A stretch of DNA of 64,000 bases from Thermodesulfobacteriota bacterium (GCA_964291405.2 OZ219926.1:1120001-1184000), one strand, 5' to 3'; counted from the first letter of the stretch, positions 1-64,000 are shown. The notes: generated by a model not told the origin, from the sequence alone. Program-made: numbers and translations.

Positions 1-218
1 ATAATAATATCGCGCAGGGTAATGGACGGCAGATTGAGATTCGTCAGCTTCCCGGCCAAAAGATAGCTCAGCGCTTCCTCCAGTGAGGAGTGATTCAGAA
101 TAATCGAGTGTAAAAAGCTCGCCAGCACCGGCTCGCGGTCGGCTTCCAGCGCGGCTTCGTCTCGAATGGCTTGCCAGACCCAGTCGTCAGATGTTTGGTG
201 TTGCTCAACGGCGCGCAT
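1..218 (-). CDS. cysE: Serine O-acetyltransferase, N-terminal part (runs off window start)
   Basis: Manual translation from ATG at 218: MRAVEQHQTSDDWVWQAIRDEAALEADREPVLASFLHSIILNHSSLEEALSYLLAGKL..., the CysE N-terminal helical domain pattern (EPxLASFxHxxILxHxxLxxALSY); GGAGG RBS upstream. Not in the ORF track because it is truncated. Confidence 0.9.
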   Translation of the reverse strand, partial: MRAVEQHQTSDDWVWQAIRDEAALEADREPVLASFLHSIILNHSSLEEALSYLLAGKLTNLNLPSITLRDII

Positions 219-242
219 GCAGGTCCTCCCGAGAAAACTTTC

Positions 243-251
243 TGGTATAAT
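243..251 (+). promoter_or_regulatory. Putative extended -10 promoter element (TGnTATAAT) for the LOG operon
   Basis: TGGTATAAT in the cysE/LOG divergent intergenic region, about 85 bp upstream of the ATG at 336. Confidence 0.4.
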
Positions 252-335
252 CAGGCTTTCTCCTTGCCTAGGCTTTTCCTCTACACGGAACGGCGAGGAA
301 GAACAACATGATAGTACGAATATGGGATACGCTGT

Positions 336-887
336 ATGAAACGTCTCTGTGTTTTTACCGGGTCGTACCTGGGCGCCCGACCGGAATATCTCTCGGCCGC
401 CCAAGCACTTGGCAGAGAACTGGCCACCCGGGGCCTCGAACTGGTCTACGGAGGAGCGCATATCGGTCTCATGGGCGCGCTGGCTGACACTGTCCTGGCC
501 GAGAACGGGCGGGTGATCGGCGTCATTCCCGACACGCTGGTTGACCGTGAGGTGGCTCATCATGGTCTCTCGGAACTCCACGTGGTCGGCTCCATGCATG
601 AGCGCAAGGCGAAAATGGCCGAACTCGCCGACGGGGTGATCGCCCTGCCCGGTGGCATTGGCACACTGGAGGAATTGTTTGAAGCCCTCACCTGGCGGGC
701 GTTGAATATCCACGCCAAGCCCTGCGGCCTGCTGAACATCAATCATTACTACGATCTGCTGCTTCAATTCTTGCAGCACAGCGTGAATGAGCAGTTTTTG
801 AAAGCGCAGTATCGCGCCCTGCTGCTGGTTGAAGAACATCCAGGCAAGCTCCTTGATCACTTGGAACAACAAGAGGGCTCACCATGA
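336..887 (+). CDS. LOG family nucleotide phosphoribohydrolase (TIGR00730-like)
   Basis: LVYGG, GLMG, MHERK and PGGIGTLEE motifs. Confidence 0.92.
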
Positions 888-1249
888 CGCATACGCCCAT
901 CAATCTGACGCAAAAACTCACCACGTTCTCAGACCATTGGTCCCCCAAAATCGTCGCCCGGATGAACGACTATCATCTCAAGCTGGTCAAACTCAAAGGC
1001 GATTTTGTCTGGCACAGGCATGTTGAGACGGACGAAGTCTTTCTTGTTCTACAGGGATCGATGCGGATTGATTTTCGGGATGGCAGCGTTGAGCTGAGGG
1101 CGGGAGAAATGTTTGTTGTGCCGAAAGGCGTCGAGCATAAACCGTGGGCCGAAAAGGAATGTCATGTCCTGCTGGTTGAGCCCGCCGGCACGGTCAATAC
1201 AGGCGACGCCGGTGGCGCCTTGACCGCCGATGATGATAGTTGGGTCTAG
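884..1249 (+). CDS. Cupin domain protein
   Basis: WSPKIVA, [17 protein letters not shown] and [14 protein letters not shown] cupin motifs; ATGA overlap with upstream gene. Confidence 0.9.
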
Positions 1250-1258
1250 GAGCCCCCT

Positions 1259-1744
1259 ATGTCTACCGTCACCGTTGTTGAAGCGGACTTGCATCGGCCC
1301 GATCACCAAGAGGCAGTCCTCCAGCTCGTGAACAATTACGCCCGCGATCCGATGGGCAATAGTCAAGACCTGCCGCAAGACGTGTGCACTCGCCTTATTC
1401 CAGGCCTACAGGCCCACCCGACAACGTTGATTTTCCTGGCCTATCGAGGAGACGAAGCCGTGGGGATTGCCGTGTGTTTCCGGGGTTTCTCCACCTTTGC
1501 TGCGAAACCGCTGATAAACATCCACGACTTGGCGGTAAATCCGGACTGTCGTGGACAAGGCATCGGGCGCTTATTATTACAGCACGTAGAACACACGGCA
1601 CGTGAGTTGGGCTGCTGTAAGCTGACATTGGAAGTACAACTCAATAATACGGTTGCCCAAGGATTGTATTTGGGTGTCGGCTTTATTCGAGCGACCTATG
1701 ATCCGGAGGCTGGACAGGTTCTTTTTCTGCAAAAGCCGCTGTGA
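1259..1744 (+). CDS. GNAT family N-acetyltransferase
   Basis: NIHDLAV..CRGQGIGR acetyl-CoA motif, CKLTLEV, AxxLY..GF. Confidence 0.9.
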   Translation: MSTVTVVEADLHRPDHQEAVLQLVNNYARDPMGNSQDLPQDVCTRLIPGLQAHPTTLIFLAYRGDEAVGIAVCFRGFSTFAAKPLINIHDLAVNPDCRGQGIGRLLLQHVEHTARELGCCKLTLEVQLNNTVAQGLYLGVGFIRATYDPEAGQVLFLQKPL

Positions 1745-1862
1745 CACAATTCTTCTTTCATCGAGCAGTACGAAAAAGATGGCGAACACGAGATGGAGGC
1801 ATAGACGACCGTCCCGATTGCGTGCTTGACTCCCTCATCACAGCGGTCTACTCCTCAGAAGG

Positions 1863-2096
1863 ATGAAAACAATCTCGATTGCCGTGGACGAGCACTTGCT
1901 CGAACAGATTGATACCCTTGCCCAGGCTAGACACAAGAAGCGAGCTGAGTTGTTCAGTGAAGCCGTTCGCCAGTGGCTCAAACAGCAGCAGCTCAAAGCA
2001 CTCGTAAAACAGGACCGCCAGGGCTATCGCAAAAAACCTGTCCAAGCCGATGAATTTGGGCCTCTCCTCCGCGCCCAACAGTGGGAGAAAATGTGA
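1863..2096 (+). CDS. Ribbon-helix-helix (CopG-like) antitoxin
   Basis: MKTISIAVDEHLLEQID...RAELFSEAV RHH pattern; overlaps the start of the toxin gene. Confidence 0.8.
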   Translation: MKTISIAVDEHLLEQIDTLAQARHKKRAELFSEAVRQWLKQQQLKALVKQDRQGYRKKPVQADEFGPLLRAQQWEKM

Positions 2097-2410
2097 GGCG
2101 CGGTGAGATTTGGAATTTTCGTTTTGACAGACCGGACAAACAACGTCCGGTACTTATCCTGACTCGCCAAGAGATCATTCCCGTGCTGCATACGGTCACA
2201 GTGGCACCCCTCACAACTACAATTCGAGGCGTGCCGAGTGAAGTCGTGCTCGGTCCTGAAGCTGGTCTTAAAACTCAATCCGCCATCAATCTCCACCATC
2301 TGGTTACTGTTCCAAAGTCTCAACTTAGGCGCTTTGTCGGAACTGTTTCTCCTGCAACACTCCAACGCGTCAAGGAGGCTATGCTCTTCGCTCTAGGTTT
2401 TGACGATTAG
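2093..2410 (+). CDS. mazF: MazF/PemK family endoribonuclease toxin
   Basis: RRGEIW...DKQRPVLILTR...VTVAPLTT..RGVPSEV; GTGA overlap with antitoxin, start taken at GTG 2093. Confidence 0.88.
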   Translation: MRRGEIWNFRFDRPDKQRPVLILTRQEIIPVLHTVTVAPLTTTIRGVPSEVVLGPEAGLKTQSAINLHHLVTVPKSQLRRFVGTVSPATLQRVKEAMLFALGFDD

Positions 2411-2471
2411 CCGACGGGGCCGGCGGGGTATGCCCTGCGCCTCACAGGCGACTTGCAGTTGCGATTCTCAC

Positions 2472-2978
2472 ATGGACACTCCGCCGCCGGACTACTATTA
2501 CCGCAACTTCCCTTCCCAGGTCCTGCCTGCCCGAACGCCGTTTACCCGTGTCGGTCGGGGGGATGCCGGACTCTTGTTTATTTATGTCTCCAATCGCCGC
2601 CAACGCTGGAGCGTCTTACTCGACAAGAAGCAGGTGGAGCACATCTATCCGGAAGCACGCAAGCAGATTCCGCCCGGCTTCGCGCACGTCTGGTTGTTGG
2701 AAAAATGCTATAGTACGCGCCCTGCCGGTTTCCACACACGGACAAAACACGCCTCTCCGCTCCGCCAGCCCGCTCACGGAGACCGCACCCCGGTCACCGG
2801 ACTGGGAGAGTCGTTCATTCTCTTAGCCGAACCATCTCCCGCGCCCGGCGTGCAGGGCGACGTCCTGTCCTACCACTTGCAGGAAGGGGCTGCTATCGAG
2901 GCGGCCGAAGAATACACCAAACGGTTCCACCGTCGCGCCGTGGTGGGTTTGCTGGTGTGGGACGATTATTGGTTCTAG
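2472..2978 (+). CDS. Hypothetical protein
   Basis: Open frame 2400-2978, most plausible ATG at 2472 (MDTPPPDYYY...); protein-like composition, no family recognised. Confidence 0.5.
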   Translation: MDTPPPDYYYRNFPSQVLPARTPFTRVGRGDAGLLFIYVSNRRQRWSVLLDKKQVEHIYPEARKQIPPGFAHVWLLEKCYSTRPAGFHTRTKHASPLRQPAHGDRTPVTGLGESFILLAEPSPAPGVQGDVLSYHLQEGAAIEAAEEYTKRFHRRAVVGLLVWDDYWF

Positions 2979-3002
2979 CGTGTTTCACGATCAGTTGTAG
3001 CC
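2975..3002 (+). repeat. Isolated end of the CTAG-bounded MITE-like element family
   Basis: CTAGCGTGTTTCACGATCAGTTGTAGCC matches the left end of the element at 36520 (CTAGAGCGTTTTACTATAGGCTGTAGCC) at 21 of 28 positions. Confidence 0.5.
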
Positions 3003-3215
3003 ATTCAGCCGTTCGTGTGGGAGCTGCCAGCGGAGGGAGGGATTCTGACACCGGAGGGCCATCGCATTCCAGGCCCAGCCCTGAGCACGGCAACGGTGAT
3101 CGCGGCGATACCCCGTAGGCTTGTCACGAACATGTTCCACTCCTCCTCTTCCCCTGCCGCCTCTCCACCCCCTGCCGTGCTTTTGCTGTCGCAGCAGGAG
3201 GGCAGCGTGGTTTTG

Positions 3216-3309
3216 TGATCACCAGCCCCAACCGCACCACGTTCGCCTGCTGGGTGATGCCTTGCTTGCGGTCAATCTGCTTCAGGGACCAATAGCCGGA
3301 GACTGCCAT
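3216..3309 (-). pseudogene. Relic of the C-terminal HTH of a LuxR-type regulator
   Basis: YWSLKQIDRKQGITQQANVVRLGL aligns with HWHLGQMYHKLGLTRQADLVRLVL at the end of the adjacent LuxR gene. Confidence 0.55.
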
Positions 3310-3384
3310 ACGTCCCGGCGGCCCGCGCTGGCCAGGCCACCAAGGGCGGGCCCTGGGGGGCAGCCGGCCCTACCGCGCTCAGGC

Positions 3385-4512
3385 TCACTCGGCGAGCGAC
3401 AGCACCAGGCGCACCAGATCCGCCTGCCGGGTAAGGCCGAGCTTGTGGTACATCTGCCCCAGGTGCCAGTGGATGGATTTTTCCCGTAGCCCCGTCGCCG
3501 CGGCTATCTCGCGCACGCTCTTGCCTTCCGCCAACCACACCGCCACCTGGCTCTCCGTCGGCGAGAGCTCCAGGGCCGCAGCCACCAGCATCGGATCGAG
3601 GCGGGACTGGCGGCCCGGCTCGGCGATCAGCACCAGCGCGGCGACCCGCTGCGCCCCAAAGTCTGGCCGCCGGACGACCACGGGTTTGACGTGCACCACG
3701 AGCGGCGGCCCCACGGCCGCACGCCGGAGCAGCATCGACCCACTGAGGGCGCTCCCGGCAGTCGGCAACGCCTGAGCCACGAGGCGCGCCAGCCGGGCTT
3801 GGTCGGCCGGGGCGCGGGCCCGCAGTTCGCCGTCCCGGTCGAACACGCCATCGCCATGGCGCAGCAGGGCCCGGGCGCGGTCATTCGCCTCCACGATCCG
3901 CCCCCGCCGGTCCAGGTAGAGGACGCCCATCCGCGGCGTGTCGAGCAGCCCGGCCGCCGACACGCCCTGCGCCTCGGCTTTGGCCAGCGTCTGCTGAACC
4001 CGGACAAATTGGCGAATATGGGGCAGCAGCCCCTGAAGTAGCGCCAGTTGCGGCCCTTCCCAGCCCCCCGGGCCGACCGGGTCAGCGGTAGCCCAGGTGA
4101 TATGGGAGCCGTCCGGCCCGTCCAGACGGACATTCAAGCTGTCCTGGCTGCTGGCCCGGAGCATCGACTCGTTGTAGGCAGGCGAGGTCTGCAACTCCTC
4201 GGCCGTGTACAGGTCGGTGATGTGGACCACGCGGCTGTCAGGCAGGCGCCGTACGCGCGGCACGCGCTCGTCGATGGGGTGATAGAGGGTGAGGTATTCG
4301 CGCTCCAGGTCTTCGCGGCGCTCCCCCCGGTAGTGGGCCTGGGCGAAAAGGACTCGGACATCGTCCTTGGGGCCGGCGCCGACCAGCAGGCCATTCCCTT
4401 GCATACCACAGGCCTCATCGATCAGGGCGGAGGTGACCGACCACAGGGTCTCGTCGAGCATAGTCTCGTATAAAGAGGCCAGGATCCGTTCAAACACGTC
4501 TTGGTCACTCAT
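3385..4512 (-). CDS. LuxR-type HTH transcriptional regulator with N-terminal sensor and PAS-like regions
   Basis: C-terminal LSPTESQVAVWLAEGKSVREIA...QADLVRLV; central LDRRGRIVEANDRA PAS-like segment; start at MSDQD. Confidence 0.88.
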   Translation of the reverse strand: MSDQDVFERILASLYETMLDETLWSVTSALIDEACGMQGNGLLVGAGPKDDVRVLFAQAHYRGERREDLEREYLTLYHPIDERVPRVRRLPDSRVVHITDLYTAEELQTSPAYNESMLRASSQDSLNVRLDGPDGSHITWATADPVGPGGWEGPQLALLQGLLPHIRQFVRVQQTLAKAEAQGVSAAGLLDTPRMGVLYLDRRGRIVEANDRARALLRHGDGVFDRDGELRARAPADQARLARLVAQALPTAGSALSGSMLLRRAAVGPPLVVHVKPVVVRRPDFGAQRVAALVLIAEPGRQSRLDPMLVAAALELSPTESQVAVWLAEGKSVREIAAATGLREKSIHWHLGQMYHKLGLTRQADLVRLVLSLAE

Positions 4513-5080
4513 ACCGTTGCTTCCTGCATTGCGTGCACACACGCCTCTTCCGGTTCACCCTACACGATCGCCCAGCTCCTCTCACCGAGAAAATTACTGG
4601 TTTCCTACATAATATCAGCAGATATTTTCATAAAATAATAAAGAGGGCCGGATAAAGCCCACCGATAACGCCGGGTGGCGGGGATGAAAAAGTGACGCGG
4701 CAGCGCGCTCAATCCGTCGAGCCCGGCCCGGCGCCCCGCTGCGGGGTCTTCCCCTGCTCCCAGAAGGTACTGACAAACCTTGTAAGACTACCTGGTAGTT
4801 TTCCCAGAGTAAAACACCCCGAGATGGTGTATAGGAGCGTTTCACATGCGTGGACGCCGGCCAGGCACCGGACGGCGGTCCCTGGAGAGGGGGGGGGCTG
4901 TGGAGACGCGAGGAATCTTGGGGGGAGCGGGCCGGGGGCAACCAGGTAGAGGCCGGCGGCGCCATGCGGCTGTTGGACAGCGAGACGACGGCGGCAATCT
5001 CGATTCCCGGCGACGGGAAGACGGGCATCGTTGAGATTAATCAGACAAAATGACGTGCAGCGCAGAACGGAGGAGCGCAC

Positions 5081-5617
5081 ATGAGACAGCATACGGATCG
5101 ACGGATGACTTTGTGGGAGGCACGGCGGGTTTTGCTCCTCCATCTCTGTCTGGGGTTGGTGGTCTTGGCGTCGTCTCTGGCACAGGCCGCCTCGCTGGAG
5201 AATCCGAGTGGGGGGCTGTTTTATTCGGGCGTGGGAGTCATCTCGGGCTGGAAGTGTGAAGCCAACGGGGAGCTCACCGTGCGCTTTAACGGGGGAGAGC
5301 CGGTTCCCCTGGTGTACGGCAGCGAGCGGCCCGATGTTCTCGACGCCGGGGCGTGTGCCAGCGCCGATGTCGGCTTTGTGGCTATCTGGAACTGGGCGCG
5401 GCTCGGGGATGGGACCCATACGGCCGTGGCCTACGATGATGGGGAGGAGTTTGCCCGCAGCACGTTTCAGGTCGCCACCCTCGTGGAAGGTGAGGACTTT
5501 GTCCGAGGGATAAGTGGCCGCTTTCGGGCGCGGGACTTTCCGGACCCGGGGGTGAATGTGCTGCTGCGCTGGAATCAGAATGTGCAGGGGTTTGTGATTG
5601 AGGGCGTGGAAGAGTAA
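5081..5617 (+). CDS. Secreted hypothetical protein, beta-rich single domain
   Basis: GGAGGAG RBS; signal peptide ending AQA; mature ASLENPSGG..SGVGVISGWKCE..GFVAIWNWARLGDGTHTAVAY; two Cys in the mature part. Confidence 0.8.
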   Translation: MRQHTDRRMTLWEARRVLLLHLCLGLVVLASSLAQAASLENPSGGLFYSGVGVISGWKCEANGELTVRFNGGEPVPLVYGSERPDVLDAGACASADVGFVAIWNWARLGDGTHTAVAYDDGEEFARSTFQVATLVEGEDFVRGISGRFRARDFPDPGVNVLLRWNQNVQGFVIEGVEE

Positions 5618-5636
5618 CGGGCCACAGGAGGGCCGC

Positions 5637-8600
5637 ATGAAGAAGCTAAGCACCATCCTGCGTCTCCTGCTCCTAATCGTCCTCCTTGGCTGGACGGGAG
5701 TTATTACACAGCCCGCCTCAGCCCAACAGACCGTCACCCTGTCCGGGCGGGTCACCGACGCTGCCGGCAATGCCGTCTCGGGCGCAACCGTGAATCTGGA
5801 AGACCCCGGCTGGGTTGGACAGGAGACGGACGCGAATGGCAACTATCGCCTCTCGGTGGCCCCGAGGACCTACCGTCTGCGGGTGCGGCCTCGGCACGGT
5901 CCACTCATTGCCCAAAAGATCGAAGGGCTGCGGCTCTCAATGAATACCACCCGCAACTTTGTTTTGGAGGAAGGGGTGACGCTGTCGGGACAGGTCACTG
6001 CCAATGGGCAGCCGGTACCCCATCCGTGGCTGTGGGTCGTAAACGACGAGGGTCAAGAGGTCAGTTTCAATTCTGCGAATGCCTCCGGCCACTACAGTCT
6101 GGGGGTGCCTACCGGGACCTATAAGGTCAACGTGTATAGCGAAGACTTCTTGGGCACGACCGTGGAGGGGGTGGCGATAACCCAGGACACCGTCCTCAAC
6201 ATCACCCTGGAATCCGGCGTACTGCTGGAAGGCACAGTGGTGGACGACGCTGGCCAGCCCGTGCCGGACGCTCAGGTGTGTGCCCGCCTGCCGACCGAGC
6301 GACCGTATGGGCACACCTGTTCTGAGGCCGATCCTGGAGGCCGCTTTCAACTCAGTGTCGCTCCGGAGGTGTATGTCGTTACGGCCACTCCATTAGCCCC
6401 GCTCCACCCGACCCGGCATCGCCTGGAGGTCAGCGGAGCGGGAGTGACAGACCTTGTGCTGACAGTGAGTCGGGACCCCACGCCGTTTGTGCCTGACGAC
6501 CCCCCCAAGGCCGCGCTTATCAGTATCTCCCCGCCTCCGGTGGACGGCGAGGTGACGGTAACCGGAGCGGCCGGTTCCGTTGCACCGCACAGCACGGTCG
6601 TCGCTACGACTCTGGAGACCGGGACCTTTACCACTGCGCAGGCTACGGCCAGTGGAAGCTTTACCGCCAGAGTGTTCGCCCCGGCCAGCACGTCTGTCCT
6701 CATCAAAGCTGACCCGTTCGGTCCGAGCGTGGCGCAGTTTTTACCTGCCCCTGGCGATGAGACCGACCATCCGATTCGACTGAGCAACGGAGAGCAGGGT
6801 GGCAGTCACACGGCGCTCGCAGGCCTCTCCGGAACGATTCTCCGCGTGGCCGACCCCTCAGGCGCAGGCATTCCGAGCGGCGGGGCAGGGCGGATCTATT
6901 GGGACCGGCTTCCCGCTTGGACTTTCCAGGGCTCCATCAATACCCAGACCCTGGCCCCCGGTGATCCGCTACAGGTCCGCGGTAGGGTCCAGATAGATTC
7001 ACCAGCCTTACAGGGGGTCAGCGCGCTCCAGGTGGTTACACGCCTCGAGCTTGAGCGGCTCTCCGACACCGATGGATCGAGTATCCTCCGCCGCAACACT
7101 TTTGCATCTACCTTCGTCACCCCTACCGGGCTACCGATTGAACGGGAGCCTCGGTCTTGGAATGCTGGCTTAAGCCAATTCCAAGACGCACCTTTGGTCA
7201 AAACGTCTTCCACTCAGGCCGAAGCAGAGGTTAATCTGACCCTCGCCCTGCCGCCAGACTTGCCTGCCGGATATTATCGTCCATTTCTTGATTTTGACCT
7301 TCCTGAGATACCACAGGAAGAGCCTCCTAGCCATTCAATTCTTACGCTGACACACTCACCGCGCCGAAGTTCGCCACTCGAAGCCCGCCTGCCGATTATC
7401 CAGGTGGGGAGTCCAGCCCAACCACGCCTGTATTGGACTCTCTTCTTCGACACGCTCAGTAACGGGTCGCGGGGGGTCGTGGCCGTGGAAGACGCCGACC
7501 GTTTTGGCATCGCCCAACGGATTCTCACCTCGTCGGAAACATTTGTGATCCCGCGGCTGGGGATGGCCTCGGGCCAGCCTCTGACCTATCGCCTTGAACC
7601 GTTTGTCCCGACGGTGTCCATTGCCAACGGCGCGCAAGGGAATCTCCCCACCCCGCCTCGCATCCCCTTCCAGTTCCCCTCCGGAAGTCTCACCGTCACG
7701 ATTCACCGCCCCGATGGGACCGAAACGGTTCTGGGACCCGCCCCGTTCGTGCAGCCGCGGCTGAAGAGCCTCGTGGACGACGAGGGCGATCTCTTAGATT
7801 TAGGTGGGGGCCATATCACCAATGCCTACCAACTCAGCACGATGGACCCCCGCTTTGAAGTTTCCTTTGCTCAAGACGGCCTGCACGTCATTACCGTCGA
7901 GGGGACGATTGACGACATCTGGGGGAATACCTGGACCGGAGGTGGGACCTACGAGGTCCAGGTTGGTCGGGTTCTGGCTCTGGATACCGCCGTGCTACCC
8001 GGCACCCACTTTGAGGTGGGCGATGGCTTCAACCCAGGCTTAGTAGTCTCTCCACCGATGACGGCCGAGGTGGAGGTCCGACTTCAGCACATCCCTCACT
8101 CGGATGTCAGCCAGCTCCAGGAGCAGGTGATCCGAGGCCGGACGAACCGCTTTGGATATTTTCAACCGGCGGGCAACAGTGTGATATTCGAGCAGCCGGG
8201 CGAGTACCGGGTGGATATCACGGTACGGGGTCGGGATGACCGGGGGCAACTGTGGATGGGCTCCCGTACTTGGGGCGGCATCGTGGCCCCCATCAATCCC
8301 ACTATCGTCGCCCACGGGCGGCGGGGTATTGATGACCAGGACACGATTGGACCGCAGTGGTTCACGCGTGACCAGATCGGCATTCCGGTTGGTGGAAGCC
8401 ATGTGCACTTTCCCTTTCAGTCCGGCGATGTCACCTGGCTCGAAAATGCAGACGCCTCCATCCCACTCCTGACCTTTCATGACCCGAGCCGCCAGCTCAC
8501 CGAGCTTCTGCGGCCAAGAGCAGACACGATTCCTCTCGGATTTGGCGCCGGTAGCTTTGCGGAGCGCGTCGTGGTGGGCGAAACCCCCCTGTTCCTCAGT

Positions 8601-9752
8601 CGGCCCGATGAGATTGATCCCCATATCGATCCCACCAAAGTCGACCTCTGGGCCTACAGCTATCGCTCCGTGCAGCGCCCCCTCGTTCGTGTCCGTGAAG
8701 AGATTGGCGAAGAAGCCATTCCGAATCCGTACTGGCGCTTTGACGAACGCTACGCCAACCAGATCGGGGTAGGCCAACATGGCGACCTGCCCGGCGAGTT
8801 CAAGTTTCAGTATGGGGCGGCGGTGCTGCATGGCTCCGCGCTTGACCAGTCCCACTATGCCATCCACGGCTCCCTGTTTGTCTTGGTACCGGATGACGAC
8901 CCCGCAGGTTCGCGCACCTTTCCGCCGTTTCAGGGCAATGGTGGGGGGCCGAGCGGTGGCCCCCTCTTTACGCTCAAGGGAGAGGAGATCGATCTCTTTA
9001 TCCATCTGACCGGAGTCCGACCCGGCAGTGTATTGGAGACCGGCAACACCTTTGCCCTTGTCGGGGCCATCGGTCCCACCCTGCCCGCCCAGGTAACCTA
9101 CACCGTTACTGCCCCGGATGGCAGCCAACGGACCTTCAGCGGACAGGCGAATGAAATTGGGTATTACTATGAGCCGGAGGATAACTTCATTGTCGACCAG
9201 CCGGGGCGATACACCGTTGATCTGCAAGTCACGTATGATGGGAGTACCTCCGCTGGGCAAGTGACCGCGCCCTTTCCCCAGGGAGACGTACTCGGCACGG
9301 CCCGGGGACGTTTCTCCGTGTATGTCGTCTCGCCCCATAGTATGCCGTTGACTGTGGACTTGCCTCGGCATGATTTCCTGACGGCACCATCGGACTTCAC
9401 GGTCACGGCCAGTACACCAACAGAGATGACGCTTACGAGCGGGCATATGACAGCGTTGATGCCGGGCGTGGTACTGGAGGATGGGCCACTGTCGGTGGAG
9501 GCCAACGGGCTGACATATGATTACAATCCCGTGAGTCTGGCTGCTGGAGTCCCGATCCTGGATGTAGAACGCTTTGGCCAGCCGGTCGCGGCGGATGTAG
9601 TCACGGTGAGTCTGTTTGGGGAGGGGACGGACAGCGAAGGCCAGCCGAGTTATGCAGCACGAGTGGTGACATTGCACGGGGCAGAGTTCCTCAATCTGAC
9701 ACCGGTCGCGCCTAGCCCCAATGCGATCCGTGACCTGGAACCGCTGGAGTAA
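5637..9752 (+). CDS. Large secreted protein with three N-terminal carboxypeptidase-regulatory-like (transthyretin-fold) repeats, paralogue 1
   Basis: CAGGAGG RBS; signal peptide ending ASA; repeats of LSGxVTDxxGxPVxGAxV...TDxNGxYxLxVxPGTY; remaining ~1050 aa beta-rich and unassigned. Confidence 0.85.
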   Translation: MKKLSTILRLLLLIVLLGWTGVITQPASAQQTVTLSGRVTDAAGNAVSGATVNLEDPGWVGQETDANGNYRLSVAPRTYRLRVRPRHGPLIAQKIEGLRLSMNTTRNFVLEEGVTLSGQVTANGQPVPHPWLWVVNDEGQEVSFNSANASGHYSLGVPTGTYKVNVYSEDFLGTTVEGVAITQDTVLNITLESGVLLEGTVVDDAGQPVPDAQVCARLPTERPYGHTCSEADPGGRFQLSVAPEVYVVTATPLAPLHPTRHRLEVSGAGVTDLVLTVSRDPTPFVPDDPPKAALISISPPPVDGEVTVTGAAGSVAPHSTVVATTLETGTFTTAQATASGSFTARVFAPASTSVLIKADPFGPSVAQFLPAPGDETDHPIRLSNGEQGGSHTALAGLSGTILRVADPSGAGIPSGGAGRIYWDRLPAWTFQGSINTQTLAPGDPLQVRGRVQIDSPALQGVSALQVVTRLELERLSDTDGSSILRRNTFASTFVTPTGLPIEREPRSWNAGLSQFQDAPLVKTSSTQAEAEVNLTLALPPDLPAGYYRPFLDFDLPEIPQEEPPSHSILTLTHSPRRSSPLEARLPIIQVGSPAQPRLYWTLFFDTLSNGSRGVVAVEDADRFGIAQRILTSSETFVIPRLGMASGQPLTYRLEPFVPTVSIANGAQGNLPTPPRIPFQFPSGSLTVTIHRPDGTETVLGPAPFVQPRLKSLVDDEGDLLDLGGGHITNAYQLSTMDPRFEVSFAQDGLHVITVEGTIDDIWGNTWTGGGTYEVQVGRVLALDTAVLPGTHFEVGDGFNPGLVVSPPMTAEVEVRLQHIPHSDVSQLQEQVIRGRTNRFGYFQPAGNSVIFEQPGEYRVDITVRGRDDRGQLWMGSRTWGGIVAPINPTIVAHGRRGIDDQDTIGPQWFTRDQIGIPVGGSHVHFPFQSGDVTWLENADASIPLLTFHDPSRQLTELLRPRADTIPLGFGAGSFAERVVVGETPLFLSRPDEIDPHIDPTKVDLWAYSYRSVQRPLVRVREEIGEEAIPNPYWRFDERYANQIGVGQHGDLPGEFKFQYGAAVLHGSALDQSHYAIHGSLFVLVPDDDPAGSRTFPPFQGNGGGPSGGPLFTLKGEEIDLFIHLTGVRPGSVLETGNTFALVGAIGPTLPAQVTYTVTAPDGSQRTFSGQANEIGYYYEPEDNFIVDQPGRYTVDLQVTYDGSTSAGQVTAPFPQGDVLGTARGRFSVYVVSPHSMPLTVDLPRHDFLTAPSDFTVTASTPTEMTLTSGHMTALMPGVVLEDGPLSVEANGLTYDYNPVSLAAGVPILDVERFGQPVAADVVTVSLFGEGTDSEGQPSYAARVVTLHGAEFLNLTPVAPSPNAIRDLEPLE
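5661..5759 (+). repeat. 99-bp exact direct repeat, copy 1 (signal peptide region)
   Basis: Identical to 9791-9889 by direct comparison. Confidence 0.9.
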
Positions 9753-9766
9753 GGGGAGCAGACCTC

Positions 9767-12700
9767 ATGCACAAGCCAAATTCGGTCCTACGTCTCCTGC
9801 TCCTAATCGTCCTCCTTGGCTGGACGGGAGTTATTACACAGCCCGCCTCAGCCCAACAGACCGTCACCCTGTCCGGGCGGGTCACCGACACCGCTGGCCA
9901 GCCCGTGTCCGGGGTGACCGTGAATCTGAGTCGCTTACCGAACTGGGTCTGGGTTGACGGGCAGGAGACAGACGGCAACGGGGCCTATCGCTTCTCGGTG
10001 CCGCCAGGAACCTACCTCCTTCAGGTGCAGCCTCCCGGCCCGCTCATTGCCCAAGAGATAGAGCTGACGCTCTCAACGAATACCACGCACAACATTGTCT
10101 TGGAGACCGGGGTGACGCTGTCGGGGCGAGTGACCGGCCCTGCCCGCCAGCCCGTGCCGTGGGCATGGCTATCCGTCCGTAACGATGCCGGTCAGCAGAT
10201 CAGTTTCGGTCAGGCAGACGCGTCCGGCCACTACAGCCTCGGCGTGCCCATGGGAACCTATCAGGTCGACGTGTATCACGAGGACTTCATAGACCTGAGT
10301 CTGGAGGGGGTCACAGTGGCCCAGGCCACCGTCCTCAACATCACTCTGAACTCCGGGGTGATGCTGAGAGGCAAAGTCGTGGACGCTGATGGTCAGCCCG
10401 TACCGGACGCAGAGGTCTGTGCCCGCCTACCCGCTGAGCAGCCGTGGGAAGGCGTTTGTTCTGAGACCGGTCCTGAAGGCCGCTTTCAACTCAGTGTCGC
10501 TCCGGAGGTGTATGTCGTCACGGCCACCCCGTTAGCTCCTCTCCAACCGACCCGCCTCCGACGGCTGGAGGTCAGTGAGGAAGGAGTGACGGACCTCGTA
10601 CTGACGGTGAGCCGGGACCCCACGCCGTTCGTGCCCGATGATCCTCCCAAGGCTGCGCTTATCAGCATCTCCCCGCCGACGGCAGACGGTGAAGTAACGG
10701 TGACTGGAACGGCGGGCTCGGTTGCTCCCCAGAGTGCGGTCGTTGCCACGACTCTGGAGACCGGGCATTTCACTACGGCCCAAGCCACGGCTAGTGGAAG
10801 TTTTACGGCGACCCTGTTTGCGTCGGCAGGCACATCAGTCCTCGTCAAAGCCGACCCGGACGGCGCGGCTGTCAGACGGTTTTTGACCACCTCTGGAAGA
10901 GCGCTTATCATTCTTTTTAGCAACGGGGAGCAAGGCGGGGATTCCAGTGCACTCGCAAGCCTCTCCGGCACGATTCTCCGCGTACCCGACCCTCCAGGCG
11001 CCGGCATTCGGATCGGCAGCGCCGGACGGACCGATTGGCGAGAGCCTGGGCTGCCGGCCTGGACCTTCCAGGGCTCCATCAATACCCGGACCCTCGCTCC
11101 CGGTCATCCTCTACAGGTCCATGGCACGGTCCAGGTGGATTCGCCAGCTTTACAGGGGGTGGACGCGCTCCAGGTGGGGACGACCCTCAGGCTTGAGCGG
11201 CTCTCCGACGCCGAGGGGGCGAGTATCCTTCGCCGCAACACTTTTGCGTCCACCTTCACCACCCCCACCGGGTTGCCGATTGAACGGTCCCCCCTACGTT
11301 GGGATGCGGGTTTAGACGTGTCCCGACAAATACCTTTGGTCAAAAGAGTCGCCACGCAGGCCGAGGCGGAGGTCGACCTGACCCTCACCCTGCCGTCTGA
11401 CTTATCCGCCGGATATTATCGCCCGTTTCTGACGTTCTACTTTCCAGAGATGCCGGTGGAGAATCCGCCCAGCCGCTCAGTCATCAAGATAGTACACTTT
11501 GCGGGCCGAGGTTCGTTTAACGAAGCCCACCTGCCGATTATTCGGGTAGGCAGGCCCGCTCCTCCACGCCTGTATTGGCCGCTTCTCTTGGATACGTTCA
11601 GCAATGGGTCACGTGGGATTCTCGCAGAGGAAGACGCGGACCGCTTCGGGACAGCGCAGCGAGTACTGACCCCGTCGGACACGTTCGTGATCCCACGACT
11701 GAGCGCAGCCTCGGGCCAACCGCTGACCTATCGCCTCGAACCGTTTGTCCCCACTGTTGGACTGAGCGACCGAGATATCCCAAGCCCACCCCGTATTCCC
11801 TTCCAGTTTCCCTCCGGGAGTCTCACCGTCACGATTCGCCAGCCCGATGGCTCTGAGAGGGTCCTCGGTCCTGCACCCTTCGTGCAATCTCGACTCAAGA
11901 GTCTTGTGGATGAAGAAGGCGTTCTCCTCGAGAATGGGGGCGGGCATATCAGCGACGCCTACCAACTCAGCACCATGGACCCCCGCTTTGAAGTCGAGTT
12001 TACCCAAGATGGTCTCCATATCATTACCGTAGAAGGCACGATTAATGACATCTGGGGGCATACCTGGAGTGGGGGCGGCACCTACGAAGTCCATGTCGGT
12101 CGGGTCTTAGCCCTGGATACGGCTGTGTTGCCCGGCACCCACTTTGAGGTCGGCGATGGCTTCAATCCGGGCTTAGTCATCTCCCCACCGCTGACGGCGG
12201 AAGTGGAGGTCCGGCTCCAGCACGTCCCGCACTCGGATGCCAGCCAGCTGGAGGAGCGAAAGGTCCGGGGCCGGACGAACCGCTTTGGGTATTTCCAGCC
12301 TGCGGGCAACAGTGTGGTGTTCGAGCAGCCGGGTGAGTACCGGGTCGATATCACGGCGCGGGGCGAGGATGCACAGGGACGGTTATGGATGGGCTCACGC
12401 ACCTGGGGCGGAGTGGTAGCCCCCGTCAATCCGACCATTGTCGCCCACGGGAGACGGGGCGTTGATAAGCAGGACACGATTGGGCCGCAGTGGTTCTTTT
12501 TCGACGACATCCCCCTGCCTGAAAGTGATAATCCGCATGTCCCGTTTCCCTTTCAGTCGGGCGATGTGACCTGGCTCAAAGAGGCAAGGTTAGGCTCCGC
12601 CATCCCGATGGTGACTTTTCACGACCCGAGTCGTCAGCTCACGAGGCTCCTGCGACAAAGAGGGGGTGAGGACCAAGTCCCTCTGCTCAGCCCCGGTAGC

Positions 12701-13897
12701 TTCGCCGAGCGGGTGGTGGTGGGTGAAACGCCGCTGTTCTCCAGTCGGCCCGATGGCATTGATCCCCATCTTGACCCCAGCAAGGTGGACCTCTGGGCCT
12801 ATAGCTACAGCTCGTCCCAGCGCCCCCTCGTGCGGGTCCGCGAGGAGATTGGCGAAGATGCGATACAGTCAGCGTACTGGCGTTTTGATGATCGCTACGC
12901 CAAGCAAATTGGGGTGGGTCAACACGGTGACCTGCCCGGCGAGTTCAAGTTTCAGTATGGGGCGGCGGTGCTGCACGGTCCGGCCCTTGACCAAGCCCAC
13001 TATGCCATCCACGGTTCGCTGTTTGTCCTGGTGCCCGATGACGATCCCTTGGGCCAGCGCACTTTTCCCCCGTTTCAGGGGAACGGTGGCGGGCCAAGCG
13101 GCGGCCCCCTCTTTACCCTTAAAGGCGAAGAGATTGATCTCTTCATCCATCTGACCGGGGTCCGGCCGGGGAGTGTGTTGGAGACAGGCAATACCTTCGC
13201 CTTGGTCGGTGCTATTGGCCCTACGTTACCGGCCCAGGTAACCTACACCGTCACCGCCCCGGATGGCAGCAAACGAACCTTCAGCGGTTGGGCCAATGAA
13301 ATCGGGTATTACTATGAGCCGGACGATAATTTCATCGTGGACCAGCCTGGGCGGTACACGGTTGATCTGCAAGTGACATACGATGGGAGTACTTCCGCCG
13401 GGCAAGTGACCGCGCCGTTTCCGCAAGGCGACGTGTTGGGTACGGCGCGGGGCCGTTTCTCGGTGTATGTCGTCTCTCCCCACAGCTCTCCCCTCACCGT
13501 GGACCTACCCCGGCACGACTTCCTGACGGCACCAGCGGACTTTACGGTCACAGCCAGCGCGTCTAGTGGACTGACGCTCACCGAGGGGCATATAACAGCC
13601 TTGATGCCGGGAGTGGTGCTGGAGGACGGGCCACTAACGGTGAGGAACAACGGACTAACCTATGATTACGATCCGGTGGGCTTGGCCGCGGGGGTGTCGA
13701 TCCTGGATGTGGAGCGGAATGGGGTCCCAGTGGCGGCGGATGTCGTCACGGTGAGTCTATTCGGACAGGGGACGGACAGCGAAGGTCAGCCGAGTTATGC
13801 AGCGCGAGTGGTGACATTACACGGGCCGGAGTTCCTAAGCTTAACGCTGGTCGCGCCCGGCCCCAATGCGATCCGCGATCTGGAACCGCTGGAGTAA
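9767..13897 (+). CDS. Large secreted protein with carboxypeptidase-regulatory-like repeats, paralogue 2
   Basis: Colinear full-length paralogue of 5637-9752 with long near-identical peptide blocks. Confidence 0.87.
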   Translation: MHKPNSVLRLLLLIVLLGWTGVITQPASAQQTVTLSGRVTDTAGQPVSGVTVNLSRLPNWVWVDGQETDGNGAYRFSVPPGTYLLQVQPPGPLIAQEIELTLSTNTTHNIVLETGVTLSGRVTGPARQPVPWAWLSVRNDAGQQISFGQADASGHYSLGVPMGTYQVDVYHEDFIDLSLEGVTVAQATVLNITLNSGVMLRGKVVDADGQPVPDAEVCARLPAEQPWEGVCSETGPEGRFQLSVAPEVYVVTATPLAPLQPTRLRRLEVSEEGVTDLVLTVSRDPTPFVPDDPPKAALISISPPTADGEVTVTGTAGSVAPQSAVVATTLETGHFTTAQATASGSFTATLFASAGTSVLVKADPDGAAVRRFLTTSGRALIILFSNGEQGGDSSALASLSGTILRVPDPPGAGIRIGSAGRTDWREPGLPAWTFQGSINTRTLAPGHPLQVHGTVQVDSPALQGVDALQVGTTLRLERLSDAEGASILRRNTFASTFTTPTGLPIERSPLRWDAGLDVSRQIPLVKRVATQAEAEVDLTLTLPSDLSAGYYRPFLTFYFPEMPVENPPSRSVIKIVHFAGRGSFNEAHLPIIRVGRPAPPRLYWPLLLDTFSNGSRGILAEEDADRFGTAQRVLTPSDTFVIPRLSAASGQPLTYRLEPFVPTVGLSDRDIPSPPRIPFQFPSGSLTVTIRQPDGSERVLGPAPFVQSRLKSLVDEEGVLLENGGGHISDAYQLSTMDPRFEVEFTQDGLHIITVEGTINDIWGHTWSGGGTYEVHVGRVLALDTAVLPGTHFEVGDGFNPGLVISPPLTAEVEVRLQHVPHSDASQLEERKVRGRTNRFGYFQPAGNSVVFEQPGEYRVDITARGEDAQGRLWMGSRTWGGVVAPVNPTIVAHGRRGVDKQDTIGPQWFFFDDIPLPESDNPHVPFPFQSGDVTWLKEARLGSAIPMVTFHDPSRQLTRLLRQRGGEDQVPLLSPGSFAERVVVGETPLFSSRPDGIDPHLDPSKVDLWAYSYSSSQRPLVRVREEIGEDAIQSAYWRFDDRYAKQIGVGQHGDLPGEFKFQYGAAVLHGPALDQAHYAIHGSLFVLVPDDDPLGQRTFPPFQGNGGGPSGGPLFTLKGEEIDLFIHLTGVRPGSVLETGNTFALVGAIGPTLPAQVTYTVTAPDGSKRTFSGWANEIGYYYEPDDNFIVDQPGRYTVDLQVTYDGSTSAGQVTAPFPQGDVLGTARGRFSVYVVSPHSSPLTVDLPRHDFLTAPADFTVTASASSGLTLTEGHITALMPGVVLEDGPLTVRNNGLTYDYDPVGLAAGVSILDVERNGVPVAADVVTVSLFGQGTDSEGQPSYAARVVTLHGPEFLSLTLVAPGPNAIRDLEPLE
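9791..9889 (+). repeat. 99-bp exact direct repeat, copy 2
   Basis: Identical to 5661-5759. Confidence 0.9.
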
Positions 13898-13956
13898 GTC
13901 TTCCCCCGTCTGATGTGGGGCTAACGGCGATGGAAGACGAACGGGGAAGCCCTGTC

Positions 13957-15762
13957 ATGCGTATCGTCTCCCCCTTATTGCGGAGTCTATACTTCCTAGC
14001 GTTGATTATCTGCGTCCTCCTCTGCTTCCCCACCTCCACCCCCGCCACAAGCAGTATCGGTCTCACCCCAGACGGCACGACCGTCTTTGTCGTCAACCCG
14101 GACTCCGGCTCCGTATCCGCAATCGACGCCGCCTCAGCGACCACGCGGGCCGAACTCATCGTGGGTCGTGACCCCCGCATGCTCACCATCGGGCCGGACG
14201 GCCAGCGGCTGTACGTCACCAGCCAAGCCTCGGCAACACTGACCATCCTGGAGACCCAGCCGTTCTCGATCCTTACTAAACTCCGCGTCGGCCCGGAGCC
14301 CTATGGCGTCGTCGCCGACCCCACCGGCCACCTCGTATACGTGGCCGCATCCGGCGCCGACCGGATTGACGTCATCGACACCGAACTCGTCCAAGTCGTG
14401 GACACCATCCCCGTACAACCCCGGCCCAAGGGCCTCGCCATTTCTGAAGATGGGACCCGGCTCTACGTCACCCATTTCCTGTCCGGCACGGTCTCGGTTA
14501 TTGATCTGGAAAGCCGAAGCGTGCTCGAAGTCATTGCCACCGGCCCCGAGAGCAACATCGCCCAACGTATCGCCCTGCACCCCACGAATGGCCGCGCCTA
14601 TCTGCCCCATATCCGCTCCAATGTCAGCAACCCCCACCCCCTGTTTGATACCACGCTCTTTCCGGTCGTCTCCGTCATTGACCTGGCAACCGACCAACAT
14701 CTGCTCCCCGAACGGCTGGAACTCTCGGTCGTAGACCGGCCGGTCAATCTCCCCTTCGATCTGGCCCTGTCGTCCGATGGGCAACGGATGCATATCGTCC
14801 ACCTGGGGAGTGGGGATCTGTCGGTCATTGATCTGGAAACCCGCCAAGTGCTCGCGCATATCGAGGTGGGGGATGGGCCACGGGGCATCGTACTCACCCC
14901 GGACGACCGCACCGCCTATGTGGCGAATGCACTCTCGGGCGATGTGTCGGTCATTGATCTCCGTACCTTCGCAGAAGTCACCCGCATTCCGGTGACCACC
15001 AGCCCACTCTCGCCAGAGTTGAAACGAGGGAAACTCTTGTTTATCTCCAGCCGCTCAACCCGCATCTCCCGGGACCAGTGGATGAGTTGCGAGAGCTGTC
15101 ATGCAGACGGGGAGCAGGATGGGCGGACCTGGCTGTTTCCCGACGGTCCCCGCAACACGACGAATCTCAGAGGGCTGGCGGATACCCACCCGCTGCACTG
15201 GAGTGCGGACCGAGATGAGGTGCAGGATTTTGAATTCACCATCCGGGAGTTGCAGGCGGGGACGGGGTTGCTGGAGGACCCGCATCTCGAACTCGGATCG
15301 CCCAATACGGGGCGGTCGGCTGATCTGGATGCGCTCGCGGCGTTTATCGAATCGCTGCAACCCAAGCCCAGTCCGTTTCGACGGGCAGACGGAACGCTCA
15401 CGTCGGAGGCGGAGCGTGGGCAAGCCATCTTTCACCGGGCGGATGTGGGCTGCGCGGACTGCCATATCCCACCGCTTTTTACCGATTTGCAGGTGCATGA
15501 TATCGGCACGGGTCACGGGCCAGGTGAACTCTTGGGGCCGGCGTTTGATACGCCATCGCTGCGGGGGGTCTGGCATACGGCTCCCTATCTGCACGATGGG
15601 CGGGCGCCCACTCTTCGGGATGTGGTGGTCACTCATAACCCTACTGGCCAACATGGTCAGACCTCGCAGTTATCGGAGGTGGAGGTGCAAGATCTAATCG
15701 CCTTTCTGCGGTCTCTGGAGGGAGACAAGAGCCGGGTGCAGGACTTGGAACGGCTGGAGTAA
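13957..15762 (+). CDS. Secreted YVTN/YncE-like beta-propeller fused to a di-haem cytochrome c (bCCP/MauG superfamily-like)
   Basis: Signal peptide; repeats of P.GLA.S.DG.RLYV....SG.VSVID; two CxxCH motifs (CESCH, CADCH); RNTTNLRG...HW and FDTPSLRG...APYLHDG; start uncertain (13915-13957). Confidence 0.85.
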   Translation: MRIVSPLLRSLYFLALIICVLLCFPTSTPATSSIGLTPDGTTVFVVNPDSGSVSAIDAASATTRAELIVGRDPRMLTIGPDGQRLYVTSQASATLTILETQPFSILTKLRVGPEPYGVVADPTGHLVYVAASGADRIDVIDTELVQVVDTIPVQPRPKGLAISEDGTRLYVTHFLSGTVSVIDLESRSVLEVIATGPESNIAQRIALHPTNGRAYLPHIRSNVSNPHPLFDTTLFPVVSVIDLATDQHLLPERLELSVVDRPVNLPFDLALSSDGQRMHIVHLGSGDLSVIDLETRQVLAHIEVGDGPRGIVLTPDDRTAYVANALSGDVSVIDLRTFAEVTRIPVTTSPLSPELKRGKLLFISSRSTRISRDQWMSCESCHADGEQDGRTWLFPDGPRNTTNLRGLADTHPLHWSADRDEVQDFEFTIRELQAGTGLLEDPHLELGSPNTGRSADLDALAAFIESLQPKPSPFRRADGTLTSEAERGQAIFHRADVGCADCHIPPLFTDLQVHDIGTGHGPGELLGPAFDTPSLRGVWHTAPYLHDGRAPTLRDVVVTHNPTGQHGQTSQLSEVEVQDLIAFLRSLEGDKSRVQDLERLE

Positions 15763-15825
15763 GGAAGGAGGAATTCAGGGCTTGACCCGACATACCTCAT
15801 CGTGAACCGCGCGAGGTCTCACCCA

Positions 15826-16710
15826 TCACAGCCAGCCCGATTTGCGACGGCTTGGCGGTTCCACACCGGTCAGACAAAGCCGCACCGCGCTCCAGGCCGC
15901 GTGAAATGCGCTGCGCAAGGCAACCGCGTCAACGGCGAGTACGCGCATCCAGACACCCGCATTGTCAGGCAGAATCGACGCACCGGTATAGATGTCGGGA
16001 AGAGGATCGAGCGCCGCTCGTAAGGCGGTCACCAATTCCTCGGTATCGTGGTCCGACACCACCCAGAACGTCCCCTGCGTCTGATAGCGCCGCAGGGCCG
16101 AGGGCAGACTCGTAACGAACTCGTGACCGCTCATCTCGAAGCGGTCCACACAGCGACGCTGTCCGTCCGGTCGCTGGAATACGGTTTCGCTGAAAATCGA
16201 ACCAAACGGACGGCCCAAGGCTTCCGGGTCGTGCAGTCCAAAGGCATCGCCGCTAATGGCCGTCGCGCCTTCTTCGACAGCGATATGGACCGAAGAGCGA
16301 AAGTGCGCTTGGGGGAATAATGCGAGCGGGTCGGGCAGGTATTCGACAAAGCTGCCCTTGCCCGCTCGAATGGAAACCTGTTGTGTGGCGACCCTCCCCT
16401 CCCGCATCGAGTGGACAACAGTCGCCCCTTGGGTGGTCAGATGCACACACGCGCCGTCTTCCACCGAAAAATCAAGCGTTAAGCGCTCATTTTCATACAC
16501 CCCACCAGAGATGGACTGGAGCATCAGCGTCAGCATCCCGTGCGGAGCCCGGTCGAGACAGAACGGCTGGGTAAGGGTGAAGGGATAGGTCGTCCGTTGC
16601 TCGGCGAGAAAGGTTTGACCGGAGGGGTCACGTTTGAAGCTGAGGGAAACGTGCGGGGACGTAACGGAGCATGGCTCAACCGAGAGCCCAGGGGCGGATG
16701 CACTGCTCAT
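15826..16710 (-). CDS. ureD: Urease accessory protein UreD
   Basis: SGGVYENERL, HLTTQGATVVH, VEYLPDPLALFPQAHF; downstream of ureC. Confidence 0.85.
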   Translation of the reverse strand: MSSASAPGLSVEPCSVTSPHVSLSFKRDPSGQTFLAEQRTTYPFTLTQPFCLDRAPHGMLTLMLQSISGGVYENERLTLDFSVEDGACVHLTTQGATVVHSMREGRVATQQVSIRAGKGSFVEYLPDPLALFPQAHFRSSVHIAVEEGATAISGDAFGLHDPEALGRPFGSIFSETVFQRPDGQRRCVDRFEMSGHEFVTSLPSALRRYQTQGTFWVVSDHDTEELVTALRAALDPLPDIYTGASILPDNAGVWMRVLAVDAVALRSAFHAAWSAVRLCLTGVEPPSRRKSGWL

Positions 16711-16734
16711 GGCGTTCCACGGAAGCGGCGCCGC

Positions 16735-18444
16735 TCAGCGTAAAAAATACTTTCTGGCGAGCGGGACTTCATCCGCGGGCTCGCACGTCATCAGCTCGCC
16801 ATCGGCGTAGACCTCATGCGTGTGCGGGTTGACGGTGATGTCCGGGCAAGTGTCGTTATGCAGCATATCCCCCTTCCCCACCGCGCGCGTGTTCCGAATC
16901 GGCAACATGGGTTTGTGGAGTTCGAGTTTGCGCGGAATATCAGCCTCAAGCGCCAGGGAACTGGCGAAGACCGCACTCAGGGCAGACGGCGCGCTGCCCA
17001 CCGCTCCCCACATGGGACGCTGGATAATCGGCTCAACCGGGAAGATGCAGCCACTCGCGTCTCCCATGATGGACCAGGCCATAAAGCCGCCCTTCATCAC
17101 CATCAACGGTTTGGCACCAAAAAATGCCGCTCCCCACAGTACCAGATCGGCCATCTTCCCGGCCTCCAGCGAGCCGACGTAATGGTCAATGCCCATCGCC
17201 CGGGCCGGGTTGATGGTATATTTGGCGATATAGCGTTTGATCCGCTCGTTATCGGCGCGCGCTGTTCTTTCCGTGGGAAGACGGCCGCGTTGGTCCTTCA
17301 TTTTACTCGCCAGCCGCCAGCAATTCGTAATGGTTTCATGCACCCGCCCCATCCCCTGCGTGTCCGCGGCAAACATCGAGATCGCGCCCAGGTCGTGCAA
17401 CACGTCTTCCGCGGCCATGGTCTGCGGCCGAATGCGGCTTTCGGCAAAGGCGACATCTTCCGGTAAGCGCCAATTCAGCATATGGGCGTCCATGGTCATG
17501 GGCAGGGCTTCGTCGAGCGCGTTGCGCGAGTAGGGGTTGGTCGGATTGGTGGAAGACGGCAGGCAGTTGGGCTCGCCCGCCACACGGATGAGATCGGGCG
17601 CGTGGCCGCCGCCGGCCCCCTCGACGTGGTACATATGAATCGTCCGACCGGCGATCGCGGCCAGCGTGTCCTCACAGTAGCCGGCCTCGTTGATGGTGTC
17701 GGTATGGAGCTGAACCTGAAAATCGTATTGATCCGCCACCGTGAGCGCGCAGTCTATGGTGGCCGGCATGGCTCCGAAATCCTCGTGGACCTTGACGCCG
17801 ATCGCCCCACCGGCCACGCTCTCCTCAATCGCGGCGCCGACGTGCGAGTTGCCCCGTCCCAGAAAGCCGAAATTCAAGGGATAGTGCTCGCAGGCTTTGA
17901 GCATCTTGGCCAGATTATTCGGCCCCGCGCAGCTGATATCGAAATGCGGCCCCATGGTGCCGCCAATAATGGTCGTAATGCCGCTGGCCAGGGCGTGTTC
18001 ACACTGCTGCGGACACAGGAAGTGGGCGTGCGCCTCCACTCCCCCTGGGGTAATGATCAGGCCATCGCCGTGCACGATGGTCGTACAGGGACCGCAGACC
18101 AGCTCGGGCTGGACCCCGTCCTGGATGGCGGGATTCCCGGCTTTGCCCACACCGACGATCTTACCCTCCTTAATACCGATATCGCCCTTCACGATGCCCA
18201 GCACCGGGTCGATGATCGTGGCGTTCTGGACCACCATATCCAGCCCACCCGACGCCGCGGTCGTGGCGGCGTGAAAGCCCATCCCGTCGCGCATCACCTT
18301 GCCGGCCCCGGTCAGACACTCGTCGCCATAGACCGCAGAGTCGTGCTCAACCTCGGCCAGCAGCGAGGTGTCGCCCAGACGCACCATATCGCCCGTTGTT
18401 GGCCCATACGTGGCCGCATAGGCCGCCCGTGTCAGTCTGGCCAT
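16735..18444 (-). CDS. ureC: Urease alpha subunit homologue (divergent)
   Basis: [62 protein letters not shown]. Confidence 0.93.
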
Positions 18445-18452
18445 GTTCCCTC

Positions 18453-19157
18453 CTATGCGCCCTTAAAACCGCGCTCTTTGGCCCGTTGGAGAGCGGCCCG
18501 CTTGACCGCTTCGGAATGAATAGAGCCGTTGGTGAGATTGTTGAGACCGGTGACTTCGCCGCTGCCGCCCAGGGCGACTAACGGAACGGCTTTCTTCACC
18601 CCGGGCTCAAAGCGCACCGACGCGCCCGCCGGCACGTCCGGACGCATGCCGAACGCCTGCGCCCGATCAAACTCCAGGGCCTTGTTGGCTTCAAAGAAAT
18701 GAAAATGGCTGGCCACCTGGATGGCACGATCTCCGGTATTGACGACCTCCAGGGTCAGGGTTTTGCGGCCTGCGTTCAGGTCTATCTCTTCGTCAGGTGT
18801 GATGATCCCACCGGGTCGCCCATACGGTGATTCAGGCAGGGGCTCGGAGCCGGGGCGGATCGGATTATACACGGCAATGAGCTTGGTCCCATCCGGGAAC
18901 ATCCCATCAACCATAATCCGGGATACCAGTTGGGCAACGCTGGGCAGCACGTCGTCTGTCGTCAGCAGCGTTGACCCCAGGCTGACCAGCTCCGCGACCG
19001 ATTTCCCCTCGCGCGCGCCCTCAAGCAGTTCGTCCGTGATATAGGCAATGGCCTCGGCCGCGTTGAGCTTGAGCCCTTTGGCCTTATGGCGGCGCGCAAG
19101 TTCAGCCGCCATAAAAATAGTGAGGCGTTCGTTTTCCGTAGGCGTGAGGTTCAGCAT
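18453..19157 (-). CDS. ureAB: Fused urease gamma/beta subunit
   Basis: Gamma: [12 protein letters not shown]...GLKLN..EA...FPDGTKL; beta: [25 protein letters not shown]...RFEPG. Confidence 0.93.
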
Positions 19158-19213
19158 GGGCGTTCCTCCTGGAGATCGACTACTGAGCGTGGGGTCTGCA
19201 CCAGGCGCACAGG

Positions 19214-19888
19214 TCAGTTTGCAAACAACCGCGTCGCCTGGGTCTCATGACGCATCATGGCAATATCCGCGACCGGCGTAAAGCTGCTGAGAAACTCGGG
19301 TAAGGGCGTGACAAGCAGCGCGGTCAGCGTGGGGCGTATGTGCTGCACAATCAGTTGGGCCTGGATATGGCTTACAAAGCCGAGCCGGATGGCGGCACTC
19401 ACAAACGCCATGCCCTGGAGATGGCCGGACAGCAGACTGGCCTGCTCCGCGTCTAACCCGACCCCCCGCCAGACCAGCCCTTGAACAACCGGGAGATGAC
19501 TCCACGCCTGCCCGGTTTTGACACGCTCCAGATAGTCGGCCGCACGGGGCGTCTTAAGCCGGTCGTGCACGCGCAGCAAGACCCGGCCGGCCCGCTGCGA
19601 TACGACGCGCAACTCGCGCGCAAGCGAGAGCGCTTCCAGTTCTGCATCAACCACAGCAACTTTTTCCAGCTCGCCCGCGGCGCGATGCGCCCACACCAGG
19701 GCGGGTCGGTCGCAGCATGCCCAACGATGGTGGAGTTGACCCTGGACAAAGTGCAGCAAGGTCTCGGCGTCATGCACATAGGAATCGGTGAAGAGCGTCT
19801 CCAACCCCCACGAAGCCGCAAAGCCACCACCGGGGAAAAAGCTGTCGCCGTGTTGCAACGCAGTCAGCAGGGCAATCGAGTCAGTCAT
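19214..19888 (-). CDS. ureF: Urease accessory protein UreF
   Basis: [20 protein letters not shown]; SAAIRLG; C-terminal [11 protein letters not shown]. Confidence 0.9.
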
Positions 19889-19908
19889 GCGGATTTTTGA
19901 TGTGTCAG

Positions 19909-20223
19909 CTATTCTGGAGATGTCGTAAGTTCCTCATACGGCGATACCCGGCGTTGAATTTCTGCTCCCAGGGCGTCTTCGGCCTTTTCCAGATCATAAT
20001 GCAGCTGTAGATTCAGCCAAAATTGGGCACTATTCCCAAAATACCGTGCCAAGCGGAGGGCCATATCCGGTGTAATACGTCGCTTGCCATGAACGATGGC
20101 ATTGATCCGTGGAGGCGGCACATCGATATCTCGGGCCAGTTTATTCTGACTGATTTGCAGCGGTTCAAGGAATTGGTGGAGGAGTAATGCCCCTGGCAGG
20201 ATCGGTTTGAGTTTCTTCCCCAT
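19909..20223 (-). CDS. higA: HigA family antitoxin (HTH)
   Basis: PGxLLxxxFLEPLQISQNKLA...RINAIVHGKRRITPDMALRLARYFGNSAQFWLNLQ. Confidence 0.92.
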   Translation of the reverse strand: MGKKLKPILPGALLLHQFLEPLQISQNKLARDIDVPPPRINAIVHGKRRITPDMALRLARYFGNSAQFWLNLQLHYDLEKAEDALGAEIQRRVSPYEELTTSPE

Positions 20224-20232
20224 GGTTTTCTC

Positions 20233-20511
20233 CTAGTGATAATCCACAATTTCTACGTCATAGGCATTCCCGTCTCTCCAGGTGAAACAGAGCCGCCATT
20301 GACGGTTGATCCGAATACTCCACTGGCCTGCACGGTCTCCTTTCAATCTCTCTAACCGGTTACCGGGCGGGACTCTCAGATCATTCACGTCCGTTGCTGC
20401 GTGCAGCAACGAGAGTTTTTCCCGAGCCTCCCGTTCAAATCTCTGAAAGCGACGCGCTCGCTGACGCAAGAACAGCCGATGCGTGTCTTTAGTGCCAAAT
20501 GTCCGAATCAT
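20233..20511 (-). CDS. higB: HigB (RelE-like plasmid maintenance killer) toxin
   Basis: DLRVPPGNRLERLKGDRAGQWSIRINRQWRLCFTW..G..YDVEIVDYH; toxin-first gene order. Confidence 0.92.
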   Translation of the reverse strand: MIRTFGTKDTHRLFLRQRARRFQRFEREAREKLSLLHAATDVNDLRVPPGNRLERLKGDRAGQWSIRINRQWRLCFTWRDGNAYDVEIVDYH

Positions 20512-20714
20512 TTATATAACGTTTACCGTATGGACAATCGGCCGTCCGGCCTTCCATCAGCCGCGAGCCGCCTTTGCTTCGGCTGTCATGCTGCTCCCTC
20601 ATTAGCCGAGGCCGACTCCAAATACAAACTCGCCTGGGGTCGATTTTTTTGTTAAGTCAGGCTGTCTATGCAAGAGGCGTATCTTCGGTTCTTCCCCGAG
20701 GAGAACCCGGTGCT

Positions 20715-21208
20715 ATGACCACACCTGTGGAGCCTCCAGACAAACATCCGTTCGTCCTTCACCCTCATCGCACCTTTACGACCCTGAGTCTGCCCGTCAT
20801 GGCCTCTCTCGTGGTCGAGCCGTTTGCCAGCCTGGTCGATACCGCATTTGTGGAACGGCTGGGCGCGGCTTCGGCAGCCGGACTTGGCGCGGCAACCGCG
20901 CCAAGTCCGGCTGCCGAAGCCGCGCCGTGACCCAGCCGCTCAACGCACTGTCCTTTGTCACAGACGGTATTCATTGGGGGACTGGTGACTATGCCTATCT
21001 GCGCAACGCCATGATCGTCGCCACGGGGACGGGTGTTCTCGTCCTGCTGTGTATCGACCCGACGCACGCTCAGGCGTTTGCTCAGGTGTGGCTGGCGATG
21101 GCGGTGTGGATCGTCATCCGGGCGATGTTTGGCCTGCTGCGTATCTGGCCGGGCATAGGCAAGGCGGTTCTGCGGCTGTCAGGGTCGGACTCGGTGGTCC
21201 ATCGGTAA
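20715..21208 (+). pseudogene. MATE/DinF efflux transporter, internally deleted (N- and C-terminal fragments only)
   Basis: N-terminal LSLPVMASLVVEPFASLVDTAFVERLG joined out of frame to C-terminal QPLNALSFVTDGIHWGTGDYAYLR; most of a ~440-aa MATE is missing. Confidence 0.8.
20862..20926. repeat. Perfect inverted repeat, 31-bp arms with 3-bp loop, at the MATE deletion junction
   Basis: GGCGCGGCTTCGGCAGCCGGACTTGGCGCGG-CAA-CCGCGCCAAGTCCGGCTGCCGAAGCCGCGCC. Confidence 0.95.
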
Positions 21209-21225
21209 AAAATATAGTCCTCTCC

Positions 21226-21612
21226 CTATCCCCCCATCTCTGCGATACGGCGCGCCATCCATTCGACGTAGGTCGTGCGGGTCATACCGCGCCTTCGCGC
21301 CTCAGCGTCGATGAAAGCAGCCACGCCCTCGTCGAGCGCGATATGGATGCGCACGCTCCGACCCGAGGGACGGATCAACGGGATGGACACAAGAGCCTGC
21401 CCGGCCAAGGGTTTCACCCGTTCCAGAGCGCTTGGCGGCAGGATTTCCTCGTCGTCCTTTTCCACCTCAACCGCATAATCGCGTAGCGCTTCCTCAGCGT
21501 TCAGCATTGCCTCGTCAACGGTTTTTCCCATGGCGACAATGCCAGGAAGGTCGGGAAACGTCACGCCGTAAGCGCCCTTTTTGCCGTCGATCAGCGCGGG
21601 ATACCGGAGCAT
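21226..21612 (-). CDS. hicB: HicB family antitoxin
   Basis: YPALI...YGVTFPDLPG....GKTVDEA..NAEEAL with C-terminal RHH. Confidence 0.9.
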   Translation of the reverse strand: MLRYPALIDGKKGAYGVTFPDLPGIVAMGKTVDEAMLNAEEALRDYAVEVEKDDEEILPPSALERVKPLAGQALVSIPLIRPSGRSVRIHIALDEGVAAFIDAEARRRGMTRTTYVEWMARRIAEMGG

Positions 21613-21632
21613 GCCTACGTCCTCCTCTTCAA

Positions 21633-21842
21633 CTATTCTGGCCAGCCCGCCTTTTTTGCGATGGAACGAGCCACGCCGAGGGATACCGTCTCATGTCTGG
21701 GCAGGGTAATGATGCCCTTGATAGACAGGTGCCGATAGATGTCGTGGCCGGAGCCATGGCGCGCCAGATACCATCCGTCCTTTTCCAACTTACGCCTGAT
21801 CCGGTCCGTTTTCGTTTCTATCACCACATTTTTCTTGCACAT
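21633..21842 (-). CDS. hicA: HicA family toxin
   Basis: LEKDGWYLARHGSGHDIYRH.....ITLPRH...SLGVARSIAKKAGW; start may be a few codons downstream. Confidence 0.88.
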   Translation of the reverse strand: MCKKNVVIETKTDRIRRKLEKDGWYLARHGSGHDIYRHLSIKGIITLPRHETVSLGVARSIAKKAGWPE

Positions 21843-21967
21843 ATATATGCGCCCTTTTATGTGGATACATCAAGCCTCTCCGACCAAGGATTGAGCGATA
21901 CAGACAGGAGTAGTCTGGTAGGAGTATATTGCGAAGATTATACTGAGAGACAGGAAAGGAGGCGGTC

Positions 21968-22411
21968 ATGTCTCGCTCGTTCTCTGGTGGCTGCGCGTGT
22001 GGCACAATTCGATACGAGTGTACGGCCGACCCGGTGTTCTCGTGGAATTGCCACTGTCGGGACTGTCAACGCGCGAGCGGCAGCGCCTTTTGTCCGGTCT
22101 CGTATGTCCCCAAGACCGCGCTCTCCAGCACCGGAGCCGTTACCTATCACGAAGTGAAGGCCGAAAGCGGGCGGGCCGTACGTCGCGGCTTTTGTCCGCA
22201 GTGTGGCTCACCGGTCTTTATCCTGGCCGAGCTTGTTCCCGACCTGATAGGCGTCTGGGCCGCCAGCCGGGATGAGCCGGATCAGTTTCAGCCCGCAGTC
22301 AATGTCTGGACCGCGAGCGGCCAGCCCTGGGATGAGATGCACGCCGCCCTGCCGGCCTGTCCAAAAGCCCCGGCTGACGCGGAGATGCAGCAGATATTGA
22401 GCTCTAAGTGA
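21968..22411 (+). CDS. GFA family (CENP-V-like) zinc protein
   Basis: GGCACG, CHCRDCQR, RGFCPQCGS motifs. Confidence 0.9.
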   Translation: MSRSFSGGCACGTIRYECTADPVFSWNCHCRDCQRASGSAFCPVSYVPKTALSSTGAVTYHEVKAESGRAVRRGFCPQCGSPVFILAELVPDLIGVWAASRDEPDQFQPAVNVWTASGQPWDEMHAALPACPKAPADAEMQQILSSK

Positions 22412-22504
22412 AAGATCCGAGATCAAGATCCATATTTTCCCTTGACGCGGCTCCAGCGTTTTTCATACAGTCGAGAGCAATCCCACGCAAAGAGGAGGCA
22501 CTCT

Positions 22505-22912
22505 ATGATCACGCGCAGCAACCCGGATGTGGATTATATTCCGGACGAGGTCTTCCAGACCTACGGATTCACCCAAAACATCAGAGCCGGCAATACACTC
22601 TATCTGTCGGGCGTCGCCCCCTTCAAGGGCAACCAGGAGCAGGTTGAGGTCGTCGGGGTCGGAGATATCCGCGCCCAGGTTGCCCACACCCTGGAGATCA
22701 TCAAACGGTGTCTGGCCGCCGAAGGGGCAACGTTCGAAAACTGGGTCGTCCAAACCGTCTATACCACGAATATGACCGAACTCCAGAAAACGGCTGACAT
22801 CTTTCGCGAGGCATTCGGGGACTATACGCCGACGAGTACCTGGGTCGAGATCAAGGGCCTGTTTGTTCCCGAGCAGATGGTCGAGATCAACGGGACGGCC
22901 ATTTTAGACTGA
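22505..22912 (+). CDS. Rid (YjgF/YER057c/UK114) family protein
   Basis: GNTLYLSG, GDIRAQ, PTSTWVEIKGL...MVEI; GAGGAGG RBS. Confidence 0.85.
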   Translation: MITRSNPDVDYIPDEVFQTYGFTQNIRAGNTLYLSGVAPFKGNQEQVEVVGVGDIRAQVAHTLEIIKRCLAAEGATFENWVVQTVYTTNMTELQKTADIFREAFGDYTPTSTWVEIKGLFVPEQMVEINGTAILD

Positions 22913-22979
22913 GTCCATCGTCCTTTGCTGAACGGCACCCACGTTCCTTGTCTATAGCCTGTATTAAAGGAGTTCCGTC

Positions 22980-24425
22980 ATGCCAGACCAATTTACGTAT
23001 TTGGATGCGACCGCCCAGGCCGAACTCGTCAAAAACGGAGAGGCTTCGCCCCTGGAGCTGGTCGATGCCGCGATTGCCCGGATCGAACAGCTCAACCCCC
23101 AGCTCAACGCGGTGATTCACCCCTTGTTTGACAAGGCGCGCACCCAGGCCCAGGCTGCCGACCTGCCGGACGGTCCCTTCCGCGGTGTGCCGTTTGTAAT
23201 GAAAGACCTGCTCGGCGGACCGGCCGGGGAGCCGTTGCATAATGGCATGCAGTTCCTGAAACGGCTGAACTTCACCTCGAAGCAGGACCCCTATCTGGCA
23301 GTGAAGTTTCGCGAGGCCGGTTTTATCAGCGTGGGTCGCACCAACACACCGGAGTGGGGGCTGATGGGAACGACCGAACCCGCGGCCTACGGCCCGACCC
23401 ATAACCCGTGGAATCTCGATCATTCTCCCGGCGGCTCAAGCGGCGGCAGCTCAGCCGCGGTGGCGGCGCGCCTGGTCACGGTCGGGCATGGGGGCGACGG
23501 CGGCGGGTCGCTACGTATTCCAGCCAGCATGTGTGGCATTGTCGGGCTTAAACCCAGCCGTGGCCGGGTGTCGTTTGGGCCGGGCATGGGCGAGTGCTGG
23601 CATGGGATGGCCAACGAGGGCGTGATGACGCTCTCGATGCGCGACATGGCCGGTGTGCTCGATAGTATGCAGGGCGTCATGCCGGGCGACCCCTATGCCG
23701 CTCCCACGCCTGTTCGGCCGTATACCGAAGAGGTCGGTCGCGACCCCGGCAAGCTCCGCATCGGCCTCATGCTCCAGCGGCCTCGCAATGACGCCCCCCT
23801 GCACCCGGAATGCAAGCGCGCGGTCGAGCAGACCGGCAAGCTGCTCGAATCGCTCGGCCACACGGTCGAGATCGCGCATCCCGAAGCCTATGACGAATCT
23901 GAGTGGCTCGACCACTGGATCCTTGTGGTCAACGCCCACTCGGCCCTGACCGCGGATGAAATCGAAGCCGCCGCCGGGCAGCGCATTGGCGAGGGCGATA
24001 TTGAGCCGTACGCCTGGCGCTTTGTGGAAGAGGGCCGCAAGATTTCGGCAACCAGTTATCTGGCGTCAATGAACTGGCTGCACGCCTGGGCACGCCGCCT
24101 GGCCAGTTGGTGGACTGACGGCTTTGATCTGCTGGTCACCCCGACTCTGGGTGAGCCGCCGCCGCGCCTGGGCGATATGGGCGGGCCCAGCGCGGACAAT
24201 CTCGCCAAGTGGGAGCGCAATCTTGAGGTCATTCCCTTTACGCCGGCGAATAATGCCTCGGGCCAGCCGGGGCTGTCGCTGCCGCTCCACTGGACCCCGG
24301 ACGGCCTGCCGGTCGGAGTCCATTTTGTCCCGGCCTATGGCCAGGAGGATCTGCTGCTGCGGATTGGGTCCCAGATCGAGCAGGCCCAACCGTGGATGGA
24401 GAAGCGTCCGCCGGTGTGCGCGTAA
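22980..24425 (+). CDS. Amidase signature family enzyme
   Basis: GVPFVMKD, GRTNTPE, PGGSSGGSS, DGGGSLRIPASMCG. Confidence 0.93.
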   Translation: MPDQFTYLDATAQAELVKNGEASPLELVDAAIARIEQLNPQLNAVIHPLFDKARTQAQAADLPDGPFRGVPFVMKDLLGGPAGEPLHNGMQFLKRLNFTSKQDPYLAVKFREAGFISVGRTNTPEWGLMGTTEPAAYGPTHNPWNLDHSPGGSSGGSSAAVAARLVTVGHGGDGGGSLRIPASMCGIVGLKPSRGRVSFGPGMGECWHGMANEGVMTLSMRDMAGVLDSMQGVMPGDPYAAPTPVRPYTEEVGRDPGKLRIGLMLQRPRNDAPLHPECKRAVEQTGKLLESLGHTVEIAHPEAYDESEWLDHWILVVNAHSALTADEIEAAAGQRIGEGDIEPYAWRFVEEGRKISATSYLASMNWLHAWARRLASWWTDGFDLLVTPTLGEPPPRLGDMGGPSADNLAKWERNLEVIPFTPANNASGQPGLSLPLHWTPDGLPVGVHFVPAYGQEDLLLRIGSQIEQAQPWMEKRPPVCA

Positions 24426-24461
24426 GCCTCGCTCCCTTGGGGAACGTGTGATGCGAAAAGG

Positions 24462-24552
24462 AACCCACCCCGGCCTTCGGCCACCCCTCCCAGGAGGGGA
24501 TGTGTGCTGCTCCCCTCTTGGGAGGGGTGCCGCGCTAGCGGCGGGGTGGGTT
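24462..24552. repeat. REP-like palindromic doublet
   Basis: AACCCACCCCGGCCTTCGGCCACCCCTCCCAGGAGGGGAT plus an inverted related unit TCCCCTCTTGGGAGGGGTGCCGCGCTAGCGGCGGGGTGGGTT; related copies at 29007-29110 and ~28099. Confidence 0.8.
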
Positions 24553-24645
24553 ATCTCCGGCCCAGTGGCCCCCCACGTTTGGCGAGCGCTGGTTCCTGGG
24601 AATGGGCAGCACACGTCAGGGAGGAGAGTTGCATGAGGAGGAAGC

Positions 24646-25707
24646 ATGGAATTCGGGATTGCCTATCCGGCCCGGCTTGATGCCTGGAAAGACCTGGTCC
24701 GAGCCGAAGAACTCGGCTTCAGCTATGCCTGGTTCTATGACTCGCAGATGCTCTACAGCGACGTATACGCCTGCCTGGCTCTGGCGGCCGAGCATACCAA
24801 AACGATCAAGCTCGGAACCGGCGTTGCGATTCCCAGCAGCCGGCTCGCCCCGGTTACGGCGCACTCGATTGCCACCATTAACCAGCTTGCCCCCGGGCGC
24901 GCCATTCTCGGCATCGGCACGGGTTTTACCGGTCGCAACACCATGGGCCTGCCGCCCGTCCGGCTGGGGCCGACCCGGGAATATATGCAGCAGTGTCGGG
25001 CGCTGTTACGCGGGGAAGAAGTCCTCTTCCGCGAAGGCGAGCGCGAACGCTGGATTCGCTTTCTGCACCCCGAACACGGCTATATCAACCTGCAAGACAA
25101 CATTCCGATTTACTTTGCGGCCAACGGCCCCAAGGCGATGGAACTGACCGGGGAGGTTGCGGACGGCTGGATTACCGTTTTCTCGGATGCCGAACATTTC
25201 AGCCTCGACCTGGCAACCGTGGCGCGGGGCGCGGAGAAAGCGGGCCGGTCGGTCGAGGCGATTGCCCGCATGGCCCTGACAACGACCTGCCTGCTCCAGC
25301 CGGGTGAGTCGCCGATCTCGCCCCGTGTCATCGAACGGGTTGGGCCGTACGCCATTCTGCCCCTGCACGCCATGTGGGAAGGGTCGGCGGTGGCCGTAGA
25401 GCAGTCGCCCCTGGGTCAGCTCTACGCGCGCTACCGTGACCATTATATTGCCAAGATGCAGACTCCCCGGGATCGTCGCTATCTTGAAGTGCATGAGGGG
25501 CATTTGATCTATCTCAAACCGGGGGAAGAAGACTACCTGACCGAAGACCTGATTCGGACCTCGTCGCTGACCGGGACAAGCGAGGAGATTATCGCCCGCA
25601 TCAAGGCGCTCGAAGCCGCCGGCCTGACGCAGATTGCCGTTCAGGTTGTAACGGACGGCCGGGAACTTATAGAAGAGTTTGGTCGAGAAGTGATTGCGAA
25701 GTATTAA
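24646..25707 (+). CDS. LLM class flavin-dependent oxidoreductase
   Basis: AEELGFSYAWFYDSQ, IKLGTGV, PGRAILGIGTG, IPIYFAANGPK..ELTGEVADG. Confidence 0.9.
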   Translation: MEFGIAYPARLDAWKDLVRAEELGFSYAWFYDSQMLYSDVYACLALAAEHTKTIKLGTGVAIPSSRLAPVTAHSIATINQLAPGRAILGIGTGFTGRNTMGLPPVRLGPTREYMQQCRALLRGEEVLFREGERERWIRFLHPEHGYINLQDNIPIYFAANGPKAMELTGEVADGWITVFSDAEHFSLDLATVARGAEKAGRSVEAIARMALTTTCLLQPGESPISPRVIERVGPYAILPLHAMWEGSAVAVEQSPLGQLYARYRDHYIAKMQTPRDRRYLEVHEGHLIYLKPGEEDYLTEDLIRTSSLTGTSEEIIARIKALEAAGLTQIAVQVVTDGRELIEEFGREVIAKY

Positions 25708-25732
25708 TCATCAGCCATAAGGAGGAAAGAGC

Positions 25733-26143
25733 ATGGCAACGAAAAAGGCTACACAGAACGCCGCGAAGATTATCGATCCGGGCTGGAGCTGGGACGATAA
25801 GCTGCCCTTAGCCCAGGCGAAGCAGATCGGCAACACCATTTATGTGTCCGGCCAGGTCGCGTTCAACTCGCAGGGAAAGCTGGTCGGCAAGGGCAATATG
25901 AAGACCCAGACGCGCCAGGTCTTCCGCAATATCAAGGCGGTCCTGGCCGCGGCGGGCGCCAGGATGGAGCATATTATCAAGATCAATACCTATATCACCG
26001 ACGGCAGCAAGTTCATGGAGATGCTCGAAGCGCGCGGTGATATCTTCGGCGATAACCCGCCGGCCAGTACGGCTGTTGTGGTGGCCGGCCTGGCTTTTCC
26101 GGGGCTCCTGATCGAGGTTGAAGCGATTGCCGTCAAGCCGTAA
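25733..26143 (+). CDS. Rid family protein
   Basis: IYVSGQVA, QTRQVFRNIKAVL, PPASTAVVVAGLA.PGLLIEVEAIA. Confidence 0.9.
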   Translation: MATKKATQNAAKIIDPGWSWDDKLPLAQAKQIGNTIYVSGQVAFNSQGKLVGKGNMKTQTRQVFRNIKAVLAAAGARMEHIIKINTYITDGSKFMEMLEARGDIFGDNPPASTAVVVAGLAFPGLLIEVEAIAVKP

Positions 26144-26183
26144 CGCTGCGATTCTCGACCGGACCCGGCATCCGCAGCAAAGA

Positions 26184-27131
26184 GTGAACGTGTCCCCCGC
26201 TAGACATGAAAGGCTGGACACGTTTACTCCTCACCTCAAGGGCCTGCTGCTCATGCTCGGCGCAAGTTTGTGTTGGAGCACGGGTGGCCTGTTCGTCCGC
26301 TCCGTCAGCATCCCCAACAGCTGGGAGATTGCCTTCTGGCGCTCGCTCGCCATGGGGATATTCCTGTTCGTCTGGCTCTCCTTTCGCTACGCGGGCAACG
26401 TACGACGGGCGGTCGTCGCCATCGGACCGGGCGGCTTTCTGGCCGGCCTGTGCCTGGCTGCTGCCTTCCTGGGTTTCATCCTGGCCGTCACACAGACAAC
26501 GGTGGCGCATACCCTGGTCATTGCCAGTACTTCGCCCTTTCTAGCGGCGATTTTTGGCCGGGTGTTTCTGGGCGAACTGGTGCCGTTGCGGCGCTATGTG
26601 GCGATGAGCGTCGCGCTGGCCGGCATCGTCGCCATGTGTCTCGATTCTTTCACCGCCGGGACGCTGGCGGGGAGTATCATCGCCGGCGGCGTGGCGGTCA
26701 GCTTTGCGCTGTGTGTGATTCTGCTGCGCCGCAGTCAGGCGCGGGCCGATATGACACCAGTCGTGCTGGTGGCCGCGCTCATCTCCGGCGGGGTGGCCCT
26801 ACCCCTCAGCCTGCCGTTGCAGGCCGCGTGGCAGGACATCGGCACCCTGGCCTGCATGGGCACCCTTCAGGGTGGGCTGGGTTGCCTGCTCATGACGCTG
26901 GCGGCACGGTATATTACTGCGGTTGAAGTCAGTCTCCTGGCTCTCCTGGAAACGATCCTTGGTCCGCTGTGGGTGTGGATCGGCGTGGGAGAACGGCCCA
27001 GCGATCTCGCCATTGTTGGCGGCGTGGTAGTGGTTGCCTCGTTGGCGCTGAACGAATTCCTGGGCCTGTACCGACAACGTACAGTGGAAGCACCGCTGCC
27101 CTCGGATCAATCGACAGGTCAACCCGTGTGA
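26184..27131 (+). CDS. DMT/EamA family transporter
   Basis: About ten hydrophobic segments; EIAFWRS, STSPFLAAI, LLETILGPLWVW..GERP; start uncertain (26118-26253). Confidence 0.85.
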   Translation: MNVSPARHERLDTFTPHLKGLLLMLGASLCWSTGGLFVRSVSIPNSWEIAFWRSLAMGIFLFVWLSFRYAGNVRRAVVAIGPGGFLAGLCLAAAFLGFILAVTQTTVAHTLVIASTSPFLAAIFGRVFLGELVPLRRYVAMSVALAGIVAMCLDSFTAGTLAGSIIAGGVAVSFALCVILLRRSQARADMTPVVLVAALISGGVALPLSLPLQAAWQDIGTLACMGTLQGGLGCLLMTLAARYITAVEVSLLALLETILGPLWVWIGVGERPSDLAIVGGVVVVASLALNEFLGLYRQRTVEAPLPSDQSTGQPV

Positions 27132-27853
27132 TCTCGTTTATCATTCCCGCCTATAACGAGCAGGCCAACATTGGCCGAACCCTCCAGGCTCTACAGGAGT
27201 CCGTTCAGTCCTTAGGCACAGCCCATGAAATTCTGGTGGTGGACGACGCCTCGACCGACCGGACCGCTGCGCTCGCCGCAGCCGGTGGCGCGCGCGTCCT
27301 TGCGGTCAGGAAGCGTCATATTGCGGCCACCCGCAACGCCGGAGCGTACGCGGCAACGGGGGAATATCTCTTCTTTATTGACGCGGATACCTGGGTCAAC
27401 ATGCCTCTTCTCCACGCGGCCGTTCACGCCCTCCAACAGGGGGCGGTGGGTGGCGGCAGCCGGTTTCGCTTTGACCGGCCGCTGCCGTGGCATGGTAAAA
27501 TCGCCGAGCGCATCGTCCCGCCGCTCTACAGCCTGGCGGGGCTGGCCAGCGGCAGTTTTCTGTTTTGTACCCGGTCCGCCTTTGAGGCCGTCGGCGGTTT
27601 TGACGAGAGGCGCTACGCGTCGGAAGAGGTCTGGCTGAGTCTGGCACTCCGCAAACGGGGCAGATTCGTTATTCTGCACGAGCACGTCATCACTTCAGGC
27701 CGCAAACTCCGGGTGTATTCACTCCGGGAGACCCTGCGCCTGTTCGGCTATCTGCTCCGCACGGGTCCGCGGGCACTGCGTCAACGCGAGGGGTTGGAGT
27801 TCTGGTATGGCGAGCGGCGGGCGGATACGACCAAACCGGGGAAGAGCGGCTGA
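27128..27853 (+). CDS. Glycosyltransferase family 2
   Basis: ISFIIPAYNE, VVDDASTDRT, RNAGA, FIDAD, GGFDE...EE, TSGRK; GTGA overlap with the transporter. Confidence 0.9.
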   Translation: MISFIIPAYNEQANIGRTLQALQESVQSLGTAHEILVVDDASTDRTAALAAAGGARVLAVRKRHIAATRNAGAYAATGEYLFFIDADTWVNMPLLHAAVHALQQGAVGGGSRFRFDRPLPWHGKIAERIVPPLYSLAGLASGSFLFCTRSAFEAVGGFDERRYASEEVWLSLALRKRGRFVILHEHVITSGRKLRVYSLRETLRLFGYLLRTGPRALRQREGLEFWYGERRADTTKPGKSG

Positions 27854-27879
27854 CCGCCACTCTCCCGTTCAGCTTTGAG

Positions 27880-28130
27880 AAATCCCCGCTCGGGAGGGGT
27901 GATGCAGATTACATTCCCCGGCGGCCCCCGCTCCCCTGCGCCGTACCTGTCTGCGCCAGGGGGCCAGGAGTGCGGGCTTCCAGCCCGCAAGCGGCCAAGA
28001 TGGCCGCTCTCCCAGGCAGCGGGAAGGCGGGCGACCCCCGCCTCGGGCCGCTGGACCGGCCCCGAGAGGCTCACGACACAGCAGGCATCACACGTCCAGG
28101 GAGGGGTGCCGCGGAGCGGCGGGGGGGGTC
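27880..28130. repeat. Intergenic mosaic of REP-like hairpins
   Basis: AAATCCCCGCTCGGGAGGGGTG (27880); TGCGGGCT-TCC-AGCCCGCA and GCGGCCA-AGA-TGGCCGC hairpins (27971-28007); GGGAGGGGTGCCGCGGAGCGGCGGGG (28099). Confidence 0.7.
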
Positions 28131-28238
28131 CCCAGCTGAGACTATAAGCCGGCACCTGAGAAAGGATTCAATGGTTGTTGCGGGCCACCATTTGTAGTAA
28201 TTTACCTACAAGCAGAAAGAGGAACAAAGGTTCAATAT

Positions 28239-28496
28239 ATGCGGATCACAACCGTTACCAGCCGCGAGTTCAACCAGGACGTGAGCAAGGCCAAGCGAGA
28301 TGCGGCGGGGGGGCCAGTTTTTATTACCGACCGTGGCCGGACGGCACACGTCTTATTGACTATTGAGGACTACCTCAAGATTACCAAGACGGAAGCAAGC
28401 CTCATCGAATTACTCGCCATGCCGGAAGCCGCCGACATCGATTTTGAGCTGCCCCGCTTGGACGCTGAAATAGGCAGAACGGCGGACTTCTCCTGA
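28239..28496 (+). CDS. Phd/YefM family antitoxin
   Basis: TTVTSREFNQDVSKAKR....GPVFITDRGRTAHVLL. Confidence 0.9.
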   Translation: MRITTVTSREFNQDVSKAKRDAAGGPVFITDRGRTAHVLLTIEDYLKITKTEASLIELLAMPEAADIDFELPRLDAEIGRTADFS

Positions 28497-28912
28497 TGTA
28501 TCTGCTCGACACCAATGTCATTGCCGAGCTGAGAAAAGCGAAGTCCCCCAAAGTCGATCAAAAAGTCCTGGTGTGGGCCAATAGTGTTCCGGTGGCAAGC
28601 CTTTTCTTATCGGTCATTACGGTTTTGGAACTTGAAAAGGGCATCCTTCTGATCGAGCGTCGAGACCCGACGCAGGGCGCGATACTCCGCTCTTGGCTCG
28701 ATACCTATGTGTTACCGGCGTTCCGTGATCGCATTTTACCTGTCGATACCGCAGTTGCTCAAAGTTGCGCCAGACTGCACGTCCCGACCCCACGGCCAGA
28801 TCGTGATGCGCTCATCGCGGCCACGGCATTGGTTCATGGGCTGACGGTCGTCACCCGAAATGTCGCTGACTTTGCGCCGACAGGCGTCGAGATAGTCAAC
28901 CCTTGGGAATGA
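28496..28912 (+). CDS. vapC: VapC/PIN domain toxin
   Basis: [13 protein letters not shown]...LELEKG...DALIAATALVHGLTVVTRNVADF. Confidence 0.93.
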   Translation: MYLLDTNVIAELRKAKSPKVDQKVLVWANSVPVASLFLSVITVLELEKGILLIERRDPTQGAILRSWLDTYVLPAFRDRILPVDTAVAQSCARLHVPTPRPDRDALIAATALVHGLTVVTRNVADFAPTGVEIVNPWE

Positions 28913-29006
28913 GCAAATCCCCGCTCGGGAGCCATCGGAGCAGGAAGCCGACAGGGCCGTGCTTGTCGGATGACGCTCCGCGAATCCGACCTCCTCACTA
29001 CAAAAG

Positions 29007-29110
29007 TCCCCTCCTCGGAGGGGTGCCGCGTAGCGGCGGGGTGGGTTTGCTCGCAGGTGCGTTCTAGGAACCCACCCCGGCCCTTCGGGCCACCCCTCCC
29101 GAGAGGGGAT
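29007..29110. repeat. REP-like palindromic doublet
   Basis: Same two units as 24462-24552 in swapped order, between convergent vapC and amidase genes; may also serve as terminator. Confidence 0.8.
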
Positions 29111-29121
29111 TTTCTGGGACC

Positions 29122-30564
29122 TTAGGCACACACCGGCGGCAGTTTATCTATCCACGGCTGGGCCTGTTCGAGTTGAGCCGCAACGCTGAGCAACACGTCT
29201 TCCCGTCCGTACGCAGGCATGAGATGCACACCAACCGGCAGACCGTCTTCACTCCAGTGCAAGGGCAAGGAAATCCCCGGCTGGCCGGTCACGTTCGCAA
29301 CCGGAGTGTACGGGATAAGGTCAATCACCCGCCGATACACCTCGGCCGGTTCGGCCGCGGCGCTGCATAATTGGCCTAAAGGCGGTGCCGGTGAACTCAG
29401 GGTCGCAGTGAGAAGCAGGTCAAACCCGTCTGCCCACCAGGCGGCGAGACGCCGTTCCCAGCGTTCCAGCCATTCAAGCGCGGCAATATACTCCGTCACG
29501 CCTATGGACCGGCCCCGGTTCATGAGGTCCCAGGTGTAGCGCTCAAAATCGCCGGGTCCGACTTCGCGGCCAAGCGCGTCGGCGACGTCTTCCGCGGTCC
29601 GTGCGGAGTGGGCGAGCACAATCGTGCCAAAGGGAGCACCCCATTGCTCGTCCAGCGCTTCCGGATACGCAGTTTCGACCTGATGCCCCAGAGACTCCAG
29701 TAGCTTGGCCGTGTTCTCTGCTGCGGCTATAGATTCGGGATGCAGGGCGTCTTGATTGCCCGGCCGCTTGGTCATCAGACCGATACGGAGCGAGCCAGGC
29801 TCACGTTGGGCGGCCTCGGCGAATGAGCCCTCGCACGCGGGAGCCGTATACGGGTCGCCCGGCATGCTCCCGGCGGTTGCATCGAGGATGGTGGCCGCGT
29901 CACGCACGGACAGGGAGACTACGCCTTCGGCAATACAGCCGGCCCAAGCTTCGCCATAATCCGGCCCGAGCGATAACCGACCCCGGCTGGGCTTCAGGCC
30001 GACCAGCCCACACGCGCTGGCCGGGATGCGAATTGACCCCCCGCCATCATTGGCGTGTGCCACGGGAACTATACGCGATGCCACCGCCGCGGCACTGCCG
30101 CCGCTCGACCCACCGGTCGAGTGGTTGGTATTCCACGGATTCCGGGTTGGCCCGTAGGCTTCCGGCTCCGTCGTGGTGGCGAACCCGAATTCCGGAGTAT
30201 TGGTCTGGCCAATCGTAATCAGGCCGGTGGCACGGAATTTCTCGGCCAGATAGGTACTGTGCGGCGCCGTGTATTTCCCCGCTTTGAGCGCCTTACAGCC
30301 GCTATGGATTTCGTCACCCGCATGCACGCAGAACAGGTCTTTCAGCAGAAACGGTACCCCCTTAAGAGGGCCGTCGGGTAAGCTGGCCGAGTCCGCTTCG
30401 GCGCGCGCTTTTTCATAGCGCGGACGGATTACGGCATTGAGTTGCGGATTGAGCTTTTCAACCCGCTCGATAGCGGCATCCACAAGCTCCCGCGGACTGG
30501 CTGCTCCGCTCCGCACCAGCTCGGCCTGCGCGGTTGCATCCATTTTTGTGAGATCGTCTGCCAT
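29122..30564 (-). CDS. Amidase signature family enzyme (paralogue of 22980-24425)
   Basis: [31 protein letters not shown]; same C-terminal PPVCA. Confidence 0.93.
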
Positions 30565-30734
30565 AGTCTCTCCTCCCTTGTGGTTGATCGTGAATTATCT
30601 TGCCAGGCGAGAAAGTTTGTCAAGGAAAAGAATGAAGGAAGGGGAAATATTTACTTGTCATTGGGTCTTCCCATCGCTACTCTTTTCATCGCTATTGAGT
30701 ATGAAGCCTGATGCACGAACATGATCGTGTTGTT

Positions 30735-31024
30735 ATGGAATTTACGTGGGACGAAGAGAAGGCAAGAGCGAATCTCTCCAAACATGGGTAGGGTTTGACG
30801 AGGCCAAAACCGTATTTGATGATCCGCTCTATATCGATTTCTATGATCCCGATCATTCCGACGACGAGTATCGTTATATTATTATAGGAGAGTCACAACA
30901 TGATGGCCGCTTGCTGATCGTAGCCTACACAGAAAGGGAAGATACAACACGATTGATCAGCGCCAGGGAAGCCACAACGGCAGAAAGAAAAGCCTATGAA
31001 GAAGGATACAACACCGAAAGATGA
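30735..31024 (+). pseudogene. brnT: BrnT family toxin, frameshifted
   Basis: MEFTWDEEKARANLSKHG then TAG at 30789; continues in another frame as VGFDEAKTVFDDP...DHSDDEYRYIIIG...RLISAREAT; one extra G in GGG at 30786-30788 restores the frame. Confidence 0.85.
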
Positions 31025-31232
31025 TGAACTGCGCCCGGAGTACGATCTCAAAAACTTACGGGTCAGAAAAATGGGACCGGGCCGTAAAAGTTTTGGCGAT
31101 ACGGTTCGCTTAGAGGCTGATGTAATAAAAGTGTTTCCCAGTGCGGAGGCGGTGAATGAGGCGCTACGCTTTCTCATCAAGGTCACGAAAGACAGCACCC
31201 ACACGCTTCGAAGTGGTAAAGACGATATTTAA
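30996..31232 (+). CDS. BrnA-like antitoxin
   Basis: DELRPEYD...VRLEADVIKVFPSAEAVNEALR; overlaps the end of brnT. Confidence 0.78.
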   Translation: MKKDTTPKDDELRPEYDLKNLRVRKMGPGRKSFGDTVRLEADVIKVFPSAEAVNEALRFLIKVTKDSTHTLRSGKDDI

Positions 31233-31292
31233 CTCCTAGCTCTTATTGTGGATGGCTTGTCTGCCTGAGTAATACCACTGGAGAGCACACAT

Positions 31293-32336
31293 ATGGACCG
31301 TATCGGGGTTGGTTTCTGGGGCGGGATGGCGGTCAATGAACTCATTGACTGCGTCAGCCTGGCAGATCAAAAAGGCTACGAGTCTGCCTACCTGATCGAA
31401 AGCTTTGCCGATGCCTTTGGCGTCCTGGCGGCGTGCGCGCGTGAAACGTCCAAGATTATTCTTGCGACCGGTGTAGCCACGGTCTTTACGCGCAACCCGA
31501 CGACTATTGCCACCGCAGCCGCAACCGTGGACGCTATTTCAGCGGGCCGCTTTCGACTCGGCCTAGGCATCGGCCACTCGGAAATCCACCAGGCGCGGGA
31601 TAGTCTGGAACCGGACCGTCCCTTCCCTTTTGACCGACCCCTGCGCCGGCTGCGCGAAACAACCGAGGTTGTCCGAACCGTCCTGAAAGGTGCCGCCGAG
31701 GGCAGGCGTATCAATTATACCGGTCAGGTCTTCCAGATTACCGACTACGAGCCGTGGCTTCACCCGTACCGCGATACGATCCCATGCTACTTTGGGGCAC
31801 TGTCGGAAAAGACCCTTGCGTTGGCGGGCGAGATCGCCGACGGCGTCCTGCCCATTTTTGTCCCGCTCGATATGGTTCCGGATGTCCTGTCAGCGGTCCG
31901 GCGCGGGGCGCGGCGTATTGGTCGTGACCCGTCTGCCATTGATATTGGCTGCTATCTGCCGTGTTGTGTCAGCCCGGACCCCGCAGCCGCGAAACGCGCC
32001 ATGCAGTACGTGACAGCTATTCATGTGAGCGCTTATGTCCTGTACGCACAGTATTTTGAAAGACACGGCCACGCGGAGACGGTCGCGCGTATGCGGACCT
32101 GCGCGGCACGTGGCGATATGGATGGGGCTACCGCCCTGGTCACCGATGAGATGGTTGACGCCTTTGCCGTCTATGGGTCCGCCGAGCAGTGCTCCCAGAA
32201 GATCGCTCGCTACCGAGAGGCCGGAGTGACGCTGCCCATTGTCTACCCCATACATCCGACTTTCACCAACTATCTGCCGGATGCCGCGGCACGGGACGGC
32301 ATCCGCCATACCCTTGAGGCTCTGGCTCCGGGCTAA
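31293..32336 (+). CDS. LLM class flavin/F420-dependent oxidoreductase
   Basis: ILATGV...RNP..IA..AATVDAISAGRFRLGLG; LALAGEIADG. Confidence 0.9.
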   Translation: MDRIGVGFWGGMAVNELIDCVSLADQKGYESAYLIESFADAFGVLAACARETSKIILATGVATVFTRNPTTIATAAATVDAISAGRFRLGLGIGHSEIHQARDSLEPDRPFPFDRPLRRLRETTEVVRTVLKGAAEGRRINYTGQVFQITDYEPWLHPYRDTIPCYFGALSEKTLALAGEIADGVLPIFVPLDMVPDVLSAVRRGARRIGRDPSAIDIGCYLPCCVSPDPAAAKRAMQYVTAIHVSAYVLYAQYFERHGHAETVARMRTCAARGDMDGATALVTDEMVDAFAVYGSAEQCSQKIARYREAGVTLPIVYPIHPTFTNYLPDAAARDGIRHTLEALAPG

Positions 32337-32619
32337 GAGAGCTTAAGCAGCAAGCGTTGCTCTGCTGATGCGTGGTGTCTTCACTCCGCCCGTCTGAGGA
32401 CACCTTCGTTTTCCAGCGCTCGAAGATGAAGTAGGCGCTCCGATCATCCTTGAGAAAGGGCATCGCCCGCGAAAAATCACCTTTGGGCGCAAGCTCCACC
32501 TTGATAATCTCAGCGCCCATCTCGGCCATCAGCCGTGTCACCGTCGGCCCGGCCAGCACCTGCGTAAAATCCAGCACCTTGTAGCCGTCTAAGACGTGGA
32601 CCAGCTCTTCGTTTGACAT
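32263..32619 (-). pseudogene. CaiB/BaiF (family III) CoA-transferase, N-terminal fragment
   Basis: LDGYKVLDFTQVLAGPTVTRLMAEMGAEIIKVE...GD.SR...SAYF, similarity lost after ~65 aa; GAGGAGGAG RBS intact. Confidence 0.82.
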
Positions 32620-32750
32620 ACGCTCCTCCTCATAGGCCATCACTCTACCCTGCCCGTTTTTAACGGGGAAGTGGCGAGGAGGCTCGCCTCGCGCCTCGTC
32701 CTGGGGTAAGAAAAGTGCAGGTAAAGAACAGGCAGCACAGGAGGAAACAC

Positions 32751-33041
32751 ATGCCAGCCTATATCATTGCGGATGTTCAGGTGACCGACCCCGAGGTGTA
32801 CGTCGGTTACACCAAACTCGTTCCGGCAACCGTTGAAGCCTACGGCGGGAAGTTCGTCGTCCGGGGGGGAGCCGCCGAAAATCTTGAGGGCGACTGGGAA
32901 CCCAACCGGGTGGTTGTGCTCGAATTCGAGAGCGTTGCCCAGGCCAAGGCGTGGTATGACTCGGAAGAGTACCGTGAGCCCAAGGGCATCCGGCACAGCG
33001 CCTCTCATGGGAAAATGATTGTGGTTGAAGGGGCAGCGTAA
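32751..33041 (+). CDS. DUF1330 domain protein
   Basis: YGGKFVVRGG....LEGDW.PNRVVVLEFES...AKAWYDSEEY. Confidence 0.9.
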   Translation: MPAYIIADVQVTDPEVYVGYTKLVPATVEAYGGKFVVRGGAAENLEGDWEPNRVVVLEFESVAQAKAWYDSEEYREPKGIRHSASHGKMIVVEGAA

Positions 33042-33047
33042 TCGCGT

Positions 33048-33542
33048 ATGCAATTCCTGACGACAGATTTATGTGACACCCATCCATACCTTGTCCGTGT
33101 TGTGGAACCACTGTTTACCAATTACGGCGGCAAGGTCTGTTTTGGTGGTGAGGTCGTGACCATAAAATGTCACGAAGATAATTCCTTGGTAAAAGAGAGC
33201 GCCGACAAGCCGGGGCAGGGAAAAGTCATGGTCGTGGACGGGGGCGGCTCCATGCGACGCGCCCTACTGGGCGATATGATCGCAGCCACGGCACTCCGGA
33301 ATGGCTGGGAAGGGTGCATTATCTATGGCTGTATTCGGGATATTGATGCCATCCGGGGGTTGGAGCTTGGCGTGCAGGCGCTCGGAGTCATGCCCCTGCG
33401 AACAGAGAAACGTGGCATTGGCGACCTGAATGTTCCGGTCACGTTCGGGGGGGTCACCTTTCAGCCGGGCGAGTTCGTATACGCGGATAATAACGGTATT
33501 ATTGTGTCAGCCGAGCCGCTTATCACGCCTAACGGGGGATAG
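33048..33542 (+). CDS. rraA: RraA family protein (RNase E regulator / HMG aldolase-like)
   Basis: [41 protein letters not shown]. Confidence 0.9.
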
Positions 33543-33578
33543 CTTGATTTATACATTGCCATGTGCAAGCATCCGCAC

Positions 33579-33779
33579 ATGGCGACCAATTTGCAGATTG
33601 ACAACAATTTGATGCAAGAAGCCCTGAGACTGGGCGGACATCGGACGAAGCGGGCAGTTGTTGAGGCAGCGCTCCGTGAGTATGTCCAGCGCCGCAAACA
33701 AATCAAAATCATAGGGTTGTTCGGTACTATCGAGTATGACACCGGCTATGATTACAAAAGACAACGGAAAAGAAAGTGA
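33579..33779 (+). CDS. vapB: VapB-type antitoxin (DUF2191-like)
   Basis: MATNLQIDNNLMQEALRLGGHRTKRAVVEAALREYV. Confidence 0.88.
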   Translation: MATNLQIDNNLMQEALRLGGHRTKRAVVEAALREYVQRRKQIKIIGLFGTIEYDTGYDYKRQRKRK

Positions 33780-34177
33780 AGGTCATCGTCGACACGTCAG
33801 TATGGTCACTGGCACTGAGACGTAATCGAAAACCAGATGTCCCACATGTAACGGTATTCCGAGATTTAATCGTTGACGGCCGGACCGCGTTATTAGGGGC
33901 CGTTAGGCAAGAAATTCTCTCCGGGCTTCGCCATATTGATCACTTCGAACGGTTGAAAAATTATCTTCGTGCATTCCCAGATATTGAGATGAGCATAGAG
34001 GATTATGAGTTGGCATCGGAGTTCTATAACACCTGCCGGAGTAACGGCGTTCAGGGAGCAAATACGGATTTCCTTATTTGTGCGGCGTCCGTGCGAAGGA
34101 GTTATGGCATTCTGACGACGGACAAGGACTTCGACATTTTTCGTAAACACATACCTATCGTTCTGGTGGAACCGTAA
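33776..34177 (+). CDS. vapC: VapC/PIN domain toxin
   Basis: VIVDTSVWS...QEILSG...DFLICA...TTDKDF. Confidence 0.9.
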   Translation: MKVIVDTSVWSLALRRNRKPDVPHVTVFRDLIVDGRTALLGAVRQEILSGLRHIDHFERLKNYLRAFPDIEMSIEDYELASEFYNTCRSNGVQGANTDFLICAASVRRSYGILTTDKDFDIFRKHIPIVLVEP

Positions 34178-34220
34178 GGGAGAGCCCCACTGAACTGCGG
34201 GTAAGCCAAAGGAGGTCCCC

Positions 34221-34970
34221 ATGCTCATCGATCAGCCCGACGGCAATTTCACCTTCATTAAAAGCAGCGGCCCTTTTTCTTCGGGCTGCCGGGCCCAGCC
34301 CGGCTATGAGGTGGTGCACGCCAGCTTTCATCCGCTGCCTGCCCTGGAAAAAGGCTATGACTTGATAGCGCGTCATCTCCAGCAACTCGGCCGGCCCATC
34401 CAGGCCCTGTGCGGTATGGAGCTGCGCATCCCGCAACCGCTCTCGCCCCAGGGGTTTGCCGAGTTTAATGAACCCTACGTCCAGCGGATTACGGACTGGG
34501 GCGTCCTTGTTGATGGCCTCAACCCGACTGCGCGGACCAATGTGGCGCTAGCCGTGCACCCGGTTGCCGAGCCCTCGCTCTACGGGTTTTCCTATACCGT
34601 GCCCACGGACCACGACCGTCCCAGCTTTATGCTGTCCGGGGCGGCTGAAATCCAGCGGTCCGAAAAAGGAACTGAAATCGTCAGCCGCGGAGACGTGTCG
34701 CTGCAGGGCCTCAGTCAAAAGACACAGGCGGTTCTTGAGATCCTGACGGACCGCTTACAGGAGTTCAGCCTCGCCTGGACCGATGTGACGGCCGTCGAGC
34801 TGTACACCGTTCACAATGTACACCCGCTACTGGAAACGGAGGTTCTGCCCGGTCTGGTCAGCGGGGGGCATCACGGCCTGCGCTGGCACTATGCCCGTCC
34901 GCCGGTCACCGAGGTCGAGGTCGAGATGGGCGCGCAGGGGGTGTATCAGGAATGCGTACTGCCTGGCTGA
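34221..34970 (+). CDS. CnbZ-like (2-amino-5-chloromuconate deaminase-like) protein
   Basis: GRP..ALCGMELR.P.P....GF..FN..YV.....WG.....NP.ARTNV...P....FSYTVP recalls CnbZ; recognised from memory only. Confidence 0.65.
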   Translation: MLIDQPDGNFTFIKSSGPFSSGCRAQPGYEVVHASFHPLPALEKGYDLIARHLQQLGRPIQALCGMELRIPQPLSPQGFAEFNEPYVQRITDWGVLVDGLNPTARTNVALAVHPVAEPSLYGFSYTVPTDHDRPSFMLSGAAEIQRSEKGTEIVSRGDVSLQGLSQKTQAVLEILTDRLQEFSLAWTDVTAVELYTVHNVHPLLETEVLPGLVSGGHHGLRWHYARPPVTEVEVEMGAQGVYQECVLPG

Positions 34971-34979
34971 GACGGCCAT

Positions 34980-36425
34980 ATGTCACGCTACACTGTCTGG
35001 CTGTACGTTGTCCTACTTTCCAGCTTCTTCATAGCCGGGAACTCTCCTACAGCGACCTTCCTTGCTGGCAATAACCTCATCGTCCTGGAGGGCGGCACGC
35101 TGGTCGACGGCACGGGGGGAGAATCTCGGCCTAATGCAGTCGTTGCGATGAGCGACGGTACGATTGTGGCAGTGGGTACAAAGGGAGAGTTTCGGTATCC
35201 AGCTGACGCAACCATCAGAGACGTGACAGGACAGTATATTATCCCTGGCTTGACTGACATGCATGCCCATATTCCCGTTGGCCCTTTCCAACCACAAGAG
35301 GTCGATGGCAGGGTCAGGATGCGCGTAGGCTATGACGCGGCTGCAACCGAACAGTTCTTGAAGACCCTGTTGGCCATGGGTATCACCACCGTCCGCAGCA
35401 CAGCGGGCCTAACGGCTGAATCGGTGGCTTTGAAAAAGGCGGTCGTAGCCGGAGCGCTGATCGGACCTGATCTGTACGTGGCTGGAAACGTGATCGACGC
35501 GCCGCCCAGTTACTGGGTGGGAGACTTTGTGTCCGAAGTCCGTACCGAGGAAGAAGTCCGGGCAGAGGTCCGCAGGCAGGCCACCGCCGGAGTTGATTTC
35601 ATTAAACTCTATATTTCTTTGCCACCCGAACTTGTCTGCGCCGGGATTGAAGAGGCGCAGGCGAGCAATATCAAAGCGTTGGGGCATCTGTCCGCGACAA
35701 GTTGGACTGAGGCTGGCAAGTGCAAAATAGATGGCCTAGTTCACGCTATCCCCTCTGCCGCCTCTCTTCTCCCGGCTGCTCAGAGAGCCGAGTATGCGAA
35801 GTTCACAGATATGCGCGCGCTCTACCAATGGCCCGCTCGGGTTGATCTCAACGGAGCGGAAATCGATGAAATGATTACGGTACTCGTGGAACAGAGAATA
35901 CCCGTTGATCCGACGTTGGTGGTATTTGAAGCGGTCTTTTGGGGGGATGATCCGTCCTACAGCGATCATCCAGAGCTCGGATTGACCCCGGCAGTGGTAG
36001 TGGACAGCTGGAAGCAGGGCGGGCACTCATCAGGTTGGACAGCCGGAGATTTTTCGGAAGCGAAGGCAGCCTGGCCTAAGGTCCTGGGCCTCACAAAAAT
36101 GATGTATGATCGCGGCGTGCGCATCCTGGCCGGTTCGGACACCCCCAATCCATTCGTTATTCCAGGTGTGAGTCTTCATCGCGAGTTGGAATTACTCGTT
36201 GATGCCGGCATTCCACCTGCGCAAGTACTGAAGATTGCCACACGAGACAGTGCTGAAGCGCTCGACATCCTGGACACGCAGGGAACGGTTGAGATTGGCA
36301 AGACCGCAAACCTGGTGGTCCTGACTGCTGACCCTTTAGATAACATTCAGAATACCCGAAAGATCGCAACGGTGTTTAAGGCAGGCGTCGCCTTTGATCC
36401 GCAGTCGTTACTTGCCACACACTGA
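34980..36425 (+). CDS. Amidohydrolase family protein with N-terminal signal peptide
   Basis: IIPGLTDMHAH, GVDFIKLY, AGSDTPN, G.VEIGK.ANLVVL..DPL. Confidence 0.9.
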   Translation: MSRYTVWLYVVLLSSFFIAGNSPTATFLAGNNLIVLEGGTLVDGTGGESRPNAVVAMSDGTIVAVGTKGEFRYPADATIRDVTGQYIIPGLTDMHAHIPVGPFQPQEVDGRVRMRVGYDAAATEQFLKTLLAMGITTVRSTAGLTAESVALKKAVVAGALIGPDLYVAGNVIDAPPSYWVGDFVSEVRTEEEVRAEVRRQATAGVDFIKLYISLPPELVCAGIEEAQASNIKALGHLSATSWTEAGKCKIDGLVHAIPSAASLLPAAQRAEYAKFTDMRALYQWPARVDLNGAEIDEMITVLVEQRIPVDPTLVVFEAVFWGDDPSYSDHPELGLTPAVVVDSWKQGGHSSGWTAGDFSEAKAAWPKVLGLTKMMYDRGVRILAGSDTPNPFVIPGVSLHRELELLVDAGIPPAQVLKIATRDSAEALDILDTQGTVEIGKTANLVVLTADPLDNIQNTRKIATVFKAGVAFDPQSLLATH

Positions 36426-36427
36426 TC

Positions 36428-36873
36428 TTGACCGAGGCCCTCAGGGAAGCCGAACAGTTTGGTGAAACAGATGTGCGCCTTACACTTGTGTTGAACAACT
36501 TGGCCGATCTGTATCTCGACTAGAGCGTTTTACTATAGGCTGTAGCCCTGCCGTTACGTGCTCGTCATGTCGGACGCGCTCCGGCATCCCTGCTTCGACT
36601 TCGCTCCGCTACGCTCAGCACGAACGGCAGACCGTTAGTCCTGAGCGTCAGGCGCAACGCGCCTGAAGTCGAAGGGCTACACGGAATCGTAATTTGCTCT
36701 AGAAAAAATACGCACAGGCCGAGCCGCTGTATCGCCGGGCTTTAGCGATTCGGGAAGCGCGGCTGAGCCCCACACATCTACTGGTCGCGCAGGGCCTGAA
36801 TACTCTGGCCACACTGAGCCGAGACCAAGGTCAATACGGTGAAGCAGAAGCCTTCATCAAGCGCTGCCTGTAG
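36428..36873 (+). pseudogene. Tetratricopeptide repeat protein relic, interrupted by an insertion
   Basis: LTEALREAEQFGETDVRLTLVLNNLADLYLD* | KKYAQAEPLYRRALAIREARLSPTHLLVAQGLNTLATLSRDQGQYGEAEAFIKRCL*; halves are in frame once the insert is removed. Confidence 0.8.
36524..36698. mobile_element. 175-bp non-autonomous MITE-like insertion flanked by CTAG
   Basis: CTAG at 36520-36523 and 36699-36702; imperfect terminal inverted repeats AGCGTTTTACTATAGGCTGTAGCCCT / AGGGCTACACGGAATCGTAATTTGCT; internal hairpins. Confidence 0.78.
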
Positions 36874-36937
36874 CGTGCGCCGTGCGCACAACAACCGGCA
36901 TACGCGTCCTCCTGATAACGTGAACAACCGTAATACG

Positions 36938-37339
36938 TCACGCCTCATCAGGCAAATACGCGATGGCCTCGACTTCCAGCAGGAGGTCTTCAAACGCCAG
37001 GGCGGCAACCTGGACACCCGTACTGGCCGGATTGAACTTGGTGAAGTATTCCCGCCGGACCGCGAAATACTCCTCGTAGTTCTCAATATTGGTGGTGAAA
37101 TAGGATGTCATTTTCACCACATTGTCGAAGGTCGCGCCCGCCTGCTCCAAGACCGTTTTCATATTCTCAAAGACTTGTCGCGTCTGTGCCCCCAGGTCGC
37201 CCTTGCCCACGACTCGACCGTCAGTATCGACTGCGACCTGGCCCGAGAGAAACAAGAGGTTGCCGATCTTCAGTCCTTGTGAGAGCGGAAAATTTTCGTC
37301 CCATTTCCAACCCGGATCAATAATGTGCGGCGTAATCAT
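36938..37339 (-). CDS. Rid family protein
   Basis: LFLSGQVA, QTRQVFEN, PASTGVQVAALA...LLLEVEAIA. Confidence 0.9.
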   Translation of the reverse strand: MITPHIIDPGWKWDENFPLSQGLKIGNLLFLSGQVAVDTDGRVVGKGDLGAQTRQVFENMKTVLEQAGATFDNVVKMTSYFTTNIENYEEYFAVRREYFTKFNPASTGVQVAALAFEDLLLEVEAIAYLPDEA

Positions 37340-37366
37340 CGGCTCTGCCCTCCTGTTCGTATGCGT

Positions 37367-39115
37367 TCATTTTCCATTGGATCTCGCGGCACGTGCCTGC
37401 TGTGTCGCGGTTTCGTCAACCGTGTGTGAAACCGAATCAATCACGACCCCGTACTCGCTCTCAGCCCCTTCAATCGAGACGTATTCGTTTTTCACATCGG
37501 CCAGAACCGCGGCGGGATCGCGCTTGAGCGGGTCACCCCAACCGCCACCACCGCAGCTCTGAAAAAACAGGACGTCTCCTCGCTCCGAGGGCTCAAGAAA
37601 CGCCACGTCGGTGACGGTCCGCGCCTGTTCGCTCTCATAGTGGACAACCGCATAATTCCCCACCCCGTCCTTCCCTCCGCAGTAGCCCTGCAAGGTGTGG
37701 CGGGCGCCCTGGACCCAGATATTCAAATAGATGGGCGAGTCGGTCTGGTAGGCCATGCGCTTCATGCTATAGGCCGGAGCGCCGCGCCACTGGCCCGCCG
37801 CGGCTGAGTCCGTGGTGTACTCGCCTTCCAAATACAGGAAAGGATACTGGATCTCGGTCATTTCGACTGAAGCCAGTTGGAGAGCGCAGAACAAAGCCGA
37901 CCAGCCGCCCCAGCCATCGACTCCATAGCTTCCTCCGGAGCTGATGGGCGAGGCGTGATAGTCATAGCTGATGAAAAAATTCTTTGTGCGGGGGTCCTCC
38001 CCGTGCGTCCAGAGCATGCTCAGGTCTATGCTGGTGGTGCCAACCAGTTCGGGCACAATTTTTCCCAAGGCCTGCATGACCGCTTCCCCGATCGTGCAGC
38101 CGATGCAGATGGTGGCATATCCGGCCGCGGCCGGCGAATTGGGATTCACCACCGAGCCCTCCGGCAGGACGACCCGAATCGGCCGGAAAAATCCTGAATT
38201 GATGGGCACGTCCGGACACACCGCGGAAAAGCAACCGTATACGTAGGAAATGGTATTCCCCACGACGCTGTTAATAACCCCCGGGCTCTGGGCGTGGGTA
38301 CCAGTGAAATCAACGACCACTTCACCTTCTTTCACTTCAATGCAGACATCCACATTGATGTTCTCGTTGCCGCGAAAGTCCTGGTCCAAGAGGCTGCGGC
38401 CGGTATAAGCACCCTTGGGCCACTGGGCGATGGCATTGCGAAATTTCTTCTCGCTGTAGTCGAAGGTGTACTGGACGCCCTCCTGAACAGTAGCCAGACC
38501 GTATTTATCGACCACCGCCCGAATACGCTCTTCACCTATTTTGCAGGCACCGATCATGGCGTTAATGTCGGCGATGGCGATATCGGGTAAGCGGTTGTTT
38601 GCCTTCAGCAAGTCCCAGACGTCCCGCCGCCGTTCGCCCTTTTCAAACACCTTGACAGGAGGAAAGCGAAAGCCTTCCTGCCAGACTTCCTCGGCCTCGG
38701 CATTGAGCCCACCCGGCACCGGACCGCCGACATCCAGCATATGCGCGCGCACCGAGGCAAAGAAGACCGGTTTGTTATTGCAGAAGACGGGCAGGATGAT
38801 GGTGTAGTCGCCGATGTGGGTCCCGCCAAAAAACGGGTCACAGGCCAGGATCACATCGCCGTCGTTGAGGTCACCACGGAAGAACCGGATACTGGCTTCG
38901 ACCGAGGTCAGGCAGGCGTAGATATGCACCGGCACCGCATCCCCCCGAGACACCAGCCCGACCTGCTTGCCGTCGTAGGAGAACACGCCGGCCGAACAAT
39001 CATGGGCTTCGTTGAAAATCGGCGAGACCGAAGCCCTGACCATGGTCTTGATGATTTCTTCCGCAACCGACTCGAAATATTCCCGGATGATCTCCGCGGT
39101 GATTGGGGTAATCAT
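37367..39115 (-). CDS. Hydantoinase B/oxoprolinase family subunit
   Basis: SPIFNEAHDCS, DPFFGGTHIGD, AHMLDVGG, GQWRG, GGGGWGDPLKRDP. Confidence 0.92.
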   Translation of the reverse strand: MITPITAEIIREYFESVAEEIIKTMVRASVSPIFNEAHDCSAGVFSYDGKQVGLVSRGDAVPVHIYACLTSVEASIRFFRGDLNDGDVILACDPFFGGTHIGDYTIILPVFCNNKPVFFASVRAHMLDVGGPVPGGLNAEAEEVWQEGFRFPPVKVFEKGERRRDVWDLLKANNRLPDIAIADINAMIGACKIGEERIRAVVDKYGLATVQEGVQYTFDYSEKKFRNAIAQWPKGAYTGRSLLDQDFRGNENINVDVCIEVKEGEVVVDFTGTHAQSPGVINSVVGNTISYVYGCFSAVCPDVPINSGFFRPIRVVLPEGSVVNPNSPAAAGYATICIGCTIGEAVMQALGKIVPELVGTTSIDLSMLWTHGEDPRTKNFFISYDYHASPISSGGSYGVDGWGGWSALFCALQLASVEMTEIQYPFLYLEGEYTTDSAAAGQWRGAPAYSMKRMAYQTDSPIYLNIWVQGARHTLQGYCGGKDGVGNYAVVHYESEQARTVTDVAFLEPSERGDVLFFQSCGGGGWGDPLKRDPAAVLADVKNEYVSIEGAESEYGVVIDSVSHTVDETATQQARAARSNGK

Positions 39116-39164
39116 GAGCTTACTCCTGTCTGACGCATATGCACTCGTCGGTTAAAGCCTGCGA

Positions 39165-40733
39165 TCAGCGACGCCTTTCGTCTGGGGCTTCCGCTTGCGC
39201 ACGGCTGGTGTATCCGCCACCAGTCGTGCGTAAGGTCAAGACTCCGCTCGCAAGGCGCCGGTCGGTGCAGAAGGTATCAACGCGTAGCTCCGCGTCTTCC
39301 GTCTGGATACTGAAGACCGGACGCATATCCGGGCCTGTCTCACCGGACGGTCCGTTGAGACAGGCCGTTACGGAGGCTGGTTGGCGGAGCGCCACCCTGA
39401 CTTCGGAAGCCGGTGCGCCGTACTCGTCTCCAGCGGCTCGCCTATCAGCAACGATTTCCAAACGTTCGATAGATATCTCAGGAAACGCGATCTCGCATTT
39501 TTCGACTGACGGCAGCTTGCGCCGTGCCAAATAACCGGGCGGACCCCAGCCGTTTACCCCGTCCACACCCGCCGCCCCAGGATAGATCAGAGCGTCAAGC
39601 GAAAAAATCCGATACTTGGCAAAACAACAACGCACGAACGCCTGGGTGGGCATACGGGGCAGAGGCTGGCCCGTACACGCGCTGAGCGCGGCCGAAACCG
39701 CGTTGATGATCTCACTGCCTGGGTGAGTCTGGCCCCAGCCGACCGCCGCGGGGTAAGCCGGTCGAACGAGCGATCCTTCTGTGGCCTGGAACTGAACGAC
39801 GCGCAGGACCCCGGAATTCATGGGCAGATCGTCCCCCAGCAGACTGATCACCGGCAGCAGGGCACTCCCACAGCTCGCACCCCAGGCACTATTCATAAAC
39901 GAGGGGCTTTGGGTATCCGAGTCGGAAAAATCGAGCGTTACCTGTCCGTCGCCCACTTCCAGTTGACAGCGGACAACCGGCGAGCGCTCGGCACAGTCAT
40001 GGCCCAATGTGGCCTGACCGTGAAAAACACCCGACGCCCAGTCGCGGAGCCGCGTCCGGGTCGCTGCTTCCGAATAGTCCAGGGCATATTCCAGCCCTTC
40101 GACAAGAGGCTCGAAACCGTACCGGGCCAGCATACGCTGGACGCGCTCCTGCCCCAGCGCCAGGGTGGCCAGCATGGCGTCCAGCAGGCCCCGGGTCTGG
40201 TCCGGCACCCGGCTGTTGAGCAGAACGGTCTGGTGGACATCTCTGTCCAGCCGGCCAAAGCGGGCAAGTTTGATCGGAATAATACGCACGCCTTCGGCCC
40301 AGACTTCCAAGGCCGGCGGGTTATAGCCGCCCACAATCTGACCGCCGAAGTCCGGCATATGGACCCGGACGAGGAGACAGCCCACCAGTTCCTCGGTGGC
40401 GTAGACCGGCGCAAAGACCGTCAGGTCCTGGGTCCGCGTCCCGCCCCGATACGGATCGTTGGTCACCACCAGATCGCCGGCCCGCAGATTGAACTCGTAA
40501 TAATCGAGAATGGCCTGCGCGGTGAGTGCCAGGGAGGGGATGTGAAACGGGTTTTCGGCAACCACCACCTCACCCCTCGCGTTGGTGAAGGCCACCGCAT
40601 AGGCGCGCGCCTCACTGACCGTCTCGGACGGGCTGTTATGCTCCAGGGCGATACTCATGTCGTCCACAATCGCCCGCAGATTATGACGCAGGATTTCGCG
40701 TTTGACAGGGCTTAATTTCGGTCTCTGGTCCAT
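39165..40733 (-). CDS. Hydantoinase B/oxoprolinase family subunit, divergent
   Basis: NDPYRGGTRTQD, HMPDFGG, LNSRVP, TGGGY; several conserved positions altered and C-terminus short. Confidence 0.85.
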   Translation of the reverse strand: MDQRPKLSPVKREILRHNLRAIVDDMSIALEHNSPSETVSEARAYAVAFTNARGEVVVAENPFHIPSLALTAQAILDYYEFNLRAGDLVVTNDPYRGGTRTQDLTVFAPVYATEELVGCLLVRVHMPDFGGQIVGGYNPPALEVWAEGVRIIPIKLARFGRLDRDVHQTVLLNSRVPDQTRGLLDAMLATLALGQERVQRMLARYGFEPLVEGLEYALDYSEAATRTRLRDWASGVFHGQATLGHDCAERSPVVRCQLEVGDGQVTLDFSDSDTQSPSFMNSAWGASCGSALLPVISLLGDDLPMNSGVLRVVQFQATEGSLVRPAYPAAVGWGQTHPGSEIINAVSAALSACTGQPLPRMPTQAFVRCCFAKYRIFSLDALIYPGAAGVDGVNGWGPPGYLARRKLPSVEKCEIAFPEISIERLEIVADRRAAGDEYGAPASEVRVALRQPASVTACLNGPSGETGPDMRPVFSIQTEDAELRVDTFCTDRRLASGVLTLRTTGGGYTSRAQAEAPDERRR

Positions 40734-40738
40734 AGGGC

Positions 40739-42805
40739 TTATTTGGCGACCTGAATGACATAGGTCAGAAACTGATCGAGCATCGCCTCTTGGTTCGGAT
40801 AAAGGACCACGCTCGTGTTTGCTTCCTCAATAATCGCCGGACCGGTGATCAGGTTGCCGGGCCGGACCCGCTCACCCGCGTAAATATCCGTTTCCACAAA
40901 GCCGTGCGGCTCGAAGTATACCGGGCGGCGGCCTTTGCGCGCATGGCCGGCGTCCTCGTCTTCAAACGGATGGCTTTCAAAATGCAGCGGCGCCCGCACT
41001 CCAATCATATCCAGGCGCACGCTGACGATCTCCACCGACTGCTCGGGCCGCTGAAATTTATAGATCTGCTCGTGCAGTTCGTGGAACTCCTCCAGGGTTT
41101 GCGCCAGACTGACCTCGCTCAGACGACGCGTCCGCGCCTGGATGGGCACGATCACTTCCTGGACCTGACCCTCGTAGCGAATATCGAGGAAACGCCGGAC
41201 CAGCACCTCGCGGATGCGGGAGCGATCACCTAACAGCGCCTCAGCCTCCTGGTGCAGACGCGCCAGCACGCCGTTCAGCTCCTCCAGGTCAACGCGGTCG
41301 GACTTGGCAATAAACGATTGCACTTTGGAGACTTTGAAGTTGGCGATTAAATTTCCCAGCGCGGACAGGACCGAAGCGTTTTTCGGAACCAGAATGGTGC
41401 GGATGCCAAGGTCGCGGACCTGCGTTCCCGCGTGGACCGGACCGGCTCCCCCAAAGGCCAACAGCGCGAAATCCCGCGGGTCCCGCCCCCGGGCGACCGA
41501 CACATAGCGGATGGCGTTGATCATGCTGTTGTTGGCAATGTCAAAAATTCCGCTGGCCGCCTCTTCCACACTGATATTCATGGGCTCGGCAATATACTGT
41601 TGGATTGCCTGGTGGGCGGCGTGTCGATCAAGCGCCATGTGTCCATCCAGAAAAGAGCCCGCGTCGAGATAGCCCAGGACAAGGTCGGCGTCCGTCACCG
41701 TGGGCTCGGTGCCGCCCCGGCCATAGCAGGCCGGCCCAGGTTGGGCACCGGCCGAGCGCGGGCCGACCCGGAGTGCCCCGGCATCGTCGAGCCAGGCGAT
41801 CGAGCCGCCGCCAGCCCCAATGGTATGAATGTCTATCAGCGGAACAGCGACCCGATAGCGGCTGATCCAGTTATCCACACCAACCTCCGGAGTGGAATCC
41901 TTAATCAGACAGACATCGTAACTCGTGCCGCCCATATCGGCCGTGATGACATTTTTATAACCGGACTGCTCGCCTAAGAACGTCGCCGCCACCACACCGC
42001 CCGAAGGACCGGACAAGACGGCATCCACGCCGTGCTCGCGCGCAAAGCCGATATCCATCATCCCGCCGTTGGACTGCATCAGGAAGAGTCCGCCCCGGAA
42101 TCCCTGGGCTTCGAGCCGGGCGGACAGCTGTTCCAGGTAGGCCCGCAGTTTCGGGCTGGTATAGGCGTTCACGACCGTGGTGCTGACCCGTTCGAACTCC
42201 CGTACCTGGGGCAGCACGTCCGAGGACAGCGTGACGAACAGGGCCGGATCAATCTCGTGGATAATGTCGCGCACGCGCCGCTCATGGACAGGATTCACAA
42301 AGCTGAACAGCAGACACACGGCAACGGCCTCGACCCCAACACCGCGCAGGTGCTCCAGCGCCGAATACACCTCCGCCTCTTCCAGCGGCGTGACAATCCG
42401 ACCGCTGGCATCAATACGCTCGGTCACCCCCAGTCGTTTCCCGCGCTCAACAATGGGATGGGGCGGCGGCAGACGGATATCGAACAGGCTTTCTTTATAC
42501 CCGCGGCGCAGCTCAATAACGTCTCGAAATCCCTTGGTGGTGATCAGACCGATATTCGCGCCGGCAAACTCCAGCATGGTGTTCGTGACAACGGTCGTGC
42601 CGAGGACGATGGGGTCAGTCTCGGCCAGAAGCGTCTGAAGAGAGATGTCAAAGTGAGCCGCAATCTGCTCCAGTCCGCCAAAGACGCTGGCCGCTTCGTC
42701 GGCGGCAATCGTCGGCGTCTTCCCGCTATACATCTGCTGGTCGGTATTGACCGCCACAAAATCGGTAAAAGTCCCGCCAACGTCGATTCCAATGCGATAG
42801 CCCAT
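40739..42805 (-). CDS. Hydantoinase A/oxoprolinase family ATP-binding subunit
   Basis: GIDVGGTFTD, LSGPSGGV, DMGGTSYD, GAGGGSIA, PGPACYGRGG..PTVTDA; start at MGYRI. Confidence 0.93.
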   Translation of the reverse strand: MGYRIGIDVGGTFTDFVAVNTDQQMYSGKTPTIAADEAASVFGGLEQIAAHFDISLQTLLAETDPIVLGTTVVTNTMLEFAGANIGLITTKGFRDVIELRRGYKESLFDIRLPPPHPIVERGKRLGVTERIDASGRIVTPLEEAEVYSALEHLRGVGVEAVAVCLLFSFVNPVHERRVRDIIHEIDPALFVTLSSDVLPQVREFERVSTTVVNAYTSPKLRAYLEQLSARLEAQGFRGGLFLMQSNGGMMDIGFAREHGVDAVLSGPSGGVVAATFLGEQSGYKNVITADMGGTSYDVCLIKDSTPEVGVDNWISRYRVAVPLIDIHTIGAGGGSIAWLDDAGALRVGPRSAGAQPGPACYGRGGTEPTVTDADLVLGYLDAGSFLDGHMALDRHAAHQAIQQYIAEPMNISVEEAASGIFDIANNSMINAIRYVSVARGRDPRDFALLAFGGAGPVHAGTQVRDLGIRTILVPKNASVLSALGNLIANFKVSKVQSFIAKSDRVDLEELNGVLARLHQEAEALLGDRSRIREVLVRRFLDIRYEGQVQEVIVPIQARTRRLSEVSLAQTLEEFHELHEQIYKFQRPEQSVEIVSVRLDMIGVRAPLHFESHPFEDEDAGHARKGRRPVYFEPHGFVETDIYAGERVRPGNLITGPAIIEEANTSVVLYPNQEAMLDQFLTYVIQVAK

Positions 42806-42878
42806 GGGTGCGTCTCGAATAGTTCTTAACTGAAATAAAGAGAAATACAAAAACCCTATGAGACCTTCTATGTCTCCC

Positions 42879-43283
42879 CTAGGGTACGACAGCCATTGCC
42901 TCAACTTCGATTCGGACCTCATCCGAGACAAGCCGGGCCACTTGGACCGTGGCCGAGACCGGCGGCTCACTCGGCCAATACTCGTTCCGGACCTCTTGAA
43001 TGGCCAACACATCGTCCATGTCCTGAATATAGACCGTCATTTTGACGACATCGTTCAAGGTCGCACCGGCCTCGGCAAAGATCGCTCGCATCTGCTCAAA
43101 GATGCGCCGTGTTTGCGCCTGCACATCGCCGGGGGCGACTGTGTTCCCGTTTTCGTCTCGCGCAGTCATGCCCGTTGTAAAAACAAGGTCGTGCCCCGCA
43201 GGTACCTGGATCGCTTGTGCCCAAGGCCCAAACGTGCCTGGCCGTGACCAGAACGAGGTGTTCAGGATCTTCTTTGTACGCAC
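42879..43283 (-). CDS. Rid family protein
   Basis: GDVQAQTRRIFE, DVVKMTVY, PPVSATVQVARL....RIEVEAMA; GTG start behind AAGGAGG. Confidence 0.88.
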   Translation of the reverse strand: MRTKKILNTSFWSRPGTFGPWAQAIQVPAGHDLVFTTGMTARDENGNTVAPGDVQAQTRRIFEQMRAIFAEAGATLNDVVKMTVYIQDMDDVLAIQEVRNEYWPSEPPVSATVQVARLVSDEVRIEVEAMAVVP

Positions 43284-43362
43284 TGTTTCCCTCCTTGGTT
43301 CATCGAGCGTGTTCCATTCGGATAAGACCCGGCCCTTTGGAGGACCGAATCTTGTACCCCGG

Positions 43363-45198
43363 CTACCGTTCCTTGCCGAGTTGCTCGCGTAGCTCTCGCG
43401 TGGCCTCCTGGTCGATAGCGAGCGTTTCATCCTCAATGCTACCGGTCAGGACAACGCCATACGCGACGCGTGCCTGCTCGACCGACACCCAGCGTTCAAG
43501 GACGTCACGACGAACATCTTCCGGATTGCGCTCGGTCGGCGGACCATAACCGCCGCCACCACAGTCCCGGTAGCGTATGAACTCACCAGGTAGCAGTTCT
43601 CCGGTAAAGATGTTCGGCAACGGCATCTCGTTCCCGTCCCGCTCGATCTTCGTTGCCCAGGCCTTACTGCCGGCCTGACCGCCCCGCACCCCTTTGGCCG
43701 GAGTCTCGTAGCCTTCCATAGGAAAGGTAAATGTCACTGCATCGCCTTTCGGACCGTATTCCGCTTCAATCGCAGGCGCGCCTCGAAACCGTCCCGGTCC
43801 ACCGCTGTCCTGGGCTAATTTTTCAGACTTGACGAACAACGGGTACTTCTGTTCGTCGATCTCAACGCTGTCCCGGTACAAGAGGCCCGAGATAACGGCA
43901 ATCCCGTAGGTCACCCAGCCGTCGCACGCAGGAGAAGCTGGCCCGCCATTGCCCCCAAGGATGAGCTGGTTGACGTAGGCAGCACCGTTGCGCCGCGTGT
44001 CCGTACCCGAGATAACGGCATAGCCTGCGTTTTGGGCAACCCCGCCTTCCGCCGTGCCCCAGCCATCACCGAGTTCGGCAAAGGCCGACTGGGTGATGCC
44101 TACCAGCCGGTTGGCCGGATTCGTGGTCGCGAGGGAACAAGAATGCGGAAAGCGCGGAATACCGACGACGCAACCTTCCCGGAGCTTGACGTGTATACGC
44201 CGGAAGCTGCCGGCATTGTGGGGGACGTCAGGGTCCAACGCGCTAAAGATGCCCTGCATGACGCTCGATATCGAACAGGCCTCCGACGAGTTCGCCCCGC
44301 CGGCAACGTTGTCCGGGTTGTCGCGGAGGTCGACTTCAATCCGACCAGCCTGCGTATCGATAGCAATTTCGACCTTGAGCGGGAGGCCATCGGGCAGACC
44401 TGGAAACGGGTCGTGCCGACCAGTCCCGATCACGTCGCCACTTGGCAGCTGCCTGATGGCGTGTATCATACGTCGTTCCGAATAATCCAACCACTCGTGA
44501 ACGAACGTCCTGATCGTCTCGGAGCCGTACTTTGCGACAAGGTCCTGAATCTTACGCTCCCCAACCCGGGCCGCGCCTAACATTGCCAGATAGTCCCCAT
44601 ACCACTGCTCGGGAACGCGGATACGCCGGCGACACAAACGGATAATGTCGTCGATATTTGCGTAGGCGCATTGAACGCGGACGCAGGGGAAGAGCAACGC
44701 TCCCTCTTCATAGACGTCGCGCGCAGCCGGCATATACGAGGTGGGCAAGGCATTGCCGATATCGGACAGGTGGGCCTTCGCAACCGCCGTGAACAGATGC
44801 TGCCCCTCGCAGAAAACGGGCACGAGGATGGTGTGATCTGCGGGATGGGAGTTCCCCAAGTATGGGTCGTTATGCAAAAAGGCATCGCCCTCGGCAAGAT
44901 CGGGATGCAGCTCACCCATGGCCTGGGCCTGAAGATGAGAGCCGTAGATATGAGCCGGCAACCCTTCCGCTGCGGCCAGGAGCGCGTGCCGGCCAGTCAC
45001 ACTGGTTGTGATTGAACATGAAAAATCACGCGCAATACTGATCGTGGCCGAGCGGCCGGCCCGGAGCAGGGTTTGGGTCATCTCGCGTACAATCGCTTCA
45101 AATCGGTTGGCCAGCACGGCCAGCAAGGTCGGATCAAGCGTGGTCTTCTGCACCTCTCGACTGTGTGTCTGCGCTGCCATCCATGCCGCCTTTCTCAT
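43363..45198 (-). CDS. Hydantoinase B/oxoprolinase family subunit
   Basis: RDFSCS, NDPYLGNSHPAD, AHLSDIG, DSGGPGRFRG, GGGGYGPP.ER. Confidence 0.92.
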   Translation of the reverse strand: MRKAAWMAAQTHSREVQKTTLDPTLLAVLANRFEAIVREMTQTLLRAGRSATISIARDFSCSITTSVTGRHALLAAAEGLPAHIYGSHLQAQAMGELHPDLAEGDAFLHNDPYLGNSHPADHTILVPVFCEGQHLFTAVAKAHLSDIGNALPTSYMPAARDVYEEGALLFPCVRVQCAYANIDDIIRLCRRRIRVPEQWYGDYLAMLGAARVGERKIQDLVAKYGSETIRTFVHEWLDYSERRMIHAIRQLPSGDVIGTGRHDPFPGLPDGLPLKVEIAIDTQAGRIEVDLRDNPDNVAGGANSSEACSISSVMQGIFSALDPDVPHNAGSFRRIHVKLREGCVVGIPRFPHSCSLATTNPANRLVGITQSAFAELGDGWGTAEGGVAQNAGYAVISGTDTRRNGAAYVNQLILGGNGGPASPACDGWVTYGIAVISGLLYRDSVEIDEQKYPLFVKSEKLAQDSGGPGRFRGAPAIEAEYGPKGDAVTFTFPMEGYETPAKGVRGGQAGSKAWATKIERDGNEMPLPNIFTGELLPGEFIRYRDCGGGGYGPPTERNPEDVRRDVLERWVSVEQARVAYGVVLTGSIEDETLAIDQEATRELREQLGKER

Positions 45199-45205
45199 AC
45201 GCCAA

Positions 45206-47287
45206 TCAGGGTATGCTGATGAGGTAGTTATTCAGCGACGCCACCTGGGCGACGCTATGGGGGTAGAGCACTATCGTCGTTGTCGGCTCCTCGATGATCG
45301 CCGGTCCGTGGAGCTGCATGCCGGGCTCAAGCGCTGATCCCAAGTACAGCGGAGTATCAGTGCGACCCTGACCTGCGAAATACACACTCCGGTGCGCATG
45401 GGGAATGGGCCCCCGCGGTGTATCCCGCGCAGGCGGACGGTCTGGTTGAATCCGATCCAGGAGCCCGGTCAAACGGCCCTTCCAGTACAGGCACTCGACC
45501 TCGGCCCCTTCTTCCTTGACGGCAAAAACGCGCTCGTGCACCCGATGGAAGCCTTGGACCAGGGCTGCTACGTCGCGCGGACCATCAAAGCGGTCCTTTT
45601 CCAAGGGAATCTCGAGTTCCCATACCTGAGTGGGATAGCGGGCTTCAACAAAGAAGTCCCGCTTAAAATTGCGGAGGCCCCGCCCCCGCAGCTCCGACTC
45701 AAGGGCGTCCATTTCGGTGTGCAGAGACTGCAAGGCCGCATTCACCTCGGTGTAGGCGAAATCGTCTGTCACGGCCAGTCTACTCAGACTGAATTCAGCG
45801 ACAATGTCCGAGTACTGTGCGCCGCAGGCGCTGAGCGCACCCGCGGTCCGGGGGACGAGCACCTGAGGACAGCCCAGGGCTTGGGCAATAGAGACAATAT
45901 TCAGTCCGGCGGCTCCTCCCCCAGCGACAAGCAGTGTCTCGCGCGGGTCAATCCCTTCGTTCACCGAAATCTCCTGGATCGCCTGCACCATGGCCTCACC
46001 GGCAATAGTCAGAATAGCCTGGGCGGCTTGGTCGATCGTCTGCTCCAGCGGCTCGGCAATGGTTCCAACGGCGTGCCGCGCGGCCTCCGTATCCAGTTGC
46101 ATCTGGCCTCCCAGGAAGTACGCGGGATTCAAGTAGCCAAGCACCAGGGCCGCATCCGTGACCGTCGGCCGTGTCCCCCCCCGTCCGTAGCAGGCCGGAC
46201 CGGGCTCAGCGCCTGCACTGTGTGGGCCAATACGGAGCAGCCCACCAGGGTCGATCCAGGCGATCGAGCCGCCGCCGGCACCAATGCTCCGGACATCGAC
46301 GGACGAGAGGCCGGTCATATGTCCAACCCACTGACCACCGAGCCAGGTTTCACGCGTGGCCTTTATCAGGCCATCCCGCACCAGACTGACGTCGAAGCTC
46401 GTCCCGCCCGTATCACACGTGATGACATCTCGGCTGCCAACTTCAGCCTGCGCGTAATGCAGCGCAGCCACCGGTGCAAGCGCGGGACCCGAGCGGATAG
46501 TATTAATAGGACGCTCCGCCAGCTCCTGAATGGGCATGACGCCACCGGACGATGTTGCGCCGAGGATCTCGCCACGAAAGCCGGCGCGGCTCACATCCTG
46601 GGCAATCTCCCGCAGATGGCGCTGCATGAGCGGTTTGAGTGAGGCATCGATGACGGTTGCCGAGGCCCGACGATATTCACGAATAATCGGGTTGAGCCGG
46701 GATGAGAGCGTGTAGGCAAGCCCCGGCAGTTCCTCCTCAATCAACCTGCCCAGAGCCGCTTCGTGTACCGGGTTGACAATGGACCAGACCAGACAGACAC
46801 CAATCGCCTCAATATGATGCGCACGGAGGCGCTTCAGAATACTGCGCGCATGCTCCACATCGAGCGGGACAACAACATCTCCCTCCGCATTCACTCGCTC
46901 CCGTATTTCAAAGGTGAGACGCCGCGGGACATAGGGTTCCGGGTAGGGTGCCGTGAAGTCATAGGCGTTGGTCTTGCCGCCCTCGCGGAGCACCAGAATG
47001 TCGGGAAAGCCCTCAGTTGTCAGAAATGCCGTCTTGCCGGTCTTCCCCTCGACCACGGCGTTCGTCGCGGTGGTCGTCCCATAGATAAAGAGGTCGGCCT
47101 GGCTGAGCAGGGTGGGCACGTCAGGCTCGCCAAGCTGCCGGGCCACGACGGTCAGGCCCTGCTCCATACCGTGAAAGAGCCGCTCTCGGGTAGTGAGGCC
47201 CTTTCCGATCGTCATGCGCCCCGTGTTGTCAGCGACAACAACATCGGTGAAAGTCCCGCCAACGTCAATGGCAATGCGATAACCCAT
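45206..47287 (-). CDS. Hydantoinase A/oxoprolinase family ATP-binding subunit
   Basis: IDVGGTFTD, GTTTATNA, DTGGTSFD, GAGGGSIA, PGPACYGRGG. Confidence 0.93.
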   Translation of the reverse strand: MGYRIAIDVGGTFTDVVVADNTGRMTIGKGLTTRERLFHGMEQGLTVVARQLGEPDVPTLLSQADLFIYGTTTATNAVVEGKTGKTAFLTTEGFPDILVLREGGKTNAYDFTAPYPEPYVPRRLTFEIRERVNAEGDVVVPLDVEHARSILKRLRAHHIEAIGVCLVWSIVNPVHEAALGRLIEEELPGLAYTLSSRLNPIIREYRRASATVIDASLKPLMQRHLREIAQDVSRAGFRGEILGATSSGGVMPIQELAERPINTIRSGPALAPVAALHYAQAEVGSRDVITCDTGGTSFDVSLVRDGLIKATRETWLGGQWVGHMTGLSSVDVRSIGAGGGSIAWIDPGGLLRIGPHSAGAEPGPACYGRGGTRPTVTDAALVLGYLNPAYFLGGQMQLDTEAARHAVGTIAEPLEQTIDQAAQAILTIAGEAMVQAIQEISVNEGIDPRETLLVAGGGAAGLNIVSIAQALGCPQVLVPRTAGALSACGAQYSDIVAEFSLSRLAVTDDFAYTEVNAALQSLHTEMDALESELRGRGLRNFKRDFFVEARYPTQVWELEIPLEKDRFDGPRDVAALVQGFHRVHERVFAVKEEGAEVECLYWKGRLTGLLDRIQPDRPPARDTPRGPIPHAHRSVYFAGQGRTDTPLYLGSALEPGMQLHGPAIIEEPTTTIVLYPHSVAQVASLNNYLISIP

Positions 47288-47504
47288 GGGCAGCCCCAAA
47301 CGATGCTGAGCTGAAATGCCGGATAAGTCCGGGCATTATACTCTCAGTCTTCCAGATATCCAGCGTTGTCTGTATATCTCACTGTTTTTTCTCCTGCTAT
47401 GCGTGCTTACCAGCGTGTCCCTGTAAGCGTCCCTGTGGCAATGATCTTATCACTACAGATAGCGTATCTGGACAGCTTGAGCCGGTGGCGTATTATTCAA
47501 GCGA

Positions 47505-49193
47505 GTGAAAGGAAAAGATGTGGCACGGGGACAAAAGCAGAAGAGACAAGACGATCACTCGCAGGACACCCATGACGCGACGACCGGCTATGAGGCCCAA
47601 CTCTGGGCCATGGCCGACGCCCTGCGCGGCAGCATGGACGCCGCGGAGTACAAGCATGTCGTTCTCGGTCTGATCTTTCTGAAATACATCTCCGACGCCT
47701 TCGAGGAGATGCACGCCCGTCTCGAAGGTGAACAGGATCAGGGCGCCGACCCCGAGGACCCGGACGAGTATCGCGCCGAGAATATCTTCTGGGTGCCGCC
47801 CGAGGCTCGCTGGACGCAGCTCAAGGCCCAGGCACGGCAAGCCACCATCGGCCAACTCGTCGATACCGCCATGACCGGTATTGAGCGCGACAACCCGGCA
47901 CTCAAGGACGTACTGCCCAAGGACTATGCCCGCCCGGCGCTCGACAAGCAGCGGCTCGGCCAGCTCATCGACCTCATCAGCAATATCCAGGTCGGCGACG
48001 CGGAAGCCCGCTCCAAGGACGTGCTGGGCCGCGTTTACGAATACTTTCTGTCGCAGTTCGCCAGCGCCGAGGGCAAGAAGGGCGGCGAGTTCTACACCCC
48101 GCGCTGCGTGGTCACGCTGTTGGTCGAGATGCTGGAGCCCTATCAAGGCCGGGTCTATGACCCCTGCTGTGGCTCCTCCGGCATGTTCGTGCAGTCGGTC
48201 GCCTTCATCCGTGCCCATCAATCCGGCAACGGTAATGGTGGCAGCGCCCCACAGGCCACCAGGGCCGACATCTCGATTTATGGCCAGGAGTCCAACTACA
48301 CCACCTGGCGGCTGGCAAAGATGAACCTCGCCATTCGCGGCATCGAGGGCCAGATCGCCCACGGCGACACCTTCCACAACGACCGCCATCCCGACCTCAA
48401 GGCCGACTTCATCCTAGCCAACCCGCCCTTCAATATCTCCGACTGGGGCGGCGAACGGCTAACCGAGGACAAGCGCTGGCAGTACGGCACCCCACCCAAG
48501 GGCAATGCTAACTTCGCTTGGGTGCAGCATATCGTCCACCATTTGGCACCGGTCGGTACGGCCGGCTTCGTACTCGCCAATGGCTCCATGTCGTCCAACC
48601 AGTCGGGCGAGGGCGCTATCAGAAAAAGTCTGATCGAAGCTAGCCTGGTGGACTGTATGGTGGCGCTCCCCGGCCAACTCTTCTATTCAACTCAAATCCC
48701 GGCCTGCCTGTGGTTCCTGGCCCGCAACCGCAGGAACCGGCAGTCCAGCGGCCGGCGCGGCGAAATCCTGTTCATCGACGCCCGTAAACTCGGTCGCATG
48801 GTGGACCGCACCCACCGCGAACTGACCGCCGCCGACATCGCCCGCATCGCCGACACCTACCATGCTTGGCGCAATCACCCTCCTTCCCCCTCGCAAGGCG
48901 AGCCCCATCCTACCCCCTCTCCCTCGAAGGGAGAGGGCCGGGGTGAGGGTGCCGCCGTCTATGCCGACATCCCCGGCTTCTGCAAGAGTGCATCCCTGGC
49001 AGACGTACGCAAGCACGGCTATGTGCTGACCCCCGGTCGCTATGTCGGCGCGGAAGCACGAGAGGACGACGGCGAGCCGTTCGAGGACAAGATGAAACGG
49101 CTGGTAGCAGAGTTACGCATGCAGCAGGCCGAGTCTGCGAAGCTGGACGTGGCTATCGAGGCCAACCTGAAGGAGCTTGGATTTGGTGGGTGA
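47505..49193 (+). CDS. hsdM: Type I restriction-modification methyltransferase subunit
   Basis: [39 protein letters not shown]. Confidence 0.95.
48876..48950. repeat. In-frame palindromic insertion in hsdM
   Basis: Encodes [25 protein letters not shown]; hairpin CCCTCTCCCT-CGA-AGGGAGAGGG followed by CCGGGGTGAGGG. Confidence 0.7.
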
Positions 49194-50568
49194 CACCGCG
49201 AATCTCCGGTCGTTGCTTATCCACACGCGCGATGGTGAGTGGGGAGTCGCCAAGCCTGACGACGGTCTTGTTCCCGTACATGTCATCCGAGGCACCGATT
49301 TCGAGCCCGTTCGACGGGGCGACCTAACAACGATCCCAACTCGATACCTGCCGGCCGAACACAGAGCGAGAAAGGCGTTAAGACCGGGCGACATTCTTAT
49401 TGAGACTGCCGGAGGCTCAAAGGGTCGTCCGACTGGCCGTACTTTACTCATTCAGGCGCGTACATTGGAAGGCACCGAAATTCCTTTCACCTGTGCAAGC
49501 TTTGCTCGGTTCCTTCGTGTAGATGAAGCCCGCATCAATGCTCCATATTTGTACTGGTTTCTCCAGTATCTCTACCAGATTGGGGAGATGGAACAGCATC
49601 AGGTTCAACACACAGGTATCGCTAGATTTCAGTTCACTAGATTTGCTGAAGAAATTCAGGTCCCTCTGCCACCCCTCCCTGAACAACGCACCATCGCCCA
49701 CATCCTCGGCACCCTGGACGACAAGATCGAACTCAACCGCCGCATGAACGAAACGCTCGAAGAGATGGCGCGGGCGCTATTCAAGAGTTGGTTTGTGGAC
49801 TTCGATCCCGTCCATGCCAAAGCCACCCTCAGAAACCACACTCCTAATCACTCCCCCCTTGATTGGACTGTGGAACGGGCTCGGGCGTATCTTGACGGGA
49901 TGGACTCAGACATTGTCGCATTGTTCCCTGATAGTTTTGTCGATTCGGAGTTGGGGGAGATACCGGAGGGGTGGGGAGTTGGAAAATTGAAGGATGCGGT
50001 GGATCAACTCCGTGACAAAGAGAACCCGCTTACGTCACCGAGTGCTTCCTTCAGCCATTTTAGTATTCCTGCTTATGATGAGGGGCAAACACCGAAGCAG
50101 GAGCTAGGTGGAAGTATCAAAAGTACAAAGACACGGGTGTGTCCTGGCGTCGTCCTTTTGTCCAAGCTCAACCCAGAGATTGAAAGGGTTTGGTTAGTGG
50201 ATGTATCGCCCGATGACCAAGCAGTCTGTTCGACTGAGTTCTTGGTTCTCCGTACCAAACCGCCTTTTCACCGCAGCTATGTCTACTGCCTACTGCGTAC
50301 CTCTCTTTTCCGGCAGCAGATTAAATCACTTGTTACAGGGACATCTAAGAGCCACCAACGCGCCCAAGCGGAAGCCGTCCTAGACCTCCCCATAGTCTTT
50401 CCACCGGGGGCTCTCATAGATTCGTTCGAGAAGGTCGCCGAAAATTTTCTAAGTAAAACACTGAATTGTCGCTCCGCATCCCGCGCTCTCGCCACCCTAC
50501 GGGATGCACTACTACCCAAGCTCGTTTCTGGCGAGCTACGGGTAAAAAGTCAGAAACAGTATGATTGA
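49186..50568 (+). CDS. hsdS: Type I restriction-modification specificity subunit
   Basis: Two TRDs separated by [44 protein letters not shown]; ends [19 protein letters not shown]. Confidence 0.93.
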
Positions 50569-52300
50569 TCCGATCCATTCACTCGCATTTTCCATTCAGG
50601 CAAATCGAGGCGTTTATGCCGCCCTTGTCGGCTCAGGTATATCCAGGGCGGCAGAAATTCCGACCGGTTGGGAAATAACGCTAGGCTTGGTTCATGGGCT
50701 TGCAGCTCTCCAAAACAATACAGCGGAGCCCGACCCTGAGACTTGGTATCGGGAACAGTTCGGGAGAGAGCCGGACTATTCCGATCTCCTTGAAAATCTC
50801 GCCAGGACGCCCGCCGAGCGGCAACAATTGTTACGCAGCTATTGGGAGCCGAATGAACAGGAGCGTGCCGAAGGGAAGAAGCAGCCAACCGCAGCACACC
50901 ACGCTATCGCTGCATTGGTGGCTCAAGGATTCATAAAGGTCATCATTACCACAAATTTTGACCGCCTGATGGAAAGCGCCTTGCGTGACGCTGGAGTTGA
51001 GCCAACTGTTCTGAGTTCACCAGATCACGTCCAAGGGATGCTACCGCTTATCCACACTCAGTGCTGCGTTCTCAAGCTCCATGGCGACTATCTCGACACG
51101 CGTATTCGCAATACGCCCAGCGAACTCGAAGCATACCCCGAGGAATTCGACCAACTCCTTGATCGTATCTTCGATGAGTTTGGTCTTATTATCTGCGGCT
51201 GGTCAGCTACCTGGGACAATGCGTTGCGTAACGCAATCGAGCGCTGCCCATCCCGGCGGTTTACGACCTATTGGGCGGTACGTGGCGAGCCCAGCGATGA
51301 GGCTCATCGGCTGATTAACCATCGTGGTGCTGAAGTGATCAGTATTGAGGAAGCCGACACGTTCTTTCAAACCGTTCAGCAACACGTCGAGTCCATCGAA
51401 GAGTTTTCGAGGCCCCATCCCCTTTCAACCGAAGCCGCAGTGGCAAGCTTAAAGCGCTATCTCTCTGAGTCCAGATATCGGATTCAGCTTTCGGACCTCA
51501 TTGACGAAACAGTGGATAGAATTATCGAGGCGACCTCCGGCGAGGCTTATTCCGTTCAAGGCATACCTATAAATACAGAATCAGCGACGGCCCGTGTACG
51601 CGGCTACGAAGCGGCGTGTTCGACATTACTGGCAATGGCACCGGTCGGAGGGTTTTGGGCAGAAGAGGGACACTATCATGTTTGGCAACGAGCACTGGAG
51701 CGTTTATCCCCAGTTAATAGTAATGGTTCTCCATTTTGGTTGAGCTTGCAATGCTATCCAGGAACACTGCTGCTTTACGCCTTGGGCCTCGGTGTGGTTA
51801 AGGCACATCGATTGGAATTCCTTGAACGCCTCTTCGCAACTATGATCCACAGGGAACATCGTGAGGCGATTGCTGCCGTGCAACTACTTCCCCCATTCTG
51901 CTTATTCAGTGTGCATAGCCAAGGCGGCCAGGCTGCTCAAATATTAGAAGGTATGGAAAGAAATTATGTACCGCTGAACATCTGGTTGTATAACGCACTA
52001 AGACAGTATGCAAAGCGAATCATCCCTAGCGATGATGAGTATATGTTGGTCTTCGATAAGCTCGAAATTCTTATCGCGCTTGGATATGCGTACCGAGAGC
52101 GTCTTAATTGGGTTCCAAGGGGAGTATTTATTTACCGAGATGAGAACAGACATCGAGTTTTACAAGAGATCAAGGAATCTACATCGGCACTCCAGGAGCA
52201 ATCGCCGTTTGTGAAAAGCGGTATTTTTGGTGAAACTGTTGAGCAATGCTCGCAAAGCTTGAAATTTTTCAACGTATCTCTCGCGCGAGCCCATCGGTGA
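50561..52300 (+). CDS. SIR2-like domain protein (putative NADase) with an unassigned helical C-terminal half
   Basis: LVGSGISRAAEIPTGW, IITTNFD, LKLHGD, IICGWS; start overlaps hsdS end. Confidence 0.87.
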   Translation: MIDPIHSLAFSIQANRGVYAALVGSGISRAAEIPTGWEITLGLVHGLAALQNNTAEPDPETWYREQFGREPDYSDLLENLARTPAERQQLLRSYWEPNEQERAEGKKQPTAAHHAIAALVAQGFIKVIITTNFDRLMESALRDAGVEPTVLSSPDHVQGMLPLIHTQCCVLKLHGDYLDTRIRNTPSELEAYPEEFDQLLDRIFDEFGLIICGWSATWDNALRNAIERCPSRRFTTYWAVRGEPSDEAHRLINHRGAEVISIEEADTFFQTVQQHVESIEEFSRPHPLSTEAAVASLKRYLSESRYRIQLSDLIDETVDRIIEATSGEAYSVQGIPINTESATARVRGYEAACSTLLAMAPVGGFWAEEGHYHVWQRALERLSPVNSNGSPFWLSLQCYPGTLLLYALGLGVVKAHRLEFLERLFATMIHREHREAIAAVQLLPPFCLFSVHSQGGQAAQILEGMERNYVPLNIWLYNALRQYAKRIIPSDDEYMLVFDKLEILIALGYAYRERLNWVPRGVFIYRDENRHRVLQEIKESTSALQEQSPFVKSGIFGETVEQCSQSLKFFNVSLARAHR

Positions 52301-52339
52301 TGATGGGAGTAAAGTTTTCACCGTGAAGGAGGTTGAGTA

Positions 52340-52729
52340 GTGGCAATGAAACGCGCATTTATCAGTTTTGACTTCGACCATGACGAGGAACTGAGAAATG
52401 CTTTGGTTGGTCAGGCAAAAAATCCAGATTCACCATTTACTATCGCGGATTGGTCGGTAAAGGAGCCATTCACCGGGGATTGGAGAGGGAAGGTTCGCGA
52501 CCGAATACGCAGAACCGACCTGACCATTGTCATCTGTGGACGGTACACACATACCGCCAAAGGGGTTGCTGCCGAGTTGAGCATCACCCGTGAGGAAAAC
52601 AAACCTTACTTTCTACTAAAGGGGCGCCCTGATTACACTTGTACTAAGCCTGACATGGCCCGTCGTTCAGACAAGATTTATAGATGGACATGGGAAAATC
52701 TGAGACGGCTGATTCGCGGAGAGAGATAG
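52340..52729 (+). CDS. Stand-alone TIR domain protein (ThsB/MTH538/DUF1863-like)
   Basis: KRAFISFDFDHD, DWSVKE, W...VRDRIRRTDLTIVICG..T..AKGVAAEL with the catalytic-position Glu, C-terminal WTWENL. Confidence 0.85.
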   Translation: MAMKRAFISFDFDHDEELRNALVGQAKNPDSPFTIADWSVKEPFTGDWRGKVRDRIRRTDLTIVICGRYTHTAKGVAAELSITREENKPYFLLKGRPDYTCTKPDMARRSDKIYRWTWENLRRLIRGER

Positions 52730-52733
52730 CCTG

Positions 52734-53237
52734 ATGTCCCAGCAGTCGAATGGGCGTTTGGTTAATTACACGAAAGAGACGTATGGAGATTCCTTCGGCA
52801 CGGACCTTCTTGAGCAATATAAAATATACGTGCAGTCAGCCGAGAATGTCAGCGCGCGCCGGGTGGCTTCGAGTCGCTATCTCCTCACACTCAACATCGC
52901 GCTCGTGACTCTCTACGGCATTCAATCTGAGGGGTTCGTTCAGAGCTATTGGGCGATACTGGTTCCAATACTCGGCATCCTAGTCTCTTTGCTTTGGTAC
53001 CAGATCATCAAGTCTCACAGTGATCTGAATACCGTCAAATTCAAGATAATCCACCAACTTGAAGAGCATTTGCCAGTTGCGCTGTATGCCTATGAGTGGC
53101 AGTTGGCCGGAGAGGGGCGCGGGACATCCTATAGTGCCGTCACTCACATAGAAAAGTGGATTCCGAGAGTCTTTATTGCCCTCCACAGCATTCTCTTTAT
53201 CTCACCGTTTTTGGTAAAGAGCGACTTCCTGATTTGA
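52734..53237 (+). CDS. Small membrane protein, candidate pore-forming defence effector
   Basis: LLEQYKIYVQSAENVSARR, TM hairpin (YLLTLNIALVTLYG; WAILVPILGILVSLLW), LNTVKFKII..LE..LP..LY..EW, third hydrophobic segment at the C-terminus; resembles, from memory, the family annotated as RipA-like octameric membrane protein. Confidence 0.7.
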   Translation: MSQQSNGRLVNYTKETYGDSFGTDLLEQYKIYVQSAENVSARRVASSRYLLTLNIALVTLYGIQSEGFVQSYWAILVPILGILVSLLWYQIIKSHSDLNTVKFKIIHQLEEHLPVALYAYEWQLAGEGRGTSYSAVTHIEKWIPRVFIALHSILFISPFLVKSDFLI

Positions 53238-53330
53238 CTACAATAATCACCTGCCCCGAATCCACCCTCGAAACAACGTCCAACATGGTCTATACTGGAC
53301 CACTATCGCTTAGTTGCCGGAGGTGTGACC

Positions 53331-53606
53331 ATGGAAGTCTCCAAACCCCAGCGTGTATGGACTGTTGCCGAAGCGAAGGCCCGTCTGTCCGAGGTCTTGC
53401 GGCTGGCCGAGACGGAAGGGCCGCAGCGCATAGGTACCCGGCGTCCGTTCGTTGTGGTGCCCGCCGAGGCGTGGGACGCGAAAACGCCGCCGCGTAAGCC
53501 CTTTGGCCAGTGGCTCATAGAGAACGTACCACGCGGCACCAATCTTGAGGTGCCGGAGCGGAGCTCCAATCGCCCGATTCCCTTCATTGACGAAGAAGAC
53601 GAATGA
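53331..53606 (+). CDS. Phd/YefM family antitoxin
   Basis: WTVAEAKARLSEVLRLAETEGPQRI. Confidence 0.87.
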   Translation: MEVSKPQRVWTVAEAKARLSEVLRLAETEGPQRIGTRRPFVVVPAEAWDAKTPPRKPFGQWLIENVPRGTNLEVPERSSNRPIPFIDEEDE

Positions 53607-54018
53607 CTGGCTACCTTCTGGATACCAACGTAATCTCGGAGTTGACGCGGAACATTCCAGACCCCCGGGTTGTGGACTTTCTGGCCGAGCGAGACGATGT
53701 ATGGGTGTCGTCTGTCCTCATCCATGAAGTAGAATACGGATTACGGTTGCTCCCACAGGGAATCCGCCGCAATCGGCTGTCTACCATGCAAGCAGCCATT
53801 CTTTCGGGATACGCCCATCACATACTGCCATTGGACAGGGCAGGGGCCGAGTGGGCCGCCGAGTTTCGGGCGAACGCCCGGCGCTCTGGATATACGATCG
53901 ACGTGGGCGACGCCTTGGTCGCCGGAATAGCCCGAGCCAATACCCTCACCGTCGCCACTCGGAACGTCGCCGATTTCCGGCCCTTCAACGTCGCAGTCAT
54001 CAATCCCTGGGAAACGTC

Positions 54019-54022
<4 letters not shown>
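53603..54022 (+). CDS. vapC: VapC/PIN domain toxin
   Basis: [11 protein letters not shown]...HEVEYG...DALVAGIA....[10 protein letters not shown]...INPW. Confidence 0.92.
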
Positions 54023-57249
<3,227 letters not shown>

Positions 57250-57339
57250 CCGGAGGCAGGGCGCCTTAGGGATGTTCGCCTTGACCTCCAGATATAAACG
57301 CGCGATGGTTCTGGAACTGACACAGTCGGAGGGAAGCCC

Positions 57340-59715
57340 ATGACCACGGTCGGCACGGGTAAGATGGTTGGCGCCCAGGTGAAACGGGTCGAAGACCCGC
57401 GGGTGCTGTTGGGTCAAAGCCAGTATGTCGATGATATCCACCTGCCCGGCACCCTCGGAGTCGCCTTTGTCCGCAGCCCCTACGCCCATGCCCGGCTGCT
57501 CACGATCGATGTCAGCGCCGCTCAGGCGTATCCAGGGGTTGAGGCGGTCTTGACCGGGGCGGATGTTGCCCAGGCGATCCGCCCCCTCCGCGTGGAGTAT
57601 GATCCGGCCAAGGCCCCGAAACATAAACCGTGCAACTGGTCGGTGTTAGCCCTGGACAAAGTCCGCTTCGTGGGAGAACCCGTAGCGGTCGTGGTGGCCT
57701 CGGACCGCTACACGGCAGAGGATGCCGCGGCTCGCGTGGCAGTCGAGTATGAGCCCCTGGAGGTTGTGAGCGATATAGAACAGGCTATGCAGCCGGACGC
57801 ACCGCTCATTCATGAGGAATGGGGCGACAATCTCATGCAGACAGTGGACATGGAGGCCGGCGCGATTGCCCAGGCATTTCAATCGGCAGACTGCATCGTA
57901 GCCGAGCGCTTTGCGACCGGCCGGCATGTGGCGCTACCCATGGAAGCCCGCGGCTGTCTGGCCCACTATGAGCCGGCTTTAGGCTCCCTGACACTGTGGT
58001 CCTCGACCCAGGTACCGCATCTGATGCGCGCCCACCTGGCCCGGCTGCTCGACTTTCCCGAGCACCATATTCGGGTCATTGCGCCGGATGTCGGCGGAGG
58101 GTTTGGACCCAAAGCCTATGTCTATCCCGAGGAAGTCCTGCTGACCTTCCTTGCCAAGCATGTCGGCCGCCCGGTCAAGTGGATCGAAGACCGACGCGAA
58201 AACCTGTCCGCCTCGACCTTGCAGGCCAAACAACAAGTCGTGCAGGCGGAACTCGCCCTGACACAGGAGGGGGCGGTCCTGGGGGTGAAGGGGCGTTTTA
58301 TCTGCGACGTGGGCGCGTACTCGGCCTATCCGTGGGGCTCGGCCCTGGAGGCCGGCATGGCGGCTTCGGCCTTCCCCGGAGGCCCCTATAAGGTCCCAGC
58401 CTTCCGCTGCGAGGCCCTCTCGGTTGTCACCAACAAGGTGACGAGTGGAGCCTATCGTGGGGTGGGCTTGCCGGTCAGTATCCTGGTCATGGAACGCCTG
58501 CTCGACCTGGGGGCACAGAAACTTGGGCTCGACCCGGCCGAACTGCGTCTGCGCAATATGATCCGCAAGGAGGAACATCCCTATCAGATCGTCACCGGGG
58601 TTGAGATTGAAAGCGGCAGTCACCGGGAAGCGCTGCAAAAAGCGCTGGACATGCTCGACTACCAGGCTTTCCGGGCCGAGCAGCAGCAGGCGAGACAACA
58701 CGGGCGTTACCTCGGCGTCGGCCTGGGCTGTTATGTCGAGAGTTCGTCCTACAGCTATCGCAGTTTCGAGCCGGTCGGCATCACCTGGGGTGGCTACGAG
58801 TCGGCCACCGTGCGTATAGACGCGAATGGCAAGGTCACCGTCCTGGTCGGCACCCACTCGCACGGCCAGGGCCATGAGACGACGTTTGCCCAGGTTGCGG
58901 CAGACGAACTGGGCGTGCCCGTGGCCGACGTCAGGGTGATCCAGGGAGATACCACGACCGTTCCCCACGGCTGGGGGACGTGGGCCAGCCGTAGCGCCGT
59001 GCTCGGCGGCGGCGCCATTATCCAGGCGTCGGGCCAGCTGCGGGAGAAAATTCTGCGTACGGCCTCGCGCCTGAGTGAAGTGCCACAAGATGATCTTGAG
59101 CTGGCCGAGGGGCTGGTCCGGCGCAAGACGGACGGCCTGGCGCTCATGCCCCTCCAGGACATCGCCCACCTGCTGGTTGTTCGGGCACCGGCAGGTCTAC
59201 CGGAAGACGAAGAACCGGGCTTGGAGGCAACGGCACACTACACCCCACCGCCCTGGACCCACGCCAACGCCACGGTTCTGGTGACGGTCGAGGTGGACAT
59301 CGAAACCGGCTCCGTTCGGCTGCTGCGTCTGATTGTGGTCGAAGACTGCGGCACAATAATCAACCCGCTGGTGGTTGACGGACAGATCCAGGGCGGCGTG
59401 GCCCAGGGGATCGGCTCGGCCCTGTACGAACAGACCGTGTACGACGACAACGGGCAACTGCTGACGGGCACGCTGATGGACTATCTGGCCCCAACCGCGG
59501 TGGACGTTCCTCGGGTTGAAATCGGACATATAGAAACCCCGGCTCCGAACACGCCGCGCGGCATCAAGGGCATGGGCGAAGGCGGAGCCATTTCACCGCC
59601 GGCAGCCATAGCCAACGCCGTGGCGGACGCCCTGGCACCGTTGGGGGTACGGGTCAGCGAGATTCCACTCACCCCGGAGCGGGTGCTCGCCCTGATTGAC
59701 CAGGCACGGGCATGA
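57340..59715 (+). CDS. Xanthine dehydrogenase family molybdopterin-binding large subunit (CoxL-like)
   Basis: KRVEDPR, VRSPYAHA, PDVGGGFG, GAYRGVG, HGQGHETTFAQ, INPLVVDGQIQGG, KGMGEGG. Confidence 0.92.
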   Translation: MTTVGTGKMVGAQVKRVEDPRVLLGQSQYVDDIHLPGTLGVAFVRSPYAHARLLTIDVSAAQAYPGVEAVLTGADVAQAIRPLRVEYDPAKAPKHKPCNWSVLALDKVRFVGEPVAVVVASDRYTAEDAAARVAVEYEPLEVVSDIEQAMQPDAPLIHEEWGDNLMQTVDMEAGAIAQAFQSADCIVAERFATGRHVALPMEARGCLAHYEPALGSLTLWSSTQVPHLMRAHLARLLDFPEHHIRVIAPDVGGGFGPKAYVYPEEVLLTFLAKHVGRPVKWIEDRRENLSASTLQAKQQVVQAELALTQEGAVLGVKGRFICDVGAYSAYPWGSALEAGMAASAFPGGPYKVPAFRCEALSVVTNKVTSGAYRGVGLPVSILVMERLLDLGAQKLGLDPAELRLRNMIRKEEHPYQIVTGVEIESGSHREALQKALDMLDYQAFRAEQQQARQHGRYLGVGLGCYVESSSYSYRSFEPVGITWGGYESATVRIDANGKVTVLVGTHSHGQGHETTFAQVAADELGVPVADVRVIQGDTTTVPHGWGTWASRSAVLGGGAIIQASGQLREKILRTASRLSEVPQDDLELAEGLVRRKTDGLALMPLQDIAHLLVVRAPAGLPEDEEPGLEATAHYTPPPWTHANATVLVTVEVDIETGSVRLLRLIVVEDCGTIINPLVVDGQIQGGVAQGIGSALYEQTVYDDNGQLLTGTLMDYLAPTAVDVPRVEIGHIETPAPNTPRGIKGMGEGGAISPPAAIANAVADALAPLGVRVSEIPLTPERVLALIDQARA

Positions 59716-59749
59716 GACAAGTAATAAGGGTGCGCGAGAGGAGGAGCAT

Positions 59750-60757
59750 ATGCGTCTAGGCCTTACTCTCACGGGCGACCAGTTGACAATGGCAGATATC
59801 GTCCGTTTTGCGTGTCAGGCTGAGGAGGCAGATTTCGATTCGGTATGGGTGACCGAGGCCTGGCGCGAGGCTTTCGTTCCCCTGACCGCTATCGCCATGC
59901 AGACGAGCAGGGTACGCATTGGCACGGCCATCGCCCTGACTATGGCACGCAGCCCCGTTCTGATGGAGCTGGCGGCAACAGCCGTGGATGAAATTGCCCA
60001 GGGCCGCCTTGTTCTTGGCATTGGCCCCGGCCCCAAGGCCTGGAACGAAAACTGGCACGCCGTGCGGTTCTATCCCCCGGCCGCGTATGTCCGCGAGTAT
60101 GCGGAAGTCCTGCGTCTGATGTGGACCGCCCACTCCGGAAAGAGCGTAGACTACCAGGGCAAGTATCTCCAGATTCGGGAGTATCAACGCTTTTCCCGTC
60201 CCTACCGGGATCGAATCCCCATCTATTTTGGAGCGGTCATGCCCAAATTCCTCCGGGTGACAGGGGCGGTTGCTGACGGCCTGTGTGTTGCCGCCTGCAA
60301 TACTCCCCGCTACATCGCCGATGTCGCGCGCCGTTATATGGCCGAGGGGATGCAGGAAAGCCAGCGAGAGGCGAACACGGTGGGCTGTATGAGTTTAGTC
60401 ATCTGTGCCGTTGATAAGGATAGAGAGAAAGCCAGAGACAGGGCGAAGCGGCAGATCGCCTTTTACACGACTTTCCCCTACTACGATATTGTGTTGGACC
60501 AGCACGATCTCGCTGAGGAAAAAATGCGAATTCGCGAGGCCTGGGCGCGGAACGACACCACGGGGATGGTTGCCAGTGTCAGCGACCAGATGGTGGATCT
60601 CATCTCCATTGCCGGTACGCCACAGGAATGTCGCCAGGCCCTCTCCCGCTACGAGGGCATAGCCGACGAGGTGTCCCTCTACTCGCCCAGTTTTGAGCTC
60701 AGCCGTGAGGAGGTGCTCACAAATCACCAAGCCATCCTGGAAGCCTTTGGTCGCTAA
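59750..60757 (+). CDS. LLM class flavin-dependent oxidoreductase
   Basis: AEEADFDSVWVTE, VRIGTAI....RSP, GRLVLGIG, IPIYFGA, GAVADG. Confidence 0.88.
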   Translation: MRLGLTLTGDQLTMADIVRFACQAEEADFDSVWVTEAWREAFVPLTAIAMQTSRVRIGTAIALTMARSPVLMELAATAVDEIAQGRLVLGIGPGPKAWNENWHAVRFYPPAAYVREYAEVLRLMWTAHSGKSVDYQGKYLQIREYQRFSRPYRDRIPIYFGAVMPKFLRVTGAVADGLCVAACNTPRYIADVARRYMAEGMQESQREANTVGCMSLVICAVDKDREKARDRAKRQIAFYTTFPYYDIVLDQHDLAEEKMRIREAWARNDTTGMVASVSDQMVDLISIAGTPQECRQALSRYEGIADEVSLYSPSFELSREEVLTNHQAILEAFGR

Positions 60758-60809
60758 ACAGGAAAGCCGGCAACAGGGCTGTCAAGGGGCCGCCGTACGC
60801 TTCCGCTCA

Positions 60810-61361
60810 TCACCCGCCGGTCTTCATCTTGAACCGGAAGTCGCAGTAATTGGCACCCTTCATGATCGTTTGCGTCCGGGTCATGGTGACTCCAGGACCT
60901 CCCACCGCTTCGATATCCACGTCCATCTCACACGTCAGCAGCGCGCCGAGTTCGGGTTCTCCCAGTTGCCGGAAGAAATCAGCGTAGCGGCAGCTGGTGA
61001 TATTAAACTCCCAGGCGTCCGGCGTCTGCTTGAGCATCTCAAGGTTCACATCGCCGCCGACCTGCTTAAAGAGGGCTTTATTAAAGGCGTCCCATTTCTG
61101 CCGAGGGCTGCCGGAGAGCTGATCCCCAATGTCCTGGAAGAGCTTTTCCGACCACTCCCGGAGTGCCTGGCTGGCAATTCGGTTCGCTTGCTCCTCCCCC
61201 AGCTCAGCCCGAAAGGCACGGAGCATGGGCACGAGCACCTGAGCTTGAATCTTGACCTTTTCAAGTAGAGAGAGACCGGCTTTGCCAAACGCTGGTGCAA
61301 AAACATCCGTAGTGGCGTTCTCTTGCGGCTCGTTCGCTTTCAGATCATTGGTACTCGCCAT
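60810..61361 (-). CDS. L-2-amino-thiazoline-4-carboxylate hydrolase-like protein
   Basis: FNITSCRYADFF..LGEPELG.LL.CE.D...TRTQTIMKGANYCDFRF with three conserved Cys. Confidence 0.8.
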   Translation of the reverse strand: MASTNDLKANEPQENATTDVFAPAFGKAGLSLLEKVKIQAQVLVPMLRAFRAELGEEQANRIASQALREWSEKLFQDIGDQLSGSPRQKWDAFNKALFKQVGGDVNLEMLKQTPDAWEFNITSCRYADFFRQLGEPELGALLTCEMDVDIEAVGGPGVTMTRTQTIMKGANYCDFRFKMKTGG

Positions 61362-61575
61362 GGCATTCCTCCTGTATTTAATGGGCTGCACGTAGGACGG
61401 GCTAGTTATGACAGTATCGGATCAAACTCTGAGGTGGCGTGTCAACGAGCGGAACGCAATTAGTTCTCCGCAGCTCTTGACATAATCGATTTGAAAGATG
61501 CAGAAGGGCTGTGAGAGAGGATGAACGCAGCCGACAATTATGAAGAAGATCACGCCCAAATAAGGAGGGAGTGCC

Positions 61576-62769
61576 ATGCAAACTGCTACGGAGAACAGAC
61601 GCTGGTCAAAGGAATACCCCGAGCTGGGGACCGGGCCCGTGCCGGCGGAATCGTGCATTTCCCCGGAGTATTTTGAGCTTGAACGCGAACGGGTCTTTCG
61701 CCGTACCTGGCTCAACGTCGGCCGCGTCGATGATATTCCCAACGCGGGCGACTTTTTCGTGCGCGAGCTGGCGGTGTGTAAAACCTCGATTCTGGTCATC
61801 CGAGGCAAGGACGGCGTCATCCGCGGCTTTCACAATGTCTGTTCGCACCGCTCCAACAAGCTGGTCTGGGAAGAGCGCGGCACCTGTCGTGGAGCCTTAG
61901 CCTGCCATTTTCATAGCTGGGGGTATAACGCCCAGGGGCAACTCACCGGCGTCCCGGATGAAGAGAACTTCCACGATCTTGATAAGAGCAAGCTGGGACT
62001 CACCCCGGTGACCACCGATGTGTGGGAAGGGTTTATCTTTGTGCATCTGGGTCCGCAGCCCCAAGAGACGCTCACCGACTACCTGGGTGGAGTAGCCGAA
62101 CAGTTCAAAGGTGCCGCCTTTCATAAGCGCCGCCTCACCCATACCTATAAAGTCGAAGAGCAGGCCAACTGGAAGGTCGCCCTGGACGCCCAGAACGAAG
62201 CCTATCACCTCCCCTTCCAGCATCGCTATTCCTTTCCCGGGATGTTCGTCCTCAAAGACAACCGCTATCTGCGTCTCTCGGGTGTGAAGCTGTATAATCA
62301 TCACGCGGTCTGGTCGACCACCTATAATTCAGAAAGTACGCCGACGCCGACCGGAGCACTCATGAACCAGCTCAATACGGCGACAACCAACAGCCGCCTG
62401 CCCATGCTGGGGGATTTTGACTTTTTTGTGATCTTTCCCAATTTTGTCATTCTCCAGTTCCGGGGCATCGAAGACGACTATTACATGACGTATAATTTCT
62501 GGCCGCTGGCGGTTGATCGCTGCATCTGGGAGATCAAATTTCATTTTCCGCCCGCCGAAACCGCCGGCCAGCGACTCAGCCAGGAATACCTCAAACACCG
62601 CATCTGTGATGTGCTCCAGGAGGACGCCGTGGCGCATGAGACCCTGCAAACCGGTCTGAGCTCGCGGGCAAAAACGCATCTCATCCTCCAGGACGATGAG
62701 ATTCAGATTCGGCATTTTCACAAAGTGTTGGAAGACTATATGGGGTTCTTCAACGGATGGGGGCACTGA
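61576..62769 (+). CDS. Rieske non-haem iron oxygenase alpha subunit
   Basis: CSHR...CHFH Rieske motif; NWK....NEAYHLPFQH and QED mononuclear iron ligands. Confidence 0.92.
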   Translation: MQTATENRRWSKEYPELGTGPVPAESCISPEYFELERERVFRRTWLNVGRVDDIPNAGDFFVRELAVCKTSILVIRGKDGVIRGFHNVCSHRSNKLVWEERGTCRGALACHFHSWGYNAQGQLTGVPDEENFHDLDKSKLGLTPVTTDVWEGFIFVHLGPQPQETLTDYLGGVAEQFKGAAFHKRRLTHTYKVEEQANWKVALDAQNEAYHLPFQHRYSFPGMFVLKDNRYLRLSGVKLYNHHAVWSTTYNSESTPTPTGALMNQLNTATTNSRLPMLGDFDFFVIFPNFVILQFRGIEDDYYMTYNFWPLAVDRCIWEIKFHFPPAETAGQRLSQEYLKHRICDVLQEDAVAHETLQTGLSSRAKTHLILQDDEIQIRHFHKVLEDYMGFFNGWGH

Positions 62770-63092
62770 TGGCCGAAGTGCCCCTGCCGGAGCCGTTTCA
62801 GAGCCTTGAACCATTCAGCGCCTGGGCTCTGGCCACAGAGCGCGAGCGACGCGCCAAACGTCTGTCCAGCAGTATGGAGGATATTCAGGCGTTCTACGAC
62901 GCGCTTTTTCCTCAACTGGAAGCTGTGGTTGCCTATCTCGACCAATTTCCGCTTGACCAACTCCCCGCAGAGGCGCAGCCGCTCTACTATCTGACGCTTT
63001 CGCTGGTGGAAGTCACCAGCGCCGTAGAACTGTATCACAATCCCCATATCTTTGAGGCCATTGAGCCCACCCGCTTCCGGCGAGTGGAATAA
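62769..63092 (+). CDS. Small hypothetical protein coupled to the Rieske oxygenase
   Basis: TGATG overlap; LEPF..WAL.TE.ER.AKRL.SSME.IQAFYDA..P.LE...AYLD.F; helical. Confidence 0.75.
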   Translation: MAEVPLPEPFQSLEPFSAWALATERERRAKRLSSSMEDIQAFYDALFPQLEAVVAYLDQFPLDQLPAEAQPLYYLTLSLVEVTSAVELYHNPHIFEAIEPTRFRRVE

Positions 63093-63103
63093 CACTCCCA
63101 CGG

Positions 63104-63133
63104 ACGGTTTTCATTAGAACGGTTTTCATCAGA
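63104..63133 (+). repeat. 15-bp tandem direct repeat (one mismatch)
   Basis: ACGGTTTTCATTAGA ACGGTTTTCATCAGA immediately upstream of the SDR RBS. Confidence 0.7.
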
Positions 63134-63147
63134 AAGGAGCAGCGGCC

Positions 63148-63921
63148 ATGGCTGGGCGATTAGACACAAGAGTAGCACTGGTGACCGGTGGTGGCTCAGG
63201 CATTGGACGCGCCTCGGCGGTGGTTTTTGCCAGAGAGGGCGCCAAGGTCGTTGTTACCGACGTGGATGAGGATGGCGGACAGGAGACGATCCGCATAATC
63301 GAATCGGCCGGTGGAACGGCGCGGTTCGTCCGCGCGGATGTCTCCCAGGCGGCGGAGGTGGCCGCCCTGGTCGAGCAGGCCGTGAGCACCTATGGCCGTT
63401 TGGACTGCGCCCTGAACAACGCCGGTATCCAGGGAGACATCAAGCAGACCGCCGAGTGCAGCCAGGAGAACTGGGACCGGATCATTGCAACGAACCTGAC
63501 CGGCGTGTGGCTCTGCATGAAACACGAAATCCCGCACATGTTGAACCAGGGCGGGGGCGCGATCGTCAACACCGCCTCCAACTTTGGACTGGTGGGATCG
63601 AACGGGATGCCGGCCTATTCGGCCAGCAAGCACGGCGTCCTCGGCCTGACGAAAACCGCGGCCCTGGAGTACGCCAAATCCGGCATTCGGGTCAACGCCG
63701 TCTGTCCGGGACCAGTCCAAACGCCGCTGGTCGATAAGGTCCTGGCCGCCCAGCCCGAGCTGGGCGACCAGATCATCAAGGCCATCGAGGCCAGAGAGCC
63801 GGTGGGGCGCATGGGGCAGCCGGAGGAGATTGCCGAGGCGGTAGTCTGGTTGTGTTCCGATGCCGCCTCTTTTGTGACCGGAACGGCCATGTCCGTAGAT
63901 GGCGGCTTTGTCACGCAGTAG
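63148..63921 (+). CDS. Short-chain dehydrogenase/reductase
   Basis: TGGGSGIG, NNAG, YSASKHG, RVNAVCPG, VDGG. Confidence 0.94.
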   Translation: MAGRLDTRVALVTGGGSGIGRASAVVFAREGAKVVVTDVDEDGGQETIRIIESAGGTARFVRADVSQAAEVAALVEQAVSTYGRLDCALNNAGIQGDIKQTAECSQENWDRIIATNLTGVWLCMKHEIPHMLNQGGGAIVNTASNFGLVGSNGMPAYSASKHGVLGLTKTAALEYAKSGIRVNAVCPGPVQTPLVDKVLAAQPELGDQIIKAIEAREPVGRMGQPEEIAEAVVWLCSDAASFVTGTAMSVDGGFVTQ

Positions 63922-63945
63922 CAGCGCGAATCAGGGGAGGGAGCC

Positions 63946-64000
63946 ATGTCCAGCCAGGCGACGAGTCACTATGCCACCATCAACGGCCTCAGGATGCATT
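63946..64000 (+). CDS. Start of a probable alpha/beta hydrolase (runs off window end)
   Basis: GGAGGGAG RBS then MSSQATSHYATINGLRMH, like the first strands of epoxide-hydrolase-type enzymes; only 18 codons visible. Confidence 0.45.
   Translation, partial: MSSQATSHYATINGLRMH

Follow-up and report, generated by a model that had tools for sequence, protein, structure and literature searches.

A SIR2 gene and a Thoeris-like TIR–8xMP gene pair, probably separate defence modules, in the type I restriction-modification operon of a Thermodesulfobacteriota bacterium

Among the Thoeris systems, type IV consists of a TIR protein and a caspase-like protease, with N7-cADPR as the signal (10.64898/2025.12.03.692087; PMC13243611). 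The first of these sources (Yirmiya et al. 2025) reports the validation of ring- or filament-forming membrane effectors (DUF2270, SLATT) and uses the argument of one TIR cluster with different neighbours, which we apply here as well. Its main text contains 0 occurrences of RipA, 8xMP or restriction, and the gene pair described below may be among the 29 putative effector types of its Figure 1C and Table S1. Defence genes embedded in type I restriction-modification (RM) operons are already in print (Payne et al. 2024, a preprint; TgvAB, PMC11411939), and it was by such embedding that the PDC single-gene candidates were found, as Payne et al. (2024) describe.

The locus lies in a 64,000-nt stretch of a Thermodesulfobacteriota bacterium (GCA_964291405.2 OZ219926.1:1120001-1184000), hereafter the window, in which gene families were assigned by Pfam, PADLOC and NCBIfam profiles; all features given here are on the plus strand. 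A type I RM operon is present with all three of its genes intact and strongly matched: hsdM for the methyltransferase (47505..49193; Pfam N6_Mtase 7.5e-106 and HsdM_N 3.1e-28, PADLOC MTase_I 5.9e-218), hsdS for the specificity subunit (49177..50568; Pfam Methylase_S 7.4e-12, PADLOC Specificity_I 3e-83) and hsdR for the restriction subunit (54019..57249; Pfam HSDR_N 4.9e-47, SWI2_SNF2 9.2e-76, T1RH-like_C 1.2e-135). The 3′ end of hsdS and the hsdR gene form the upstream and downstream borders of a variable defence slot. In the window it begins with a gene for a 579-AA SIR2-domain protein (50561..52300), which shares 8 nt with the end of hsdS (ATGATTGA). This is followed after 39 nt by a gene for a 129-AA TIR-like protein of the ThsB type (52340..52729) and, 4 nt beyond the TIR stop, by a gene for a 167-AA membrane protein of the 8xMP or 'RipA' family (52734..53237). 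An earlier, sequence-only reading had described these as three co-oriented, tightly packed and AT-rich genes, and its open reading frames were found where it placed them; the GC content is 0.51 for SIR2, 0.49 for the TIR and membrane genes and 0.53 for hsdS, compared with 0.63 in both hsdM and hsdR and 0.60 in the window. It named the three genes of the hsdS–hsdR interval correctly but overlooked a Phd-VapC pair and the scar of an hsdR start that follow them. Its remark that a SLOG or Macro sensor is absent also held for all three proteins (Pfam, E<=0.01 for SIR2 and E<=10 for the other two), and the motifs it listed exist, namely TTNFD (T130-D134) and LHG (His174) in SIR2 and AAEL (Glu79) in the TIR protein.

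For the TIR-like protein, Pfam at E<=10 returned only ThsB_TIR (3.5e-8) and a sub-threshold TIR_2 match. Its AF2 model (pLDDT 90.1) resembled in Foldseek the B. cereus TIR 8fz9 (E 5e-10, TM 0.75), EcThsB 8wcf (5.7e-5) and the SARM1 and SPARTA TIRs. Glu79 was invariant in 26 of 26 TIRs and, in a set of 77, conserved in at least 95%, and by family, fold and Glu79 the protein shows a general mark of Thoeris, a ThsB-type TIR with a retained catalytic glutamate. The membrane protein matched the whole 8xMP domain (PF24838, 9.1e-36; 123.1 bits against a cutoff of 30; profile positions 1-133 of 136), the only other Pfam match at E<=10 being a chance-level DEK_C, and its atlas cluster is named 'RipA family octameric membrane protein'. 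Hydropathy and conservation divide it into a conserved N-terminal helix in the cytoplasm, two to three hydrophobic helices and a middle segment that is likewise conserved and cytoplasmic. Basic cytoplasmic residues are conserved at K30, R42, R43, K102 and H107 and may hint at signal binding. The monomer model was poor (pLDDT 65.2), while the family name implies an octamer; no PDB match was found by sequence or by fold, and no signal-binding domain was recognisable with Pfam at E<=10.

To follow these genes elsewhere, we took as related loci the best 80 of 349 genome hits anchored on 8xMP, which span Binatia, Chloroflexota, Latescibacterota, Nitrospirota, Pseudomonadota, Actinomycetota and one Nitrosopumilus-labelled MAG. 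In 80 of the best 80, the 8xMP gene is immediately preceded by a TIR-like open reading frame; for one of them (L075) the resemblance to TIR is weak and partial (residues 66-129, 42% identity), within an upstream frame of 443 AA. The distance from TIR stop to 8xMP start falls between -20 and +29 nt in 79 of these best 80 of 349. Among distant plasmid homologues of 8xMP (30-47% identity) 6 of 10 contexts have a neighbouring TIR gene, one of them in the archaeon Halorubrum; the other four have no such neighbour, which indicates that the wider 8xMP family has TIR-independent roles. A cognate effector gene conserved beside the TIR gene, another general mark of Thoeris, is thus seen in 80/80 genome and 6/10 plasmid loci. 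No TIR-8xMP fusion was present among four longer relatives or the top 150 of 3145 representatives. We consider it likely that the TIR and 8xMP genes make up a functional two-gene defence module.

The nearest plasmid relatives of the window TIR (41-63% identity) are followed in five of six contexts by a gene for a caspase-like Peptidase_C14 protein, an arrangement typical of type IV Thoeris. On the tree, TIRs paired with caspases are intermingled with those paired with 8xMP, and a single caspase-paired clade was rejected (AU p 0.0004). In one C. perfringens plasmid, caspase-TIR-8xMP-TIR form a single operon. The effector is therefore swapped within the same TIR clade. Because of this swapping and the strict adjacency of the two genes, we read the pair as Thoeris-like, and it appears to be a Thoeris-type module against phages that has yet to be described. 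For its mechanism we lean towards a signal-gated membrane effector; the enzymatic activity, the signal, the membrane-effector role and the anti-phage function are inferred as follows. The conserved pair would be translationally coupled, with the TIR protein as sensor and signal-producing enzyme. On infection, the TIR protein would turn NAD+ into an ADP-ribose-derived signal by means of the conserved Glu79, and the signal would bind the 8xMP protein on its highly conserved cytoplasmic side. The latter, a putative oligomeric membrane effector, would then breach or depolarise the membrane, by which the infection may be aborted.

The roles could also be reversed, such that the membrane protein is a sensor or anchor and the TIR protein a killing NADase or other nucleotide hydrolase, with no diffusible signal. 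Many bacterial TIRs are NAD+-depleting effectors, as reported in Yirmiya et al. (2025; 10.64898/2025.12.03.692087), and the close TIR-8xMP spacing fits stoichiometric partners. The TIR model also resembles the nucleoside 2-deoxyribosyltransferase-like hydrolases DNPH1 and MilB, so NAD+ is not the sole possible substrate. However, the caspase-like proteases that pair with the same TIR clade are established Thoeris effectors, indicative of the TIR as a constant upstream component and its neighbour as a variable output. In addition, 12 of the best 80 loci of 349 have two or three TIR genes for a single 8xMP gene, in the manner of Thoeris operons with several ThsB. We regard the reversed arrangement as unlikely.

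As to the genomic setting, the pair follows hsdS in a type I RM operon in 59 of the best 80 loci of 349 and lies between hsdS and a full hsdR in 53 of them, these figures being shares of pairs and not of RM operons. Among the conserved elements it invariably stands nearest to hsdR, at a distance under about 110 nt in 25 of the 53 (among the best 80 of 349). In locus L005 the hsdR GTG comes about 5-6 nt past the 8xMP stop; three database open reading frames fuse 8xMP to the HsdR N-terminus, and a Polaromonas plasmid has the pair adjoining hsdR. The window itself retains a trace of such a junction. Directly after the 8xMP gene lies a remnant of about 33 nt (53243..53275), recognised by a direct repeat (53251-53272 / 54027-54048, 86%) that copies the hsdR 5′ end, and when aligned with the hsdR starts of the window and of L005 it shows a start codon decayed to ATA. 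By this alignment the remnant is a scar from a time when hsdR began 6 nt past the 8xMP stop. The intervening genes encode a Phd/YefM-type antitoxin (53331..53606; TIGR01552 phd_fam 2.3e-6, 26.8 bits with a cutoff of 20.8; Pfam PhdYeFM 3.3e-5, below its cutoff) and its partner, a VapC PIN-domain toxin (53603..54022; Pfam PIN 3.9e-13, NCBIfam VapC models below their cutoffs). The present hsdR GTG at 54019 overlaps the VapC stop, a start set by homology, as tblastn matches begin at residue 2 of the 54016 translation. VapC is found downstream of the pair in 10 of the best 80 loci of 349, and in the window the Phd-VapC toxin-antitoxin pair was probably inserted later, into the 8xMP|hsdR junction.

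Other loci showed that the hsdS–hsdR interval is a hotspot of defence genes. Across relatives, more than 20 different cargo families occupy the slot around the one constant pair, and short duplicated pieces of the hsdR 5′ end mark cassette borders. The cargo between hsdS and the TIR gene includes KwaA/KwaB (Kiwa), GajA/GajB (Gabija), SoFic, PD-T4-7, PD-Lambda-2, PDC-S01/S02/S20/S32/S45, PDC-M02/M24 and others.

This setting raises the possibility of a guard of the PrrC kind, in which HsdMSR keeps the TIR-8xMP pair silent and the pair becomes active once the enzyme has been disabled by an anti-restriction protein of a phage. The position after hsdS and the close junctions, fusions and scar at hsdR speak for it, as does PrrC, which is almost exclusively embedded in type I RM according to Payne et al. 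(2024). Yet 21 of the best 80 pairs (of 349) lie outside this type I RM family, some of them between housekeeping genes (L014, L058, L061, L063, L077), which also weakens the possible back-up role on RM inhibition that the sequence-only reading had considered. For five of six TIR-linked plasmid pairs, the stretch examined is free of RM genes. On the TIR+8xMP tree the RM/no-RM label changes at least 11-15 times (15 vs. a shuffled mean of 17.1). As many unrelated systems share the slot, the location of the pair may reflect a recombination hotspot alone. We find a guard function doubtful; the best reading is an autonomous pair that is often embedded beside hsdR, where its closeness to that gene makes some functional connection with restriction conceivable.

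In PADLOC the SIR2 protein falls into the family PDC-S65, with a match along its whole length (E 2.9e-215; profile positions 12-585 of 592), and is a new member of this catalogued candidate family, for which a full-text literature search with the term 'PDC-S65' found no paper. The PADLOC run suggested by the sequence-only reading thus placed SIR2 as a single-gene candidate, but it gave no match for the 8xMP protein. In Pfam at E<=0.01 the SIR2 protein gave SIR2_2 (1.3e-12) and a sub-threshold SIR2 match. It comprises an N-terminal NADase-type SIR2 domain (residues ~1-280) and a fast-diverging C-terminal domain with no assigned fold, identity among homologues being 47-70% in the former and 20-49% in the latter. 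GSG and TTNFDRL are kept in nine of nine aligned homologues and the LHG histidine in eight of nine. In the PDB, SIR2-APAZ-type proteins came closest, through their SIR2 domain (8jkz/8in8, E 6.9e-10). Profiles of ThsA, the SIR2-SLOG effector of type I Thoeris, matched weakly and in the SIR2 core only (E 7.2e-6, residues 106-178), with no SLOG, and this assignment was rejected. We suggest that the protein is probably an NAD+-consuming abortive-infection enzyme, with infection perhaps sensed by the variable C-terminal domain.

The sequence-only reading had put SIR2, TIR and membrane protein into one candidate, non-canonical Thoeris, in which the SIR2 NADase and a membrane pore would be two death effectors; a TIR signal would drive the two of them. 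The co-oriented, tightly packed genes fit such a system, the order hsdS-SIR2-TIR-8xMP recurs in two other loci (L048, L052), and operons of Thoeris with two effectors exist, as described in Yirmiya et al. (2025; 10.64898/2025.12.03.692087). When co-occurrence was examined as that reading had proposed, the TIR-8xMP adjacency was upheld, but SIR2 accompanied the pair in only 3 of the best 80 loci of 349, and in the third of these (L042), where SIR2 likewise follows hsdS, other genes stand between it and the pair. On the TIR+8xMP tree the SIR2-bearing loci do not group together but occupy two distinct regions. In a sister genome (L002), at the orthologous chromosomal site with flanks 95-96% identical, a KAP NTPase (PDC-S20) replaces SIR2. 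Furthermore, PDC-S65 is a single-gene candidate family: in five of five plasmid contexts of SIR2 homologues neither a TIR nor an 8xMP gene was present and SIR2 stood alone; nor did Pfam and PADLOC recognise SLOG or another signal-binding domain in the protein. A joint three-gene system is accordingly very improbable, and we are highly confident that SIR2 is independent of the pair and a swappable cargo. What stood was the fallback of the sequence-only reading, with SIR2 alone and TIR plus membrane protein as two modules stacked in one hotspot.

It is also highly unlikely that the pair serves no immunity, with the 8xMP/RipA-like protein serving the envelope or housekeeping and its TIR-like partner as a nucleotide-processing accessory: the TIR-less members of the wider family and the atlas label, which presumably refers to the Francisella RipA, reported as a cytoplasmic membrane protein required for intracellular growth, would fit this, but most pairs occur in defence islands, RM operons, plasmids and transposon-rich stretches, their GC content is below that of the flanks in nearly every locus (mean 0.527 vs. 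0.600), they are found across phyla at 55-90% identity, and related TIRs are part of operons like those of type IV Thoeris.

The best explanation of the window interval is that it holds three independent modules, SIR2, the TIR-8xMP pair and Phd-VapC. As a whole, the locus is probably a stack of a stand-alone SIR2, a Thoeris-like pair and a toxin-antitoxin pair in the hotspot of an RM operon.

Compared with known systems, the SIR2 gene agrees with PDC-S65, a PADLOC single-gene phage-defence candidate, in its full-length match, its single-gene organisation and its place inside a type I RM operon. The pair resembles the Thoeris types with membrane effectors, II (TM-Macro), V (DUF2270/ThsF) and VII (SLATT/ThsH), in that a ThsB-type TIR gene precedes that of a small multi-helix membrane protein, and also in the catalytic Glu, an effector family presumed to form homo-oligomers, the defence context and the several TIR genes per effector in some loci. 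It differs from them in the effector, which is PF24838 8xMP: the 167-AA protein gave no Macro match at E<=10, against type II, and neither DUF2270 (PF10028) nor SLATT was detected at E<=10 in it and two relatives, against types V and VII. To type IV Thoeris the window TIR is close through its identity to the plasmid TIRs directly followed by Peptidase_C14 proteins; membership was rejected, as no caspase gene stands beside the pair in the window or in the 80 related loci (best of 349) and the partner is a membrane protein. With PrrC and with TgvAB of Vibrio cholerae VPI-2, as described in PMC11411939, the locus shares independent, co-oriented defence genes between hsd genes and a suspected complementary protection, whereas its slot is hypervariable across relatives around one constant pair.

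Pfam and PADLOC searches and the ORF map of the type I RM operon showed hsdM (47505-49193) and hsdS (49177-50568) followed by a co-oriented SIR2 gene (50561-52300) overlapping hsdS by 8 nt, a TIR-like gene (52340-52729) starting 39 nt past the SIR2 stop and a membrane-protein gene (52734-53237) starting 4 nt past the TIR stop. Gene order, common orientation and tight packing were as the sequence-only reading had described them, and so was the AT-richness of the cassette, with a GC content of 0.51 for SIR2 and 0.49 for the TIR and membrane genes (0.53 for hsdS) vs. 0.63 for hsdM and hsdR. The three genes that it had placed in the hsdS-hsdR interval were all present, but it had overlooked a Phd antitoxin gene (53331-53606) and a VapC toxin gene (53603-54022) lying before hsdR, whose GTG start at 54019 was placed by homology. 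HsdM, HsdS and HsdR were each recognised by Pfam and PADLOC. The SIR2 protein matched SIR2_2 and, over its whole length, the PADLOC candidate family PDC-S65 (E 2.9e-215). The 129-AA TIR-like protein matched ThsB_TIR (Pfam, E 3.5e-8) and the 167-AA membrane protein matched PF24838, "8xMP, octameric membrane protein family" (Pfam, E 9.1e-36). Pfam and PADLOC gave no hit to SLOG, Macro, SLATT or DUF2270, the two small proteins being checked to E<=10. Between 47000 and 57600 neither promoter-like sites (6 vs. 3.8 ± 1.9 in shuffles) nor terminator-like sites (10 vs. 9.8 ± 2.8) were in excess; within this promoter total, not above shuffles, the only + strand sites lay upstream of hsdM (47469) and of Phd (53268). 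We also observed a 45-nt unit in two in-frame tandem copies within hsdR (55253-55333), each with a palindrome inside and without further copies in the window, which encodes a repeated low-complexity insert of SAGEREG type within the SWI2/SNF2 domain. Close to its C-terminus HsdM has a low-complexity stretch rich in P/S/G/E, and a second VapC-like ORF at 28499-28909 shares 38% identity with the RM-operon VapC (tblastn).

Relatives of the 8xMP protein numbered 937 at E<=1e-3 in a 90%-clustered protein set, and a profile search of a 1.84-billion-protein library gave 3145 50%-cluster representatives, of which 1895 reach E<=1e-10 and 169 reach E<=1e-30; the family occurs in bacteria and archaea. 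A scan with one genome per species yielded 349 8xMP loci; the best 80 were analysed, their gene content being counted by tblastn with eight window proteins. In these 80 the 8xMP protein is 55-90% identical to that of the window, and record titles name Binatia, Dehalococcoidia and other Chloroflexota, Latescibacterota, Nitrospirales, Alpha- and Gammaproteobacteria, Actinomycetes and one Nitrosopumilus-labelled MAG. A TIR-like ORF stands immediately 5′ of the 8xMP gene in all 80 loci, the match in L075 being weak and partial within a 443-AA ORF. From TIR stop to inferred 8xMP start the distance is -20 to +29 nt in 79 of 80; the exception, L079, appears broken. An hsdS gene lies upstream in 59/80 loci, together with a full hsdR downstream in 53, while 21 have no gene of the window's RM family; VapC follows in 10. 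Mean GC is 0.527 for the pair, 0.629 for hsdR and 0.600 for the distal flanks, the pair being lower almost everywhere. Identity to the window of 65-94% for hsdM/hsdR and 48-90% for the pair, across six or more phyla plus one MAG labelled as archaeal, points to a recent spread of the whole operon between phyla. Two or three TIR-like genes occur in 12 loci, nine of which (L019, L023, L025, L038, L043, L053, L070, L074, L077) have them in tandem before a single 8xMP gene. In the L075 protein (8666-9997) the TIR resemblance is confined to the C-terminus, and a separate TIR_2 protein is encoded upstream.

The proposal that SIR2, TIR and membrane protein form one joint system was not supported by this comparison. 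SIR2 is present in 3/80 loci (L042, L048, L052, all Caldilineaceae). Homologues occur on 52 plasmids; in the five plasmid contexts inspected by annotation and HMMs (Cupriavidus, Bradyrhizobium, Rubrobacter, Streptomyces, Bacillus) there is no ORF for a TIR-like or 8xMP protein. The window flanks encode hydantoinase B and A on the upstream side and a molybdopterin-binding oxidoreductase on the downstream side; L002, a sister genome, and L003 match them at 95-96% identity. At the same site L002 carries hsdM-hsdS-KAP NTPase (PDC-S20)-TIR-8xMP-Phd-VapC-hsdR, with the NTPase in the place of SIR2, and in L003 the RM genes are decayed and the pair is intact. SIR2 is cargo, a catalogued single-gene candidate outside any three-gene system, and the fallback option of independent stacked modules is the one that holds: the cassette is real, and it is a module stack within a hotspot. 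The GSG and TTNFDRL motifs of SIR2 are kept in 9/9 homologues and His174 in 8/9, and its C-terminal half diverges far faster (20-49% identity) than the N-terminal part (47-70%), as would be expected of a sensor domain. Among solved structures, SIR2-APAZ-type proteins come closest, through their SIR2 domain (E 6.9e-10); an atlas search with the C-terminal domain (residues 285-579) gave sub-threshold leads only (<=0.79). For the original finding this outcome is sobering, SIR2 being already catalogued (PDC-S65). The interesting part of the cassette is the TIR-8xMP pair, for which a Thoeris-like role is predicted and whose putative effector family has no match in PADLOC v2.

The 21 loci without the window's RM family, in which 140 flanking ORFs were scanned, show the pair either between housekeeping genes (L014, L058, L061, L063, L077) or amid transposases and other defence genes (L019, L023, L030, L038, L043, L051, L065, L069, L075), with neighbours that include AbiE, Mrr, GmrSD, TIR_2, a CAP12-type TIR and SIR2_2. 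A 77-row tree of TIR+8xMP, from which L075, L079 and any row showing an in-frame stop in the extraction had been removed, requires 15 changes of the RM/no-RM label, at least 11 of these being forced by well-supported branches; shuffled labels gave a mean of 17.1 changes, with 15 or fewer in 59 of 500 shuffles. The pair is an autonomous, deeply conserved and mobile two-gene unit of probable Thoeris-like logic.

Beside this constant pair the operon has a defence-gene hotspot with varying cargo. The slot between hsdS and the TIR gene spans at least 600 nt in 57/59 hsdS-bearing loci, and representative ORFs (45 typed by Pfam, 39 by PADLOC) revealed KwaA/KwaB, GajA/GajB, SoFic, PD-T4-7, PD-Lambda-2_B and a PtuA-like ATPase, the PADLOC candidates PDC-S01, S02, S20, S32, S45, PDC-M02A/B and PDC-M24B, as well as Schlafen/AlbA, DUF2806, DUF4238, PIN_4, another SIR2_2, TIR_2, an MNT-HEPN-type protein and DUF433/DUF5615 pairs. 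This picture fits the "guilt-by-embedding" work on type I RM operons of Payne et al. 2024 and the embedded-defence example TgvAB (PMC11411939). A ~140-AA NTase_sub_bind (HEPN-type) gene between hsdM and hsdS (16/51 complete-operon loci, e.g., L070 5898-6320) is a second recurrent passenger, at another joint of the operon. Across loci the region 5′ of the TIR gene shares a common stretch of at most ~25-30 nt, and no recombination site was detected there. Immediately past the 8xMP stop, at 53243-53275, the window retains a decayed 33-nt remnant of the hsdR start (first ~11 codons), which aligns to the true hsdR start and to L005, a related locus where the hsdR GTG lies ~6 nt past the 8xMP stop. 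Since it does so, Phd-VapC looks like a cassette placed into an older 8xMP/hsdR junction; the stop codon of VapC overlaps the start of the genuine hsdR (GTGA at 54019-54022). Joints of this kind recur: pieces of the hsdR 5′ end (~40-70 codons) lie 5′ of TIR or 3′ of 8xMP in L013, L021, L025, L049, L054, L056, L069, L070, L079 and L080; L069 has kept such a fragment after the pair with no full hsdR nearby. Their recurrence between cassettes suggests cargo exchange by recombination through the hsdR start, the duplicated 5′ ends marking the joints. The operon gives an unusually detailed view of a type I RM locus as a cassette-exchange site, with one constant pair and more than 20 alternative cargo systems.

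The model of the TIR protein is confident (pLDDT 90.1, pTM 0.85) and matches the B. cereus TIR 8fz9 (E 5e-10, TM 0.75), EcThsB, SARM1 and SPARTA TIRs and, more weakly, the DNPH1 and MilB hydrolases; invariant positions include FISFD, W48, VR52-53, DL60-61, C66, G67 and E79. Conservation of the membrane protein peaks at residues 24-64 (LLEQYK.YVQSAENVS.RR...), and a middle segment is also conserved (SH.DLN..KF..IH..E.HLP..Y..EW); of its hydrophobic helices, two are clear (74-92, 143-161) and one is weaker (49-64). In the atlas its clusters carry the name "RipA family octameric membrane protein". Its AF2 monomer model is poor (pLDDT 65.2); Foldseek with this model gave no match at E<=0.001, and searching the PDB by sequence and by profile gave none either. 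Complex prediction for TIR and 8xMP with alignments A2 and A3 scored 0.00 vs. a mark of 0.32, which speaks neither for nor against binding.

More distant 8xMP homologues (30-47% identity) were inspected in ten plasmid contexts of 34 records, checked with HMMs. A TIR gene adjoins 8xMP in six (Haematospirillum, Synechococcus, Polaromonas, Halorubrum, Clostridium perfringens, Novosphingobium), with the Polaromonas pair immediately 3′ of an hsdR, and no TIR adjoins it in four (Leptolyngbya, Embleya, Streptomyces, Acaryochloris); hence there is a TIR-linked subfamily within the broader 8xMP family. The phage collection gave one match, the Haematospirillum plasmid record again. Four longer relatives were found, one partial and three database ORFs (P0121, P0122, P0123) joining the 8xMP domain to HsdR N-terminal and helicase domains; these may have arisen by read-through or frameshift at the 6-nt junction, or be artefacts of gene calling. 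No TIR-HMM match indicating a TIR-8xMP fusion occurred in the top 150 of the 3145 representatives, which is weak evidence of absence.

A plasmid search with the TIR protein returned 53 records, the nearest from Rhizobium, Bosea, Methylorubrum and Sphingomonas (55-63% identity), with Providencia at 41%. In five of six contexts the next gene is a ~325-AA Peptidase_C14 caspase-like gene, without 8xMP; in the sixth, an E. coli plasmid, the TIR stands alone. Caspase-paired and 8xMP-paired TIRs are interleaved inside a supported clade of a TIR tree of limited resolution (89 rows, 129 columns). A single caspase-paired TIR clade was rejected (AU p 0.0004). The C. perfringens plasmid NZ_CP065633.1 (1495-3808) has caspase-TIR-8xMP-TIR in one operon. 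This plasmid combines two candidate effectors with two TIRs, and an annotated cpb2 gene lies ~2 kb away. The swapping of candidate effectors within a single TIR clade, with caspase, 8xMP or the two together, provides a natural experiment on whether different effectors respond to a common signal.

Tentatively, and with more doubt than confidence, we consider that TIR and 8xMP might be a further, undescribed Thoeris type, in which a ring-forming RipA-family effector would be gated by the type IV caspase signal (N7-cADPR). In these genomes the pair would accompany hsdR almost invariably and be translationally coupled to it, with restriction and abortive membrane kill expressed as one unit. If true, this would give the first biochemical handle on the 8xMP/RipA family and, if the pair works as proposed, a new effector family for TIR signalling immunity. 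Literature searches on 8xMP, octameric membrane protein, PF24838 and PDC-S65 returned nothing relevant, and among the papers inspected none links RipA to TIR or describes the pair; RipA occurs once in an Avs5 paper, and nothing on the pair emerged for ThsB with hsdR. In the preprint of Yirmiya et al. 2025 (10.64898/2025.12.03.692087), evidence of the same kind as the effector swapping described above led to the prediction of 29 Thoeris effector types, seven of them validated, and the pair may already be among the putative ones. The TIR-then-caspase order of the plasmid relatives is the layout of type IV Thoeris as presented there, and the validated set includes two ring- or filament-forming membrane proteins, DUF2270 (type V) and SLATT (type VII).

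Follow-up and report, generated by a model that had tools for sequence, protein, structure and literature searches.

How could a TIR protein act together with a small membrane protein in which no nucleotide-sensing domain is visible? Two adjacent genes of a Thermodesulfobacteriota bacterium (GCA_964291405.2, OZ219926.1:1120001-1184000) raise this question, and we analyzed them within a 64,000-nucleotide stretch of the genome, referred to here as the window. A preliminary description of the pair took SLOG or Macro domains to be the usual readers of TIR signals. This premise is dated, as small multi-transmembrane (TM) effectors are among the validated ones in the accessible text of a December 2025 preprint, in which 29 putative types of Thoeris are put forward and seven new types are validated (10.64898/2025.12.03.692087). 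Because Thoeris types with small TM effectors exist, the absence of a sensor domain is no longer paradoxical. The reading we favor, with a probability of roughly 0.55, is that the pair is a Thoeris-type anti-phage module complete in itself, with the membrane protein, a member of the 8xMP family, as its effector.

Organization of the locus

The TIR gene and the membrane protein gene lie in a same-strand array consisting of hsdM, hsdS, a SIR2 gene, the pair itself, vapB/vapC, and hsdR (Table 1), with vapBC between the pair and hsdR. The preliminary description was silent on the type I restriction operon and on the SIR2 gene directly upstream. As had been described, the membrane protein gene follows the TIR gene closely, with 4 nt separating it from the TIR stop codon. 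The G+C content is 0.44–0.50 over positions 52000–53200, as compared with ~0.62 in the flanks. The start of hsdR is likely at 54019 rather than at 53851, where the longest open reading frame begins, since tblastn homologs align from residue 57 of that frame. A promoter and terminator scan returned counts no higher than in shuffled sequences.

Table 1. Features of the locus, with positions counted from the first nucleotide of the window.
Feature	Position	Strand	Description	Basis
hsdM	47505..49193	+	Surrounding type I restriction-modification operon	ORF
hsdS	49177..50568	+	Context	ORF
SIR2-domain protein, 579 aa	50561..52300	+	PDC-S65	PADLOC PDLC05061 (E 2.9e-215), Pfam SIR2_2
Shine-Dalgarno-like AAGGAGG	52326..52332	+	7 nt 5' of TIR start codon	Sequence read directly
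TIR gene	52340..52729	+	129 aa, ThsB-type, minimal, GTG start, Glu79 at putative catalytic position	ORF, Pfam PF08937
Membrane protein gene	52734..53237	+	167 aa, 8xMP / RipA-like, proposed effector	ORF, Pfam PF24838
vapB (Phd/YefM-type antitoxin)	53325-53606	+		Pfam, NCBIfam
vapC (PIN toxin)	53603-54022	+		Pfam, NCBIfam
hsdR	54019..57249	+	Likely GTG start at 54019, overlapping vapC stop	ORF, tblastn

The TIR protein

The TIR protein matches the Pfam family ThsB_TIR (PF08937) with an E-value of 3.5e-8 (34.2 bits, cut-off 21.2), and the PADLOC ThsB models match it weakly (E 0.005). Its structural model (pLDDT 89.9, from a 37-sequence alignment) has a TIR-like flavodoxin fold. The best solved match of this model is a TIR protein of Bacillus cereus, BcTir (PDB 8fz9; TM 0.72–0.74, 25% identity), followed by the TIRs of SARM1, ThsB, and SPARTA, with glycosidases of the DNPH1/MilB type being more distant. 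By sequence, 8fz9 is the sole match in the PDB (E 0.002, 25% identity).

Glu79 is invariant in 37 of the 37 aligned TIR homologs and is aligned with Glu82 of 8fz9. The spacing of this residue after the central strand is presumably that of the ThsB catalytic glutamate. Taken together, the alignment with Glu82 and this spacing suggest that Glu79 occupies the ThsB catalytic position, making the protein a putative ThsB-type TIR with a catalytic glutamate. The 129-amino acid TIR retaining a glutamate at the catalytic position, as initially described, is thus borne out by the open reading frame, the PF08937 match, and the conservation of Glu79.

The authors of the BcTir structure report that the protein is inactive as an NADase and that a lysine lies opposite the catalytic glutamate of SARM1 (10.1101/2023.05.26.542521, accessible text). 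That lysine aligns with K41 of the window's TIR protein. The catalytic position as placed by these authors is elsewhere than the equivalent of Glu79, which calls for caution on this residue. BcTir is, like the TIR protein here, minimal (138 amino acids) and encoded in a two-gene defense operon, but it is partnered by a soluble MilB-like glycosidase-TPR protein and not, as here, by a membrane protein.

The membrane protein

The membrane protein matches Pfam 8xMP (PF24838) at positions 1–133 of the 136-position profile, with an E-value of 9.1e-36 (123.1 bits, cut-off 30), and received 123.2 bits when its own genome was scanned with this profile. This match across the whole domain and far above the cut-off assigns the protein to the family by sequence. 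Among its 937 homologs, all of the 120 listed carry PF24838. A protein atlas automatically names clusters bearing PF24838 "RipA family octameric membrane protein" ("octameric" being the family's label only), and so the resemblance to RipA-like octameric proteins named in the preliminary description agrees with both Pfam and the atlas. The TIR-linked proteins are particular lineages inside this family, of which RipA of Francisella is a putative member.

Hydropathy (Kyte-Doolittle, 19-residue windows) reaches at least 1.4 at residues 66–94 and 142–167. The first helix of a hairpin (residues ~49–63) is hydrophobic yet below this threshold. The monomer model is all-helical and of moderate quality (pLDDT 71). 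The predicted layout consists of a cytoplasmic N-terminal helix, a TM hairpin (residues ~49–63 and 72–92), a conserved polar segment (residues 93–141), and a C-terminal TM helix (residues 142–162). The protein is therefore small and has three hydrophobic helices, the first of which is weaker, in keeping with the TM hairpin and terminal hydrophobic helix noticed at the outset. The polar linker motif noticed with them is also well conserved: all 24 sequences compared share K102, F103, E110, L113, P114, E121, and W122.

Searches of Pfam, NCBIfam, and PADLOC agree with the earlier impression that the membrane protein has no recognizable soluble sensor domain. It has no NCBIfam family at E ≤ 0.1 in the library searched, in which the presence of a RipA model is uncertain, and no PADLOC model matches it. 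Searches by phmmer and hmmsearch found no solved 8xMP structure (a single chance-level match, E 1.8), a Foldseek search with the model found no solved relative (best E 0.76), and VIA-align returned only generic helical bundles (Z ≤ 11, a range common for helical models). In the literature, we found no paper placing 8xMP, PF24838, or RipA-family octameric proteins in defense.

Pairing across related loci

Relatives of the membrane protein were sought in one genome per species, giving 347, of which the best 80 loci were examined. The numbers given below for 80 loci refer to this set. The loci carry the labels Dehalococcoidia (46), Binatia (8), other Chloroflexota (7), Caldilineaceae (6), Alphaproteobacteria (5), Latescibacterota (3), Nitrospirales (2), Gammaproteobacteria (1), Actinomycetes (1), and the archaeon Nitrosopumilus (1), which amounts to at least eight phyla-level labels among the best 80 of 347. 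Both genes show 45–90% identity in these loci and are conserved far beyond chance.

A TIR match ends no more than 60 nt upstream of the membrane protein gene in all 80 of the best 80 of 347 loci, and the two genes, proposed earlier as a pair, are indeed a fixed one. The TIR is near full length (at least 110 of 129 residues) in 76 of the 80. In the remaining four, 109 residues are aligned (L019), the match is in two overlapping pieces, probably due to a frameshift (L042), the C-terminal part alone is present (L073), or the match is interrupted by ~2.5 kb (L080). A second upstream TIR occurs in 10 of the best 80 loci; that of L045 belongs to a second complete pair.

No constant third gene was found among the neighbors of the pair or in the gaps between hsdS and the TIR gene in the best 80 of 347 loci. 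The 24 loci lacking restriction genes of the window's type have heterogeneous neighbors (housekeeping genes, transposases, and other defense genes) and no recurring partner. Defense genes near the pair include those for Kiwa, Gabija-like, AbiE, SIR2, and other TIR proteins as well as restriction genes. Throughout the best 80 of 347 loci, a conserved gene adjoins the TIR gene in the position of an effector, and defense genes are part of the context. The SIR2 gene, which PADLOC classes as a candidate single-gene system (PDC-S65), recurs in only 3 of the 80 loci and is for this reason a separate cargo. We also considered the upstream SIR2 protein as a ThsA effector of the type I Thoeris kind and rejected it, given its lack of a SLOG/STALD match and its presence in 3 of the best 80 loci. 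Its weak similarity to PADLOC ThsA (E 7e-6) is confined to residues 106–178, inside its SIR2 region, as compared with an E-value of 2.9e-215 for PDC-S65.

The pair is also found on plasmids, both of cultured bacteria and of a haloarchaeon. Of eight plasmid records examined, six have an annotated TIR gene immediately 5' of the membrane protein gene (Haematospirillum, Synechococcus elongatus IITB6, Polaromonas sp. H8N plasmid pH8NP2, Clostridium perfringens, the haloarchaeal Halorubrum, and Novosphingobium), and those of Leptolyngbya and Streptomyces do not. The pair is a real, tightly conserved, and horizontally mobile two-gene module.

Within this module, the mean pairwise identity is ~0.64 for the TIR and membrane proteins alike (0.636 versus 0.637), which gives no support to the idea that the TIR evolves faster than the membrane protein. 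The two identity matrices are weakly correlated (r = 0.34; 2556 pairs among 71 loci plus the window, nine loci being left out as short or shifted), and therefore variants of the TIR and membrane proteins reassort. For example, 43 of the 122 pairs with membrane protein identity of at least 80% have a TIR identity below 70%. Reassortment and second TIRs fit with interchangeable sensors that feed a common effector. No fusion of a TIR to 8xMP was seen: none of 14 long or extended representatives scanned has a TIR domain, and a search for longer 8xMP proteins gave four matches, three of which are read-throughs into HsdR N-terminal domains.

These patterns bear on whether the roles of the two proteins are instead reversed, such that a membrane ring would sense envelope or injection stress and cluster the TIR, which would then kill by depleting NAD+ with no diffusible signal involved. 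In many bacterial TIRs, oligomerization switches on an effector activity that depletes NAD+, and CBASS, Pycsar, and pAgo contexts are listed in the accessible text of 10.64898/2025.12.03.692087. The TIR here is minimal, having no phage-sensing domain of its own within its 129 amino acids, and the 4-nt gap in the window and tight spacing in the best 80 of 347 loci would suit such an arrangement. Free reassortment (r = 0.34; 43 of 122 pairs) is harder to square with a co-adapted interface, however, and the second TIRs in 10 of the best 80 loci resemble the multiplicity of ThsB. With TIR-8xMP fusions also lacking among the representatives scanned, we consider a reversal of roles unlikely.

A slot in a type I restriction operon

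The pair is located between an hsdS and an hsdR gene related to those of the window in 48 of the best 80 of 347 loci. At least one restriction gene related to the window's is present at 56 of the 80 and none at 24 of the 80, two of these 24 carrying other restriction or methylase genes. Upstream, hsdS occurs in 54 of the best 80 loci and hsdM (55–92% identical) in 34. Downstream, vapBC occurs in 12 of the 80 loci and hsdR in 50; the hsdR start is no more than 60 nt from the stop of the membrane protein gene in 21 of these 50. An offset of –3 is seen in 10 loci, and the five of these that are listed have an ATGA stop-start overlap. The gap between hsdS and the TIR gene ranges from 25 to 4577 nt and contains changing same-strand cargo, including DUF2806, KAP NTPase, PIN_4, KwaB-like, OLD-ATPase with UvrD helicase, SIR2_2, AbiJ, Fic, Dcm with Vsr, DUF4238, DUF4365, trypsin-like, and other TIR proteins. 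The pair is best read as the constant member of a defense-cargo slot in the type I restriction operon here.

A suicide-type module between hsdS and hsdR has a precedent in PrrC of EcoprrI, which its linked type I enzyme keeps silent until a phage anti-restriction factor activates it (PMC2610378, in the part accessible). The pair could likewise be a guard that is restrained by HsdMSR and fires once a phage anti-restriction factor has put the enzyme out of action. Its placement between hsdS and hsdR in 48 of the best 80 loci, along with the closeness of hsdR to the membrane protein gene (21 of 50, with the –3 offset and ATGA overlaps), is what such a guard would have. The proteins of the pair are unrelated to PrrC, though, and the pair is found also without restriction genes, with 24 of the best 80 of 347 loci having none of the window's type. 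Among the eight plasmid records, only that of Polaromonas shows a restriction gene beside the pair, which indicates that the pair is a working unit even where the enzyme is absent. The many unrelated defense genes in the hsdS-hsdR interval likewise fit a cargo hotspot better than a specific partnership. We consequently give a guard of this kind little credence.

The vapBC genes adjoining the pair in the window bring up another explanation, in which the pair serves addiction or stabilization much as a toxin-antitoxin module does, with a toxic membrane protein neutralized by the TIR and no dedicated sensing of phage. Small membrane proteins are frequently toxic, and on the Haematospirillum plasmid the pair sits among toxin-antitoxin and partition genes. 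The invariant glutamate at the putative catalytic position and the ThsB-type fold point instead to enzyme action rather than to mere neutralization; tandem divergent TIRs are atypical of antitoxins, and the context is rich in defense genes. A stabilization module is, in our estimation, quite improbable.

The wider 8xMP family

The PF24838 family is large, with 2984 clusters at 50% identity (E ≤ 0.001 against the clade profile). A sample of 401 genomes from the window's phylum contains 20 matches above the cut-off, distributed over 18 genomes. Eighteen of the matches were examined, the other two having no locus, and 4 of these 18 are TIR-linked (the window's own and L085–L087). Others have unrelated surroundings; in L088 and L093, the 8xMP gene is in a housekeeping context between mnmE and rsmG. 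Among 401 Chloroflexota genomes, 25 have matches; 9 of 30 matches are TIR-linked as judged by Pfam or tblastn (L114–L121 and L139, with L114 truncated at the end of its contig and L118 and L120 being weak) and 21 are not. The two phylum samples together thus have 13 of 48 examined 8xMP genes linked to a TIR and 35 of 48 with no TIR neighbor. Each of the 13 linked genes reaches 99 bits or more, and L088 is the only one of the 14 examined at that level to have no TIR. The expectation in the preliminary description that homologs of the membrane protein would not be rare beside TIR genes therefore stands for the window's clade, which keeps the pairing in 80 of 80 loci (best 80 of 347), and fails for the wider family, at 13 of 48.

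A second linked subclade, of the L085 type, has the same pairing, with a membrane protein 34–39% identical to that of the window and a TIR for which BLAST gives no alignment with the TIR of the window. In a tree of 42 proteins, whose rows were hand-picked from examined loci and include several unlinked long branches, the window's clade has a support of 100/100 and the linked lineages cluster in one half, the relation among these lineages and a single origin of TIR linkage being left undecided. Fourteen residues are conserved in both linked subclades and not in 23 unlinked 8xMP proteins: L26, E27, K30, S40, R42, R43, S94, N99, K102, F103, L113, W122, G128, and Y133. The two groups in this contrast were defined by TIR linkage itself, and shared ancestry could explain the pattern. 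All 14 residues are located in the predicted cytoplasmic parts.

With 35 of 48 genes having no TIR neighbor and some being in housekeeping contexts, the fold has non-defense uses. RipA of Francisella is a membrane protein said to interact with LpxA (PMC12444477, in the part accessible). The membrane protein of the window could accordingly be a RipA-type housekeeping protein of membrane homeostasis that lies beside a TIR gene and shares no function with it, as would suit the absence of a TIR neighbor from most sampled 8xMP genes and the position of L088 and L093. Adjacency in 80 of 80 loci (best 80 of 347) across phyla and domains, and in two divergent subclades, is incompatible with chance, and makes a purely housekeeping protein highly improbable here.

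Comparison with Thoeris types

Strict pairing, extra TIRs, reassortment, and a defense context together match the pattern of Thoeris systems, by analogy with which the membrane protein would be in the position of the effector. One likeness is to type V, in which ThsB is paired with ThsF (DUF2270, PF10028), a protein with three TM helices that is triggered by 3'cADPR and whose predicted assembly is a heptameric channel in which basic pockets lie between the protomers (10.64898/2025.12.03.692087, accessible text). As in type V, a two-gene operon encodes a small TIR and a three-helix membrane protein of ~170–200 amino acids with no classical sensor domain. Unlike ThsF, the window's protein has no PF10028 match in Pfam. 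Alignment of 8xMP by hhalign to 11 DUF2270 domains gave a probability of 0.8% with a narrow profile and 11.8% with a broader one (E 0.0025 over 57 columns, covering TM2 and the juxtamembrane helix), and the likeness seen with the broader profile is suggestive at most.

In type VII, ThsB is paired with ThsH (SLATT), and the signal is canonical cADPR (10.64898/2025.12.03.692087, accessible text). This too is a TIR with a small multi-TM effector, and in the SLATT_1 loci that we fetched, ThsB_TIR genes are found on both sides of the effector, resembling the extra TIRs here. In contrast to ThsH, the membrane protein has no Pfam SLATT match, and hhalign of 8xMP to SLATT_5 and SLATT_1 gave probabilities below 1% with SLATT profiles of three sequences each. 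A kinship of 8xMP to SLATT or DUF2270 thus receives no support from Pfam or hhalign. Types I (ThsB with SIR2-SLOG ThsA) and II (TIR with Macro-TM) have in common with the proposed module a TIR signal that activates a killing effector, which in type II acts on the membrane (10.64898/2025.12.03.692087, accessible text), and differ from it in that the membrane protein has neither a Macro nor a SLOG domain.

By Pfam, in which PF24838 is its sole match, and by hhalign for DUF2270 and SLATT, the membrane protein has no significant match to the validated effector families to which we compared it (SIR2-SLOG, Macro-TM, caspase-like, DUF2270, DUF6650, SLATT, and CMP hydrolase-TPR), a comparison that covers the Thoeris types other than III, IX, X, and XI as given in the accessible text of that preprint. 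The terms "8xMP", "RipA", and "PF24838" are absent from its main text, and its Figure 1C or Table S1 may list the family as a putative effector.

Several observations count against the Thoeris reading. These are the modest ThsB_TIR match (34 bits), the weak PADLOC ThsB match (E 0.005), the lack of a PADLOC model for the membrane protein, the reported lack of NADase activity in the closest solved TIR, BcTir (10.1101/2023.05.26.542521, accessible text), and the fact that most members of the 8xMP family are unlinked to a TIR.

Proposed mechanism and implications

In the Thoeris-type module we favor, infection would lead the ThsB-like TIR to use Glu79 in converting NAD+ to a signal derived from ADP-ribose. 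The 8xMP protein would be the effector, presumably as a ring oligomer, and the signal would bind to its conserved basic cytoplasmic face, formed by the N-terminal helix (residues 19–47) and the segment 93–141. By analogy with the small-TM effectors, the oligomer itself may provide the sensor, with no separate sensor domain being needed. Once bound, the effector would breach or depolarize the membrane, and the infection would be aborted. In this lineage, the module would be co-expressed as the last cargo gene pair of the type I restriction operon.

A more specific version of this mechanism can be put forward tentatively. In it, 8xMP is a ligand-gated ring in which cytoplasmic pockets between protomers bind the ADP-ribose derivative made by the TIR, with the opening of a lethal pore as the result. 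The candidate pocket residues are K30, R42, R43, N99, K102, W122, and Y133. 8xMP would then stand beside DUF2270 and SLATT as a separate family of Thoeris effectors, and the module would be translationally coupled to hsdR, always taking the last place in a slot with exchangeable defense cargo.

If true, a further effector family would be added to TIR signaling immunity, and the widespread 8xMP/RipA-like proteins would gain a first functional handle. By extension, unlinked RipA-like proteins might be gated by cellular metabolites. The hsdS-hsdR interval can serve as an exchangeable slot for defense genes, which bears on how defense islands are assembled and move between phyla. The presence of the pair in bacteria and archaea means that, on this reading, a conserved couple of signal and effector could be studied across domains.

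Loci related to the TIR–membrane protein pair

The C-terminal 300 residues of the SIR2 protein encoded in the window lack a Pfam domain. In the same window, the likely GTG start of hsdR is overlapped by the vapC stop codon.

Coordinates of features in the window and in related records.
Feature	Record	Positions	Remarks
Type I restriction operon	window	47505–57249	
SIR2 protein	window	50561–52300	579 aa; PADLOC PDC-S65 (candidate single-gene system), end-to-end match, E 2.9e-215
vapB/vapC pair	window	53325–54022	inserted between membrane-protein gene and hsdR
Likely hsdR GTG start	window	54019	
TIR–membrane pairs	L045	4336–5181; 5607–6486	
Split TIR gene, two parts	L080	3059–3334; 5884–5994	
160-aa ORF and second ThsB_TIR gene	L082 (own genome, outside window)	989–1833	TIR: 119 aa, E 4.7e-19
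caspase–TIR–8xMP-like–TIR	L153 (NZ_CP065633.1)	11406–16744	

A Latescibacterota record (L045) carries two complete TIR–membrane protein pairs in tandem; their TIRs share 75% and 59% identity with that of the window. In L080 the TIR gene is split by a ~2.5-kb insertion containing a 536-amino acid ORF with no Pfam match.

TIR genes also occur in other arrangements. The second ThsB_TIR gene of the genome lies directly 3' of an ORF for a 160-amino acid soluble helical protein, which has no Pfam match; these two may constitute a further TIR pair. On a Clostridium perfringens plasmid (L153), a caspase family protein is followed in the annotation by a TIR, an 8xMP-like hypothetical protein, and another TIR; this arrangement may represent a type IV-like Thoeris unit that adjoins an 8xMP gene or has its TIRs in common with it. 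The SLATT_1 proteins of L147 and L148 are flanked on both sides by ThsB_TIR genes, in agreement with the layout of type VII Thoeris in a December 2025 preprint (10.64898/2025.12.03.692087).

The 8xMP genes of L088 and L093, from genomes of the window's phylum, are located between mnmE and rsmG without a TIR. The longest ORF of L093 is a single 670-amino acid frame covering MnmE and 8xMP, either a fusion or a read-through. Three database proteins (P0271–P0273; 391–698 amino acids) join 8xMP to HsdR N-terminal domains, and are probably gene-calling read-throughs where stop and start codons overlap.

Cargo of the restriction operon

In the window and the best 80 of 347 relatives' loci, the hsdS–hsdR interval of the type I restriction operon acts like a slot for swappable defense genes, its cargo including DUF2806, KAP NTPase, PIN_4, Kiwa-like, Gabija-like, SIR2, AbiJ, Fic, and Dcm with Vsr. 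Because HsdR is 65–91% identical across phylum-level labels in these loci, sequence comparison suggests that the entire operon has been transferred horizontally.
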